A stretch of 64,000 nt of DNA from Guillardia theta CCMP2712 (taxonomy: Eukaryota; Protista; Cryptophyta), in contig NW_005434625.1 in assembly GCF_000315625.1 (NCBI RefSeq), positions 327,726 through 391,725 of the forward strand. The letters run 5' to 3'. This document shows positions 1-64,000 of the stretch, in pieces (the stretch's first letter is position 1; every line of letters begins with the position of its first letter). Below the pieces are notes generated by a model. It made no database searches. It had not been told where the DNA came from and worked only from the letters and a program-made list of their open reading frames with translations. The position numbers and the translations under genes are program-made.

Positions 1-3000
1 AAGACTCGGACGTCCTCCTTCACTGGTCGTGGAGCTGCCAGGGAGGCAGAGCTGGGTAACGAGCTGAAGGCAGAAGACTGTCAGGCGGGCCATGGGTCTT
101 GTTGGACGTCACCTGAACAAGGGTCTGATGGGGACCAGCTAGCGCAGACAGGATCCTGTAGTGCTGACACTCGTCCTCCCCGAGGAAGGAGCAGGGGTCC
201 TTGCGCGTCTTGACGAACTGGTTGTCGTAGGAGGAGGGGGCCGGCTGGCGATCAAGCTGCGCGTCGCTATCGGAGCCGAAGAGCCACAGCTCGGACGAGT
301 CGTAACCTCCCTTGCCCACTAGCACAGCGGTGTGCTGGGACCCTGCTGAAACATCGATTGCCGATTCTCCGCCCAGGACTGAGAGGTCGACCCGGCTCGG
401 GGCACCGACTTTCTCCTGCGAACCCAGCAGCTGCCCGTGCTGGTTGCTCCCGAAACCGTAGAGGTGTCCGTTGTCACTCAAGAGGAGGGAGAACCAACGC
501 CCAGCTGCAACCTTGCTGAAGTGAGAGCAGGTCCCTCCTTCGCACCTCACAGCCTCCAAGTTGACCGGGCGAGGAGAGCAGATGACCGAGTCCCTCTGGA
601 ACCTTCCCTCCTCAATCCCCAGCTGCCCGTACGAGTTGCTGCCGAACGACAGGACAGAATTCTCTTGAGTTAGGAGCAGGGAGTGCCTCCTGCCAGCTGC
701 CATCCAGCTGACTTTTTGATTCTGCAGGATCACTGTGGGAACGAAGTTCGCTTGCCATGAGCCGGCGTTGGTGCAGTAGCCGAGCTGTCCATGGCGGTTC
801 AGCCCAACAGAGAGGACGCGATCGCCGTCAGTCCGCAGCAGAAGGTGATGGTCACCAGCCGCTACATCCACCACAACCTCCCCCGGCAGCATCCCCGAGA
901 TCGGCTGCGGCGTCCAGCTGGGAAACTCCGACCCCACGTTCTCTGACCTGCCGAGCTGGCCGTAGCGGTTGAACCCGAAGGTGTAGACCTGACCCGCCTC
1001 ATTTAGGACGACCGAGATGTACCTGATCAGATCTTAGTCAGAAACACCCTCCGAACCCTCGAAGAGCTGCCACTCTTACCTCCCGGCTATCACCTTCCTT
1101 ATCCTGCTCGTGCCCAGCAGGCTCCTTTGGATCTCCAAGGGCCGAGGATGCGATTCCCGGCGGTCCTCGCAGTCATAAGGCGCCTGGTCGGGGTCATAGC
1201 AGGAGGACTTGAGCGAGGGTTTGAACCCCAGCTGACCGTAGAAGTTGTCCCCGGCAGCCAAGAGGCGGTCATTGACGGTAAGGAAGAGAGAGTGAGAGAA
1301 GCCCGTCGATACAGACAGGACCGACTCCTTGTCAAGCCCAGGGACCCCGTCTGTCAAGAAGTTCGCGGCTTCTTGAGCTAGTGTGAACTCCTTCTCGCCT
1401 CCTGTCCCTAGCTGACCCCACTGGTTGCTCCCAAACCCAAAGATACGATACTTCATCCGTGAGCAGTAACCCGACGAGCTCACTCCAGGATACCTTGTAG
1501 TTGTTCCATTCGGACAGCGATGGCACGAGACAGAGGCCAACTCTTCCTGATAGTATCCTATAGGGCAGGACAAGCAAGTGGTGCTGATGCTTGCATTCTG
1601 GTAGAAACCAGGTTCACAAGTTGTGCAAGAAGACATGTTGGAAGCTGAGAAACTCCCAGCATCGCAGTCGTAGCAGAATGTCTGTCTTGATTCGTTCTGA
1701 TACCTTCCAGCTGGACAAGGTGTGCAAGAGTCCTCCCTTGCGAGGCCATCCGGGCTGTATGTTCCTGGAGAGCAGATGGGGTAACACGTAGTGGCGTTGG
1801 AGGAGACGGTCCCGTACATATACGGGCACTGAGAGCAGACGACAGCCCCGAAGACTTCAGTGAAGGTGTCACGAGGACATACTTGGCAGGGCGACAACCC
1901 TTGATTGCCTACAGTCTGCTTGTTGCCGTGGGTTCCTGGAGGGCAGATCAAGAGGCAGCCAACGTCGAGGGCTTGCAGGTCTCCCGTGGTATTCTTCCCT
2001 ACCGCGCAGTCGAAGCAAACACTCGATCCTTCCTCTGAGTACTTGCCTTGCATACAGGGCTCGCAAACCTTACCCTCGGCCTTGCCCTGGTACTTGCCAG
2101 CAGGACAGATGGTACATGGCTGCAGTCCCGTAGCGGAGAAGGAGCCGGGAGGACAAGAAGGCCTGTGAGTAATGACGAAAGTTTGATCGCATCCAGCAAA
2201 CACCCGATGAGCATGCATGAAGCCTGTGTCGCATGAGGTAGAGCCGATGACTTGTCCTGCGCACCCGAAGATCGAGTTGTTGAAGAGATGAAGGCTGCTG
2301 GCATCCGCCCCTTGACTCGTCGTTGTTCCCAGCTGCCCCTCATGATTTGAACCACTGAGGAACAAGAGAGGATCCTCTCCGTCCCCGACCGTCACAAGAA
2401 GCAGAGCGTGATCATTGCCTGCGGCAACCTGCGAGACGTTCCCATCAGAGTCAACCACAAGAGGATCGCTGGATATCAGGAAAGGCTTGAATACAGAAGC
2501 TCCAGTGCCGTATCCTCCTGCAGCTGCCGTCAGCATTCCATGGTAATTCCTTCCGAAACCCCAAACCCTCCCGTCACTGCACTGCAGGAATGTTGTGAAT
2601 TGTCCAGCATAGATCGATTCTGCAGTACATCCCCCAAACAAGGCACTGTCAACCTTGACGGGTCTGCGGTAGATAGCAGCATCAGCAGCTACTCCATTCC
2701 CAGTTTGAATTGGTCCGCATTGACCCCGAAAGTTGGATCCAAAACAGAAGAGTCCCTCATTCGTCATCAAGACACTATGATATCGCCCCGCAGCGATTTT
2801 TATGACCGAAGCCTCGCCCATGTTCGAGGTATCGATCGGTAGGATGCGGTAATCCGATCCTTGCTCCCCTTCCGGATTTCCTGTGCGACCCAACTGACCG
2901 AAGGTGTTGTCACCCCATGTGAAGACACCAGACTCGTTCAACATGATCGCATGATAGCTCCCAAGCACGAGTTGAGTTATACTATCTGCGTTGACATCAA

Positions 3001-3962
3001 TCTTCTGAGGGATCTCCATGTACGCTTCTTGATTGCCAAACCCATCCTTCCTGCCGAGCTGTCCATAACGATTCGACCCCATGCTGTACAGAAGCTTTTG
3101 ACCCCCTTCTAGCGCGACGAAGGTCGAGAAGCTGTCGCCAGCAGACATTTGCGTGACAGTGTCAAACCCAATGGTTGTAGCCTGCCCATTGGGAGAGATG
3201 CTACCCACGCGATCTGACCGTCCCAGCTGACCGAAGAGGTTCGAGCCCCACGTCCAGAGCTTGCTGGTAGTTGCTTCCTTCCTAGCCATTCCATGATGAC
3301 ACCCGAGCGAGACCTGTAGCACATCCCCTTCCAACTCCTGTTTGCATGGTAAGCAACGGGTCCCTTCAAACAAATATCGCTACCTGTACATGTGCTGGAA
3401 CAGCCTGTCCTGATTGTGTTCCTGCTCCCTCAGCCCTTGCCAGCTCTCCGTAGAAATTCGATCCGAACGACCATACTTCAAACAGTTTTGTGTCGAAAGA
3501 ATAGTAAGAACTGTCTGTCGCGACACAGGATACTCTGATCTTCTCTGTAGACGTAGAGTCCGACGAGGTGTCACAGTTCGGCAACAGGCTCCAGCTACCC
3601 CCGACCTGCAGGGGGCTGCTGCTACTGCTGTTCACAAGATAACAACTCGGAGACCCCGAGGTCTGAATGATCCATGTTCCGTTCTGACGAGAAATAGAGG
3701 TTTCTTTCAACTTAGAGACCCAAAGGAAAGAGTCCAAACATTCAACTCCATCTTTGTTCGTCAACGACCTCTTGTACAGCCCGTCCACCTCTCCCCATCC
3801 CCTCGCACTTCTGACCCACAGCCAAGGGCAAGCTGGGATGCCCTCGGCGTCGCAAGCTGGAGGAAGGGAGGAGGAGGAGGAGGAGGAGGAGGAGGTCAGC
3901 ATGCTGGTCATGAGCACGGCGCTCAAGAATGGCGCGAGCCCCATTCCGCCGCTCAACCCCAT
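1..3962 (-). CDS. Secreted/surface protein with RCC1-like beta-propeller repeats and TNFR/ephrin-receptor-like Cys-rich repeats (multi-exon, 3' end outside window)
   Basis: ORFs 3366-4070, 1076-3373 and 20-937 are joined by short GT-AG introns. They carry many RCC1 motifs (WGSNLFGQLGR, FGSNQWGQLG, VAAGDHHLLL) and CxxCPAGxY repeats. The hydrophobic N-terminus MGLAPFLSAVLMTSML is followed by poly-Ser. After a further intron another CLPGS repeat runs off the window edge. Confidence 0.85.
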
Positions 3963-5009
3963 GACGACATGACAGTGGAAGGGTCGCCGACCGTTATTCC
4001 TTTCAACGGACATCAAATTTGATGAGTAAAAAGTCTCGACGAGGCGGGCCGGATCTGTTCCGCAAGTCAAGAACGAGTGGCTAGTTAGCTTTTAGAGAGG
4101 GGCGGGTCAAGATCAGGGGGGTAGGGTAGGTGGGTAGGGGGTAGTGCCGTCAATCATTGGATCGACCGGAGTTTACCACCCCACCCTTCACCTGTGCATG
4201 TACCCCACCTAGAGCATTCCTCACCAGCCAAGAATGGGGGGTGACTGGATGACGGGTCCTGGAAATCCTCGGCTTGGGGACTTTTTTGACCTCTTTTTTT
4301 TGTCAATAGGCTTCATAGTTTACTAAGACCATACTCTAGAGACGGGTCCTAGGACAGTTTCCTGAGTTTGTACGAGGAAGTCAAAGTTCCGAGTCGCCCT
4401 CAGAGGATCCATATATTCGAGTGTTACACTGGTCCTAGGATATAGGAAACATTCCTAGGACCAGGCTATATGCTAAGGGGAATAGAGGATCGGGCGGGAT
4501 GGCGCGAGCACATGGGGTCAGGGAGATGGCAGGGCGAGGGAGCGAGGAAGGAGTGGAGGCTGCAGGAGGAGAGGAGGAGGAGGAGAGCAGAGATGTTTTG
4601 TGCGAGGAAGCAGTGAAAGACGAGGGCAGAGGAGCGCAGCAGATGCAGAGGAGAAGAGGGGGGCTTCAGATGGGGAACTGACTCTCGTGCTGGGGCATCG
4701 GGATAGACGAGAGGAGAAGGTAGGGAGAGTCTTTGATGAGAAGGATGAGCTTGCAAGGCATGACCGCTCACGGATATTCGCTCGGAGACGTTAGAGTCTA
4801 GAGTGAATCAGATTGCTGTGATCGGGGGCACGTGCTTCAAATCCTTTCAGGTTTCTCATGCTGGTTGGCAGACTCGCGTGGGATGTTGCAGTTAGCAAGC
4901 ATCTGAAGACTTGAGGTGACCTTCTTTTTTGCTCCCCTTCTCGCACCAGTACTGCTTCATTTGACTGGTTCAATCCCAGCAGCACTTGACTTCTCTTGAC
5001 TTCTCGACG

Positions 5010-5530
5010 ATGAACAGCATGTCGTCACAAAACAGTGAGGGATTGCTGTTGAGCTTTTCGATGACAGCCTGAGCTTCTTACAGAGCGATATGGAATCGGA
5101 ATCAACTTTGCAAAGAACAGCTCTGACGAGGGCTTCACCATATTAGGTGAGCCTTATCGTGATGTCCTGGTACCCTGTTCTCTCATGGAAACTTAGCGCT
5201 GGTCCCCGGACAACCTGCGTCCTTGTGCGGAAGGCTTTACGTTGGAGACAAGGTTGATGAGACAGAAGCATGCTCTTACTGTGCAACTCAACGATGCCGC
5301 AGCTCTTGGCCATCGATGGCTGGCTGTGCTATCAACAGCCTATCGAGACCGGTGACATCTGGGCTCCTGGAAGTTAGCTCAACACTGAGTCGATGAATGC
5401 TCCCTTGGCAGTGACTGACAAGCTCCTTGGACCCGAGGGATCGAGTGTTGTCGTTTCTGTTCAGAGGCAGACGGGAGAAATAGTACAGAGCTCGAGATAT
5501 GTCCAACTCGTCACCTTTCCTCGCAGGTTC
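5010..5530 (+). CDS. N-terminal PDZ domain exons of a large intron-rich gene
   Basis: Manual splicing from ATG 5010 gives MNSMSSQNKRYGIGINFAKNSSDEGFTILALVPGQPASLCGRLYVGDKLLAIDGWLCYQQPIETVTDKLLGPEGSSVVVSVQR. The GIGI loop, PA..G.L..GD.LLAIDG and LLGPEGS.V motifs are typical of PDZ domains. Confidence 0.8.
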
Positions 5531-7782
5531 ATGTCAGCTTGACAAGAAAATCGCCACCTGGAAGTCCGCAGGTATTTATCTTGTTTCTATCTTGTTTCAA
5601 AGCTTCACAGTCGGCAAGTGATGTCATTTTCAGGCTCCTTCCATTCCCAGCTTGAGCTCTCAGACAGCTCCAAGTACTCTCCTTCTCCCTCCAAGGTCGG
5701 ACGCCTCCCCTAACCCGTTGTGCTTCGTTCAGATGTTGGGATGATGTCGACTCCTCAAGCGAACATCTCTCCGGTATGCACTTGTTCAGTCAATGTGGGG
5801 TCATGTAAATCGTGCTCAGATTGTTCCTCAGACGAAGTTTTCTCCGACAAGCTTGTCCTTCAAGTAACGATTCAGAACTTGGACTGCATTTTAAACGATG
5901 ATTGGAATTAGCAGCAAATCACCACAGAACTTGAGTACAACTGACAGCTCTTACGGAAGAAATGTGCTTCCTGGTTCAAACATGATGTCTATGCCCTATG
6001 GTTGTACTGTTTGTGTGCGGAAGATACATTCACTGATCGATGCGTGCAAGGCGTTCGGCCTCAAGATTTTGTCGGCAACGATGATGCTCGGAGCGAAACA
6101 ACAGAGTCTGAGAAAGGAAGGATGCTTGAGCAACGGCAAATAGTATGTTTCTTCATATCCAAGTCTGACTCTCTTCTCTACAGCGACATGATAAAAAGTC
6201 TCGGCCTTCGCTCTCTGCCGTCATACAACAACCCAGCAGATCAGATCATGAGAGCTTCGATGCCTGAGCAGCGGGCTGGCATGGAAAGTTCTACCTCGCT
6301 GGTGCTCATCCTTGCATCATGCCTTGCCAGACGCCCTGACGCGAACGATGCAGCCTGTGCCTGAAATTCAACGAAGCTTCCCGCCCGAACGCAGCGGCAG
6401 AAGTGCGGCTCTCGATCGTCCCCTTGCGAACTCTCTGCCGTATCAGGTCTCTCCTGTCCCTTCGACTTCTCTTGTGCTCACAAGGTGCAGCCGAGGTTCG
6501 ACATCTCTCAGTCAGGTCAGTACCCGGCCTTTGGCAGCAAGGTGCAGCCGGACTATATGGTAAGTTCCCACCTCTTGACGCGCCTGGCCCGTCTGACAAG
6601 CCTACAGCCTCGCCAGACGTCCGGCATGATCCCTGAAGGCAGCAGCAGCGTGCAGGTGGGAGAGATCAGCTGAGAGTCTCGAGGTCAAAAGTTGCTTTGC
6701 AGCTTAACAACGACAACATGGCATCTCCAATATCAACTCCCCGCCCTCTGCTGACTGAGGTGAGAAATGCTGCCGGCAAGGAAGCCAAAGAGAGAGAGTA
6801 TAATCCGTGGTGACTCGGCAGTACGTGAAGGCACTGGAGGCATCGAGACAGGTTCGTCTCCTGCTTCCACCTCCTCCTTCTTTCCTCCTGTCTCCCTCCT
6901 CCCTCCTCCCCTCTCCTTTCTCCCTTCCTTCTCATCTCGGCCCGGTTACTTGAGTCATCAGGAGCTTTCCAAGATGAGAGAGAAGATCGGACTTGATCGG
7001 TAACTCACTCGCTTGTCAACCTTGTCCCTGACAACCGCTGCAGAGAGCCAGTCCCTGAAGGAGCAGACAGGCAGCAGCTGTGAGGCTGTCGAACAAGGAG
7101 TGTGCTGACTGTCATGTTGTTTCAGAGAAGAAGATGCAAAAGACAGCAGAGCAAGGTACTTCACACATGCATGATCATCACCTCCTTGCTGCTCCTGTTT
7201 TCCTCTTGTTGCTCCATCTACGATATCGTCATCCTGAGCTTCATCCTCCTTTGGTCACAACTTCTCTCTTCAGTTCGGTCGTTGCTCGGGTCGATTCTGA
7301 CGAGCAAGAAGGTCTAGTCAAACTTTGCCGTTGATTCAAACTGACTGCTGATCTGCAAGACTCCGAGTGGATGGGGCTCGACACAGGTTGCTTTCTTGCT
7401 TGTCAAACTGCCGCCGCCTGACTGTTGCGACCCAAGTCGAGATGCGAGACAAGAGGACGCCCGATCGCGCAGACACCTCGACTAGGATCGGGTCGACCCG
7501 TTCTCGCTCCGTCCCTCCTTCTCGTCCAGGTGGCCAACAGGCAGGCCGAGGAAGCGGCACTGACCTGCTAGCAGAGGCGTCACAACCCAAGGGAGGCCCC
7601 GCGATCAGAGGTCGATGAATGTTACGAGTTTCTCTCCTCCTTGACCTCCGCTCTAGCAGCCGGCAAACTTTCAAACCCATCAAAGTCTAAGAATGCTCTT
7701 TCCCTCCTCCAAGGCTGACATGAAGCGCAGGAAAACTACAACGACGCCTGTTGCTCCGGCGCGGTAACTGTTACTCCTGCTC

Positions 7783-7840
<58 letters not shown>

Positions 7841-10800
7841 GCTGTTCCACCTCTTGCAAGTTCTGTCGCAGCTCGTCTCCTCATGGTAGAGCAGGACAAG
7901 CAAGAGCAACGTGTCAAACCTGGAGCCCTCCAAGGCTGCCGCTAAAGTTCGCGAGCTGGTCTGACTGTCCCTGTGCGCCGGTCGATTTCTCACTGCTGGT
8001 CCTGCAGGCGGACAGAGAGATCGAGGCAGCCAACGAGAAGACGACAGTGATGGCAAGAAAGTAGGACAAGAGTGTCCGACTTTCCTTCGTTGACTAGTGG
8101 ACCTGACAGATACGGCATTGCTCGCTCAGAAGCCTCTCGGCTCAAGGTGGAGAGCGACGATTGCCCAGCTGACGAGCTGAGATGACGGCAGGACGAGCTG
8201 AGAACCCGCGAACTTGAGATTGAACTTCTGCAGAGGGAGTTGCAGGTAAAACTTCTACGTGCTCGCTCTCTCCCTCCTGCTCCTCCTCGTCATCGTCATC
8301 GTCATCGTCCTCGTCCTGTCTTGTCTTTCCTTCAATCCTAGCCCTGAAGTCATGGCAGAGCCGGGACGAGGAGCTGAAGGCAACGGGCGCACACACAGGT
8401 CCAGCAGAAGAGCAGCAGCACGTCTGAGCTGACAGTCTGAACCCACTAGAGCACATCCATGACACCATGCTGCGCTTACGGTGTGCCTCCGGCACCCCGT
8501 CCACTCTCTGTCGTCCTCAACTCCTTTCGTTCCTCTCCTTGATTTCACTGCTCTCTCCATCTCTCCTTTCTTCCCCTCCCCCTGCTCCTCTGCGTCATTC
8601 TCCTCCTCCTTCCATCCGTGCTTCCTTCTGCTCTCCGTCCTCCCCTCCCTCCCTCTCTCCCATCTCTCTCTCTCGCTTCCCTCATGCCGTTGATCAGCGC
8701 GATGGCGGAAGAGGCTGGAGCAGACAAGGACATAGTGCAGGTGGGAGGGTCGGCGATGCTGAGAAGCAGCTGACCAGGGTGCGGGCGCAGAGGACTCACT
8801 CGCTGGCAATCGAGAACGCAAGGAAGAGAGAAGAGCTCCACGTGCTCTGACATGCTCCTGCCTCCCCGACAGCTGACGAGGTGGGGCAGGTGAAAGAGAT
8901 CGACAGGCTAAGGAACCAGGTGACTAGTGTCGTTCATCTCCTCTTCTGCCTCTGACAATCTCTTGCTACCAGCTCAACGAAATGAAGAAGAAGTCTGCTA
9001 AACAGGCACTTCCCCTCTTCCTCTCCTCTCCTCCTCCCCTCCTCTTCTCCTCTTCTCCCCTCCCATCTCTTCCCTCCTCTCCTCCTCTCCTCCTCCTCTC
9101 CTCTCCTCCTCCTGTCCTCCCCTCCTCCTCTCCTCTCCTCCCTCCTCCTCTGATGTGTATCTGACTACGGCTATCTTAGGAGACTTCCCTTCTCAAGGCC
9201 CAGAAGGACCTGCAGGTGACTTACTGGCTGTAAACCTGCCGAGCGCGTGGGTCAAACGGCTGCAGGACAACCAGCTCGACAGCCGAGTGATCATCTCCTC
9301 CCTAGAGCAGCGATGCGCTACTGCTGAGCAAGTCTGGCACACCGCACACTCCTCCTTGCTTTTCTTTGCCTTGCCCTTCCCCTCTGCCCCCGACTCCCTC
9401 CCTCCCTCTCCCCCTCTCCCTCTTCCTCCTCCTCCTGTCCCTCCCCACTTTCTCCTCCTCCTCCTCCTCTCCGTCCTTGTCCTCGTCCACATCCTCTCAC
9501 TCTCATGTACACCTCGTCTGCAGGTTCGAAGTCTGATGCAGGATGATATCAACACTCTATCGAAACAAGTAAGAACATCGTCACGAGCTCCTGCTGTTTC
9601 CGCCTGCTGTTCCTGACAAGTTTCAAGGCAATGGACAAGGCTGTGAAGGAAAAGAACAAGGCGGAGCAGGACGCGGCTGATCTCTACGAGCAGGTACCTA
9701 GAGACTGGCGTGCTGCAGAGACAGGAAGGGCGAGAAGGTCGGGGGGTAGCCGCCTCCTTCCCCCTTGACGGCTCCTCCAGGCTCTCCGGGTCCACGAGGA
9801 TGGAAGAGTGGCTGGCAAGGGAGTACAGCGACATGTCCCTCTGGCTGATCCTGCACGTAGGAGGAGAAGGCGAGCCAGGCAGAGTTGCGATGCGGGAGGC
9901 TTGAGGTGAGAGCTAGGGCGAGGGTCGGGACAAGGACGACAGAGGAGTACTGGACATAGACCAGGACGGCAAGGAGGAGAAGGAAGAGCAGCAGCAGCAG
10001 CAGAGCAGCAGGGAAAGTTTCTTTCTCTTTCTGAGATCAGCGGCTGACAGGCTCGAGTCTTGAGAAGCGAGGCCGATCTAGCTGCAGCCAGCACGCTGCT
10101 GAAGCAGGTGAGTTGCTCTTCCTCTCTGCTTGCTTGCTGACTGTAGTTCCAGCGAGAGGAGATGGCCAATCTCGACGCTCTGTCGAAGCTTGATCCCCTT
10201 GAGGTCAAAACATGCCTCCTACCATGCATCATCATCGTCATCGTCATCACTACCATCACCACCACCAACTTCATCCTCATCATCCTCTTCATCCTTTTGT
10301 TCTCTTCTCATTTTATCGCTCGGCAGGTTGAGATGGACACTATCTGGCTCCTTAGCAGCTTGTCAAGCGCAGCTGGTGAGGGACGAGGAGGGAGAGAAGC
10401 ACGAGAAACAGTTTGAGCTCACGAAGATATCGCAGCGACTGTCCAACAGGAGGAACCGATCACAAAGGTTCCGCAGCTCCTCTTCCTCTTCCTCTTCCTC
10501 TTCCTCTTCCTCTTCCTCTTCCTCTTCCTCTTCCTCTTCCTCTTCCTCTTCTCTCCCCTTTCCCCAATGCCTCACACCCTTTGGTTCCTCCTCCTCCCTC
10601 CTCCCTCCTCCCTCCTCCCTCCTCCCTCCTCCCTCCTCCCTCCTCTCTTCTCTCTTCTCTCTCCTCTCTCCTCCTCCTCTCTCCTTCCCTCGCCTGGTGC
10701 TGACGTCATCACTCGCAGGAGGCGGTTGAGGATTCGCTGCAGGCTCTGACGCTCAGCGGGAACAAGCAGGAGAGCCATGCAATCACCCCCAAGCAAGCAC

Positions 10801-13800
10801 AGATCCTCCTCACCCTTTTCCGAGCATCCAAGGTTCCCCCTCCCCCTCACTGCTCATTCTCCTCCTGACCCACCGACCCTCCTTCCGCATCGCCTCTGCT
10901 CTCAGTCTCTCCTCCCACTCCCCTTCCTCTTTCATCTCTCCTCTGTTTCTCTCGTTCTCCTGCTCTTTGCGTCTCCTTCCTCCTCATTAGTCCGCCTGAC
11001 CGCTCATGACAGGTTAGAGGAGAGATGCTTGTCTCCTGTATCGGTCAGCTTCGAGCTCTGCTCCTCGACTTTGTTGACAGGTTCTCCTCCTCTAACTCCT
11101 CCTCCGCCATCACCTCCTCCTCTTCCTCCTACACCACCACCAACTCCTCCTCCTCCTCCTCCTCAGCCCTCTTCCTCTCCTCTCCGTCTCCCCATCGCCT
11201 CCTCATTCTCTGACGCTTCTCAGCAACGAGGACTGGCTCACCCACATCCCCATCGACCACAGCGACCTCCCTTCCCGCGAGGAGAATATCAGCTCCTCCA
11301 ACATCCTCCAAGACCCAACGGCCGACGTCTCCACCGGTCATGAGGAGGGACTTACTGAGCTAGGTAGAGCTTGTCCCCCTCTGCCCTCCTCCTCTCCGCT
11401 CTCCCCTGCCGCATCGCCAGCTCCCCCCTAGCGAACCTCCCGCTCTCTACCGCCCTGTCAGCATCTCTCCTCTCCTCCTCCTCAAAACCACCTCCTTGCT
11501 CTTCTATTCACTCCACTCCATCGATATCCTCATCATCATCATCCTCCCCCCTCCCCCCTCCCCCCTCCCTCCCCTCTCCTCCCTCCTCCCTCCTTCCTCC
11601 TCCTCCGCCTCCTCTTCCTCCTCCTCCTCAAATAGTACGAGTTTCCCCTTTATCCTCTGCTCCACTGAGCCGCCAGCAGGGAGGAGGGTGTACACGTCCG
11701 GTATCCTCTCCAAGAGAGCTGCCTCGGAAGGCATCCAGCTCGAGCTCAGGAGGACGATGCAGCTGATGCACTCAGGCGAGCAAGTTTGCGGTGTGAGGGA
11801 AGGAGCTGACAGTCAGCTGAAGTCAACCAGACGTTGATCGAGGAGCGAGAGGGCCGCAGGTTCTCCCCTCCTCTCTTCAGCCCCTCATCTTCCCATCCTC
11901 TCCTCCTTATCCTCCTCTCCTCCTCCCTCCTCCCTCCTCCCTCCTCCCTATCCCCCTCCTTTCTCCCTCCTTCCTGCCGCATCCTAGCTTCCTTCTAGCC
12001 CCTCTCCTCCCCTCGTCGTTCTTGTCCTTCTTCAAAGTTCCAACCCCCATCGTCAGGAACCTCCTGGCGCAGTTGGCCCAGAAAGAAATTTTGCTAGCAA
12101 ACAAGGAGACCGAGCTACAGGAGATGGTGAGATGACTTGCTTGCTCGAGATCTTTGAGCGTCTGAACCTATCGTCCTCCCCTCCTCTCTCTCCCTCTCTC
12201 CTCGTCCCTTTCTCTTCTCTTGCTCTCCTCCGTCTTCTATCTTCCGTCCTCCTCATTTCTCCCGCCTCGCTCTTCTTCTGCCCCCCCTCTGCTTTCTGAC
12301 TCGTTCCCGTGTTTGCAGTCGAAGCAATGCGCCACTCTCTCCAACGCCTGCGACTCGCTTCAGGTTGTTTTCATCCTGGTTGCTCTGAGACAAGAAAACA
12401 AGTGGAAGAGGGAGAGGCACAAGCAGATAGCATGTTGAAACAAGATGATGTCGTAGCAAGGAGAAGGACGAGCACGAGGACGAGAGCGAGGACTAAGACG
12501 AGGACGAGGACGAGCAGTTCCACTGACGGTGGTACAGGCTCAGATCGAGAACATCACAGGAAGGTACGAAAAGATCGCCCAGGAGTCAAACGCCAGGATG
12601 TCCCAGCTTTCACAGGTCCTCCTCGTCCCACAACGTCCTCTGAGTTTGACTTCTTTCTTTCTCCTCAGAACCTCCACAGCGCTGGGCTGTCAACACGTAC
12701 CATCACATGATGACGTGTCATAGAGGTGCTCACTCCTTGGCAGCCGTTCGCCCTCAAGAAAGCCAGTCGTCTCCTCCCGATGACAAGATCATGTACCTGC
12801 CTCCTTCACATCCCCCATCCTTTCCCCTTCACTCCTTTCCCCTTGCTTCCTCCTCCCTTATCTTCCCTCCCTCCTTTTCCCCCCACCCCCGCAAGTCATC
12901 CTCTCTTGTTGCCCTCCCTCCCTCCTCCCTCCTCCCTCCTCCCTCCTCCCTCCTCCCTCCTCCCTCCTCCTCTCCCGGTTCGCCTCACACACAAGCAGCG
13001 AGTCCGAGGGCTTCAAAGTCCTGCACCTGCGAAGTCCCGATGGAAGTCCCGACGCCAAAGGTGATGACGTCACCTCCGTCTTCTCCTCCTCGGTCAGCTG
13101 AGCGCCTGCTGGACAGCTGCTCTTGTCAGTGCCCTGCAGCAGAAGATCACCGAACAGCACGAGTGGGGCCTTAAAGCCTGGGCCAACATCCAGAAGCTGA
13201 ACGAGAGGATCATGGAGCTCGAGGTTCTTCGCCCCTCCTCCCTCCTCCTCAGCTCTTGCTGCAACCCCTTCTCCCTCCTCCTCCTCTCCTCCTGCTCCTA
13301 CCTGTCCTCCTTCCCGTCCTCGTCGTCATCCTCGTCCTCATCTTCGAGCTCTACACCTATCAATCTACCTCCTCCATCATCGCTTTTCATCCTACCTTCC
13401 CCACTTTCCTGGTCTCCTTTCCTCCTCGCCCTTCTTAGCTCTGGCCCCGGCAGATGGAGGCAGACCGTCTAAGGCTGGCAGCTTCCATGGTGAGCAGAGA
13501 GCTGGGCTTTCGACCTCCTTTCTCACCTGGAGGGCAGGCCGGAACGGAGCGGGACGAGGCAGTCAGGGCGAGCAGAGCAGCGGAGCAGGAAGTCAAGTCG
13601 ATGGCGATGAGGGTGAGGGGAGGAAGGGAACAACGAGGGGCTGAACTTGAACAGCTGCAGGAGATGAAGAGAACGATCGAGACGCAATACCAGGAGGGAT
13701 ATGACAAGGTGGAAAACTTGCTGTCTTTATGCTCCCTCGCCTCCCCTTCCTATCCCCCTTCCCCCCGCTCTCTCCCTCCCTCCCTCCCTCCCTNNNNNNN

Positions 13801-15795
13801 NNNNNNNNNNNNNNNNNNNNNNNNNNNNNNNNNNNNNNNNNNNNNNNNNNNNNNNNNNNNNNNNNNNNNNNNNNNNNNNNNNNNNNNNNNNNNNNNNNNN
13901 NNNNNNNNNNNNNNNNNNNNNNNNNNNNNNNNNNNNNNNNNNNNNNNNNNNNNNNNNNNNNNNNNNNNNNNNNNNNNNNNNNNNNNNNNNNNNNNNNNNN
14001 NNNNNNNNNNNNNNNNNNNNNNNNNNNNNNNNNNNNNNNNNNNNNNNNNNNNNNNNNNNNNNNNNNNNNNNNNNNNNNNNNNNNNNNNNNNNNNNNNNNN
14101 NNNNNNNNNNNNNNNNNNNNNNNNNNNNNNNNNNNNNNNNNNNNNNNNNNNNNNNNNNNNNNNNNNNNNNNNNNNNNNNNNNNNNNNNNNNNNNNNNNNN
14201 NNNNNNNNNNNNNNNNNNNNNNNNNNNNNNNNNNNNNNNNNNNNNNNNNNNNNNNNNNNNNNNNNNNNNNNNNNNNNNNNNNNNNNNNNNNNNNNNNNNN
14301 NNNNNNNNNNNNNNNNNNNNNNNNNNNNNNNNNNNNNNNNNNNNNNNNNNNNNNNNNNNNNNNNNNNNNNNNNNNNNNNNNNNNNNNNNNNNNNNNNNNN
14401 NNNNNNNNNNNNNNNNNNNNNNNNNNNNNNNNNNNNNNNNNNNNNNNNNNNNNNNNNNNNNNNNNNNNNNNNNNNNNNNNNNNNNNNNNNNNNNNNNNNN
14501 NNNNNNNNNNNNNNNNNNNNNNNNNNNNNNNNNNNNNNNNNNNNNNNNNNNNNNNNNNNNNNNNNNNNNNNNNNNNNNNNNNNNNNNNNNNNNNNNNNNN
14601 NNNNNNNNNNNNNNNNNNNNNNNNNNNNNNNNNNNNNNNNNNNNNNNNNNNNNNNNNNNNNNNNNNNNNNNNNNNNNNNNNCGAACTGAACAAGGAGAAG
14701 GGATTCACTTTTGCGTTCCCAGCTCAAGCAGAGAGAGGAAGAAGGTCAATAGACTCCAGCAGCAGCTCTCCAACGCCCTCTTCAGGATCGAGGCCCTGCA
14801 GTCTTCGAGCATCCGACGGGAGAGCCAGGAGAACGTTGCGGCAGCAGGAGACGGGCGGGGCAGCTCGCGGGATGGACCAGCGAGCTTGCAACAAACTCCC
14901 CTTCTGCAGCCCTCCGCTGTAAATAGTCAGGAGATCCTCGGCCCGGAAGCAAGTGTGGTCAGTTCCCCTTCCTCTGACTGCGCTGCCTGCTGACCCCCTC
15001 CCCGTAGAAGTCTTCAGTCCCCAACATGAGGTTTCCTGACCCCGCTCTCGTCCTCGGCTCCACTGACTGCTGCGTTGCGCTGCTGCAGGTTGGCCACCGC
15101 GTCTCCAGCAGTATCTCCGAGGTGAAGTTCCATGACCCATGTCACCTGTCCCGCCGTTCACCTTTTCCCTCCTATCCCCTCTTTGCTTCTCCTCTCCTTT
15201 CTTCTTCCCTCCTATCCCCTCGCATCCTCTCCTCTCCTCTCCTTCTCTATGACTCTTGTCCTCTCTTACCTCCCTCCCCCTCTCTCCGCTCCCCTCCGCT
15301 CCCCTTGCCCCTCTCTCGCTCCCTCTGCCCTCTTCTCTGCCTCCTTCACCTCACTCTGCCGAAGGCCCAGCACGTCCTCCGAAGCCCAGCAGATCGAGAA
15401 ATTACCAGCAGCAGGAGAGGATAGCAGCAAGATGTTGGGTGAGGAGGAGAACGTGCCTCTACCCGAAGGGTGAGCACTTGAAGTGACTTGCCTTCCCTCG
15501 AAACCTGAGTGACATGATAGTTGGACGGAGCATGTTTCAAGGAGCACTGGAAAGATCTACTATCGTCACAAGGTGCGTTAGGGGAGGAGGAGGAGGAGGA
15601 GGAGGAGGAGGAGGAGGACTCCCGGAGGATCAGATTGTGGAGCTGTGGAATAGGGGGAGCAGGAGGAGCAGGAGGAGTAGGAGTGACGGTCTTCCTGCAG
15701 GCAACCGGTCAGTCTCGCTGGCGAAGACCTACTTGAAGCAGTCATTTCTTGTCTTGCAGCAGCAGATGCTGATCTCATCAGTAAAGTTGAACTAA
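5530..15795 (+). CDS. Long coiled-coil protein region (many small exons, crosses an assembly gap), probably continuous with the PDZ exons
   Basis: Short exons encode E/K/Q/R/L-rich heptads (e.g. VERRLPS/ELEIELLQRELQ, AQIENITGRYEKIAQESNARMSQLSQ, AELEQLQEMKRTIETQYQEGYDK, KVNRLQQQLSNALFRIEALQ). They are bounded by GT..CTGAC..AG introns often filled with (CCT)n. The exact exon chain and whether this is one gene are unresolved. Confidence 0.55.
13794..14681. other. Assembly gap (N run)
   Basis: 888 N following a CCT/CCCT microsatellite. Confidence 1.
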
Positions 15796-16333
15796 CGAAA
15801 CGGTCCACCACTTTTTTTATCACACTGAGTCGGAGCTACTAGGCTAGTCGCTACTTGTCTAGCATACTAGCATAAGGACTTCCGAGTCGCTCCGATGACT
15901 GCGTTAAGCACTGTCGCTCGTTGAGACTCAGTGACCTGATCGGACACGCGTTAGCGTGCATCATGGCATGGTTGTCTCCACACACACGCTGATCAGGCTG
16001 GCCGCCGCTCGGCAGCCCGGCTCGGCAAAACCTGAGCAGAAGACAGATGATTACCAAGTTTGGATGGCCTTCAAGTATTCACAGATAAGTTTAAAATCTT
16101 AGAACGAACTGCGAGGCCAAGAGACCATCCTGCACTGCCGTTTCCTTGTTTGCCGAGCGATCCGCCAGCCACTACGGCTTGACTGAGCGCAACACGTCAT
16201 CGAGCCCGTCACTGAGTCGTAGGCCCGGACCCGGCGCTCAAGTTCCGGAGTCCGGCGGCCCGGCGTTGACCGTCCGACAGTCTCAGTGCACTGAAATCCT
16301 GGGCTGGGTCTTTTCCTAGTGGGCGGCGTTGAG

Positions 16334-18289
16334 ATGCACAGGACGGGGAGAGCATGGATGGGGAGCGCCATGCTGCTTGCCATGCTGAAGCTCCTCCTGA
16401 CATGCTCCCTCGCTCGAGCTGAGAACCGATCATCATCCTGCTCCCAACATACCTCGAGCTTGTCCTGCCTTTCCTCTCGTGCGGTTAACTCGATCCTGGA
16501 GGAGCTTAACCCCGACCCTGACCAGTACAAGCATGCTCCGAACAAGCATGCTCGAGAAGTCTCCTCCGGCCACTACGTGCTAGTGCATCCTACTCCTCTG
16601 CCTCTCCCGAAGCTCATAGCATACAGCGAAGACACGCTGCGCTTGATTGGTCTGAAGCCTTCAGACGCGGAGCAGGAGGAGTTTGCGGCCCTCTTTGGCG
16701 GGGACGTGCGAGCTGTTCCGGGATTTCTCTCCACGTGGGCAACTCCTTACGCTCTCTCGATCTATGGGGAAGAAATCATCCCAGACGGAGCAGGAAGGAG
16801 CGGCAATGGGTACGGGGATGGTCGGGCGATCTCCCTTGCAGAGGTTGAGGATGAGCTCTCTGGAAGGTGGGAGCTACAACTTAAGGGAGCTGGGCGAACT
16901 CCGTTCTGCAGGGGAGGAGACGGGAGAGCAGTTCTCAGATCCAGCATACGAGAGTTTCTTGCATCGGAGGCCATGCATGCTCTCGGAGTGCCGACGACGC
17001 GAGCTCTTTGTCTCGTCGTCTCGGGCACAGAGCAAGTGAGACGCCCATGGTACCGAGACGCCCTCGAGGCCGCGGACGCCAACGGTTTCATCAACAAGCA
17101 CGGGGGTAATGTTCTGCAGGCAGAACAGTGTGCCATCACCACGAGAGTCGCCCGCTCTTTCATCCGAGTCAGTCAGTTCGAGCTGTACGGCCGGAGGGCG
17201 AGAGGAGGGGACGAGAGGGCCAGGGAGGAGCTGCGCAAGCTGGTGATGCACACGATCGGCAGGGAGTTCTCGCACCTAAAGAGTGAGAGCATGGAGGGCT
17301 CCATGCTCGTTCAGATGGTTCGCGAGGTCGGAGAGCGACTGGCGCACATGGCGGCTGAATGGATTCGGGTGGGATACACGCAGAGCAACTTTAACTCAGA
17401 CAACTGCCTGGTGAGCGGCACGACCATGGACTATGGACCCTTCGGCTTCATCGAGAGATACGATCCTTCCTGGGGCATGTGGATCGGAGCTGGTGATCAC
17501 TTTTCCTTCCTCAATCAGCCCAACGCTGCGGGGAGGAACTTTGAGAGCTTCGCCAAGAGCTTGTATCCTTTGCTCGGGCACGAGGAGGCCACAAGTGTGC
17601 AGGCGATCATCAAGAACTTCACGTCAGTCGCGCAGAAGTATCTTCATGACATGTTTGCAAGGAAGATGGGGCTGACGAGGCGGGCTGAGAGGCTTTGGAC
17701 TAGCCTAGAGAGGTTCTTGACTAGACATCCCACAGACTACACCATTTTCTGGAGGCAGCTCTCGCTCGCCCCTCGCATGCTTGCTGGCGCCAACAGCAGC
17801 ATGCCGTTGCAAGAGCAAAGAGACGCGGTGCTCCAAGTGCTGGAGCCGTCGTGGTACCGAGAGCTGGCTGGAGAGACCAAGGAGGAGCTCATCCGATGGA
17901 TCGATCGTTGGCTCGAAGCCCTCCGGGAGGAGGGAAGAGATCGGGAGGAGGTCAGCAGAGAGATGCTTCAGGTGTGGCTGCTCGGCCAATTCATTGCTCT
18001 TCCTCTCACAACATGCCGCAGGTCAACCCAAAGTATATCCCGCGCGAGTGGATGCTTGCTGAGGCGTACCAGCATGCCCAGGGGGGGGACATGGGCCCGC
18101 TGAAGGACTTGATGGACCTGTTTGCCCATCCCTACAGCGAGATGCCTACCTTCAGCAGCAGGTGACCTTCCTCCCGTCCCCACGAGCAATGACAAGTCTG
18201 ACACGTCTGTGCTCTTCAGATTTTATCGCCGTGCTCCAGAAGGGAGTCATCGCAAAGGGGGCATAGGTTTCATGAGCTGATCCTCCTAG
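16334..18289 (+). CDS. SELO: Selenoprotein O / YdiU-family protein AMPylase (pseudokinase fold), 3 exons, C-terminal Sec
   Basis: Motifs GDGRA, ELQLKGAGRTPF..GGDGRAVLRSSIREFLASEAMHALGVPTTRAL, QSNFNSDN, DYGPFGF and NPKYIPREW. Introns at 17972-18021 and 18162-18219. The last exon reads RFYRRAPEGSHRKGGIGFMS-TGA(18278-80)-SS-TAG(18287-89), matching the SelO C-terminal (C/U)SS. Confidence 0.93.
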
Positions 18290-18330
18290 GCTGCTCAGTC
18301 CTTGTGTCTGGGCTGTTCGTCCTGCCTGCT

Positions 18331-18395
18331 GTCTTCCATAGTGACGGTCAGGTCGCAAATGGATCTGATCCAACGACTTGCCCCGAAGAGGAAGC
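18331..18395 (+). promoter_or_regulatory. Type II SECIS element (GUGA variant) in the SELO 3' UTR
   Basis: GTGAC core 18341-45; stem GGTCAGGTCG/CGACTTGCCC; unpaired AAA 18357-59; apical mini-stem TGGATC/GATCCA; 3' core GA at 18385-86; lower helix CTTCC/GGAAG. Confidence 0.85.
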
Positions 18396-18446
18396 GTGTG
18401 CTTTGTGAATACGTTCTGGTGTACAGTAAACATGCTACTAGAATTC

Positions 18447-19046
18447 TCACCCCTCCTCCTCTGACAAGTCTTCCTGATGGACATCGTTGGTCGATCCAAC
18501 GTCAGTGTTTCTCGTCCTCTCATCGTTAGATTCGCTTGGAACCTCGCCCAAGATTCGAGCAGCTTCCTCATGAGCTTGTTTGATGAGTCGCTCGCACTCC
18601 AAGCTCACCATACGCGCCTCCTCCTCCGCGTCGGCTACGATCGCCATCATCCTCTGCAGCTCGAACTGAGCATTGGGGTTTGGGCACGATTCTTCCATAT
18701 GCTTCTTCAAGTACCAGCGCACGTACTCCTTCCCACAGCAATCGCATTTCCATTTCTTGCTTTGCTTTGTGTCCGCCGAGGGCTTGAATCCTACTGGTCG
18801 CCCACATTTCTTCAACGTTGGCCCCGTGCAGTTCTTCGCGTGCCTTTTTGCATTCGACTGATTGGAAAACACAACAAAACAAGTGGGACATCTCCTCTTG
18901 TCCACTGGAGGCTGGGATTCAATCACAAACTGCCTGGGCTCCTTGGTTTTGTTCCCTTCCTCCCCTGCCCCATCCTTCCCCGCACCACTTCTTTGCGTCG
19001 ATTCACTCACCCCGCCGTCCTTGGCGCTGCTTCCGCTTGCTGCCAT
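18447..19046 (-). CDS. Small protein with two C2HC-type zinc fingers and a C-terminal helical/acidic region
   Basis: 199-aa ORF with CPTC...RHAKNC and CDCC...KHMEESC, separated by a KKCGRPVGFK basic, AT-hook-like linker. Confidence 0.7.
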   Translation of the reverse strand: MAASGSSAKDGGVSESTQRSGAGKDGAGEEGNKTKEPRQFVIESQPPVDKRRCPTCFVVFSNQSNAKRHAKNCTGPTLKKCGRPVGFKPSADTKQSKKWKCDCCGKEYVRWYLKKHMEESCPNPNAQFELQRMMAIVADAEEEARMVSLECERLIKQAHEEAARILGEVPSESNDERTRNTDVGSTNDVHQEDLSEEEG

Positions 19047-19662
19047 CAGCCCTCACTCATCCTTCCCGCTCATCTCCATGCGCTTCCTCGTTTTCCCGCC
19101 TTCCTCCTCGCCCAGCCATTCACTGCCAGGCTGAAAAGGGACAAGTTTTGTGGGGCTGCACCCAGCCTGCTAGCCAAAGATTTGGGTAGAAAACGGTCTG
19201 TAACGACTAATCGTTATGATGCAACCGCTCTCTGACAAAGCAGAGGCGCTCTATGAAGATTGGAGAGGGAAAGGGGGCGGGGGGGCGGGGAGGGGCGGAA
19301 GGTATGGGCGAGAGAAGAAGCCGGGTATAGACGCGTGTGCATGGTCTCTGATACAGACATGTACCTGTCGTGAGGGAGGAAGGAGAACGTTCGAGGAGGC
19401 CGTTCTAGAAGGGAGGGTAGGCTGCACTGCATCCACGAAGAAAAAGACAGAAAAATCCGATGTGAAACATTGTAGTAGTTCATATCCCAGGGTCACCATT
19501 CGAAGAAGTCGTTCGTTTGTTCGGTTTCATGTGATACCTGCAGCAAGACAGCTGGAGGAATTGTATAAGACGTCAAGAGCGAAGAGGGGCTTCATTGCGC
19601 TGAACATGTGTTTGACTAGTGTATTCCAGTAGAACGCAGCATCAAAGTATCCGGCTGCTAGG

Positions 19663-21270
19663 ATGAGCGACAAAGATTGGCAAGAAAAGCTGAGGATGGT
19701 TCAACACAAGATGGTATCGTATTCGTCATTTCTTAGTCACCTCTTGTCACATCTTGACTCATGATAGGTATCTTTGTGGGAAAATCAAATAGAGCCTGCG
19801 ATACGCAGAATGCAGCGGAAGGAAGGGAAATCATACGCCTACATTCTTGGTATGAAAGACCTTGTTTGCGCACCTTGTGTCTCAATAACTATCAAGGCGT
19901 GATGGTCCTGATGATATGGTACCTCTTCTCACACGATTTCCTCTACTTCGTGTCTCTCCTCGCTGAAGTTCTGCGAACCTTCGGTTGGCATCTCTGTCTG
20001 CCCTCCTTCAACCTGAAGCTTGTCAAGGAATCGTCTTGCTCGTCCTCCGTGTGGTGAAGAAAACTCAATCGGTTCAGGTTGGTTCCACCTGGCCTGCGCC
20101 CTCTGTCCATCGCATGACTGATGTTGACCTAGGGCCTCAGCCTCAAAACCCAGCAGCTCTACGCAGGTGTTGTACTTCTCTTGTTGATGTACATGTCATC
20201 GTCATCGTCGTTGAATCATCCTCCTCTGCAGCGGTCTTCCTTACTCGGCTCATGTTCAAGATAGCGTACGAGCAGGTGAAGCGAGAGTCTGGGTCCTTGT
20301 GGTCAGGTGAAGGAAACGGTGCAGGACTACCTCTACGCCTTCATCGAGACCATAGCGACTGGTGACGAGCCTCCTGGGCTGAGCGAGTTGCTGTGACTCG
20401 GTGTGACCTCGGGCGACAGGACTGACATGCTACCTGGTCTTCCTGATGCGCATCCAGGTAATGCAGCCTGATAGCGAGGACATTGATGTACTCATGATGT
20501 CACAGTACAAGGCATCGTACCAAGAGGAGAACGATGGCTTCAACGTCAGACAGTCTGCTGCGGTTCTCCTTGGTCGTCTTGACGGCAGTCACTCAGGATC
20601 TCTACATCATTGGGGCCTGTGGGGTCATCGGACTCTTCTTACACCCTAACGTCACCGTAAGCTCAGCTGCTCTCCTTCGCCCTCCCTCTCACACTTGCCT
20701 TGCTGACAGTCCAACTGGTTCATCAACGTCTTGTGGGCGTTCTCAACCTACCTGGAGGCTGTCGCCTTGCTCCCGCAGGTGAAGCCATGGCGGCGCCGCC
20801 AGGGTCCTGCCTGACTTGACATACAGCTGTACGTCTTTCACTCCGCCTCCAAGACCGTGGACAACATGACCTCCCTTTGGATCGGTGACTTGTCGTTGAG
20901 CTCTCTGCTTCTGCTGACCCTTGGCAGTGTCCCTGTTTCTCTCCAGGGTGCTCGAGTGCTCTTTCTGGTTCGTCGCTCTGTTTTTCCGCGGGTACATGAA
21001 AATCTGGTCTTCCATTGTTTGGTACTCGTCTCATCATCTCATCGCCCATGTTCTTGACCTCTCACACCCCCAGGTATGTTATCATCACGGAACTCGTTCA
21101 CACTTTCCTCCTGCTCGACTTCGTTCGCAACTTCTACAAGTGCTACCAGCAGGTTCTGCCGTTGGGTCGTCTCCGGCTCCTTGACGAATCCTGCGCAGGG
21201 TATGAACATGCTGCTGCCGTCCGCCTGGGGGTTGACAGGCAAAGACTGGTCCTTCGGTTCTGGAACGGGT
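19663..21270 (+). CDS. ER lumen protein-retaining receptor (ERD2/KDEL receptor family), multi-exon; 3' end approximate
   Basis: Spliced exons give KKTQSVQ-GLSLKTQQLYA-AVFLTRL, YKASYQEENDGF, INVLWAFSTYLEAVALLPQ and ELVHTFLLLDFVRNFY. These correspond to the ERD2 motifs GISLKTQ.LY and LWTFSIYLESVAILPQL. Confidence 0.85.
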
Positions 21271-21799
21271 TGGCCCTCCCCTCTCCCCCTCCTCCCCCTT
21301 CCCATCTCCCATGTCCTCCTGCTCCTCCTGCTCCTCCTGCTCCTCCTGCTCCTCCTGCTCTTCTACCTTCACCTCTCCGCCCCTGTCCCCCCAACCCCCT
21401 GCCCTCCCCTCCCCATCCTCCTCCTCCTCCTCCTCCCTGCCATTCGCTGTCCTCAAGTTTGCATGTTGGTGTCCACAAGTTTGCACTCACTTCATCTCCT
21501 GTCGTCTTGGCTCGTCTAAGGTGCTGAAGCAAACTAGCAGGCGCAATGAACGAGCGACGCGATTGATCCGCTTCGATTCGAATGGAAACATGTGAATGTA
21601 CAGAAGAACACCTGTGTAATAAAATCTACAGTGAATGCCTGTTCCCACGTTTCCTTCTATACCATCTCACAAGATCCCTTGTTTGTATCCGTTTGTCTTC
21701 TTACACTTACTCTTATGTTGTTACAAAACTTTCCTTCATCGCACTGAAGACTTCAAGATTATCTCCCAAGTCATCAGCAGTAGGATCAAGGTAAGTCTT

Positions 21800-24795
21800 G
21801 CTATGTCCTCGTGGGTTGGTACAGCGGAACTAGTTTCCCTTCACGATGCCGAGCGATCACCGCCGAGACGCCTTCAGGTGTCAAACATCACACGTCAGCC
21901 AGCCACCGTGACAATCGAATGGAGAAGGAGACGAGGACAAGAAAAAAGTTCTCGACGGGGCAGCAAGCAAGCATCACCAGCAGAAACTTGATTGTTGTAC
22001 TCGTATCTTGAGATCTGTCAAGCTCGTCACAACAAGTGACCATGCAAATGTCAAACCTCCGAGCTGCCGTGGGTAGTAAAGAATCTCCACCTGATGAGAG
22101 TGAGCGATCAGCCTTATCTCGCCTCGTTTCGCGCAACCTGAAAGTCGAAGTCTTGAGCAGGCCATCGCTCTGTCGGGGCTCGAGCGACTCGCCGTTCTTC
22201 CCGCAAATCCGCTGCGGTCGTAGTCGTATCCGCACTATCGCGTTAGGAGGGAAAGTCCCGCTCTGTCCCATCCCTTCACCCCACAGGCAGAGGAAGCGAC
22301 AGCCTTACCTCGGGCTCGAGGACGAGCGAGCAGGTTGACTCGTCGTAGAGCGGGGCCTTGAGCCCTCCCGCGGGACTTTCGCTGCTGAGGTTCGTCTTGA
22401 CCGTCACCCACGTCCCCCCGTCAGCCTCCCGGAAGAGGGGCGTGTTGAAGCTGATGACGATCGGAGTGTTTCTGGGTCGGACCCGTGAGTACGGTCGGGG
22501 GTAGATGGCCGTCACTCGCAGAGGCAAGTAGCCAGCTGTGAAGAAATCCCAGCAGACGTCCCCCTCCACCCGCCTCCGCATGTTGGCCTGCCAGAGGGAG
22601 GACTGCGAGTTGATGGAGACCCGATAGTGAGAACTTGTTCGCAGCGGCTGGAGGGGAACGAACGTCAAAGTCCTGCCAGTCACCGTAAGGGTGCAGCCAT
22701 GGCAAGTAGCAAGGAAAGGAACCTGCTGGCCTCGTCCAACGTCACCTCCCCGGCCTCAGGTTTCGCGCTGAACTTTCTGCGAACCTGAACTGGGAGGTCA
22801 GCAGGATCTCATTTAGGGTCACCTCCAGGAGGGAGATAGGGAAGGAGGGAGAGGAGGGGAGGGGAGGGAGGGAGGGAGGGGAGGGAGGGAGGGAGGGGAG
22901 GGAGGGGGAGGAGGGAGGGAGGGAGGAGGGAGGAGGGAGGTAGGAGGGAGGGAGGTAGGAGGNNNNNNNNNNNNNNNNNNNNNNNNNNNNNNNNNNNNNN
23001 NNNNNNNNNNNNNNNNNNNNNNNNNNNNNNNNNNNNNNNNNNNNNNNNNNNNNNNNNNNNNNGAGACCTCATGCAGGAGGTCATATTCTCCTCTTCCTTC
23101 AACAGCAACGGAGAGAGGGAGGGGGAGGGAGAGAGGGAGGGAGGGAGGGAGGGAGGGGAAGGGAGAAAGCGAAGCGTACGAGTCAGACCTCGAAATCATT
23201 TTGCAGCAAGCTTCGGAGCAAAGGATATCCAGAGCTCCCGACCAACTTTTGGACCAAGTCGCTTGATGGATCCTTAAACTTGATCTATGACTTCCTTTCA
23301 GTTGCTGCCTCACGAGCTACAAGCTACAACCTTGATCTCTACGTTCTGAGAGACATTCTGAGCTGAGCTATCTGTTGGCGGATTTCATCAGGTTCAACCA
23401 GATTGGATGGATGGATACCTGGGAACATTTCCTCCACAAGAATTCCGAGGATCTTTGGAGGGGCCGGGGGCTGCGTAGAGCGCGTGTGACCAAAGGTCTG
23501 GACAAACGGACCATGGCAGAACCCACCAGAAGGATTAACATAGAAGGTTTCTGTATGTTGTACTCCCGGAGAGTGTGATGGTTCTGCAAAACGACACGTG
23601 AGTTCTAACACTGATGAGTGCGCACGGATCTGACCTGAAGAACTCTACCAGCAAACGCAAGCTGCAACTCCTCAGGCGCTGCAACCTGATGGGGTTGTCA
23701 ATCGTAACATGCAATGGACGCGGCAAGGTGTAAGCTCCAACCCCAGGGTACGTAGATAGTTTCTCCTTGACATCCTCGACGTAGTCATCTGCCTCACACC
23801 TGAGCGAGAAGATCCTGCTGCTGCGGCCAGATCTCAGCATCGTCTTCATCACAAGAACATTTGTTGTTGTGCCTGCTATCCCTGACATGAAGAGGCCTGC
23901 CCGATGGCATCGATTCGTTGAGAACGAGGTGAAGCACGCTGCAATCCTACGGAAACAGAAGTTGTCACACGCTGTTTGCAACATCAAAGGCAAGAATCAC
24001 TCTGACGGCAGCCTCTCGTAAGCTGCTTGCTCCATCCTACCACAGTGTTATATCGGCATGTCGTGGTGGGTTTCAGTATCCCTCACCAGGAGCTGCCCCT
24101 TGAAGATGAAGTGCTTGTGCTCGGGAGGGGCTCCTAGGGAGCAAGCACACCTGGCTGCGACATCCGAGATCGTGGAGTCTACGCCACCAGCAGCACAGTG
24201 AGGGATGCAGCAACAACAGTGAGGGATGCAGCAACAACAGTGAGGGATGCAGCAACAACAGTGAGGGATGCAGCAACAACAGTGAGGGATGCAGCAACAA
24301 CAGTGAGGGATGCAGCAACAACAGTGAGGGATGCAGCAACAACAGTGAGGGATGCAGCAACAACAGTGAGGGATGCAGCAACAACAGTGAGGGATGCAGC
24401 AACAACAGTGAGGGATGCAGCAACAACAGTGAGGGATGCAGCAACAACAGTGAGGGATGCAGCAACAACAGTGAGGGATGCAGCAACAACAGTGAGGGAT
24501 GCAGCAACAACAGTGAGGGATGCAGCAACAACAGTGAGGGATGCAGCAACAACAGTGAGGGATGCAGCAACAACAGTGAGGGATGCAGCAACAACAGTGA
24601 GGGATGCAGCAACAACAGTGAGGGATGCAGCAACAACAGTGAGGGATGCAGCAACAACAGTGAGGGATAACAGTGAGGGATGCAGCAACAACAGTGAGGG
24701 ATGCAGGAACAACGACATTGCCAACCTGAGTTGAACCGGAGAGGTTCTAGCTGACCTGACCAACTCACACATAATTTGATTTTTTCTGCATCCAT
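21800..24795 (-). CDS. Protein with two ubiquitin-like domains followed by two Big_5/SbsA-type Ig-like domains (multi-exon, spans a gap)
   Basis: UBL1: MDAEKIKLCVSWSGQLEPLRFNS|DSTISDVAARCACSLGAPPEHKHFIFKGQLL|DGASSLREAAVR|DCSVLHLVL. UBL2: IFSLRCEADDYVEDVKEKL...NPIRLQRL...LQNHHTLREYNIQKPSMLILLV. Ig-like parts: RTLTFVPLQPLRTSSHYRVSI...WDFFT and LRVTAIYPRP....PRNTPIVISFNTPL. The 3' end is approximate. Confidence 0.7.
22963..23062. other. Assembly gap (100 N)
   Basis: N run following a GGA/GGGA microsatellite. Confidence 1.
24195..24712. repeat. 21-bp minisatellite (ACAGTGAGGGATGCAGCAACA), about 22 perfect copies plus ~2 degenerate copies, intronic
   Basis: Tandem array visible directly. It lies between the minus-strand donor after ...RFNS and the acceptor before DSTISDV. 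Confidence 0.97.
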
Positions 24796-25270
24796 AGCGC
24801 CTGTGGCGATGTGTTGCGAGCTGCCGATTCTCAGCCAACTAGCTTGAAGCCGCAAGTGAATCTCGCATCAGGGATCGACGACTGAGATCCTCTGTGAGCA
24901 TGACCGGGTTTGACGGTGTCGGCCTTCGGAATCATACAGGATCAGCCAGCTCAGGCCCTTCTTTCTCCTTCCTCTCTCCCTCTCCCTCCCTTCCTCACTC
25001 CTCTCTGCCTCTCCGCCCTCTCCCTTCTCCTCTCTGCCTCTCCCTCCCTTCTCCTCTTCCGCTTCCTCCCTGACTTCCTGTCGCCGGGGTCTTCAATGCA
25101 TCGTTAGCCTGAAATCCTACCCCTACCCCCAGATTCTCAGTGTCATCTTCACCCTACCCCTCAATTGATACTAACAAGGTCTGTACAAGACGGGTGATGA
25201 CACTACCCACCACCACAACGTACATTCTCGGTTTATAAACAGTGGGGGACCACATCTAATAGATTCCGGT

Positions 25271-25344
25271 GCCGTGGTGGCGCAGTTGGTAGTCGCGTTG
25301 GTCTCATAATCCAAAGGTCATGGGTTCGATCCCCATCCGCGGCA
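25271..25344 (+). tRNA. tRNA-Met(CAT), elongator type
   Basis: Acceptor stem GCCGTGG/CCGCGGC plus A; D arm with AGTTGGTA; anticodon loop CT-CAT-AA; T arm ATGGG-TTCGATC-CCCAT. The G1:C72 pair and the TTC T-loop argue against an initiator tRNA. Confidence 0.93.
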
Positions 25345-25574
25345 ATGAGAAACGCCTGGGTCTTTATTTTTACCAGATGAATTGGCTTGGCTTGACGATG
25401 GCATGGACGGAACTCAAGGACGGCACACCTGACGGCACACACATGAAACGCCTGGCTGTTTATCAGCATCTAGTTTTTTGATGGATCAGACTACAATCAT
25501 GGCTGAAGCTAAGCCTACGGTAAGGGAACGTACGTGCAACCGTTCGTATCCCTGCAGTGCGGTGGCGACCTCAC

Positions 25575-28500
25575 TCATCCAGTGACGGCTCCTCTGCCCA
25601 CAAGCAAACTCTTGTAAACTGTTGGCAGAGCATCCTCCCTCAGCTGGGCCCCTCCACATATAAGGCTCCTCTCCTCCCGGTTGAAATCATGTGCCAGAAG
25701 AAAGTCGACCCCGTGACCCGTCCAAGCTGGCCTCGACCAGACCTTGACACTCCCATCTTCCGACCCTGTGGCGATACAACTCCCGTTCTGACCCCACGCT
25801 AAGTCCTGCCCGGCCAGCACTTGGTGTACCTCCCACGTCTCTGTGTCGATCAGTCTCACGCCCCCGTCACCAGACACGGACGTTGCGATTGTGCTCCCGT
25901 CCTGTGCCCACGCCACCCTCTCCACAGCTCCGTCGTGTCCACTGAGCACCTGCAAGCAGCTCTCCGTCTCCACATCCCACACTCGCACTGTCTTATCGAC
26001 TGAAGCCGAGGCAAGCCTCCGGCCGTCCTGCCCCCACGCTATGCTTGTTACATGATTTGTATGCCCCTCAAGCCCCTTGTGGCACCTGCCCGTATCCGCA
26101 TCCCACAACCGGACGATATGATCGTTGGATCCGGAGGCGATAGTCCTCCCATCCCACAGCAAACAGGTTACTGCCCCTTCATGACCCTCGAGCGTTAGGA
26201 TGCATTCCCCTGTCGCTGTATCCCACACTCGTACTGTGCTATCGTCAGATCCTGTAGCAAGCCTCCTTCTGTCTGGCCCCCACGCTATGCATCTTAGCCT
26301 CCTTCCATGTCCTTTGAGTACATGAATGCATCTTCCCGTCTCAAGATCCCAAACCCTCGCTGTGTCATCCCATGCTCCAGAAGCCAGCCTTTGTTCGTCC
26401 TGCTCCAAGGCAACGCACGTCACCTCATCGGTATGACCACTCAGCACATGCTGGCACCTCCCTGACTCCACATTCCACACTCGCGCGGTCCAATCACTTG
26501 ATCCCGAGACGACCGTCTTCCCGTCTTGCCCCCATGCAACCATCTTTACTCCTCCTGTGTGTCCAACGAGAATCTGTCGACACTCCCCTGTCTCCACGTC
26601 CCACAATCTTATGGTCTTGTCTTCCGACCCCGAAGCGATCATCCTTCCTTGAGTCCCCCACACAAGGCACGTCACCCTCCCTTCGTGTCCCTCCAGCCGC
26701 TGTAGTCGTTGGCCGGTATCCACGTCCATCTCCCGCATCACTCCATCTTTAAACAGAGCCGTCAAGCATGAGCCCTGCAGTGTGAAAGTGATACAGGATG
26801 CTTTGTGCTGGAGCACCTGGCGACACTCCCCGGTCTCTATCTCCCACAACCGCACTGTCTTATCATGTGGCGATCCAGAGGCTATAATCCTGCCGTCCTG
26901 TGCCCACACGATGCTCTCTATGCTCTCTCTATGTCCCATGAGAACTTGTTGTAGCTCCCAGGTCTCGGCGTTCCATACTCGTATGGTCTTGTCTTCTGAT
27001 GCAGAAGCCAGCGATCTCCCATCCCACGACCATATCACACATGTTACGTATTCCTCGTGCCCATGCTTCCCTTCAAGCAACCGGCACAGCCTCCCACTGT
27101 CTACTTCCCACACTTGTATCGCCTTGTCTAAGGACCCGGAGGCGATCATCTTTCCGTCCGGTCTCCATGCTACGCTCGTCACCCCGCCTTCGACCTGCTC
27201 TTTCAGCTCCAAGCGGACCTCCCCCGTCTCCACATTCCATACCCAAACTTTTTTCTCGTTTGACGCGGCAGCGAGCATCTTTCCGTCAGGCCCCAGAGAA
27301 ACGGAATTGATGGTTTCCCCATGTCCAGCCAGCACTTGGCAGGCTTCTTCAGTCCAAGGCTCCTTCCATACTCTTGTTGTGCCGTTCTGTGACACAGCAG
27401 CCAGCATCCTTCCATCCTGACCCCACGATATGCTTCTTATCATTGTCTCGTGTCCTGGGAGCTCTTTCCAACACTTCCCTGTCTCTACACACCACAATCG
27501 TACTAGCCCATTTTTTGACCCAGTGGCGACCAATCTGCTGTCTTTGCTGAAGCTTCCGCACATCAATTTATTTGGACATGATATTTTCGGGTGGTCCTTT
27601 TCCCCGAAGTAGATTCCCTCATGACACGCTCCCTCCAGCATCGCCTTCTCCAAGTACGCATGGCTGGCGTTGGCTTCAGATAGATTCGCGTCCTGCAAGT
27701 TTGTGTGGTGAAAAATGCCGTTCCGCAGCATAGCACCCTGCATCCGCGCCCCCCTCAGGTCCAGCCCAGAGAGACTAACCCCAGCAGCTACTAGGATCGA
27801 TGCTGCATTCGCCGAGGCCCATCCCAAGTCCTCTCGAGCTTGCGGCAATAGATCCAGAAGCTTCTTCCTGTACCTGCTGTCGAACCTCACAACATCTGCG
27901 TGCTCCCTAATGGTCTCCGCGTCCTCACGCAAGTTCCGAATCCTCAGGGTCTCCGGAGCCTCGCCGGCCATTGGGTTTTGCTCCTGAAGCTCCTCAAACG
28001 TTCTCTGGGCCAGGAAGAAGCTACGAAATGAGTCATGTACGAAGCTGATCTCCAGTGCCTCTTTCTTGTTCTGCTTTCGCCTCGTCACCTGGGCTAGGCA
28101 TCCTACCAGCAGCCAGTACCCCAGCTCGTCTTCGAGTTTGCTTGTTCGAGCCGATATGCTGAAGGGATAATCGGACAAGAAGCCGTGCCGCCCTACCTCG
28201 AGTAGAAGATGGCGCTTGTCCTCTTTGAGCAACCTCAAGCTCAGAAACTGCGCTGCTTCGAAGAACTTCTCGACGATGTTCTCATCGTCCATGTCCGCTG
28301 TGCGGATCTTGTCTGCAAGTTGTGGCATCTTCTTGATCCTTTTCCACTCTCTCCAGTACATCTCCTTTGCATACTCGTTGTAGATGTCATGCCGAGTCAT
28401 TCTGCCCTTTCGGTCTTGTCCATTTTGTCCATCAAATTTAGGAAGCGCCAGCAGCGTCACCTTCAACAAGAACGGGGTCGTGACGATGTGCCGGAGGTCT

Positions 28501-29846
28501 GAGCTGGCTGTCAATGCCTCCGTGTACTGCTGCTCACTCCATCCGCCAGCATTCTCTGGCTTCGAAACATGATATCTGATGTATTGACTCACCGGAGTGC
28601 GGTCTGACAAGCTCAACGGGCACAGCCAGGCAACTTGCAAGCGCCCGCTTGCTCCTTCCCCAGGCAGCCAAAACAGTCGCTCCGAGGATCCATCGCTCTT
28701 GAGGTAGTCGCTCCGACAGGTGACGATTGCCTTGAAGTCTTTACATCCTAATAGTTCTCCATGGATTTCCTCGATGACGTTCCTTCTCTCGCCCATCTCA
28801 TCATACCCATCCAGCACTACCAAGAAGGATTTGTTGCGGACGAAGTACCTGAAATCTTCATCCAAAAGCTCTGGTATTTTCAGATATTCTCCCTCTTCTT
28901 TCAAGAACTCCCTGACGCTTTTGCAACTCGGAAGGTGCAGATACACTGGATACAACTTGCTCTCCTCCCAGCTGCTACCTTGCCTTAAGATGTGCTTTTT
29001 CACTAGCGTTGATTTGCCAGCTCCAGCTTTGCCAAGCAGAAGAAGGACTTTCTTTTTCTGGCTCTGTAGAAAGTCTCTAATAAGCTGCTCGGAGTTGATC
29101 TTCGTGGTGACGCTGACAAGATCGGGATCTCTGTCGGCGCAACCTGTCTCAATAAAGCAGTCCTCGACCCCCTCCAAACTGATCGTTCTGTCTGCCTTCT
29201 CTATGATGGAGCGCAAATGCTTTGGCAGGCGATTGAACAGGTACTCTCGGTCCTTCTCTCGTTTGACCTCTCCTGTTGCGGGCTCTATCTTTCCGGCAAA
29301 GTCATACTGATGGCTGTAGCACCAGGCGTTGATTATCATGTTCGCCTTACGTGGCGCGAAAGGTCTTGACTGCATGGTCACGCAGTGGATGGAGATTGGG
29401 TGGTCCTTCCCGAGCTGTTCAACAGTTTTACAATCTTCCATCAAGAACTCGATCGAGTCTCTCCCATCTGTCCGTAGCTGGCCGTTGGGGTCGCCATGAA
29501 CACCTGTGTTGATGTGAATGGCTTGCTTGAGTTTTAACATGGCTTCCACGATCTCCTTCACATCATCTGCGTTGACTGGTTCTGAGCTTTCCCAGAGTAT
29601 CTGAGCATTCTTAGCGTTTGGGTTCGGAAGCGCGTGTGCGAAGAAGCGGCGGAGTTCAGACTGTTGGAGGACACATCGCCCAGAGGCGTTGGTTTCAACT
29701 CCGAGGATACCGGCGTCTGTTTGTAGATCATACCATGGTCCAGTTTGCAACCAGTCAGGGTGAGCTTGACGGAGAGGAGGGAGGGCATCAGGTCGGGTCC
29801 TCTGCCTGTCATGCTCGCTCTCTGACGTCGCTTCCCTCGTCCCCAT
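25575..29846 (-). CDS. Intronless NLR-like STAND protein: N-terminal predicted H/D/C peptidase, NACHT NTPase, pentapeptide repeats, ~15 WD40 repeats
   Basis: Single ORF of ~1423 aa from ATG 29846. Walker A LLLLGKAGAGKST; Walker B FLVVLDGYDE; sensor IVTCR; TPFLL; ISFVHDSFRSFFLA; SANAASILVAAGVSLSGLDLRGARMQGAMLRNG pentapeptides; GH...W.QDG...ASGS.D.TVRVWD repeats; C-terminal LLVGRGA. Confidence 0.93.
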   Translation of the reverse strand: MGTREATSESEHDRQRTRPDALPPLRQAHPDWLQTGPWYDLQTDAGILGVETNASGRCVLQQSELRRFFAHALPNPNAKNAQILWESSEPVNADDVKEIVEAMLKLKQAIHINTGVHGDPNGQLRTDGRDSIEFLMEDCKTVEQLGKDHPISIHCVTMQSRPFAPRKANMIINAWCYSHQYDFAGKIEPATGEVKREKDREYLFNRLPKHLRSIIEKADRTISLEGVEDCFIETGCADRDPDLVSVTTKINSEQLIRDFLQSQKKKVLLLLGKAGAGKSTLVKKHILRQGSSWEESKLYPVYLHLPSCKSVREFLKEEGEYLKIPELLDEDFRYFVRNKSFLVVLDGYDEMGERRNVIEEIHGELLGCKDFKAIVTCRSDYLKSDGSSERLFWLPGEGASGRLQVAWLCPLSLSDRTPVSQYIRYHVSKPENAGGWSEQQYTEALTASSDLRHIVTTPFLLKVTLLALPKFDGQNGQDRKGRMTRHDIYNEYAKEMYWREWKRIKKMPQLADKIRTADMDDENIVEKFFEAAQFLSLRLLKEDKRHLLLEVGRHGFLSDYPFSISARTSKLEDELGYWLLVGCLAQVTRRKQNKKEALEISFVHDSFRSFFLAQRTFEELQEQNPMAGEAPETLRIRNLREDAETIREHADVVRFDSRYRKKLLDLLPQAREDLGWASANAASILVAAGVSLSGLDLRGARMQGAMLRNGIFHHTNLQDANLSEANASHAYLEKAMLEGACHEGIYFGEKDHPKISCPNKLMCGSFSKDSRLVATGSKNGLVRLWCVETGKCWKELPGHETMIRSISWGQDGRMLAAVSQNGTTRVWKEPWTEEACQVLAGHGETINSVSLGPDGKMLAAASNEKKVWVWNVETGEVRLELKEQVEGGVTSVAWRPDGKMIASGSLDKAIQVWEVDSGRLCRLLEGKHGHEEYVTCVIWSWDGRSLASASEDKTIRVWNAETWELQQVLMGHRESIESIVWAQDGRIIASGSPHDKTVRLWEIETGECRQVLQHKASCITFTLQGSCLTALFKDGVMREMDVDTGQRLQRLEGHEGRVTCLVWGTQGRMIASGSEDKTIRLWDVETGECRQILVGHTGGVKMVAWGQDGKTVVSGSSDWTARVWNVESGRCQHVLSGHTDEVTCVALEQDEQRLASGAWDDTARVWDLETGRCIHVLKGHGRRLRCIAWGPDRRRLATGSDDSTVRVWDTATGECILTLEGHEGAVTCLLWDGRTIASGSNDHIVRLWDADTGRCHKGLEGHTNHVTSIAWGQDGRRLASASVDKTVRVWDVETESCLQVLSGHDGAVERVAWAQDGSTIATSVSGDGGVRLIDTETWEVHQVLAGQDLAWGQNGSCIATGSEDGSVKVWSRPAWTGHGVDFLLAHDFNREERSLICGGAQLREDALPTVYKSLLVGRGAVTG

Positions 29847-30097
29847 CGCTTTTCCCACCAGACCGCAGCGAAGCCGCGACCTTTTGGTGGTAACGGAATC
29901 AGATAACGGTTAGCCTCCGCAGCCGCTGTTGAGGCGGGTTTGTTGGAAGAACATTTTGATTTGGCGATCAAACTTTGATGGGCCCCCGTTGAGCAGGCGG
30001 TTCAAGCGCGAGAAGGGGAGGCTGAGGTGGAGCCTGGCACAAGCTCTGTCGATGCGACCGACGGATATGAGGGAGAGAAGAGGAGAGAGCTGAGAGC

Positions 30098-32134
30098 ATG
30101 AGCTCTGCCGATGATCGTGAGGAGCGCGGGAGCTCCGACGACAACCCGCGGTGAGCTTCGTCCCTGGCTTGCGTTTCCTTCCTCAATGGCAGCAGATCTC
30201 CGGCATTTCTGACTCCCGAGTCCTCCTTGTCCTCGACGGAGTATCACACGCCCTCCAGTCGGCCCACAACGCCCGCCAGAACCAGTGCTGCTTCTCCGTC
30301 GAGCTTCTTCAGCCCGGATGACGAGCTCATCACTGTCAAGCTCAATGAGCGAGTAGATCCACAGCCTCCAAGAGCAGCATGTTTTTCTTGACCTTGCTCA
30401 CAGACCAAAGTGCTGAATCCCTTGCGCAAGACCTGCGCTCCCAGGGTCGTCCCTGATCGAGGATGTCTGATAACGCAGCTCTTAGTTACTATCTGGTGCC
30501 CGACCAGCGACGCTACGATCTACTACAATGCGGATGGCTCGGATTTCAACATGGATCACCTGAAACCCAGGAGGTACCAGGGCCCCTTCATGATCGAGTG
30601 CGACCTTCGAGGGCTTGCTTCTCAGCTGACGACTGCTCCTCCAGTACGTCCATGGCGATCGCTGGATCAGTTGTCGTGAAGGTGTGGAGAGGGAAATGCG
30701 CTGCGCTACTTTGATATACGCTCAGGCTATGGCTGTAGCACAGGGTAGAGCATTCTCAGATGTAGCAGTAGCAAGATTCACCGTGCTGGTGAGTCTGGAG
30801 CCGCTCGTAAGATGCTGAGATAAACAAGGCATTGTCAGGATTCAGGATCCCTCCTTGATATGGCTGAATCATCGACGAGAGAAGCCATCAGTAGACCACG
30901 GGTCGTTCAGAGGTATATCATCGATGTTGCAGTCACTCTTCATTCTCCAATTCTCATCCTCCAATATGATTGCCAACGGTGCTGACTTGCGCTCATCTCG
31001 TCGATTTCAAGCTTGCACAATTTCCTGATCAGAATTCAGAACAACTGGAGGGTTCACAGGGCGAGGAGTCATTTCTTAGAGTACAGGCATGCAGCTCTTG
31101 TGGTACAGAAGAAAGTCAGACAAGTGATGACGAAGGAGCTTCAAACGTTTGATCTCTCTCTTGACTTGCTCTCAGTGGCTGGCAGTGCTGCGAGTTTCAC
31201 GGATCAGGAAGCGCCTCTTGTGGGAGGGAAGGAGCTTACAAGTCGCTCGCGTTGTCATTAGACTGACCCTTGAAGTGACCTCTCCCCTGTCGTGCGCTGA
31301 CTTGCTGATGGCTGGAGCAGGGAGAAAGTGAGATTACCTTCACAGCAGACAAGCAGCTCTTGTTGAGGAGAGCCATTTGCAGTATTCTGAACGAAAGCAT
31401 CCACTGGTATGTCTGTTCTTGCTCTGGGCACGTTCTCTCGTACATGGTCCGACGTTGTGCCTACAGCCTCTTGGTACGCAAGGTAGAGCTGTACAAGCCC
31501 GATGGAGAGCGAGCAAGCAGACATGAACTAGGAGGAGGTGGTGATGATGAGCATCAAGAAGAGCATCAAGAAGAGCAGGACATGCCAGCAACACAACCAG
31601 TGAAAGTGAGAGTTGCAATGCTTGCGCTTATCCCGGCCGACCGTATCAAACGTTTCACTGTAAGAGCGTCGAATCCGCCACTTGCACCAGCTCAGATTTC
31701 GCAGGATCTTTTCAAGGACGGACTGGCGACTGGTGACCTGCAGGCGGCTATGGACGCTCAGGGGTTGACTTGCAAGACCGAAAGAGGGCTGCGGTGAGGG
31801 AGCGAGGGAGCGAGGGAGGGGGGAGGGGGAAAAATAGAAAGCTAATGAGATTCTTTGATGGACAGCGAGAAGAAAGGGAGCACACACGAGCATCGCAGGC
31901 GCAAGACGGAGTGGAGGCGCGTGTATGTGTCAGCTGACCGCTTTTACTACTGGAACAAGGTGAGCTGGTTAGCTGGCCTGGCCTTCTTGACCTCCGTCGA
32001 TCCATCAGGTTACAGGCAAGACTTCTTGGAAGAAGCCGACAAACCTGGAGCTGATGAATGTTTCTGACGATGAGATTCCTTTGGCAAGTAAGCAACGGAC
32101 ACGAGCGTCCACGAGCACCAGCAGCCGCGACTAG
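30098..32134 (+). CDS. Multi-exon protein with an Fn3-associated/chitobiase C-terminal-like domain, IQ-like motifs and a C-terminal WW domain
   Basis: VTIWCPTSDATIYYNADGSD...YQGPFMI...VVVK|AMAVAQGRAFSDVAVARF; IRIQNNWRVHRAR...AALVVQKKVR; TEWRRVYVSADRFYYWNK|VTGKTSWKKP. The start is approximate. Confidence 0.7.
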
Positions 32135-32229
32135 CCTAGCAGTGAGCTCTGAAGGAGTGTTCGACTTTCTTGTTCTATACAATGAGCGACTGAAATGTCC
32201 CAAACTGAACGAATTCAGCCTGAGAGCAG

Positions 32230-32745
32230 GCGATCACCGGCGTTCTTGACCGGGGGACCACCGGTGAAACTCAGTTTGACCGTATGAATTGGGAGCAAGT
32301 TTCAAGCCTTGAAGGGCATGGTAGTAGTCAACCGGCCCGCAATCACGCGGCAGTATGTCACGGTAGTTCCAGTCGATGCCCTTACCGGCTGGGGCCGGGC
32401 CCCCGATTCGCGCCGCCCTCCCGGGCCCGCCCGGGACTCGAGACGGTGTCACTTGTCATCCCGTGGGCCTGGTACGTCTGAGTCTCTAACTTGAATACGA
32501 TCCGACAATAATGCGGCCCTTGAAGAGCCGCTATGATGCCGTGCCGGCCCCCGACAGCCTGAGTCAGGGCCCCCGCGACTGCCGGACTCCCGAGTGCCGT
32601 CACGGTGCCGGGGCCGCTGCACTAAGTGCCCGGGCCGGCAGCGTTATCATGATCATGATCCGATCGGCGGCGGGTTGCCTTCAGCTGAGCCCGGCCGGGC
32701 CGGCAACGAGGCCCGTCCCGGCCTTGAGAGTCACTGCCGGTATAT
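32230..32745. repeat. GC-rich, palindrome-dense intergenic element
   Basis: Abrupt GC/CpG-rich segment with many short palindromes (CCGGGCCCG, GGGCCGGCCC, TGATCATGATC). The composition resembles 55740-56490. Confidence 0.5.
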
Positions 32746-32867
32746 AAAAAAAGTCAAAATCGAAATTTTGAATAGCTTCAAAATTTCAGCATGGTGCTGT
32801 GATAGAGAAGGAGGATAGGAGGCCCATCGAGGGGCGGCAGTGAGCAGAGGAAAGGCGTGCTAACACG

Positions 32868-35052
32868 ATGAACACAGACGTGAACGAGAGCGTCAGGTCC
32901 AACGAAGAGAGTACCTTGTTGGCCAAGACCAAGATCGCGCTGCAAGAGCACAAGAAGATGATTATGTTGCACCACCAGGATGCGGCAACGATCCAGAGGC
33001 TGGAGAGAGAAGTGGAGGAGCTCAGGAGCCGTGCTCTGAGACTGGAGGACGATCTGACGGCGACGCGGCAGAAGCTGGCGAGCTCTGAGTGGAAGAGACA
33101 CGAGCTGGCCAAAGAGCTGTTACAACAGTTCGAAAGGGAGCAGGAGGTTTTCATCAAGACGATCGCTGAGAAGGAGTTGATAATCTATCAGCAGCGAAAG
33201 AGTGTGACAAGGCTTCAGACAGCTCCTGAAGACATCGAGCTCTTGGCAAAGATTGCTTCGAGCTACGAGGCTCAACTTGCAACTCTTGAAGTCCTGCTCC
33301 ACCGTGCCTCTGACATGGTAGCCGCAAAGCTAGATCTTGGACGCTCCTTCACAGAAGAGATCCTAAACGCGATAGAAGAGGGAACAGAAGAGATAAGGAT
33401 GGAAATGAATCGCATCAAGTCTGAATCTTCTCTTGCAGAGAAAGAAATCACACATCTGCGGGGAAAGCTATTGGACTGTCAAATTGCTGCAAGTAATCTA
33501 AAGGAAGACAACATCAGATTGAATTACGACAAGCACCTGCTAGCGCTGCAGCTTGAGGAGATTTCAAGCGTTAGGAAACTGACAGAAAGTGAGTTCAAGG
33601 ATCTCAGACAGCAACACAACCTGCAGTTGACAGAGCTGGAGGAATGGCACAGGAAAAGAGAGTTTGAGCTGCTCTACAAGCTCGAGGAGGAGAGGTCCTT
33701 GCGGCACAACATGAACCAGAGCTTCAACGACCTCCATGCAACCCTCTCTTCACAAGCTAGTCTCCACCAGCCTTGTCATCGCTGTTCTGTTGGTGAGATT
33801 TCCTCGCATCCAGCAGCTTCATCGCCCGCGTGCCTGCTCTGCGGCCACTCGACCACTTGCTCTCCTCGCAAGGTTGGAGGAGAAAACAAGAAGACGCACA
33901 GAGAGACGCAGTGGGAGGAAGATGAGCACGTGGATCGAGGAGACGATGTGGCACAGCTAGTCGAGATGGTGGCCGGCAGGCTCGAGCACGAGCATGCAGT
34001 GCATATCAGGAGGTTGGAGGAGGAGATTCTGTTGCTGAGGTCGTCGATGGTGGAGGAGCAGGAGATGTTGTGCTACGAGCAGATGAACATGCAGAGCATC
34101 GACGAGAGCGTGAGGTTGTTGGAGTCAACTGCCTTTCAGCTGTCTCAGAGCGAGGCGAAGCTGCGAGCCCTGCAAGAGAAGTGCTCCTCCTCCTCCTTAC
34201 TGGCGATCGAGCAGAAGTTCTACTCCTCTCTCACCTCCTCCCACGTGTCGATTCTTCAAGACAAGGTAGTGGACATCGAGAAGACTCTGCTCCTCGCTCA
34301 GGGAGCCAGCCGGAGGGTGGAGGGCACCGAACCGGACAGAGGCAAGACCCTGAGGGCGTGGAGGAGGATGCGGACTAGGAGGGTCACGCAGAGAATCTTC
34401 TTGTCTTGGAGCAGATACGCAGTAGCCATGACGATGGTCGAGGAGAGGGTCAGCGACAGGTTGTCTTGCGATCAGTTCGCCTCCAATCTCCACGGGTTTG
34501 TGCGGTGGTTGAGCGTTTTGCAGCGCAGAAAGATCGTGCGGCGAGTGATGGAGGAGGAAAAGAAGCATCAGGGTGCCTTGCTTGCTAGTAGGATGCTCCT
34601 CCAATGGACCTCCACCGTTTCCTGCAGGAAGGAGGAAGAGGAGCGGAACAGCCTGCTGGCAAGATGCTGCGACTCCTGGAGGAAGAAAAGCGTGGAAAGA
34701 CGCTGCCTGCAGACGTGGATGGTGACGATGCTTGCTCCTTATGCTATCTTCTCATAGATGTGATCGATTTGCTACCAGACCATTCATGAAGTCATCAAGA
34801 GCTCGGCTGTGAGGTTGGACGGACTGTGGAGGAGGAGGACAAGGGCCGTGCTGCACAGCTTTGAGCAAGCATGCCAGTCGTCAAGGATGGAACGGGGAAG
34901 GAAGCGAGGTAGAGACGTTGCAAGCGCCTCCTTTTGTCTCATATGATGATGTAGATGCTTTGAGGCGAGCTGAGGCCCACAGGAAGAGAACGGTGCAGTA
35001 CAGAACCTCGAAGCTGATCGAAGCATGGCGCGTTCTCTCATTGTTTCCTCGG

Positions 35053-35122
<70 letters not shown>

Positions 35123-37468
35123 ACTTCAGTCACAGGTGGGAGCAAGTAGTCGAGCAGCAGCTGGGAAGGATGTGGAGGCAGCATCAGCTCGGCTCCTCCC
35201 TGCAGCGATGGAGGGAGATGATGGCAGATAGGAGGAAGGGGATGGCGATCGTGAGCAGGACGCTGCTGAACGCATGTCGAGCATCTTGTTTCGTACCCCT
35301 CGACCCCCCTGACGTCTTTTCCACCTCAGCCTCTCGCTCCTTCCTCGCTCTCGCCTTGTACGCACAAGCGCGGAGGAGGAGGAGGGGGACAGCGGCGGCG
35401 GTGGGGAGGAGGAGGAGGACAAAGGTACTCAAGACAGCCTGCGGTTCGTGGTCTCTCGTACTTTTCGGTAAGCCCTTCTCAACAGAGAAAAAGAGAGGAG
35501 GAGAAGGAAGGAGAGGTAGGATAGCGAAGGGAAGGGAGGAGGAGGAGAAGGAAGATAAAGGGGAGGGACAGGGAGAGGGGAGATGCAGCAGCATGGGAAC
35601 TTGACGATGACCAGACCGGGCGGAGGAGCGAATCAAGAAGCGAGCATGCGGCATGGCCTTCCGTCACTCGATAACGTTCGTCACCGTAGGGCAATGCTGA
35701 TGCTGATCTCATGCTCAGTGCCCTGGACGAGAAGAGGATGGACACTTGCTTCGCTGCTCTCCTCGTACCCTCCTCCTCCTGTGGCCGAACCTCTTCCGCT
35801 CACGCTGAGACGCAGGATAACGCGAGGAGGATGCGGCATCTGCAGCATGTGCTAGAAGCCGCTAGTCTGTTTCCCCGCAGATTCTTGTTTTTCCGACCCG
35901 TGCAGATCTGCATACTCAACCATGCCAGCCACGTCCTGACAAGAGCGCTGGAGGTCGAGAGAGGAAGGGGGAGGAGAGGATGGGCAGAAAGGGGACGGGG
36001 AAGAGAGGAGAGGCATGGAAAACAAAGCAGCAGCAGCTGCTGCTGCTGCAAGTGGGCCAAGGTCTGAGGGGCGCGCAGGTTTGGTTGAGTTTTCTGCATC
36101 GTCAACGAGCCATGAGGGAGTCGATGAGAAGGACTTTACACGTATGCAGGAAGGTGAGGCGACGGAGGAGGAGGAGGAAGAGAAGGAGAGAAATCAGGCA
36201 TGCGCGTGCAGGTGGAGGATGTCACGATCAGGGCTCTAGCACAGTCTCGGTCTCGTCGTCTCCTCCTCTCTTCCCTTCAGGTTCCTCTTGACCGTCTTGG
36301 CCGCGTCTCATCCCTTCCCTCAGACTTGGACGAGACTCTCTACTCCCCGCTGGAAAACTGTGAAGAGGTCACGACACTCAAGACCTCTCCTTGCCTTCCT
36401 GCCTCCTGCCCCTTCACCTCTCTTCCTTCTTCATTCCTCCCCTCCTCTCCTCTCCTCTCCTCTCCTCTCCTCTCCTCTCCTCTCCTCTCCTCTCCTCTCC
36501 TCTCCTCTCCTCTCCTCATCTTCAGGGCTACATTTCCCTCCTCTTCCTCGATCCTCATTGTCTGCAGGCTGCTCGTCGCCTTACACAAGCTGCTCTCGCG
36601 CTCCCCTCAGCTGGTACCCCAGCAGATCTGTGCTACCCAGCCTCCTGAGTTCCCAGCAGGACGACGAGGAGACCAGGAGGGTCGTCAAAAGTTTACACGT
36701 CGACGGCTGTCTCTCTGCGGCTTCTCCTCACCCTGTCGCAGCTTATGAGCCTCGACGCTGTCGTCGTCGAGTTGGAGAAGCTATGCAGCAGGGCCAGCAG
36801 AGCTGAGAAGTGCCCACATCCCCCCCTCCTCGACTTTCATCTCATGCCTGTAGCAGGAAGCCGAACGGGCTGGTGCCTAGGGAGCAGGGCGGCAGGAGCG
36901 GGGAGGGAAGGGGAGACGAGCAGAAGAGGAGGTGGGAGGAGAGCGACCGGAGGACGCGGCTGCTGCTGGAGGTGGACGACCTGCTGCTGTCCCCCATCAC
37001 TGAGCAGGAAGAGTTAAGCTCCGCTCCTGGCGGCGGTGAGACCGCTTGTGAGTTGATGGAATCTGACGGTGATACAGCGGTGGCCGCTGGAGGGTATACT
37101 AAGGAGAAGAAGAAAGCGGAGGAGGAGGAGGAGGAGGAGGAGGAGGAGGAGGAGGAGGAGGAGGAGGAGGAGGAAGAGGAGGAGGAGGAGGAAGAGGAGG
37201 AGGAAAAGTGGGAGATGGAGGGAAAAAACGAGACAGAGCCATTCGTGGACTATGAGGATATAGAGAGACGAGAAGCTGTCAAGGCGAAGCTAAGGCAAGT
37301 TTACCGTTGGAAGCCCTCGGAGGTAAGGGAGTCTAGGAAGCACTGGGAGCACATGCAGAGGAGCAGCAAACTCGGAGGAGCCGAGAGGGGACAGGAACAG
37401 AGAGGACGGGAGGAAAGAATAGGGCAGCAGCGAAGGTGGAGAGGGGAGGGAGAGAGTAGGAGTAGAAT

Positions 37469-37509
<41 letters not shown>

Positions 37510-37772
37510 AGACTGATAAGAGGCTCCCTCAGGTGGTCTCATGGGTTGGGCAACAAGATCTCTCGCGAGGAGCAGCGAAGAAGCTGCAGGTGAGGACGAG
37601 CCTCCCCCTTGCTCCTTGTGCTCACACTCAGCAGGCCTCGTGCTGGGCCTCGGGGGTGTCAGGGGAGCGGCTGCTGTTGCTGACCGACAAGAGCCTCCGG
37701 GAGTTGGGGGTGGAGAGGGACGAGGACAGGAGCAAGGTACTGCGGGCGGTAGCAGACCTAGCAGGGCTCTAG
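32868..37772 (+). CDS. Coiled-coil protein with Sfi1-like Trp repeats and a C-terminal SAM-like domain (possibly two genes)
   Basis: 629-aa first ORF with heptads, then periodic LRAWRR/FLSWSR/FVRWLS/LLQWTS/LQTWMV. The last exons read VVSWVGQQ...GVSGERLLLLTDKSLRELGVERDEDRSKVLRAVADL, a SAM pattern. Continuity across 34757-36850 is not verified. Confidence 0.55.
35054..35121. repeat. (GCT)n trinucleotide repeat
   Basis: About 23 units, ending directly in gctgac...cag (branch point and acceptor), so probably intronic. Confidence 0.9.
37118..37203 (+). repeat. (GAG)n repeat, poly-Glu in frame
   Basis: About 28 GAG/GAA units within ORF 36810-37772. Confidence 0.9.
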
Positions 37773-37845
37773 CTGGAGATAGCAGCCCGACCCTCAGCTG
37801 GGGGCGTCAGGGTAAATCAACCTTTAAGGTACAGCTGGGAAAGTT

Positions 37846-40800
37846 CTAGTGAGTCTCGAAGAGGATCACGTCCCCCATCCTCTTCTTTGTGAAGGAGGCG
37901 GAGGCCCGTGCCTGCACGTCGACGGTGCTCTGGCGCGCAGGGTCGGTGAGGTAGGCCAGGCACTTAGTGATGTCATCAGGAAACTGACGGACATTGAGGG
38001 GCTTCTGTACCATTCCCTGCATGCCGGCCTTGAAGAAGAACTCGTCGTCCTTATCGTTGACCCCCCCACCGGTGAAGGCGATGATAGGGATGGAGGGCAG
38101 CTTCCTGCCCCCCTCGAACTCTCGGATCAGCTTCGCCGCCACGTCCCCGTCCATCATCTTCATCTTGCAGTCCATCAGGATCAGGTCGAATCTCGCAGCT
38201 CCCTCCTGCGTCGCAGACTTCTCCCGCAGCTCCACCGCCACCTTCCCATCTGACGCCGTTGTGATCTGAAGCCCACACTTCTTCAAGCAGACGCTCGCCA
38301 GCTTCGTGTTCACAGGGTCGTCGTCCACCACCAGCACGTGCTTGGTCTTCTGCCCGTAGTCCGCTTCCTCCTTGACAACCTGCGTCCTCTGAGGGACTGG
38401 TTCCTTGCTGATGGATCGTGACGGGCTCCTGCTCGACGAGCCTGCAGCTCGGACTGAGCTGGTCGAGCTGATAACCGAAGGCTCGATGATGGTTTCCAAC
38501 GGCTCCACGAAGAGACTCATACATGCGTTCATCGCCTGCCACGGCTCTCACTCACGACCACTCCATCCCTTCCTCCTCAGTCATCCCCTCCACTTCATCT
38601 TCCCTTGTTCTCCCTCCCCTCCATTCCGCCTCCTCCTCTCACCTGCTTCGTTGCTACTTGGAGCGCAGTGATGCCGTGCTCTTCAACCGTGGCTGTCCCC
38701 CAGCACTGGCGCCTAATACCTCCCTGCTCGATCTCTCCAAGAACTGCAGCCATACGATCATCGAAAATCTCCCGTACCACCACGAAGTTCCAGTTCCTCC
38801 CTAGCGAGTTGTTCGCCTTAGCCTTCAAAGTCTCCCCCTGTGGGTGAGGGACAGTGTCCTTGGAGCTCGTAGAGGAGACGCTGGCGCTGGAGTTGCCCAT
38901 CCCTTCTCCCCACTTTGTCTTCACCCCTGCGTTGCTCGGCTGGCTGGAGATGCTGGTTGCCTCCTTCCTCGCTGGGGGCGCTGCTCTCGCCTGACTTTGA
39001 CTCTCCAACGCATTTCTGTTGAGCGGCGGCTCTGAAGGAAGGAAAGTCAGCGATCAAGTATCCCCCTCTACCCATACACCAACACAGGGAGGACACAGGG
39101 AGCATGCGGAGACTAGAGGGAGAGAGGGCGAGAAGGAGAGAAAGAGTCGGTCGTGAATGAGTTCAGGCAGAAAAGCCGTCAGGCCCAGGCACGGTAAGAG
39201 CAAGGCAATCTGACTCCATCAAGGTAACAGCCAGTACCCTGAGAGGTCGACAGCATCGAGGAGCTCGGGGTCCTGACGTCCTTGGGCTGCGGCATCGGTT
39301 CTAACCTTGGAGTCGTCGACCCCTTCCAGTCTTCCCGGGAGCTATCCGAGTTCCGATCATCGTCACTCTTCTGCAGGACCTCCATCGGCAGCTCGAGTTG
39401 GAACGTGGAGCCATGGCCCAGTGTGGACCGGCAAGAAACGTCTCCTCCCATCAGCTTGGCCAGCTGCAGCCAAACAAAGGTCAGGGAGCCGCGATGGCAG
39501 GGGGGAGTCGGGCCGGGCAGTACAGGTGAGGCATGGGGGGACGAGTACAACAAGGTGAGACGAGGAAGGGAAAGGAGGAGGATTAGTAGACCTGACGGCA
39601 GATGCTCAGTCCGAGGCCGGTGCCTCCGTGGTGGCGAGTCGTCGACTTGTCGCCCTGCACGAATGGCTGGAAGAGATTCTCCTGGACTGTCTGAGGGATG
39701 CCAGGGCCCGTGTCGATGACCGAGAAGACGATGTGCCGGACCCCTCGCTTCACCGTCGTCATGTGCGTGTTGGTGTGCGCCAGCTTCTCGATCTTGAACA
39801 TCACGTGCCCGCTCATGGTGAACTTCGCCGCGTTCCATGCGAAGTTGGAGAGGATCTGTACGATCCTCGCCGGGTCGCCGACCACCATCGTTCCCTCCAT
39901 CCCGCTAGCCTCGAACTTCATCTCGAGCCCCTTGTCCTCCATCACCACTCGCACCTGCCAAGGGGGTTCAGGCCGACCTGCCAGCTTCCCCTCTGACATG
40001 CAAGGCATGACTTACCTGGCTCATGACCGTGTAGATGATGCTCAGGGGATCGAAGGTTGAGTGCTGGATCTCAAGGTTGCCCTCCTCGATGTTGGACAAG
40101 TCCAGCACGTCATCAACGATCCTCCTCAGCTGTAGGCAGCACTGCTGGGTTGTCTGCAGGAGCTCAGCCTGCTCAGTGTTCAGCTGGGTCTCCTCCAGGA
40201 AGGTGATGTAGCCGATGACGCCGTTGAGAGGGTTGCGGATCTCGTGACAGAGAAAGCTCATCTGCTGTGTCTTGGCGGCAGATGCAGCTTCTGCGGCCAG
40301 GCAGACCCTGTTGGTCATCTCCAGGGTCTTTCTCTCCGTGATGTCTTGCGCGATGAAGATCACCCCGATCGGCTTCTCATCTGTGTGCTGCTTCCTGCAG
40401 GCAGCGGAGACGAGAAGGTCTACCAGCGTGCCTCTAGCATTCCTGCATGCAAGCTCAAGGTGGATCGTCTCGGAGGAGCTGAGGGCTCTGGACGAGACCA
40501 TCTCCAGTTTCACTTGCATGGACTCGGAGTTCTCCACGTGCTGGAGCTTCCCTCCGAAGATCTCCCCGACCAGCTGCTTGCCCATGGCCTCCTCCGCCTC
40601 GATGCCGGAGATCTCCACCATGGCTGCATTCCAGTTGTTGATCTTTCCCACCGTGTCGATGCCGAAGATGGGAGCAGCAGCGTTGGCAAACAACCGGCAG
40701 TAGTCCTCCGCAATCTTCTGCACCTTGTTGATCGCCTCCTTCGTCTCAGTGATGTCTTGACCGATGAAGACAACGCCATCGATCTGGCCATCAACGTCTC

Positions 40801-42993
40801 TCCTTGCCGTGCTGTTCAGCAGAAGCTCCACCAGCTGGTCGCTCACTTGCGAGTAGATCCCGAGCTCAAACTTGTTAGTCGCCTCCGAATTCATTACTGT
40901 CGAGACGATTGTCTTGATGACGGAATGATAGCTGGGAGGACAGAATTCCTCAATGGAGTGACCTTTTGCGGCTTCGGAGGACATCCCCGATAGTTTTTCA
41001 CACCTCTTATTCCATTGGGTGATTTTGCCTGTCAGGTCGATGCTGAAGATGGGGGCGTTGGCATTCTCGAGCAACTTCGCCAGCTCGCTTGCCATCGCTG
41101 CACAATCGCTGCGGCTCTTCACTCTCTCTGCGTTGATGCGAATGAGAGTGGAGCTCGTTTCCATCCTCGTGCACACATCATTCACAAGGTCAGCGATAGC
41201 AAGTGCCGCCTGCTTGTCGACTTTAGTCCATGGCCTGCACTGAAGCTTGTTGATCTTGTCGAAGGCAGCGAAAGAGGCTCTCGGGCCCATGGAATTCAGC
41301 TCATCGTCATCGGGAGGGGCTCCAGCATACGTCACAGTGTTGCGAAACTCAGGCCTGAACCAGATCATGAAGCCATTGTTGATAGGAACGCACAAGACGC
41401 CAGACACAATATTAGCGAGCGCCTCAATGTTCGGAAGCACGATACTGATGTTTTCCACCGTGATGGTCCCCAGTGAATCTCTCAAGGGCAGCACAGCCGT
41501 CAAGATCCTTCGAATCATCTCGGTGCTAGGCACCTTCCCCACCGTGAAGATGTGATTTTCCAAAATGATTGCTCCACCTTCAGCATGAGCGATCAAGGAG
41601 CACATGTTGATGCCTGATTCCACTAGTCCTCTCACCCTCTCGATGGAGCTGTACTTGTTCATCTTCTCGCACAAGCTCCAATGTAGATTCGTCGTTATCT
41701 CTAACTGTGTTCGCTCATTCATCTCGAAAATTGATCCAAGCCGGGCAGCCAGCGCTTGACTCAGGAATTCCGCTGCAATCCTGACTTGAAAGGGAATATA
41801 ACAAGTGTCAGAGTAATGGTGGCATGCAAACAAGCCCCAAAGTTCTTTGTTGACGATAATGGCCACGACGAAGGAAGATCTTACGCCCATGTTCGCAAGA
41901 TATTCAAGATGGCAAGGGTGTGCCTGGCGCAAACAGCTCTTGACAAGGCAAATATCTTTCGCGCATACAGCATCATCCAGGCAGTATATGTCATCGCCCC
42001 TGTGATTTACATCGAACACTACCCTGGTTCGGTTGGCTTTGAACAGTTCTCGGTTGATTTGGGGAATATCTGTAGCAGGGTAATGCAGCCCATGTAGGGA
42101 GTCAGCAACAGTTTCCTTCTTACACTCTTCAACAACTTCCCCATGCATGTCCTCGTGGAATTTGTAGATCATCACACGATCAATCTCTGTTATCCTTTGA
42201 ACCTCCTTCACAGCGATTGATAGCAACTCTTCAACTGAATCGCTTTCTTGCATGAGTTCCACTGCGTTCCGTACTAATTGGTGCGCTTGCCACATCCCTT
42301 CAACAGAATTCTTATCTGCTGCCTCCACATCGAACAACACCCCATCTTCTTCATCCCCAATCTTAGCTTCATTGACCATCACACTTACCTACATCATAGA
42401 TGTTGTTACATGCCCTTTCAACCACCAAATAAATTTTCATACCTTAGTTTTTGATTCTTGCCCATTGCGAACGGAAAAGAGAAAAGGATTTGACATGGGG
42501 CTAGGTGGCCCCTTGAGAATTTTATCCACCTTTTCTGTTTCCTCAAAAATTTCGCTCACATGACGCCCAATAACCTAAGGGAAGTCGTCAATACCTGTGT
42601 ACTTCTGCAATCCAACACAAATCTCACCTCACTGAAAGGTATGTGAAGCAATTGTTCCGTATTCTGACTGCAAGCAACAATCTTCCCGGTCTCCGGCTGT
42701 GTGATGAGTATGAGATGATGCTCTCAAAAACAACACTGGGAGGTACCTTTATGGTCAACAGAACACCGAACTTCTGAACCTGGGGCAGACATCATGCACA
42801 TCGAACAATACTACAAACCCCGACCTTCCCACAATTCGTGATTCTGTGATGGTAGTACCCTATCTCTTCTTCATTTAACTAAGTGAAAAACCGATCAGTT
42901 CACCCATTCCCTCATACCTTCACTTACATTTTGTTGGAAAGTATTCACAGAATCACGAACATAGTCGTATGCATCGGAGCCTGCAAATGACAT
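37846..42993 (-). CDS. PHY: Phytochrome: PAS-GAF-PHY-PAS-PAS-histidine kinase-receiver (multi-exon)
   Basis: N-terminal exons [11 protein letters not shown]...[11 protein letters not shown]|[11 protein letters not shown]|[15 protein letters not shown]: [47 protein letters not shown] tongue: MGPRASF. Two PAS repeats ([20 protein letters not shown]). H-box [10 protein letters not shown]; N-box [14 protein letters not shown]; G1 DTGPGI; G2 [13 protein letters not shown]: VLVVDDD...LILMDCKM...KP. Confidence 0.95.
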
Positions 42994-44345
42994 TTCAGAA
43001 GAAAACATCTTAATCAAGCCGTTTGCTCTACCAATGGATGTATCTTTTCCCGCAGATATCTGTTCATTCCTCAAGTCGAACGCCTTGCTGTTGTGGGAAG
43101 TTATTGAGTATCAGCCTACATTATCGAAAGAGGATAGAGAAATAAACAACAAACACAATCGCAGATATAACCATAACAACATCGATCTCTTTGTACCTAC
43201 AAGTCTCTATGACATACACGCGATGACACGGTCAGACAACCTCTACCTGACACAAGGGTGTGCAAAGGAAACACATACAGCGACTTCAGGAAGGAGCAGA
43301 ATGCTCTAGAACAAGGCGATGATCTATGTAGAGCATGATATACTCACTGTAGGATAGCATCTCTGACTCGCTGCTGCAGCGCCTGCGTCCGACGATCCAT
43401 CGACTGTGGCAACCCGCGCTGCGGCATTGCGAAGTGCGAGGAATGCTGCAGGTAGGGGTAGGGTGAAGAATGAGGAGTTAAAAGGGGGTAGGGGTAAGCG
43501 AATAACCCATTCGAGAATGGAAGATGTCGGGCTTTTTAGGCTTTTATTAGGGTCATCAGCTTTTAAAAGGGGGCAAGGGGTGGGGTACTTCATACCTGTT
43601 TTTTGGGCGTGAGGAGGGGTAGGGTGGTATAGATCATGATGGTACCCGTGATGGGGTTTATAGGTCAAGCAGGAAGATGAATCCTAGTAGGTAGGGTGCT
43701 AGAATGAAGGGTAAGGTTGATGTAGTTTCGTGTTCGAGCATAGGGTGGGGTACCGAACTGTGTAACAAGATCCTCCGCCTTGCCTGATAAAGGTGGGGTG
43801 GGTCCAAACGGAATTAGGTGGTAGGGTAGAGATCAATGGGGTTCGTAAGTTGCAGGGTCAGGGGGGTATAATATCGAAAGAGAGTGATTTCGAAGTAGAT
43901 TTAAGTTATACAACCGATTAGAGCAGCCAGTCCATTCCTAACCAGTCAGCCATGTGACCCATAGCGTGACAATTTCAAAATTTGAAAAGCATTTATCTCA
44001 AATATTACCTATCACAATTCACTTTTCCCACGAGATCTTCAGAATATCCAAAAGGCCCACGAAAGATGCGGGGTGGGCGGCCTTGAATAACTGTTTTAGA
44101 ACCACCCCTTAAGTCCTGTACCCCCCCTTCTACTCAGACTAGGAGTGCTTTTGCTACCCCCCCCTGGTCACACCACCGGTATTGTCCTCCTGAAAAAGAT
44201 TCAAGGGTAACTTATAGTAAAATGCTGAGCTTTTAAAAGGTTTGGCTGTCACACAACACACCGTTACACAAGGCGTTGTGAAAACGTTACAGAACCGTTG
44301 CGATCCTGTGGTGTTTGCGATGGGCAGGGGTTCCGTGGAAATTTC

Positions 44346-45008
44346 ATGATGGAGGAGGCGGAGAGAAAACTGAAGGAGAAGGAGGAGGAGCTGGGGAGGC
44401 TGAGATCAGAGTTCGATGAATTCGTTGAAAGCAGCAAAGAGCTGGAGCAGGCGATGGAGGAAGAGCTCAAGTCCAAGGACACGGAGATGCGAAAGCTCGC
44501 AACCAGGCTGGAGAGCGAGAGTAAGGAAAAGAAGCTTCTGCAGGAGAAATGGAACAAGGCAGAGGCAGAAAGGCTCGATCAGATAACTTCCCTTCAAAAG
44601 CAGATTGATGCCCTTAAATGTAACGAGGAATCCCTCAAAGGGAAGAATGCACGACTGGAGATCGACAATGAGGAGCTGCAAGCGCGGGATAGGAGGATGG
44701 AGTCTGAGGTCATGGTTCTTCAGACCAAACTGGACAATGCTCTTGAAAAGTATGTACAAGAACAGATGTGGAGTATGTCTGTCTCCTTGACATGGGTTGC
44801 AGGATTGCATTCCTGGAACAAGACCAGGAAGACATGACCTCGACCCTCAAGGAGACGAACCAGAGGCTGTTGGACGAGATACGTGACTTGAAGGCAGAGA
44901 TTGTTGCACTGAGAAGCCCTGCAAGGACATGTGAGTGAAGTTTGCTGATGGCTGGGCTATCACGGACGATGTCCAGATCCTTTCAAAGGAATACGAGATA
45001 GCATGTAA
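44346..45008 (+). CDS. NUDE: NudE/NDE1/NDEL1-like dynein-LIS1 regulator (coiled-coil only)
   Basis: EFDEFVESSKELEQAMEEEL, LEIDNEELQARDR and IAFLEQDQE...NQRLLDEIRDLKAEI match the NudE coiled coil (EFQE.S.E.EAELE; LEQ.NDDLER; AFLESEL...QRLKDEARDL). Two short introns. Confidence 0.85.
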
Positions 45009-45149
45009 TGTGTGTTGATTGGAATTGAAATTGTGGATATCGAATTATTTTTCATGTGTTGCAAAGTAACAAGAGAGATCTCGATTTCGAACATAATAAA
45101 AATTTTCATATAAGAGGGACAATGGAAAACACTAACTAACATGTAGAGT

Positions 45150-47086
<1,937 letters not shown>

Positions 47087-48616
47087 GCCGCATCCCTTCC
47101 ACCATTGTCAATCCCTTTCCAACACCCCGTTCTACCCTACCCTCATATGGGTTCCATCTAGCTTTCTGTACCCCTACCCAACAACATCCACTACCCTCCC
47201 TGATAATTCACCACGAATTGTATACGTTTGAAGGGGACATGAAAAGTACCCACCGTACGCCAGTCCTCCCACCACCCCGACTAATTATACCACCCCCCTC
47301 AGGGTTTCATGTCCCCAGCCTGCCTGCCAAACAAGATTCTTGAGGCCAGGTATAAAACGATGATTTAATTATACAATATTATAGATATCAAACTGTACCA
47401 ACGAACTTTTGATTTTTTTACATCCGGTCGTTTCCGATGTATCTCCTTCCCTGTCGATATATGTTTTTTGTTCGAGGAATCTGGTACAAATTCCTTTCTA
47501 TAAAAACTATTAAAAATATTTAATAAGTGGCCTTTTAAGTTGGACACAGCGTCCCTCGACTGCTGCCTCGCGAGATGCGATATCTGAAACCTAATTGAGA
47601 TTATACTGACCTCTCTCTCTACACTGAGGCGGGCTTGTTTTAAGCACCCCCGAAATATTTGAAAATCACTTCTTAAATTTTGAATTATGGTTTTCATTCC
47701 TCAAAAGTTTACTCAACCTGTGGTCAGTTCTTGCATCTACAATCAGCATTTCAGTCAACATTTCCAACCTTCCACCCACCCCTACCACTGCCACATGTTG
47801 GTCTCTACCATCCACCCCATGACTTTGTTTGGATAGAACTTGCACCCCTGCTTTCTCTTCCACTACCCTTCTACCTAATGATTCAAATCGAAGTACCCCT
47901 CCTCTGACAATATCCACCCGTACAAATTAAGGAAGTTTATAGTCGTGTGGTCATCTAGTCAGACTACCTACCCCTATTTCTATAGAGAACCTTTTCATCA
48001 CCCTCCTTGAAGATACCCACCCATCAATTTCAGTCTTTTTCTTCACCCTACCCCCCCATTGCCCAGAGTGATCCACCCTAGCTTCAACATTCAAGAACCA
48101 ACCCATAACCCCACCCCATCATTTTCTGCTAAAACCACCCGTAGTCAGAGATATTATTCCCTGCCGATGCTTCTCCGTGCCAGCAACGCAACGATGAGCC
48201 GCTGCTGGACAGCCATGGCAGAGAAACAAACTGACGATGAACTCATGACAACGACATTCAATGGAGTGTTACTTACACGTGCTCATGGCTCACCAATAAG
48301 ACAAGCTCGCATTTAACCCAACTTGAACTGTTTGTTTGGTACTGTTGCAAAGGCCATGTCCCGTGTGACTTCCTGTCAAATGCTGTCTCGTGTTCCCACG
48401 AGTACGATGCGAACATAGGCAGATCTTGAAAGTGAGATGATTTTGTTCGTTTCCTTTACCTATTATTGTCCATGACTCAACTCGAAATCGATGCAATCAA
48501 AAGAACTTTCCTGATTCTATGATGTCGCCGGTTGCTTTTTTCATGCCATCTGATCTCTACTTGCAGCTCTTCGACTTGATTACCTCCATGCAAGACTAAG
48601 CACCGATTGATCGGAG

Positions 48617-50976
48617 ATGGAGAAGGGGAGTAGAGACAGCTCACAACAAGCTGCATCCTCTGCAAGGAAGGAGGCGTCTGATTCGAAGCGAGGGAGAAAG
48701 GAGGTTCTGAAAGACCTTTCCAGCTCAGACGCGGCCTTGCTGTTCAGCAACTCATGGTTAGATAAGCATGCTGGCAGATGCTTACTCTTACCATGCATGC
48801 CTGCAGGCTATCCCACATCCCCTTGCTGACTGTTGCGATGTGCGAACCCAACGCACAGCCAAGCCTTGCGTTCGTCACATCTCAGATTGCAAAGGTATGA
48901 CGATCGAACGCCTGGCTTGGAAGCTCAACAGCTTCAAACACGCAGGGATGGAACTCAGACTTCTGCTGGGCGTCATGCTTCGAACCGAACTTCTTGGCTG
49001 CCCTCATGTATGAGGTGACACCTTTCCAACGACCAGGGAGCTCCGACTCATGGCTGCATATCAGGGATACCTGCCTACAGCCCATGGATCCATAAAGCCT
49101 AAAGAGTACATCTTGCTCCCGAAGCTGCACCAGCAGAGGTAGCTTGTTCACTTCCATGACGCCGCAGGGCTGACCTCGGGATTAGATGCATCATCAACTT
49201 CGAGGACCTTCATGTCCCCAAGGGGTTGATGCGCCGGTCTAGGTGGGATTTCTCGATCTCAACTTTGACCTCTCACGGTGGGCTGCAGAGGATACAAGCT
49301 CTCGACCGACTCGAGGTTTGATGAAGTGGTAACTGAGTCTGTGCTACTGTCCTCGCTCGAGTTCTCATACCTGCTGTCTGGCAGGTTGCCATGTGCCTTG
49401 AACAGCACAGCGAGAGCTGGCTGCATCCTCCTCTAGGTCTTCTTCCGCCTCTTCTGCACGTGGTTGGAAACCTGATGGTTGTTTGTTGATACCAGTGCAA
49501 GGCTTCAAGGGGCTGTTTCGATGCGGCGGGGTAGGACAGGTGCTGTCAGCAGCAAGTCGTGGATGTGTTTTATGACGCAGAGATTCAAAAGGTCCGCATA
49601 CACTCCATCGAAGTGAGTCACAATGGCGAGCTCGTTGCGGGGGAGTTGGGCTACTCAGTTGGTACGCGTCTTTGTTTCACGAACCCTCTGCCCTGTAAGG
49701 CGTTGACTCGCTGGTGTGTTAAAGGCAAGTCCTACTGCAGCCTATCTGGTTTTACGCGTGCAAGCTCTGCTGGTGAGTCGATTCAGCTTCTATCGATGCC
49801 TTGCTGATGTCTTTTCCTAGGGAGCGTCCAGTGTGTTGCTCTCGGCTTGCTGCTTCATCAGAGAGGATTTGAGTTTTGGGACCTTGGGATGGGAATGAAG
49901 GTAATTGCCGTCACATGGATGATCCGTTCATTGACACGTGCCTGATCATGCAGTACAAGCATCAGATGGGGGCCAAGGTCATTTAGTTCCTTGAAATGAG
50001 TGTATAACTGACATGTTGGTTTGAACAGGATTGTCCACGAATGTCATTCCTTGCTCAGCTGCATCGAGTTCGTGATCAGCCAAAGCCGGATCTGAAGATC
50101 GGTAACGAGCGTGACGCCTCTGAGAGAGGACTCTTTACACCTCTATTTGCCGCAGAGGATAAGGCGACCGACGAGCTTCTCAGCATGGCGTTCCGTGCAG
50201 GACAGTATGTGCGGATCAAGAACGAGCATCCGCAGCTAGGTGGTCGATGTCAGCTTAGAGGGCATGCAGTTTACGCTGTGGCTTCCAGGTGGCAAGATAG
50301 CAATCGTGAGCGATCGATGCGGAGCCTGGCTGAAGGTAATCAGCTCTGCTCTCGTGCTCTTGTTCGAATCACTGAAGCTCTGACGCTTTCCGTCGAGGTT
50401 CTGCTGGAGGGCCAAGACAAGCAGATTGTCAACCTCCCTCCTCACTTGCTGGAAGATGCTTGCCCCGCAAGCTCGACAGATTCTGCAGGAGACGGGAGCG
50501 ATCTGCCCTCCTCGCTGCGGGGACTTGGAATGCGAAACCAGCTTAACTCGATGCGGCTCAAGGGAGGGGGGCAGGCGGGGGAAGCAGCAAGCGCAAGCAA
50601 AGGAGATGAGGGGTCGCAGGAAGAGACTGACAGCCATCTGACGACTCTCAAGGCTAACCGCCCGCTGCTGTCGGAGGCGAAGGTCTGCCGAGCACTTGGA
50701 GGCTCGTCGTCACACTGAGCTTACGCAGGTGCAGCATCACAGGCTGTGGGAGACGCGGCTCTCGCGGCGGAAGGCTCTCCGACCGCTGCTGATGGAGGTG
50801 GGAGCTCAAGGCTGGGAGCGTGCGGGGTCAGTGAGCTTGTGACAGATCCTGGAGCGGCGGGAGAGGGACAGCGGATTGAGCAAGAGAGGGAAGCGAGGTA
50901 GGACATGCGCGGGGAGCCTGTTTGCGTGACGAGGTTGACAGTACTGCGAAAGCTCAAGAGGCGCGAGAAGGAATGA
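48617..50976 (+). CDS. Leucyl/phenylalanyl-tRNA-protein transferase (Aat/ATEL1)-like protein with a C-terminal extension
   Basis: Spliced: DFCWASCFEPNFLAALMYE|GYLP...ILLPKLHQQR|CIINFEDLHVPK...CLEQHSESWL...IHSIEVSHNGELVAGELGYSVG|KSYCSLSGFTRASSAG|SVQCVALGLLLHQRGFEFWDLGMGMK|YKHQMGAK. HS.E...GELV.G..G is the Aat signature. Confidence 0.85.
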
Positions 50977-51496
50977 TACGAGGATGCTCCTGTTTTCTAA
51001 ACGCTTCCAACTCCGAGCACTCGCCCCCTCCCCCACCACGCCTCCGCGCTCGCCTCCCGCTCTCTCGTCCAACTGCACCCCAAAGTTGCCTGACCCCATC
51101 GTGCTCCTCCTTGCGGCTCCTCCTTGCATCCTCGTCTGCTAGGCATAGCCGCCTCGTCTCCTCCCGCCATCCCCTTCCCCCGCACACCCCCGCCGCTCCC
51201 CTCCCCCCGCACACCCCCGCCGCTCCCCTCGCCTGCAGTTTCCCTGTGCCCTGCCCCCGTATTTTCATTTCACCTCTTTGGTCGTTCTGAGTGAGGAGGC
51301 CGCCGGGAACACTATGAAGGTGCAGCGCGAGGAGGGAGGGAGGGAGGGAGGGAGGGAGGGGAGGGGAGGGAGGGAGGGAGGGAGGGAGGGGAGGGAGAGG
51401 AGGGAGGGAGGGAGGATGGCAAAGGCAGGATTTTGCAGTGGTGATTCAGGACGGAGAGGAAGGGGAGGGGATCCATGGTCTTACCGCAGGGCAGGG

Positions 51497-53422
51497 ATGC
51501 GTCAAGTTCTGATCGCTACCTGCCTCCTGCTCCTCGTCGCTTCATCGTCCTCTTTCTCCATCAACATGGTGTGCTCGATCGCTGCTCCTGCTCTCCACCC
51601 GCTCCTCATCCCATGCCATTTCCCTTCAGGCAGCCGCCGGACCGAAGATCCTCAAGTTCAACGAGAGGTACACGGCAGAGACATCAAACCCAAGTGGTGA
51701 GCTTCTGTAATCTTCCCACTCCCTAGTCCTCCTCGCCTCTCCTCTAGTCTTCTCCCTCTGCTCTGCTCTGCTCTGCTCTGCTCTGCTCTGCTCCCCTCTG
51801 TCTCCCATCCCTCCTCTCGTAGCATGCCGCTGATGTCTCTTGACAGCCACCTTCTCCATCTCGACGTACAATGTCCTCATGCCCAACAGCGAGGACGGCT
51901 GGTGGGTCTACAAGTACTACCAGAGCCATGTGCCGAGGGAGCTAAGGGAGTGGGAAGCGAGACAGGGGAGGATGAAGGACCTGCTCCTGCACCATGGTGG
52001 CTCCGACATTGTGTGCATCCAGGAGGCGTGCGGCAGCAGCTTCGACAAGGACTTTGCGTTCATGACGGAGGCTGGCTATGACTCGATGCTGCACAACAAG
52101 TTCCGTTTCAGGACAGCCACATTCTGGAAGAAGGACAGGTTCAGCCTCGTCGCTGCCTCCCACAAGGACCGCGTGCTGATCACGCGGCTCCGACTTGCCC
52201 AGCAGGCGACCGAGGGGCTGAAGGCGTCGGACCTCTGTGTCGTCAACTGCCACCTGACTGGAGGGCCCAACGCCGACAAGAGGCTGCGGCAGGTAGAGGA
52301 GGAGAGGAGAAGAGGAGAGGAGGAGAGGAGGAGAGGAGGAGAGGAGAGGAGAAGGGAAAAAAGGGGGGAAGAGAGGAGGAGAGGAGGAGAGGAGGAGATA
52401 GAGAAGGGCTCCTGCTACATTCGCTGACCTGGGCTAAGGTGCACGATGCGCTCGACCAGCTCCGCAAGGACGCGAAGAAGCAGGACGTCGACCTTCCTCC
52501 TCCCACCGTCGTCTGTGGCGATTTCAATGAGGACGGCGAGTCTGCGGCTGCTCTTCTACTCAAGGACGGAGAAGTTCCGGCGGGTCACAAGGTCCGAGGG
52601 GTGGAAGTCACGTCCAAGGCCAAGAAGCAGGTGCTCGGGCCCTTCCACGACGCCCATGGTGTCGCATACGCCGCTGCCAATGAGCCCCGGCTGCCCACGA
52701 TAGTCTGCCCCAACCTCGACTCGGCGATGATCATGGCGGAAGGAGCAGAGGAGGCAGGAGGTGACGCCTCTGCGAAGCTCGTCCCTACCCCCTCGCTGCT
52801 CGATGCGCTCAAGAAGGCCTTTGATGCGCTGGGAGGCGGGAAGGAGGAGCTGGAGGAAGAGGTAGAGGATGGAAGAGATGCTGCGGGAGAGGATGATAAT
52901 GTCGCAGGACGTGGAGAGGTGGCTAGTGACGATCAACGGGCAGATGGGAAGAGGGTCAGAGTTTCGCAACGCCATGGCCTGCATGGAGGAGAAGGGACGG
53001 AGGACCCTGAGCCTGGAGGACTTCACTTCCATCTACATGAAGGAGCTCCGGGAAGGAAAGTTCTGGGGTGTCGACCACGACCTGCGGCAGGCGCTCGGAT
53101 GCCCTGTCGAAGGAGCAGGGGGTAAAGAATCGTTCCAGGTCATCCTGCTCCGTCTGCTGTTTGATCCTGCTGACGTGCAAGCACCGCAGGCCGTCTACGA
53201 CTACATCTACTTCAACCAGGTTCGTCGCCTTGCAGCTCACCCGCGCGTCGAGTGACGTGGACGCAGCAGGGCCTGGAGCTCCTGGGTATCTGCGAGGCGA
53301 TGGAGGAGGAGGACATGCGTCGAGCTAGAAGCGGGGCTGATCCGCTCCCTAACGACAAGTTTCCTTCGGATCACGTCATGCAGACTGCAGTGTTGAGGCT
53401 GAAGGAACCGGGTTCAAGTTGA
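51497..53422 (+). CDS. Endonuclease/exonuclease/phosphatase (CCR4/nocturnin/Angel-like) protein with an EF-hand-like insertion and a probable bipartite plastid-targeting leader
   Basis: Catalytic motifs STYNVL, DIVCIQE, VVNCHL, VVCGDFN, YDYIYF and FPSDH are all present. Insert LKKAFDALGGGKEEL...RTLSLEDFTSIY. N-terminus MRQVLIATCLLLLVASSSS-F. Confidence 0.88.
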
Positions 53423-53439
53423 TTCCTTCACTTAACATT

Positions 53440-55500
53440 TTAGTTGGACTGGAACAAGGCTTCTCGCAGGCGACTCTGTGCCTTGGTATGGAAGATCAGC
53501 TTCGACCGATAGGTGGTATCAGATGACTGCGCTGCCGCCCTTGCTGCTGATTCCCTTCTGTTGTGAAAATCCTCCAAGTACGACTCGTTGATAATCTTCG
53601 ATCGTCGCACCTTGCTGTCTGACTTGGGGGACGACCTTCCCATCAGGACCTCCGTCCTCCCCTTCTCGACTATGAGCCCGTACTCTGAATGCCTCCGCGG
53701 CTGCGATGAATGAAGTTGGTGGCTCCTCTGCAGGTCGTGTCAGCCTCTCCCTCCCTCTCCCCCACCCTCCTCCCCCTCAGCTCCTCTCACCCGGCTCCTC
53801 GCGTCCCGATGATGGCTCCACTCTTCTTTCGCCATCCCGGGCTCGGGAGAGTTTCTACAGCAAGGACAGTGAGTGGCCTCGAGAGGACGCGGCGGTCGGT
53901 ACCTGCACTCCAGGTCCTTACAGATCTCATCTGCAGAGGGAGTTTGTCAGTAGCTGGGCAGATGCTGGGGAGGTGAACGTACGAAAGTCTATCTGTGACG
54001 AGGGGCGCAGCTTCCCCTGCAGATTCTGCAGCACCCCGTCAGCTTCCTTGCCCCCTACCCGATCGTCGAACCTCTTGGAACTTGTAGAGCTGCGGCGGCG
54101 TGCTCAGGTCCACGCTGGCGGCTCTTCGTTGTCGAGCTGATGACCGCGTTACTGCCCCACCACCTGGACGGATGTCGCTGACCTGGCGTTGGAATTTTCT
54201 CTTGCAGGTTCGAGATCTTGACAGGCTGCAGCCCTGCACGCCTGTCAGCTGAGCTTCAGCTGCTCTAGTCATGCCACCGGAACGTTGCTCCCTTGCGTGA
54301 GGTATCTGGACGTCATCCAGCGCGGTTTTCCTCAGCGCGACGCCGATCTTGTTCTCCGCCTGCGGTGAGATGATCCCACGTGAAGATGGGGAGGAGATGA
54401 GTGGCTGACCTCAGTCGAGGACGGCTCAGAAGAGCCATACCTCCTCTCGTCCCCTTCCGAGTCTCTCCTCAGCTTCGGCAGCCTCTTCCTATCTACATCG
54501 CTGGCATTCGTCTTGCTTTCCTGTATCCATGGGCACATGAAGACTGTGTTACAATGCTTGAAGCTCACTTCTGCAGCAGAACAAGTCATCTCTCCCCCTT
54601 GCGAGCCTCCAGGCCCCTCACTCACCTGACAGGCTTTGAGTTTCCGCTTGCATCCACTCCAGAAACAGCTCAGCGCAGGGCATGCACAGCACAATCTTTG
54701 CACGAACAAGTTCAGGACGAGCGGCAGTGTGACCCCGTACCTTTCTGCCGCAAGACAACTTGATCGTGGTGCACTGATCGCTGGCTTTGCATCGATTGCA
54801 ATCTCCCTCCGCACTCCCAGCAGCTGAACCCCCACAAGTCAAACAACAGCAGGAGCTCCACCAACACACGCACATGAACTGTTTGCGCTTCCATGCAGAC
54901 CGTTGTGCGTTCTGATGGAGAAACGTACCCTCGCGCTGAAGACATGTTTCACTCGTGGAATCATGGCAAGTAGCAGGACTCACATGGTGTTCTTGAGCAC
55001 AGTCTTCCGGTGTGTTTGCCCCTTCTCCTTCTCCTTCTCCTTCAACTCCGGCTTTCCAGGGGTCAGACTCTTCGAGATAGAAAACATCCCCCCATAGGAC
55101 GTCGTATATTTATCAGAATCTTCCGAGAAATCATGCATGGCCATGTCTTGGGGCAATACTCAACACTAACGGTGACGATCAATCCAGCTGTCAAAGTTTT
55201 TGCAATGTCCTCCTGCTGATTCAATGCTATTGATATCGTCCAATGTTTAGATGTGCCACTCTGTTCAAAGGATTTCCTTGGTTTTCATCATGCTCCCTCC
55301 ACGGGGTTCCAGGTGACAAGAGGAGAGCTCGTTCGCTCTTTGATGTATCGGCCAAGCCAAGAAGCCCTTGTTTGGTTCAAGCCCCTTGCTCAAGCAGGCT
55401 CATTGTGTGTTCACACGTCCTCTCTCCGCCGCTCACTCAGTCCCAGGGGCTGGCCCATGCTCTGGCGCCATACGGGTCACTGTCAGCCAGGTCCTGGACC
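53440..55500 (-). CDS. Hypothetical multi-exon protein
   Basis: Last exon is ORF 53440-53643 (KIINESYLEDFHNRR...). Upstream segments are flanked by GT/AG with CTGAC branch points. No family recognised. Confidence 0.35.
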
Positions 55501-55739
55501 CTCATAGTGTAGCATCCCAGTACTGTTTTGAAAGTTGAGTGAAGTTTCCATACCCACCACCGGTCATCCGTTGAGGGGCTGGATGCGTTATTAACCCTCG
55601 TACCCCCCACCCCAGGCTGGGATCGCCTCACCCCAGTGACCGTTTGACCGGTGGGTGAAAATTAATTGGTACCCACCCGTTACAGTACAGTGGTACGGCT
55701 TAACTTTGAGTAACTTGTGACTGCTCGGGGGCCCTTTCG

Positions 55740-56490
55740 GAAGTTTCACTGTACGGTCACGCCCGGTCGCACGCCGTTCGCGCCATCCGATCCGAGTGCC
55801 CCCCCGGGCCGCCGGGCGGGCCGGGGGCCGCCGGACGGCGGCCCGGACTCCGGGAGCCCGACGGTCGAGTGAACGTACCGAAACTTGAGTCATTGCCACT
55901 GCTAGTGGGCCGCGCTACGGTACGGTACTACTGACCGTCAAAAACTCGGCGTACTGGGCCGACCGTACGTTACGCGGCACGGTCCGGCGGCGCGGAAGTC
56001 GGATTTCACTGCTGAGTTTTTAGCCGGTAGTAGCCGTTCAATGAACAGTGGTCCCGGCCCGGCGCGCCGGGCGCTGAGCCTCGCCGGAGGTCCCGGCCGG
56101 GCCCTGCAGTGTGACCGTCCCTGCGCGGGGCCCCGGGCCCGGCCCGGGCCGGGGGCGGCACCATCATCAACTCCGGGCCGGGCCCGGGCCGTTGGCGCGG
56201 CATAGGCTCAGTCAGGTACGGTCGCGCCTCTGGCTGCCCCCAGTGCCCCGCGGCGGCCGGGCCCGGCGGCCCGCAGCCTGTCGGCCGTCACCGCCTGTCA
56301 GTCAGAGTGTAACAGCACCCGGCGGTGACTGTACGACTCTTGAAACGGCGGCGAGACTCAGGCCCTGAGGAGATCTTCGGACCGGGAAACTGAGACACAG
56401 TGACAGCGAGTACTAGTGGGCCCGGCCGGGCGCCGGCGCGGCGGCCGCTCGGGCGGCCCACTGTCAAACGTGACCCCGGAACCGTTGATA
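55740..56490. repeat. GC-rich, palindrome-dense intergenic element
   Basis: Dense CCGGGCCCGG, GGCCGGCC, CCGTACGG and GGCGCGCC palindromes, sharply different from the AT-richer flanks. Same style as 32230-32745. Confidence 0.55.
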
Positions 56491-57900
56491 CTCGTGTCAT
56501 TGACTATCTCTGTGTTGTGAGAACAACACAAATGGAATACCAATGTCACAATATAACCATGGCCAAGAATGAATTTGCATTTCCACGGTTGTATTGAGCC
56601 AAAGCTTTTGCAAATCGTTCCCCTGGCAGCTGAGGGGCACTTATCTAGGAGGTACTCAGTATCTGGTAGTCTGTCATTCCAGGATACTGTAGTACTTTTC
56701 AGTGATCATCATGAGCCGCTTAACAGTCACTGAGGCGAGTCAGTAGGTCGAGAAGCCAAGCTGAGATTCGACAGCATGAACAGTGCTTTTTCGGACTGAT
56801 TGGTCAGTGGAGTTGATTGGATAGATTCCAGGGGCACAATGATTGCAATCAGAGACGACAGCTTTTTGAGCCAGCTTTCCTTTTTTTCTAATGAGCATTT
56901 TCATTTATTGAACAGAGTACAATTTTATTTGAAAACATCATAAGCATCTGCATTGAAGGTAATACATCAAATCTGAAAAGCATGAAACTGTGCAATTTTC
57001 ATTCCCGGATGAATTCCAATGAACCAAGTACATGCATGCACGAGTTACTATGAAAATATGCCCTCATCACATGAAAGGGAAGGGAGACAGGGGAAGAGGG
57101 GCGTTGAGAAGGGGCACATGCTGCTAAAAGTAAACAGCAACTCTGAGTGCATTCAATGCATCACATACCACAGGGTACAGACCATGGTTCGAACATGGAA
57201 CAGCTACATTCATGGAAGATGTTCACTTTGGATATGCTTGTTATCTCCATGTCTTATCACCCTGAGATTCGAATCTTGCAAAGCCTGAGCCTGCATGCTT
57301 AACTTAACGTTTCGATTCGCACATTCCCTTTTGTCCTTGGAGGAATGTTGTGGAGTTGGGGACTAGCTTGGCTTCAACTACCCCTACCGTATCTTTGGTA
57401 AACAAAATCTCATCTAAAGCAGGGGTAGAGGGTTATTCTGCGTGTTTCGGCAATCGAACTCGATCCTTTCCCGCTTTTTTTTTGGGAGGGGGCGTGACCT
57501 TCACTGCTTTAAACCCTATCTTGATACTTAGAACCCTTTACGTGCTACCCCCACCCTTGGACGACTTGGGTGTTTGCCCGAGCCCTCACTAATCATCGTG
57601 GGGGTGATCAAGATATGCCGCACAAGATAAGGTGGGTAGGGGTTATAATGCACCACTCGACATACGCAAAATAGTGAGTCCCCCAATTCTGTAGCTCCTA
57701 CGCAAAGTTGCTAGGCCCTCTTACGCAACGTGGTCCTACATTCGTCTTGGGGAGTCTCGATGGGTCGTAACAAACAAAAAGCAAAGTCACGAAAAGCTCT
57801 CTTTTGGAAGTCTACGCCCCTTCCTTTCCCCCTTGCCCCTTATAATTCCCCAACCACGTCCCTTACCATCATCGCTACCTTGGTGAGCGGACTGCGCAGC

Positions 57901-59844
57901 ATGGCCACCCAGTACGTAGCCGCCCCCCCTGCTGCGGGTCCTCCGCAAGGGGACGAGAAGCCACTGAAGGATCACGTCTCAAGCAAAGTTGCGGCTCAGA
58001 CTATCCTCCGTAAGATCGATGAAGATGAGACGTTCTTCAGCTGGAAGATCATCCAAACCATCATTGCAGCTGGCGGTGGCTTTATGGTGGATGCCTACGA
58101 TTTGTTCGTTATCGGTCTGTTGACAAAGCTCATCGGTCGCATCTACTATCCGGATGTGCGTTACTTTCCCCTGGGTTACTGCAATCAGATTGGCAACATC
58201 ACTACCTACTATCAGACGGATCCTGGCAACAATTGGGCTCCGATTCCTCACAAATGTGGTTCTAACTGGCATACACTGGCAGAATGGCTGCCCAACAATA
58301 TTCAGGGCTGGGATCAAATGAGTGTCGAGGATCAGTACAAGAAGGCACTTCAATATGCGCCAAGCGACCTGCCAAATCGCTCGAACTATGCACTTGCTTC
58401 CGTAGCTTTGATTGGCACTCTTGTTGGACAGCTCACCTTTGGCCACTTGGCAGATCTGTTTGGTCGCAAACCTGTTCATATTGTCACTATGGTTATCATT
58501 TCTATCGCTGCTCTTTGCTCTGGCATGTCTTTCGGTACCACTGGTGACGCTGTCGTCGGAACTTTGTGCATGTGGCGTTTCCTGCTCGGACTTGGCATTG
58601 GTGGCATTTATCCTCTCAGCGCTACTGTTATGAGTGAGACTGCAAGCACTAAGTACCGCGGCACTTACATTTCTGCTGTCTTCGCGTTCCAGGGCTTCGG
58701 TTTCTTGCTGGCTGGAACTGTGGTGATCATTCTCGCTGCCATCTGGATGCCATACCCGGATGCTGGAGATTTCCTGTGGAGGACCGCGTTTGCCCTCGCA
58801 AGCGTTCCGCCATGCATTACCTTGTACTACCGAATGATCATCCCTGAAACTGAGAGGTATGAGGTTAACGTGAAGGGAGACATTCAAACCGCAGCCAAGC
58901 AACTCGGAATCGACAACGATCCAACAATTATCAAGGCTACTGGTCTTAAGGCCAAGGGTCACACCTGGAGATCTTTTCTCGACCTGTATGGTCTTCCCCT
59001 CATGGGTTGCGCTTTTTCGTGGTTCCTTCTTGACATCGCCTTCTACTCTCAGGGTTTGTTCCAGAGTGACGTGTTCAGCATCGTCGGCTGGCTTCCTGCC
59101 GCTTACACCATGAACGCCATTGAGGAGACCTACCGCATTGCTCGCGCTCAGCTGATCATCTCCCTTGCCTCCATCATCCCCGGTTACTGGTTCACTGTAG
59201 CTACCATCGAGATCATGGGACGCACCAAGATCCAGTACATGGGATTCTTCTTCATGACCCTCTTCATGGGCATCCTGGCTGGGTTGTACGACCAGCTCAA
59301 GGGGGAGGTTTCCAACTTCATCGCGCTGTACGCTCTCACCTTCTTCTTCTCCAACTGGGGCCCCAACTCTACCACCTACGTCTTGCCAGCTGAGGTCTTC
59401 CCATCCTGGTTCAGAGCCACCGCCCACGGTATCTGCGCTGCCACAGGTAAGGCTGGCGCGATCGTCGGGTCTTACGGGTTTGGTATTCTCAAGGATACTC
59501 CTAAACACAACGCCGGCCTCAAGACAGTCCTCATCGTCCTTACCATCGTCAATGCTCTCGGACTTCTCACCACGATCCCCATCCCTGAGACCAAGGGCAA
59601 GACACTCGAGGAGCTCGGGCGCGAGGGCGAGGACATGTCCAGCATGCACACCGAGGAGAGCCAGGATGAGCCTTCCAGCGCTCAGAACGTGTACCTCCCT
59701 GGTCAATATCCGGTCCCGTATCCCGGTCAGACTCCTGTCATGATGATGCCGGCTCAACAACAGATGATGCCGATGGCTGTCCAACCTCAGATGATGGCGA
59801 TGCAACCTCAGATGACTTATCCTGCAATGATGGGACAAGCCTGA
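57901..59844 (+). CDS. MFS inorganic phosphate transporter, PHT1/Pho84 family (intronless)
   Basis: AAGGGFMVDAYDLF; GTLVGQLTFGHLADLFGRK; WRFLLGLGIGGIYPLSATVMSE; RGTYISAVFAFQGFG; WFLLDIAFYSQGLFQ; FFSNWGPNSTTYVLPAEVFP...RATAHGICAATGKAGA; IPETKGKTLEEL. Confidence 0.96.
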   Translation: MATQYVAAPPAAGPPQGDEKPLKDHVSSKVAAQTILRKIDEDETFFSWKIIQTIIAAGGGFMVDAYDLFVIGLLTKLIGRIYYPDVRYFPLGYCNQIGNITTYYQTDPGNNWAPIPHKCGSNWHTLAEWLPNNIQGWDQMSVEDQYKKALQYAPSDLPNRSNYALASVALIGTLVGQLTFGHLADLFGRKPVHIVTMVIISIAALCSGMSFGTTGDAVVGTLCMWRFLLGLGIGGIYPLSATVMSETASTKYRGTYISAVFAFQGFGFLLAGTVVIILAAIWMPYPDAGDFLWRTAFALASVPPCITLYYRMIIPETERYEVNVKGDIQTAAKQLGIDNDPTIIKATGLKAKGHTWRSFLDLYGLPLMGCAFSWFLLDIAFYSQGLFQSDVFSIVGWLPAAYTMNAIEETYRIARAQLIISLASIIPGYWFTVATIEIMGRTKIQYMGFFFMTLFMGILAGLYDQLKGEVSNFIALYALTFFFSNWGPNSTTYVLPAEVFPSWFRATAHGICAATGKAGAIVGSYGFGILKDTPKHNAGLKTVLIVLTIVNALGLLTTIPIPETKGKTLEELGREGEDMSSMHTEESQDEPSSAQNVYLPGQYPVPYPGQTPVMMMPAQQQMMPMAVQPQMMAMQPQMTYPAMMGQA

Positions 59845-60954
59845 ATTTTAAGTGTATGTGATTAAAAAGTTCAATTGACGTCTCCTTGTACTTGTATTGT
59901 TACAGGTCTCCCACACTAGCCCTTTCAAGTCAACCGATCCGAATGGAAAAGTAACGTCAAATCACTTAAAGGTCTCATCATTCATTCTGGACGCATGGGC
60001 CATAAGGGATATCATCACCTCAGTTACACAAGTTACTTCCTGACTCAGGATTTGAAGCAGTTCCTAGAGTGCCAAGATCGAGTCATATTACGATTCAGTA
60101 GGAGTAGGACAAGTCGTCTCTTTCCCCTCTCATTCCGGCATCCGATGGCCGTTAAGTCCGTCGAAGGCTAGATGTGACCGGCCCGAAGTCGACTGTGATG
60201 TCAGTAGAAATCACTAAAAGAACTTGTTGCAAGCTCAGGTTCTACCGCCACAGTCACACTGATGGCTGACCTCTTGGTTACTGCCAGTCCGATGAGCTCT
60301 AGGGCTCAAAGACGTGCTCGTCCACAGTAGAAGCTCTAAAGACCATCCATCGACATGTAACGACTTTGCTGCCACTGTTGATTCCAAGTTGAAGAACTGA
60401 CATACTCCTCCACACTACTATCTCAGCCACCCGTTGTAGGTTCTTGTCAGATTTGCTGATATCAGTGCTGCAGCGATAAACTCCTTGCTTGTGATGGATC
60501 TAGATTGTAAATCCTTTCCCCCTCTTCCCCACCCTCGTCCGTCCTCATACGGTTCTCTGACCCTCTTCCCCAGTGCCGCTCCTTCCGGCTCCTCAGGCAC
60601 TCCCTTCCAATCTCGCTGTACATTCAGCCGCACCTGCTCTCCCCACCTCTCCTACTCTTCGTCTCCATAAACGTTTGTTTGTTACACAGCTCGATGAACT
60701 GCAAAGAAGAGCAAGACGAGCTGCAAAAGCCTGCTAGCAACGAATCTGAAGGCTGACAGTAACCTGGAAAGACAACTTCGTCTCGAGCTTGACTTCATCG
60801 CAAGAAAACAAATGCTAGTCGTACCGTGACAAACATGCACACCCCTTGCCCTGAATGCAGACTCCCACCAAACAAGCGCTTTGAAAAGACAACATTCGTT
60901 TATTATCGTACAGTTCGTATCTACAGCAATATCGTACATCTCCCCGGTCCTTCC

Positions 60955-61233
60955 TCATCGTACTCGGACCCCCCTCTCCCGTGCCTCCTTCAAGCTCTCA
61001 AGGCACTCCCGTCCCTCGCTGTACACCCAGCCCCTCCTGCTCTCCCCCTCGCCCCTCCTCGTCGCCTCCACGTACGCTTCCTGCGCGGCAGTGAGGCGGA
61101 GGGCTGGCTTCGAGTTGCGGCGAGCCGGGGCACGGGTGAAGGTGACGTCGATCATCTCCACGAAGACCGCCGGGGCATGGCGCTTGGCTGGGGCGTCGAC
61201 GAGGATCTCAGGTCGGCTTGCTGACTCGTGCAT
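60955..61233 (-). CDS. Small 92-aa hypothetical protein (left arm of the inverted duplication)
   Basis: ATG in a GCCATG context, TATATAAA ~55-60 nt upstream, and an AT-richer tail after the stop. No family recognised. Confidence 0.45.
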   Translation of the reverse strand: MHESASRPEILVDAPAKRHAPAVFVEMIDVTFTRAPARRNSKPALRLTAAQEAYVEATRRGEGESRRGWVYSEGRECLESLKEARERGVRVR

Positions 61234-62049
61234 GGCTGGTGGGATAGCGAAAGAATGTGATGGCTTGGCGGCGGGAGGGCTGGGGCTTTATATACCCGGG
61301 CGGGGAGGGAAGAAGTTGCTTGTCAGCGAGGATACGAGGAGATGCGGAAACGAGGCGAGTGGTTGACACCTCCCGAAGAAGGTAAGCCTGAGATTCGAAG
61401 CGAGTCGGAGATGCTCTCCGGCTCGTGATCATCGACCGGTCGAAGAAGGTCGAACAGCCCTGCAGCCCTCGAAAGAGTCTCGGAGGCCACTCCGACGGGC
61501 GATCCGGAGACCATCGCTGAGGCGAGGATGACAGTTAATACGGAGTTATCCCCTCTGCCTGTGGTAAGGATCACGCGGCATAGACCATCCAGCAAGATCG
61601 AAGAGCTCGAGGAGTCCTGTAAAATAGTATTTTAGCTCAAAACCTCCTTGCTGACAGTGTCGGTCATGAAGATCGATCTGCAGATTGGGTACGTCGCCCT
61701 TCGTATCTTCCAGATGACAGGGACGATGGTCTATGCCGCGTGATCCTTACCACTATGACGGTGACAAGCTGTCATCAGCCGTCAGCACATGCGGCCTCCG
61801 AGACCACCCGAAAGAAGGAAGAGCTTTCTTCGACCTTCTTCGACCGGTCGATGATCACGAGCCGGAGAGCATCTCCGACTCGCTTCGAATCTCAGGCTTA
61901 CCTTCTTCGGGAGGTGTCAACCACTCGCCTCGTTTCCGCATCTCCTCGTATCCTCGCTGACAAGCAACTTCTTCCCTCCCCGCCCGGGTATATAAAGCCC
62001 CAGCCCTTCCGCCGCCAAGCCATCACATTCTTTCGCTATCCCACCAGCC

Positions 62050-62317
62050 ATGCACGAGTCAGCAAGCCGACCTGAGATCCTCGTCCAAGCGCCATGCCCC
62101 GGCGGTCTTCGTGGAGATGATCGACGTCACCTTCACCCGTGCCCCGGCTCGCCGCAACTCGAAGCCAGCCCTCCGCCTCACTGCCGTGCAGGAAGCGTAC
62201 GTGGAGGCGACGAGGAGGGGCGAGGGGGAGAGCAGGAGGGGCTGGGTGTACAGCGAGGGACGGGAGTGCCTTGAGAGCTTGAAGGAGGCACGGGAGAGGG
62301 GGGTCCGAGTACGATGA
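62050..62317 (+). pseudogene. Frameshifted copy of the 92-aa ORF (right arm)
   Basis: Same TATA (61989-96) and ATG, but the 11 nt CTGGGGCGTCG present in the left arm are missing, shifting the frame after MHESASRPEILV. Confidence 0.45.
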
Positions 62318-63417
62318 TGAAGGACCGGGGAGATGTACGATATTGATGTAGATACGAACTGTACGATAATAAACGAATGTTGTCTTTTCAAAGCGCTTGT
62401 TTGGTGGGAGTCTGCATTGAGGGCAAGAGTATGCCACGTGACGGCAAAGGCTTGATTGACTTTCGATGGAGCAAGAGTCATGCTGGAGAAGAGGAGGCGA
62501 CGTCTATTTTTGTCCTCGCATCAAAACGATCGTACGTTGCAACATCACGGCTTGAGGATGTTCTGCATTGCACGATGACATATGATAGTGTCAAGGAGCA
62601 AGAAACGTTCTTGGCTCATCCTTTGACTGCTATTATACCATGTTTTGGAGATGTGCAGAATGAGAGCCATGTTCTCGTTTCAGTATGAGCTGCAAGAAAG
62701 CTTCAGTACCAAAACATAATCAAGTTCACAAAGGAGAATGATGATCATTAGAGAATCGTTTCAAATCCAGGAATGAAGGTTTCTTGCGGTTTGTTTTTAC
62801 TTGATCATGCAGAAACATAAAAACTGACACAACAGTTTCAGCGAAGGGAAAAATGCCATAAGAATGATAGCAAAACGGAGTGGGAGAGAGCCCCAATATT
62901 CATTCCCGCTCGGATCGAATGAAGGCTTACCGAATGCGATGACAGAAACATGACAGTCTTTCTAACCTCGGTCAGCATCGCTCACGTCATAGACTAGTAG
63001 GATCTGAATGCAAGCTCGAGTAAGGGAGGCCACGTCAGTATTGATGGGAGTCTGAAAACTTTTTACACCTTGATTGTTGTTTCTGCTATTCTGTTTGGCC
63101 CCTTGTTCATGCAGTCAAAACTGGTGTTCTTCCATTTCTCTCTAATGTCCCTCGACTGTTAATTCCACTCAAGTAATGAAACATTGCTTTCAACAAGATT
63201 ATGTCAAGGACAGTCTGCCTTGTAGACCGAATATCCGTTGCCTTCATGTAGACAACTGGACTCTGTTCAAAAGAATGTATTGCGCATCGGAAAAAATAAT
63301 CACTAGAGAAAACAATATGCTATGTGCCCCACCCTCCGCTGATAGCGGGTAGCAACATCTTCCTGCTCTGTCCTCCGCAGGCCCGTACCGTCGCATTGAA
63401 ACGTGTCCTGAGGTTTC

Positions 63418-64000
63418 TCAGACAAGGGTGCCCTCTTCCTGCCCCTCTGCTGGAGCAGACGGCTCCTCTTCCTCTCCTCTGCTGTTCCTAGAGCCCCTAG
63501 AGCTTGAGCTGCTCCTTATCACAGAGAAGTTCTCCTGCCTGCTTGTGTTGGGCTGGGAAGGAAGAAACGTCCATCCTCGCGGAGTGTAGTGAACCCCAGA
63601 GATCGGCCTGCCGATCTGCTGCTGCGAGAGCAGGTTGTGCAGCTCCTCTCCCCGAGGCATCATGGTGCGGTGGTCGCGGTCCATGGCGTACAGGAGGAAC
63701 ATGGCGTCCATGGCGTCGAGCAGCACCGAGGCGAAGAAGTTGAGCACCAGCGACGAGATACAGAAGGAGGTAACGAACACGAACCTCGCAACGATGAGAT
63801 GCACTATCCTCAGCTGCCCCCGCTGCAGCACCGCCCACTCGACATAGGCGTTGGACAGCAGCCACCCTGTCAGAGCTGCGCAGAGCGCCACCACGAGAGC
63901 GCCGGTCCTCAGGATAACGGCCGGAGACACGTCTGCTACCAGGGCAGCGAGGTGATTGCGGTGTAGGAGAAGACTGGTGACCTTGGCAGAGTGGCAGAAA
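63418..64000 (-). CDS. Choline transporter-like (CTL/SLC44/PNS1) protein, C-terminal part; 5' end outside window
   Basis: TM helices ending in FFASVLLDAMDAMFLLYAMD, which resembles the family's C-terminal F......VDT.FLC.A.D pattern. Confidence 0.65.
   Translation of the reverse strand, partial: FCHSAKVTSLLLHRNHLAALVADVSPAVILRTGALVVALCAALTGWLLSNAYVEWAVLQRGQLRIVHLIVARFVFVTSFCISSLVLNFFASVLLDAMDAMFLLYAMDRDHRTMMPRGEELHNLLSQQQIGRPISGVHYTPRGWTFLPSQPNTSRQENFSVIRSSSSSRGSRNSRGEEEEPSAPAEGQEEGTLV

Follow-up and report, generated by a model that had tools for sequence, protein, structure and literature searches.

NLR-like STAND receptors have been found in animals, plants, fungi, and bacteria; from protists, including free-living algae, far less has been reported. 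The bacterial bNACHT and Avs/AVAST defense proteins have a tripartite layout, with an N-terminal enzymatic effector, a STAND NTPase, and a C-terminal repeat sensor. Fungal NLRs of the HET-E/NWD type combine an in-cis effector, a NACHT domain, and a WD40 sensor and show lineage-specific expansion; in fungal recognition NLRs, the WD40 repeats are near-identical at the DNA level, with hypervariable positions (PMC1805685). In the Apaf-1 apoptosome, the switch is an NB-ARC domain, and a separate caspase is recruited via a CARD.

The Tox-HDC domain was described by Zhang et al. in 2012 and is found as the C-terminal warhead of secreted RHS/YD-repeat toxins (APSE phage YD-repeat, Coxiella burnetii QpH1 RHS, and Klebsiella RHS proteins). 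It is defined by an [SGxH] motif, a conserved D or N, and an invariant C (PMC3482391). The predicted fold is a three-layered alpha/beta Rossmannoid, in which the H, D/N, and C end three successive strands and which was compared to caspases and flavodoxin-like folds; the activity, thiol peptidase (or transglutaminase), is a prediction even for the founding members (PMC3482391). In the literature searched, Tox-HDC was mentioned by name only in this founding paper and no activity assays were found, so that the label "thiol peptidase" rests on the 2012 prediction.

Here, we describe a gene of the cryptophyte alga Guillardia theta that links such a domain to an NTPase switch. It lies in a 64,000-nucleotide (nt) stretch of genomic DNA (the window) as an uninterrupted minus-strand open reading frame (ORF) at positions 25575 to 29858, which the ORF list and the sequence show to be without a stop or gap. 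Residues are numbered from the first in-frame GTG at 29858 (mechanical ORF, 1,427 amino acids [aa]); the ATG at 29846 is the probable start codon. At its N terminus, the encoded protein has a Tox-HDC-like domain; a NACHT NTPase, a stretch of pentapeptide repeats, and some 14 WD40 repeats follow. No signal peptide was visible by eye. The features are as follows.

25575..29846, minus strand: coding sequence of the HDC-NACHT-pentapeptide-WD40 protein (ATG at 29846, stop codon at 25575-25577, 1,423 aa).
25451..29864, minus strand: probable unspliced mRNA (one 4,414-nt contig of run X1, whose RNA nature is a guess).
29253..29771, minus strand: whole N-terminal folded unit, residues ~30-202 (short beta extension plus Tox-HDC-like alpha/beta core; AlphaFold model).
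29310..29603, minus strand: Tox-HDC-superfamily core, residues 86-183 (Pfam PF15656 match, hhalign, and AlphaFold model).
29496..29498, minus strand: His121 codon (NTGxHG motif, corresponding to the family [S/T]GxH motif; 3 residues past a beta strand).
29433..29435, minus strand: Asp142 codon (F..ED motif, corresponding to the family D/N motif).
29319..29321, minus strand: Cys180 codon (INAWCYS motif, corresponding to the invariant Cys of the family; 3 residues past a beta strand).
28707..29048, minus strand: NACHT-type P-loop NTPase core, residues 271-384 (Pfam NPHP3_N/NACHT and Walker motifs).
29010..29033, minus strand: Walker A, GKAGAGKS, residues 276-283, within the NACHT core.
28797..28826, minus strand: Walker B, FLVVLDGYDE, residues 345-354, within the NACHT core.
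27819..28706, minus strand: NACHT-associated region, residues 385-680 (conservation only, without a Pfam call).
27579..27806, minus strand: pentapeptide-repeat linker, residues ~685-760 (Pfam Pentapeptide, E 1.3e-10).
25731..27569, minus strand: WD40 array, residues 764-1376 (14 recognized repeats; Pfam WD40, E 7.1e-129, 14 stretches).

The gene is intronless and is probably transcribed as a single 4.4-kb mRNA. The X1 contig follows the genome without any joint (0 differences, 0 gaps); its ends lie 18 nt before the ATG and 124 nt after the stop codon. The DNA run X3 extends past both of these ends. RNA support consists of this single contig, whose run is RNA by guess, and of only 14 raw reads at the locus (run X7), which are mostly partial, lie close to the 3' end, and are too few to call strand, ends, or expression level. 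The GC content of the coding sequence (0.542) matches that of the window (0.545).

The N-terminal part of the ORF reads KQAIHINTGVHGDPNG ... SIEFLMEDCK ... ANMIINAWCYSHQ, with the motifs IHINTGVHG, EFLMED, and IINAWCYS. The original prediction, made from the DNA letters alone, had placed these motifs N-terminal to the NACHT domain and had read them as Tox-HDC-like, and the His and Cys codons are exactly those that it named. Against Pfam, the protein matches PF15656 over residues 86-183 (profile positions 3-113 of 130) with 14.4 to 16.5 bits (E 0.043 to 0.0099), below the gathering cutoff of 21 bits, and the N-terminal segment has no other Pfam match even at an E value of ≤10. The Tox-HDC assignment thus falls short in Pfam for the window protein alone; the link to the founding toxins came from a profile of its paralogs (see below). 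Tox-HDC is the top match in 7 of 11 paralogs (best E 8.9e-5), and the profile built from the 11 retrieved 162 proteins at an E value of ≤1e-3 among 1.84 billion. Among these are proteins that pass the Tox-HDC cutoff themselves (P0135, 57.3 bits; P0009, 29.7 bits; P0050, 29.3 bits), and in a newer, precomputed Pfam release, the Hanusia phi ortholog P0003 carries a Tox-HDC entry, as do P0033 and P0034. When the P0135 domain was used in tblastn, it matched the APSE YD-repeat toxin and RHS proteins of Coxiella and Klebsiella, all of which the founding paper mentions as sources of the domain (PMC3482391).

A direct comparison by hhalign of the 11-paralog profile with four Tox-HDC domains (P0135 plus those of the founding members from APSE-11, Klebsiella, and Coxiella) gave a probability of 97.2% (E 4.5e-11, 101 columns), with NTGVHG, EFLMED, and NAWCYS in register with the toxin motifs SGTHG, F..ED, and FCYS. 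Together with the transitive links through proteins above the cutoff, this alignment supports the view that the N-terminal domain is a true but divergent relative of Pfam Tox-HDC, sharing the [S/T]GxHG, F..ED, and [FW]C[YW]S motifs with the toxins. His121, Asp142, and Cys180 are invariant in 11/11 paralog copies (39 to 47% overall identity). Among the best 150 of the 162 homologs, counting aligned matches with a residue at the respective column, the His is conserved in 136/144, the Asp in 119/148, and the Cys in 137/143. The pattern is therefore not due to chance, being invariant in 11 divergent paralogs and conserved among homologs, and the conservation expected for the proposed His and Cys residues was borne out. 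Conservation among the paralogs starts at about residue 35, and the cryptophyte subfamily has additional conserved His, Asn, Ser, and Trp residues.

Two AlphaFold models of the domain have pLDDT values of 78.6 and 89.8 (the latter for mb099dc99572b); in the other of the two, m08ad90e90696, the pLDDT is 87 to 95 for most of residues 11-100, 76 to 95 beyond, and <60 after about residue 180. Both models are beta-alpha-beta, and their structural neighbors are all generic Rossmann-like folds, which is consistent with the alpha/beta sandwich predicted for the family. In both, Asp142 lies within the first turns of a helix rather than at the strand end predicted in the founding paper (PMC3482391). Sequence searches of the PDB with both profiles found no relative with a solved structure, and none for any Tox-HDC member. 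A homodimer prediction for the effector domain scored 0.01, which speaks neither for nor against binding.

The NACHT core is recognized by Pfam NPHP3_N (28.7 bits, cutoff 24.8), and the NACHT model itself scores just under its cutoff (25.3 versus 26.7 bits). Walker A and Walker B are intact in the 11/11 copies inspected and fit the NACHT consensus GxxxxGK[ST] and hhhhD[GAS]x[DE]E. The NACHT-associated region, with 31 to 44% identity between paralogs and 22 to 33% to NACHT-pentapeptide-WD40 proteins of Mortierella-group fungi and their endosymbionts, presumably consists of helical and winged-helix domains. It is followed by the pentapeptide linker, for which NCBIfam gave weak HetL- and Qnr-type matches at residues 691-773, and by the 14 WD40 repeats, which would suffice for two propellers and are presumed to form the sensor. 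The WD40 part is the most divergent between paralogs (23 to 45% identity), and its repeats are visibly unlike in sequence and length; Tandem Repeats Finder detected no DNA-level WD40 tandem array between 25500 and 27700, only a 9-bp two-copy repeat. Judged by its domains, the protein has the tripartite NLR-like STAND layout that had been proposed for it, with an N-terminal effector, an NTPase, and C-terminal superstructure-forming repeats.

The gene belongs to a group of NLR-like STAND proteins that has expanded specifically in cryptophytes. Searches with the Tox-HDC domain and with the NACHT module each recovered the same 12 loci with this exact architecture in the genome, 10 of them intact and 2 frame-broken, each on a nuclear scaffold of its own (34 kb to 1.06 Mb). 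Domain order is identical in 10/10 paralogs compared, which range from 1,110 to 2,120 aa in total length; one, C111, ends in frame inside the pentapeptide region. Orthologs are present in Hanusia phi. Since the paralogs are only 39 to 61% identical and the Hanusia sequences interleave with them, the expansion must be old. The original prediction had also suggested a search for paralogs with swapped N-terminal effectors, and none were found, as all 12 loci in this NACHT clade share the same N-terminal domain.

We propose, with a probability of roughly 0.6, that the protein is an NLR-like STAND receptor in which WD40-triggered NACHT oligomerization activates an in-cis Tox-HDC thiol enzyme for defense or cell death. 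Avs/bNACHT proteins, fungal NLRs, and the apoptosome serve as the analogies. A non-self or danger ligand would bind to the WD40 array, upon which the NACHT module would exchange its nucleotide and oligomerize. Once clustered, the Tox-HDC domains might switch on as thiol enzymes that use Cys, His, and Asp, either as peptidases or with a related activity of the amidase/transglutaminase type, and damage cellular or invader proteins, leading to defense or cell death.

Other explanations differ from this proposal in the chemistry of the domain, in the role of the protein, or in the nature of the locus. Somewhat unlikely, but to be taken seriously, is that the architecture and the Tox-HDC homology are as described and that the domain, while dependent on Cys and His, is not a peptidase; it could instead be a transglutaminase, a deamidase, or a transferase of acyl or other groups, with proteins or small molecules as substrates. 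The original prediction had also pointed to clan CD, and a divergent member of this clan (caspase, metacaspase, or CHAT-like) would make the protein a caspase-type executioner fused to an apoptosome-like switch. The placement of His-Gly after one strand and of Cys after a later one resembles the caspase dyad, a likeness to caspases was noted for the predicted fold in the founding paper (PMC3482391), and a weak language-model lead pointed to DUF6642 clusters, some of them with CHAT (score 0.82 to 0.87, below the trust level). However, neither Peptidase_C14 nor CHAT matched at an E value of ≤10 in Pfam, and no caspase, gingipain, legumain, separase, or CHAT chain was among the best 50 rows in any of four Foldseek/VIA-align PDB searches with the two confident models; a missing match in such searches does not prove that folds differ. 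Moreover, the His and Cys strands are separated by a further conserved strand (ISIHC). A clan CD identity is therefore very unlikely.

Whatever its chemistry, the domain could belong to a non-immune regulatory or scaffolding STAND NTPase involved in housekeeping signaling, serving as an adaptor or being enzymatically inert. Some eukaryotic NACHT-WD40 proteins, namely TEP1 and NWD1, are not classical immune receptors, and the WD40 repeats of the present protein are ordinary, without recent concerted evolution. This alternative appears quite unlikely, given that the putative catalytic residues are invariant across the 11 divergent paralogs, that the family has expanded within the lineage with broken copies and a highly variable sensor length, and that the relatives of the domain are toxins or are fused to NACHT/NB-ARC, AIG1-like GTPase, and RZ-finger modules. 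An intronless gene with a bacterial-style NACHT-pentapeptide-WD40 chassis, whose nearest non-cryptophyte relatives include endosymbiotic bacteria, might also be a bacterial contaminant, have been acquired very recently by transfer, or be a dead pseudogene. The spread over 12 nuclear scaffolds, the GC content equal to that of the flanks, the old expansion with Hanusia orthologs, the open 1,427-codon frame, and the transcript-like contig with discrete ends argue against this, and bacterial contamination is rejected; as a whole, the alternative is extremely improbable.

The proposed receptor shares its tripartite layout with bNACHT and Avs/AVAST proteins, whose hosts are bacterial, whereas that of the present gene is a eukaryotic alga. 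Similarity at the level of profiles is marginal (Avs4 and EruA, E 0.012), and PADLOC matches, including the candidate models PDC-S60 and PDC-M16A (E 1e-4 to 8e-4), are repeat-driven or marginal. In the literature searched, Tox-HDC was not named as an effector of bNACHT/Avs systems. For residues 235-760, the nearest non-cryptophyte relatives are from Mortierella-group fungi and their endosymbionts (E 1e-29 to 1e-15, 22 to 33% identity), with the same NACHT-pentapeptide-WD40 chassis in Mortierellomycotina and in Mycoavidus/Glomeribacter. Among the 55 matches to these residues, a precomputed Tox-HDC call was present only in the Hanusia ortholog P0003; for some further relatives that share the chassis, whose source is a different or an unknown one, precomputed Pfam lists also name TIR_2, protein-kinase, SAM, or metallophosphoesterase families somewhere in the protein. 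With fungal HET-E/NWD proteins, the gene has the in-cis effector, NACHT domain, WD40 sensor, and lineage-specific expansion in common. In contrast to these proteins, it lacks a homogenized WD40 array, and its effector is Tox-HDC instead of HET, PNP_UDP, patatin, and others. The logic proposed here, a WD40-sensed ligand, STAND oligomerization, and perhaps a protease output, recalls the Apaf-1 apoptosome and inflammasomes, but the putative enzyme resides in the same chain and is not detectably a caspase.

For cryptophytes, the 12 loci with a variable WD40 sensor and broken copies provide a candidate intracellular receptor repertoire. No description of a cryptophyte NLR repertoire or of the Tox-HDC/NACHT/WD40 architecture was found in the literature searched, in agreement with the earlier statement that no description of this architecture was known in cryptophytes. 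Tox-HDC itself gains a context in which a warhead type of secreted bacterial toxins, there C-terminal and here N-terminal and in cis with NACHT, is wired to an NTPase switch in bacteria as well as in a eukaryote. Its occurrence on toxins and on NTPase switches fits a recurring theme, namely, that a common pool supplies both toxin domains and immune effectors. The domain is small (~140 to 170 aa) and has clear candidate catalytic residues, which makes it a tractable system for studying Tox-HDC function.

The cryptophyte domain falls in a separate "N-terminal" Tox-HDC subfamily: in a quick sequence tree, a long, well-supported branch parts the classical Tox-HDC toxins from a large clade that includes the cryptophyte sequences. 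It is possible, though on balance doubtful, that this subfamily constitutes a trans-kingdom executioner, a proximity-activated Cys-His-Asp enzyme that is placed in cis on STAND/NLR switches and further conflict proteins both in protists and in bacteria, intracellular Chlamydiota among them; the cryptophyte family would then be a working innate-immune or cell-death repertoire, the first described for its lineage, with an effector class that is not known from animal, plant, fungal, or characterized bacterial NLRs. In bacteria and uncultured organisms, the domain is placed ahead of NACHT or NB-ARC and other conflict-type modules. Bacterial-looking contigs encode Tox-HDC with NACHT and ANK or with NB-ARC and TPR, and the LRR, HEAT, and NB-ARC fusion forms include metagenome-assembled genomes of Chlamydiota. 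Further partners are AIG1-like GTPase and RZ-finger modules of the conflict-system type, and NACHT matches in relatives reach an E value of 1.4e-22. The domain starts ≤260 residues from the N terminus in 107 of 111 near-full-length matches, and in 17 of 49 long matches, a Walker A motif follows 40 to 113 aa downstream of it, mostly at 70 to 90 aa.

The receptor is encoded by one uninterrupted open reading frame (ORF), in which the HDC domain (the window protein's version of Tox-HDC, Pfam PF15656, a predicted toxin peptidase family), a NACHT domain, pentapeptide repeats, and WD40 repeats follow one another in one chain. Residues are counted from the in-frame GTG at 29858.

Features of the receptor gene and protein
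25575-29858, minus strand: receptor ORF, single and uninterrupted, 1427 codons from the in-frame GTG
29846, minus strand: first ATG of the ORF, giving 1423 amino acids
29496-29498, minus strand: codon of His121, motif IHINTGVHG
29433-29435, minus strand: codon of Asp142, motif EFLMED
29319-29321, minus strand: codon of Cys180, motif IINAWCYS
Residue 276: Walker A GKAGAGKS of a NACHT-type P-loop, downstream of the three HDC motifs
Residue 345: Walker B FLVVLDGYDE of the NACHT-type P-loop

The three HDC motifs named in the original prediction are thus all present and were correctly placed. The P-loop region matched NPHP3_N above the Pfam cutoff, with the NACHT score slightly under its own (25.3 versus 26.7 bits). 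Pentapeptide repeats (Pfam E value of 1.3e-10) lie downstream of the P-loop, followed by 14 WD40 stretches (Pfam E value of 7.1e-129).

Against PF15656, the window protein scored 14.4 to 16.5 bits (cutoff, 21), and this was the sole family reported for the N-terminal domain even at an E value of ≤10, with profile positions 3 to 113 of 130 covered. Tox-HDC was the top Pfam match in 7 of the 11 genomic copies (best E value, 8.9e-5). Across the alignment of all 11 copies, which are only 39 to 47% identical, the His, Asp, and Cys do not vary. A profile built from the 11 core domains gave 162 matches among 1.84 billion representative proteins at an E value of ≤1e-3, 63 of them at ≤1e-10. Among the best 150 of these 162 homologs, counting sequences with a residue at the column, the His was kept in 136/144, the Asp in 119/148, and the Cys in 137/143. 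Tox-HDC was detected at an E value of ≤0.01 in 19 of 102 profile matches scanned, and three matches passed the Pfam cutoff (P0135, 57.3 bits; P0009, 29.7 bits; P0050, 29.3 bits). A tblastn search with the P0135 domain retrieved two RHS proteins, one from Klebsiella and one from the Coxiella burnetii QpH1 plasmid family, together with the Hamiltonella phage APSE-11 YD-repeat toxin; the Tox-HDC family was defined from APSE phage toxin and Coxiella examples (PMC3482391). When the cryptophyte profile was compared by hhalign with an alignment of these four bona fide domains (P0135, APSE-11, Coxiella, and Klebsiella), the result was a probability of 97.2% with an E value of 4.5e-11 over 101 columns, in which NTGxHG pairs with SGTHG, F..ED with F..ED, and NAWCYS with FCYS. 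Because paralog conservation, the profile search, the relatives that pass the cutoff, and the profile-profile alignment agree, we take homology of the N-terminal domain to Tox-HDC, as originally assigned, to be established from sequence comparison with a probability of about 0.9, although the single sequence fails the curated cutoff. Further His, Asn, and Ser residues, missing from the classical toxins, are conserved in the cryptophyte-type subfamily.

Two AlphaFold models of the N-terminal domain, one from 11 paralogs (222 amino acids; pLDDT of 78.6, with much of the core >90) and one from 112 homologs (141 amino acids; pLDDT of 89.8; pTM of 0.85), both show a beta-alpha-beta sandwich. In both, His121 and Cys180 each follow a beta strand after three residues. 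Between these two residues is a conserved strand (ISIHC), and the helix between the His121 and Cys180 strands carries Asp142 in its first turns. The caspase analogy drawn in the original prediction found no support.

A search of the Guillardia genome (87.1 Mb, 669 contigs; the window lies on C49) with the HDC domain identified 11 full copies plus fragments, including two small ones on C90 and C78. Searches with the Tox-HDC domain and, separately, with the NACHT-plus-helical region (residues 251 to 680) converged on one set of 12 loci, each on its own scaffold. All 10 paralogs compared share the order HDC, NACHT, helical region, pentapeptide, WD40, with identities to the window copy of 45 to 57%, 38 to 55%, 31 to 44%, 46 to 75%, and 23 to 45%, respectively. 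Each copy inspected retains intact Walker and HDC motifs. Open frames of intact copies range from 1110 to 2120 amino acids, and the presumed sensor (WD40) is therefore the most variable part. A different N-terminal domain, the effector swap envisaged in the original prediction, was found on no paralog at an E value of ≤1e-5. Two loci are broken through frame changes: C44:470000-477700 (L029) needs at least four for read-through, and at C111:166400-173500 (L022) the in-frame reading ends within the pentapeptide region, with only a few WD-like repeats retained. Both are candidate pseudogenes, with introns or assembly errors as alternatives. Orthologs occur in the cryptophyte Hanusia phi, and since these interleave with the Guillardia paralogs in a quick tree (modest support), the expansion appears older than the split between the two.

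In the same quick tree, a long, supported branch lies between the classical toxin domains, which are C-terminal (APSE, Coxiella, Klebsiella, and P0135), and a 118-sequence clade inside which the cryptophyte group falls. The domain starts ≤260 residues from the N terminus in 107 of 111 near-full-length matches, and a Walker A motif follows it by 40 to 113 residues, mostly 70 to 90, in 17 of the 49 proteins with ≥250 residues downstream. Downstream Pfam partners are NACHT or NB-ARC followed by ankyrin, TPR, LRR, HEAT, or WD40 repeats; ankyrin repeats alone; a metallopeptidase plus RZ-type zinc finger; and an AIG1-like GTPase. One partner lies upstream, a PAD_porph deiminase before the C-terminal Tox-HDC of P0050. 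Bacterial carriers include Simkaniaceae and other Chlamydiota metagenome-assembled genomes (MAGs), one Bdellovibrionota MAG, and one gammaproteobacterial MAG. Since such carriers and other STAND fusions exist, the Tox-HDC-STAND fusion is found beyond the alga as well; this architecture recurs and is already visible to automated Pfam annotation. Two of these fusions have IS66 or a group II intron maturase as contig neighbors. The N-terminal-type proteins of the Chlamydiota MAGs (L045, L046, and L049) include one of 1211 amino acids with LRRs and one of 1095 amino acids with an NB-ARC-like P-loop, and are either eukaryote-like NLR mimics or defense genes of these obligate intracellular bacteria. 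Among the unusual fusions (P0050, P0056, and P0127), that with PAD_porph is found on six metagenome contigs, another carries a matrixin/astacin-like metallopeptidase with the zinc finger, and that with the AIG1/GIMAP-like GTPase is on a contig of transcript size.

Outside cryptophytes, residues 235 to 760 match proteins with the NACHT-pentapeptide-WD40 layout in Mortierella-group fungi and in their endosymbionts Mycoavidus/Glomeribacter (22 to 33% identity in both), and this sharing suggests host-symbiont gene exchange. It also agrees with published evidence for the repeated acquisition of NACHT modules from bacteria by eukaryotes (bioRxiv 10.1101/2022.07.19.500537). Many of the relatives P0151 to P0203 come from Mortierellomycotina and their Burkholderia-related endosymbionts. 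For further matches, whose origin is different or unknown, precomputed Pfam lists include TIR_2, kinase, SAM, or metallophosphoesterase families, suggesting, from lists rather than domain positions, that one switch-plus-sensor chassis may bear different effectors in different lineages.

In the literature searched, no paper discusses a Tox-HDC-STAND fusion, including two large surveys from the Aravind lab that cover NTP-dependent conflict systems; "Tox-HDC" appears in one paper and "PF15656" in none, and no assay of any family member is reported. No paper there pairs Guillardia with NLR or NB-ARC, and those naming both Guillardia and NACHT describe no such genes. The receptor is thus of an NLR-like STAND type with an effector class undiscussed so far, and its family bears on how NLRs evolved, on algal immunity, and on what Tox-HDC does. 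The domain anatomy, the homology, the conserved candidate catalytic and NTPase residues, and the expansion are evident from the comparisons, and an immune mechanism is plausible by analogy with characterized STAND systems: the WD40 array would capture a ligand, NACHT would then oligomerize, and the Tox-HDC domains, as putative Cys-His-Asp thiol enzymes, would be activated by proximity, leading to defense or cell death. Their chemistry might be that of a peptidase or of a transglutaminase, a deamidase, or another transfer reaction.

The receptor gene has a GC content of 0.542, versus 0.545 for the window, and is probably transcribed. A 4414-nucleotide (nt) contig from run X1, guessed to be RNA, covers exactly 25451-29864 without any difference, gap, or joint; past both of its ends, a DNA run goes on. 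If that guess is right, the contig is consistent with an unspliced mRNA whose leader is 18 nt and whose trailer is ∼124 nt long. The only run certain to be RNA has just 14 reads at the gene. Further X1 contigs of 31 to 33 nt, with one mismatch each and depths of 44 to 340, stack exactly on the stretch coding for ANMIINAWCYS (29309-29342); they are presumably words shared with paralog transcripts, which suggests that several family members are expressed. A tRNA-Met (CAT) gene (25270-25345, plus strand) lies on the opposite strand, ∼230 bp past the receptor stop codon and ∼105 bp past the point where the transcript-like contig stops. At ∼24198-24734, a long array of tandem repeats (21-bp period) is open in several phases, its frames reading PSLLLLH, SLTVVAA, and RDAATTV, repeated ∼25 times.
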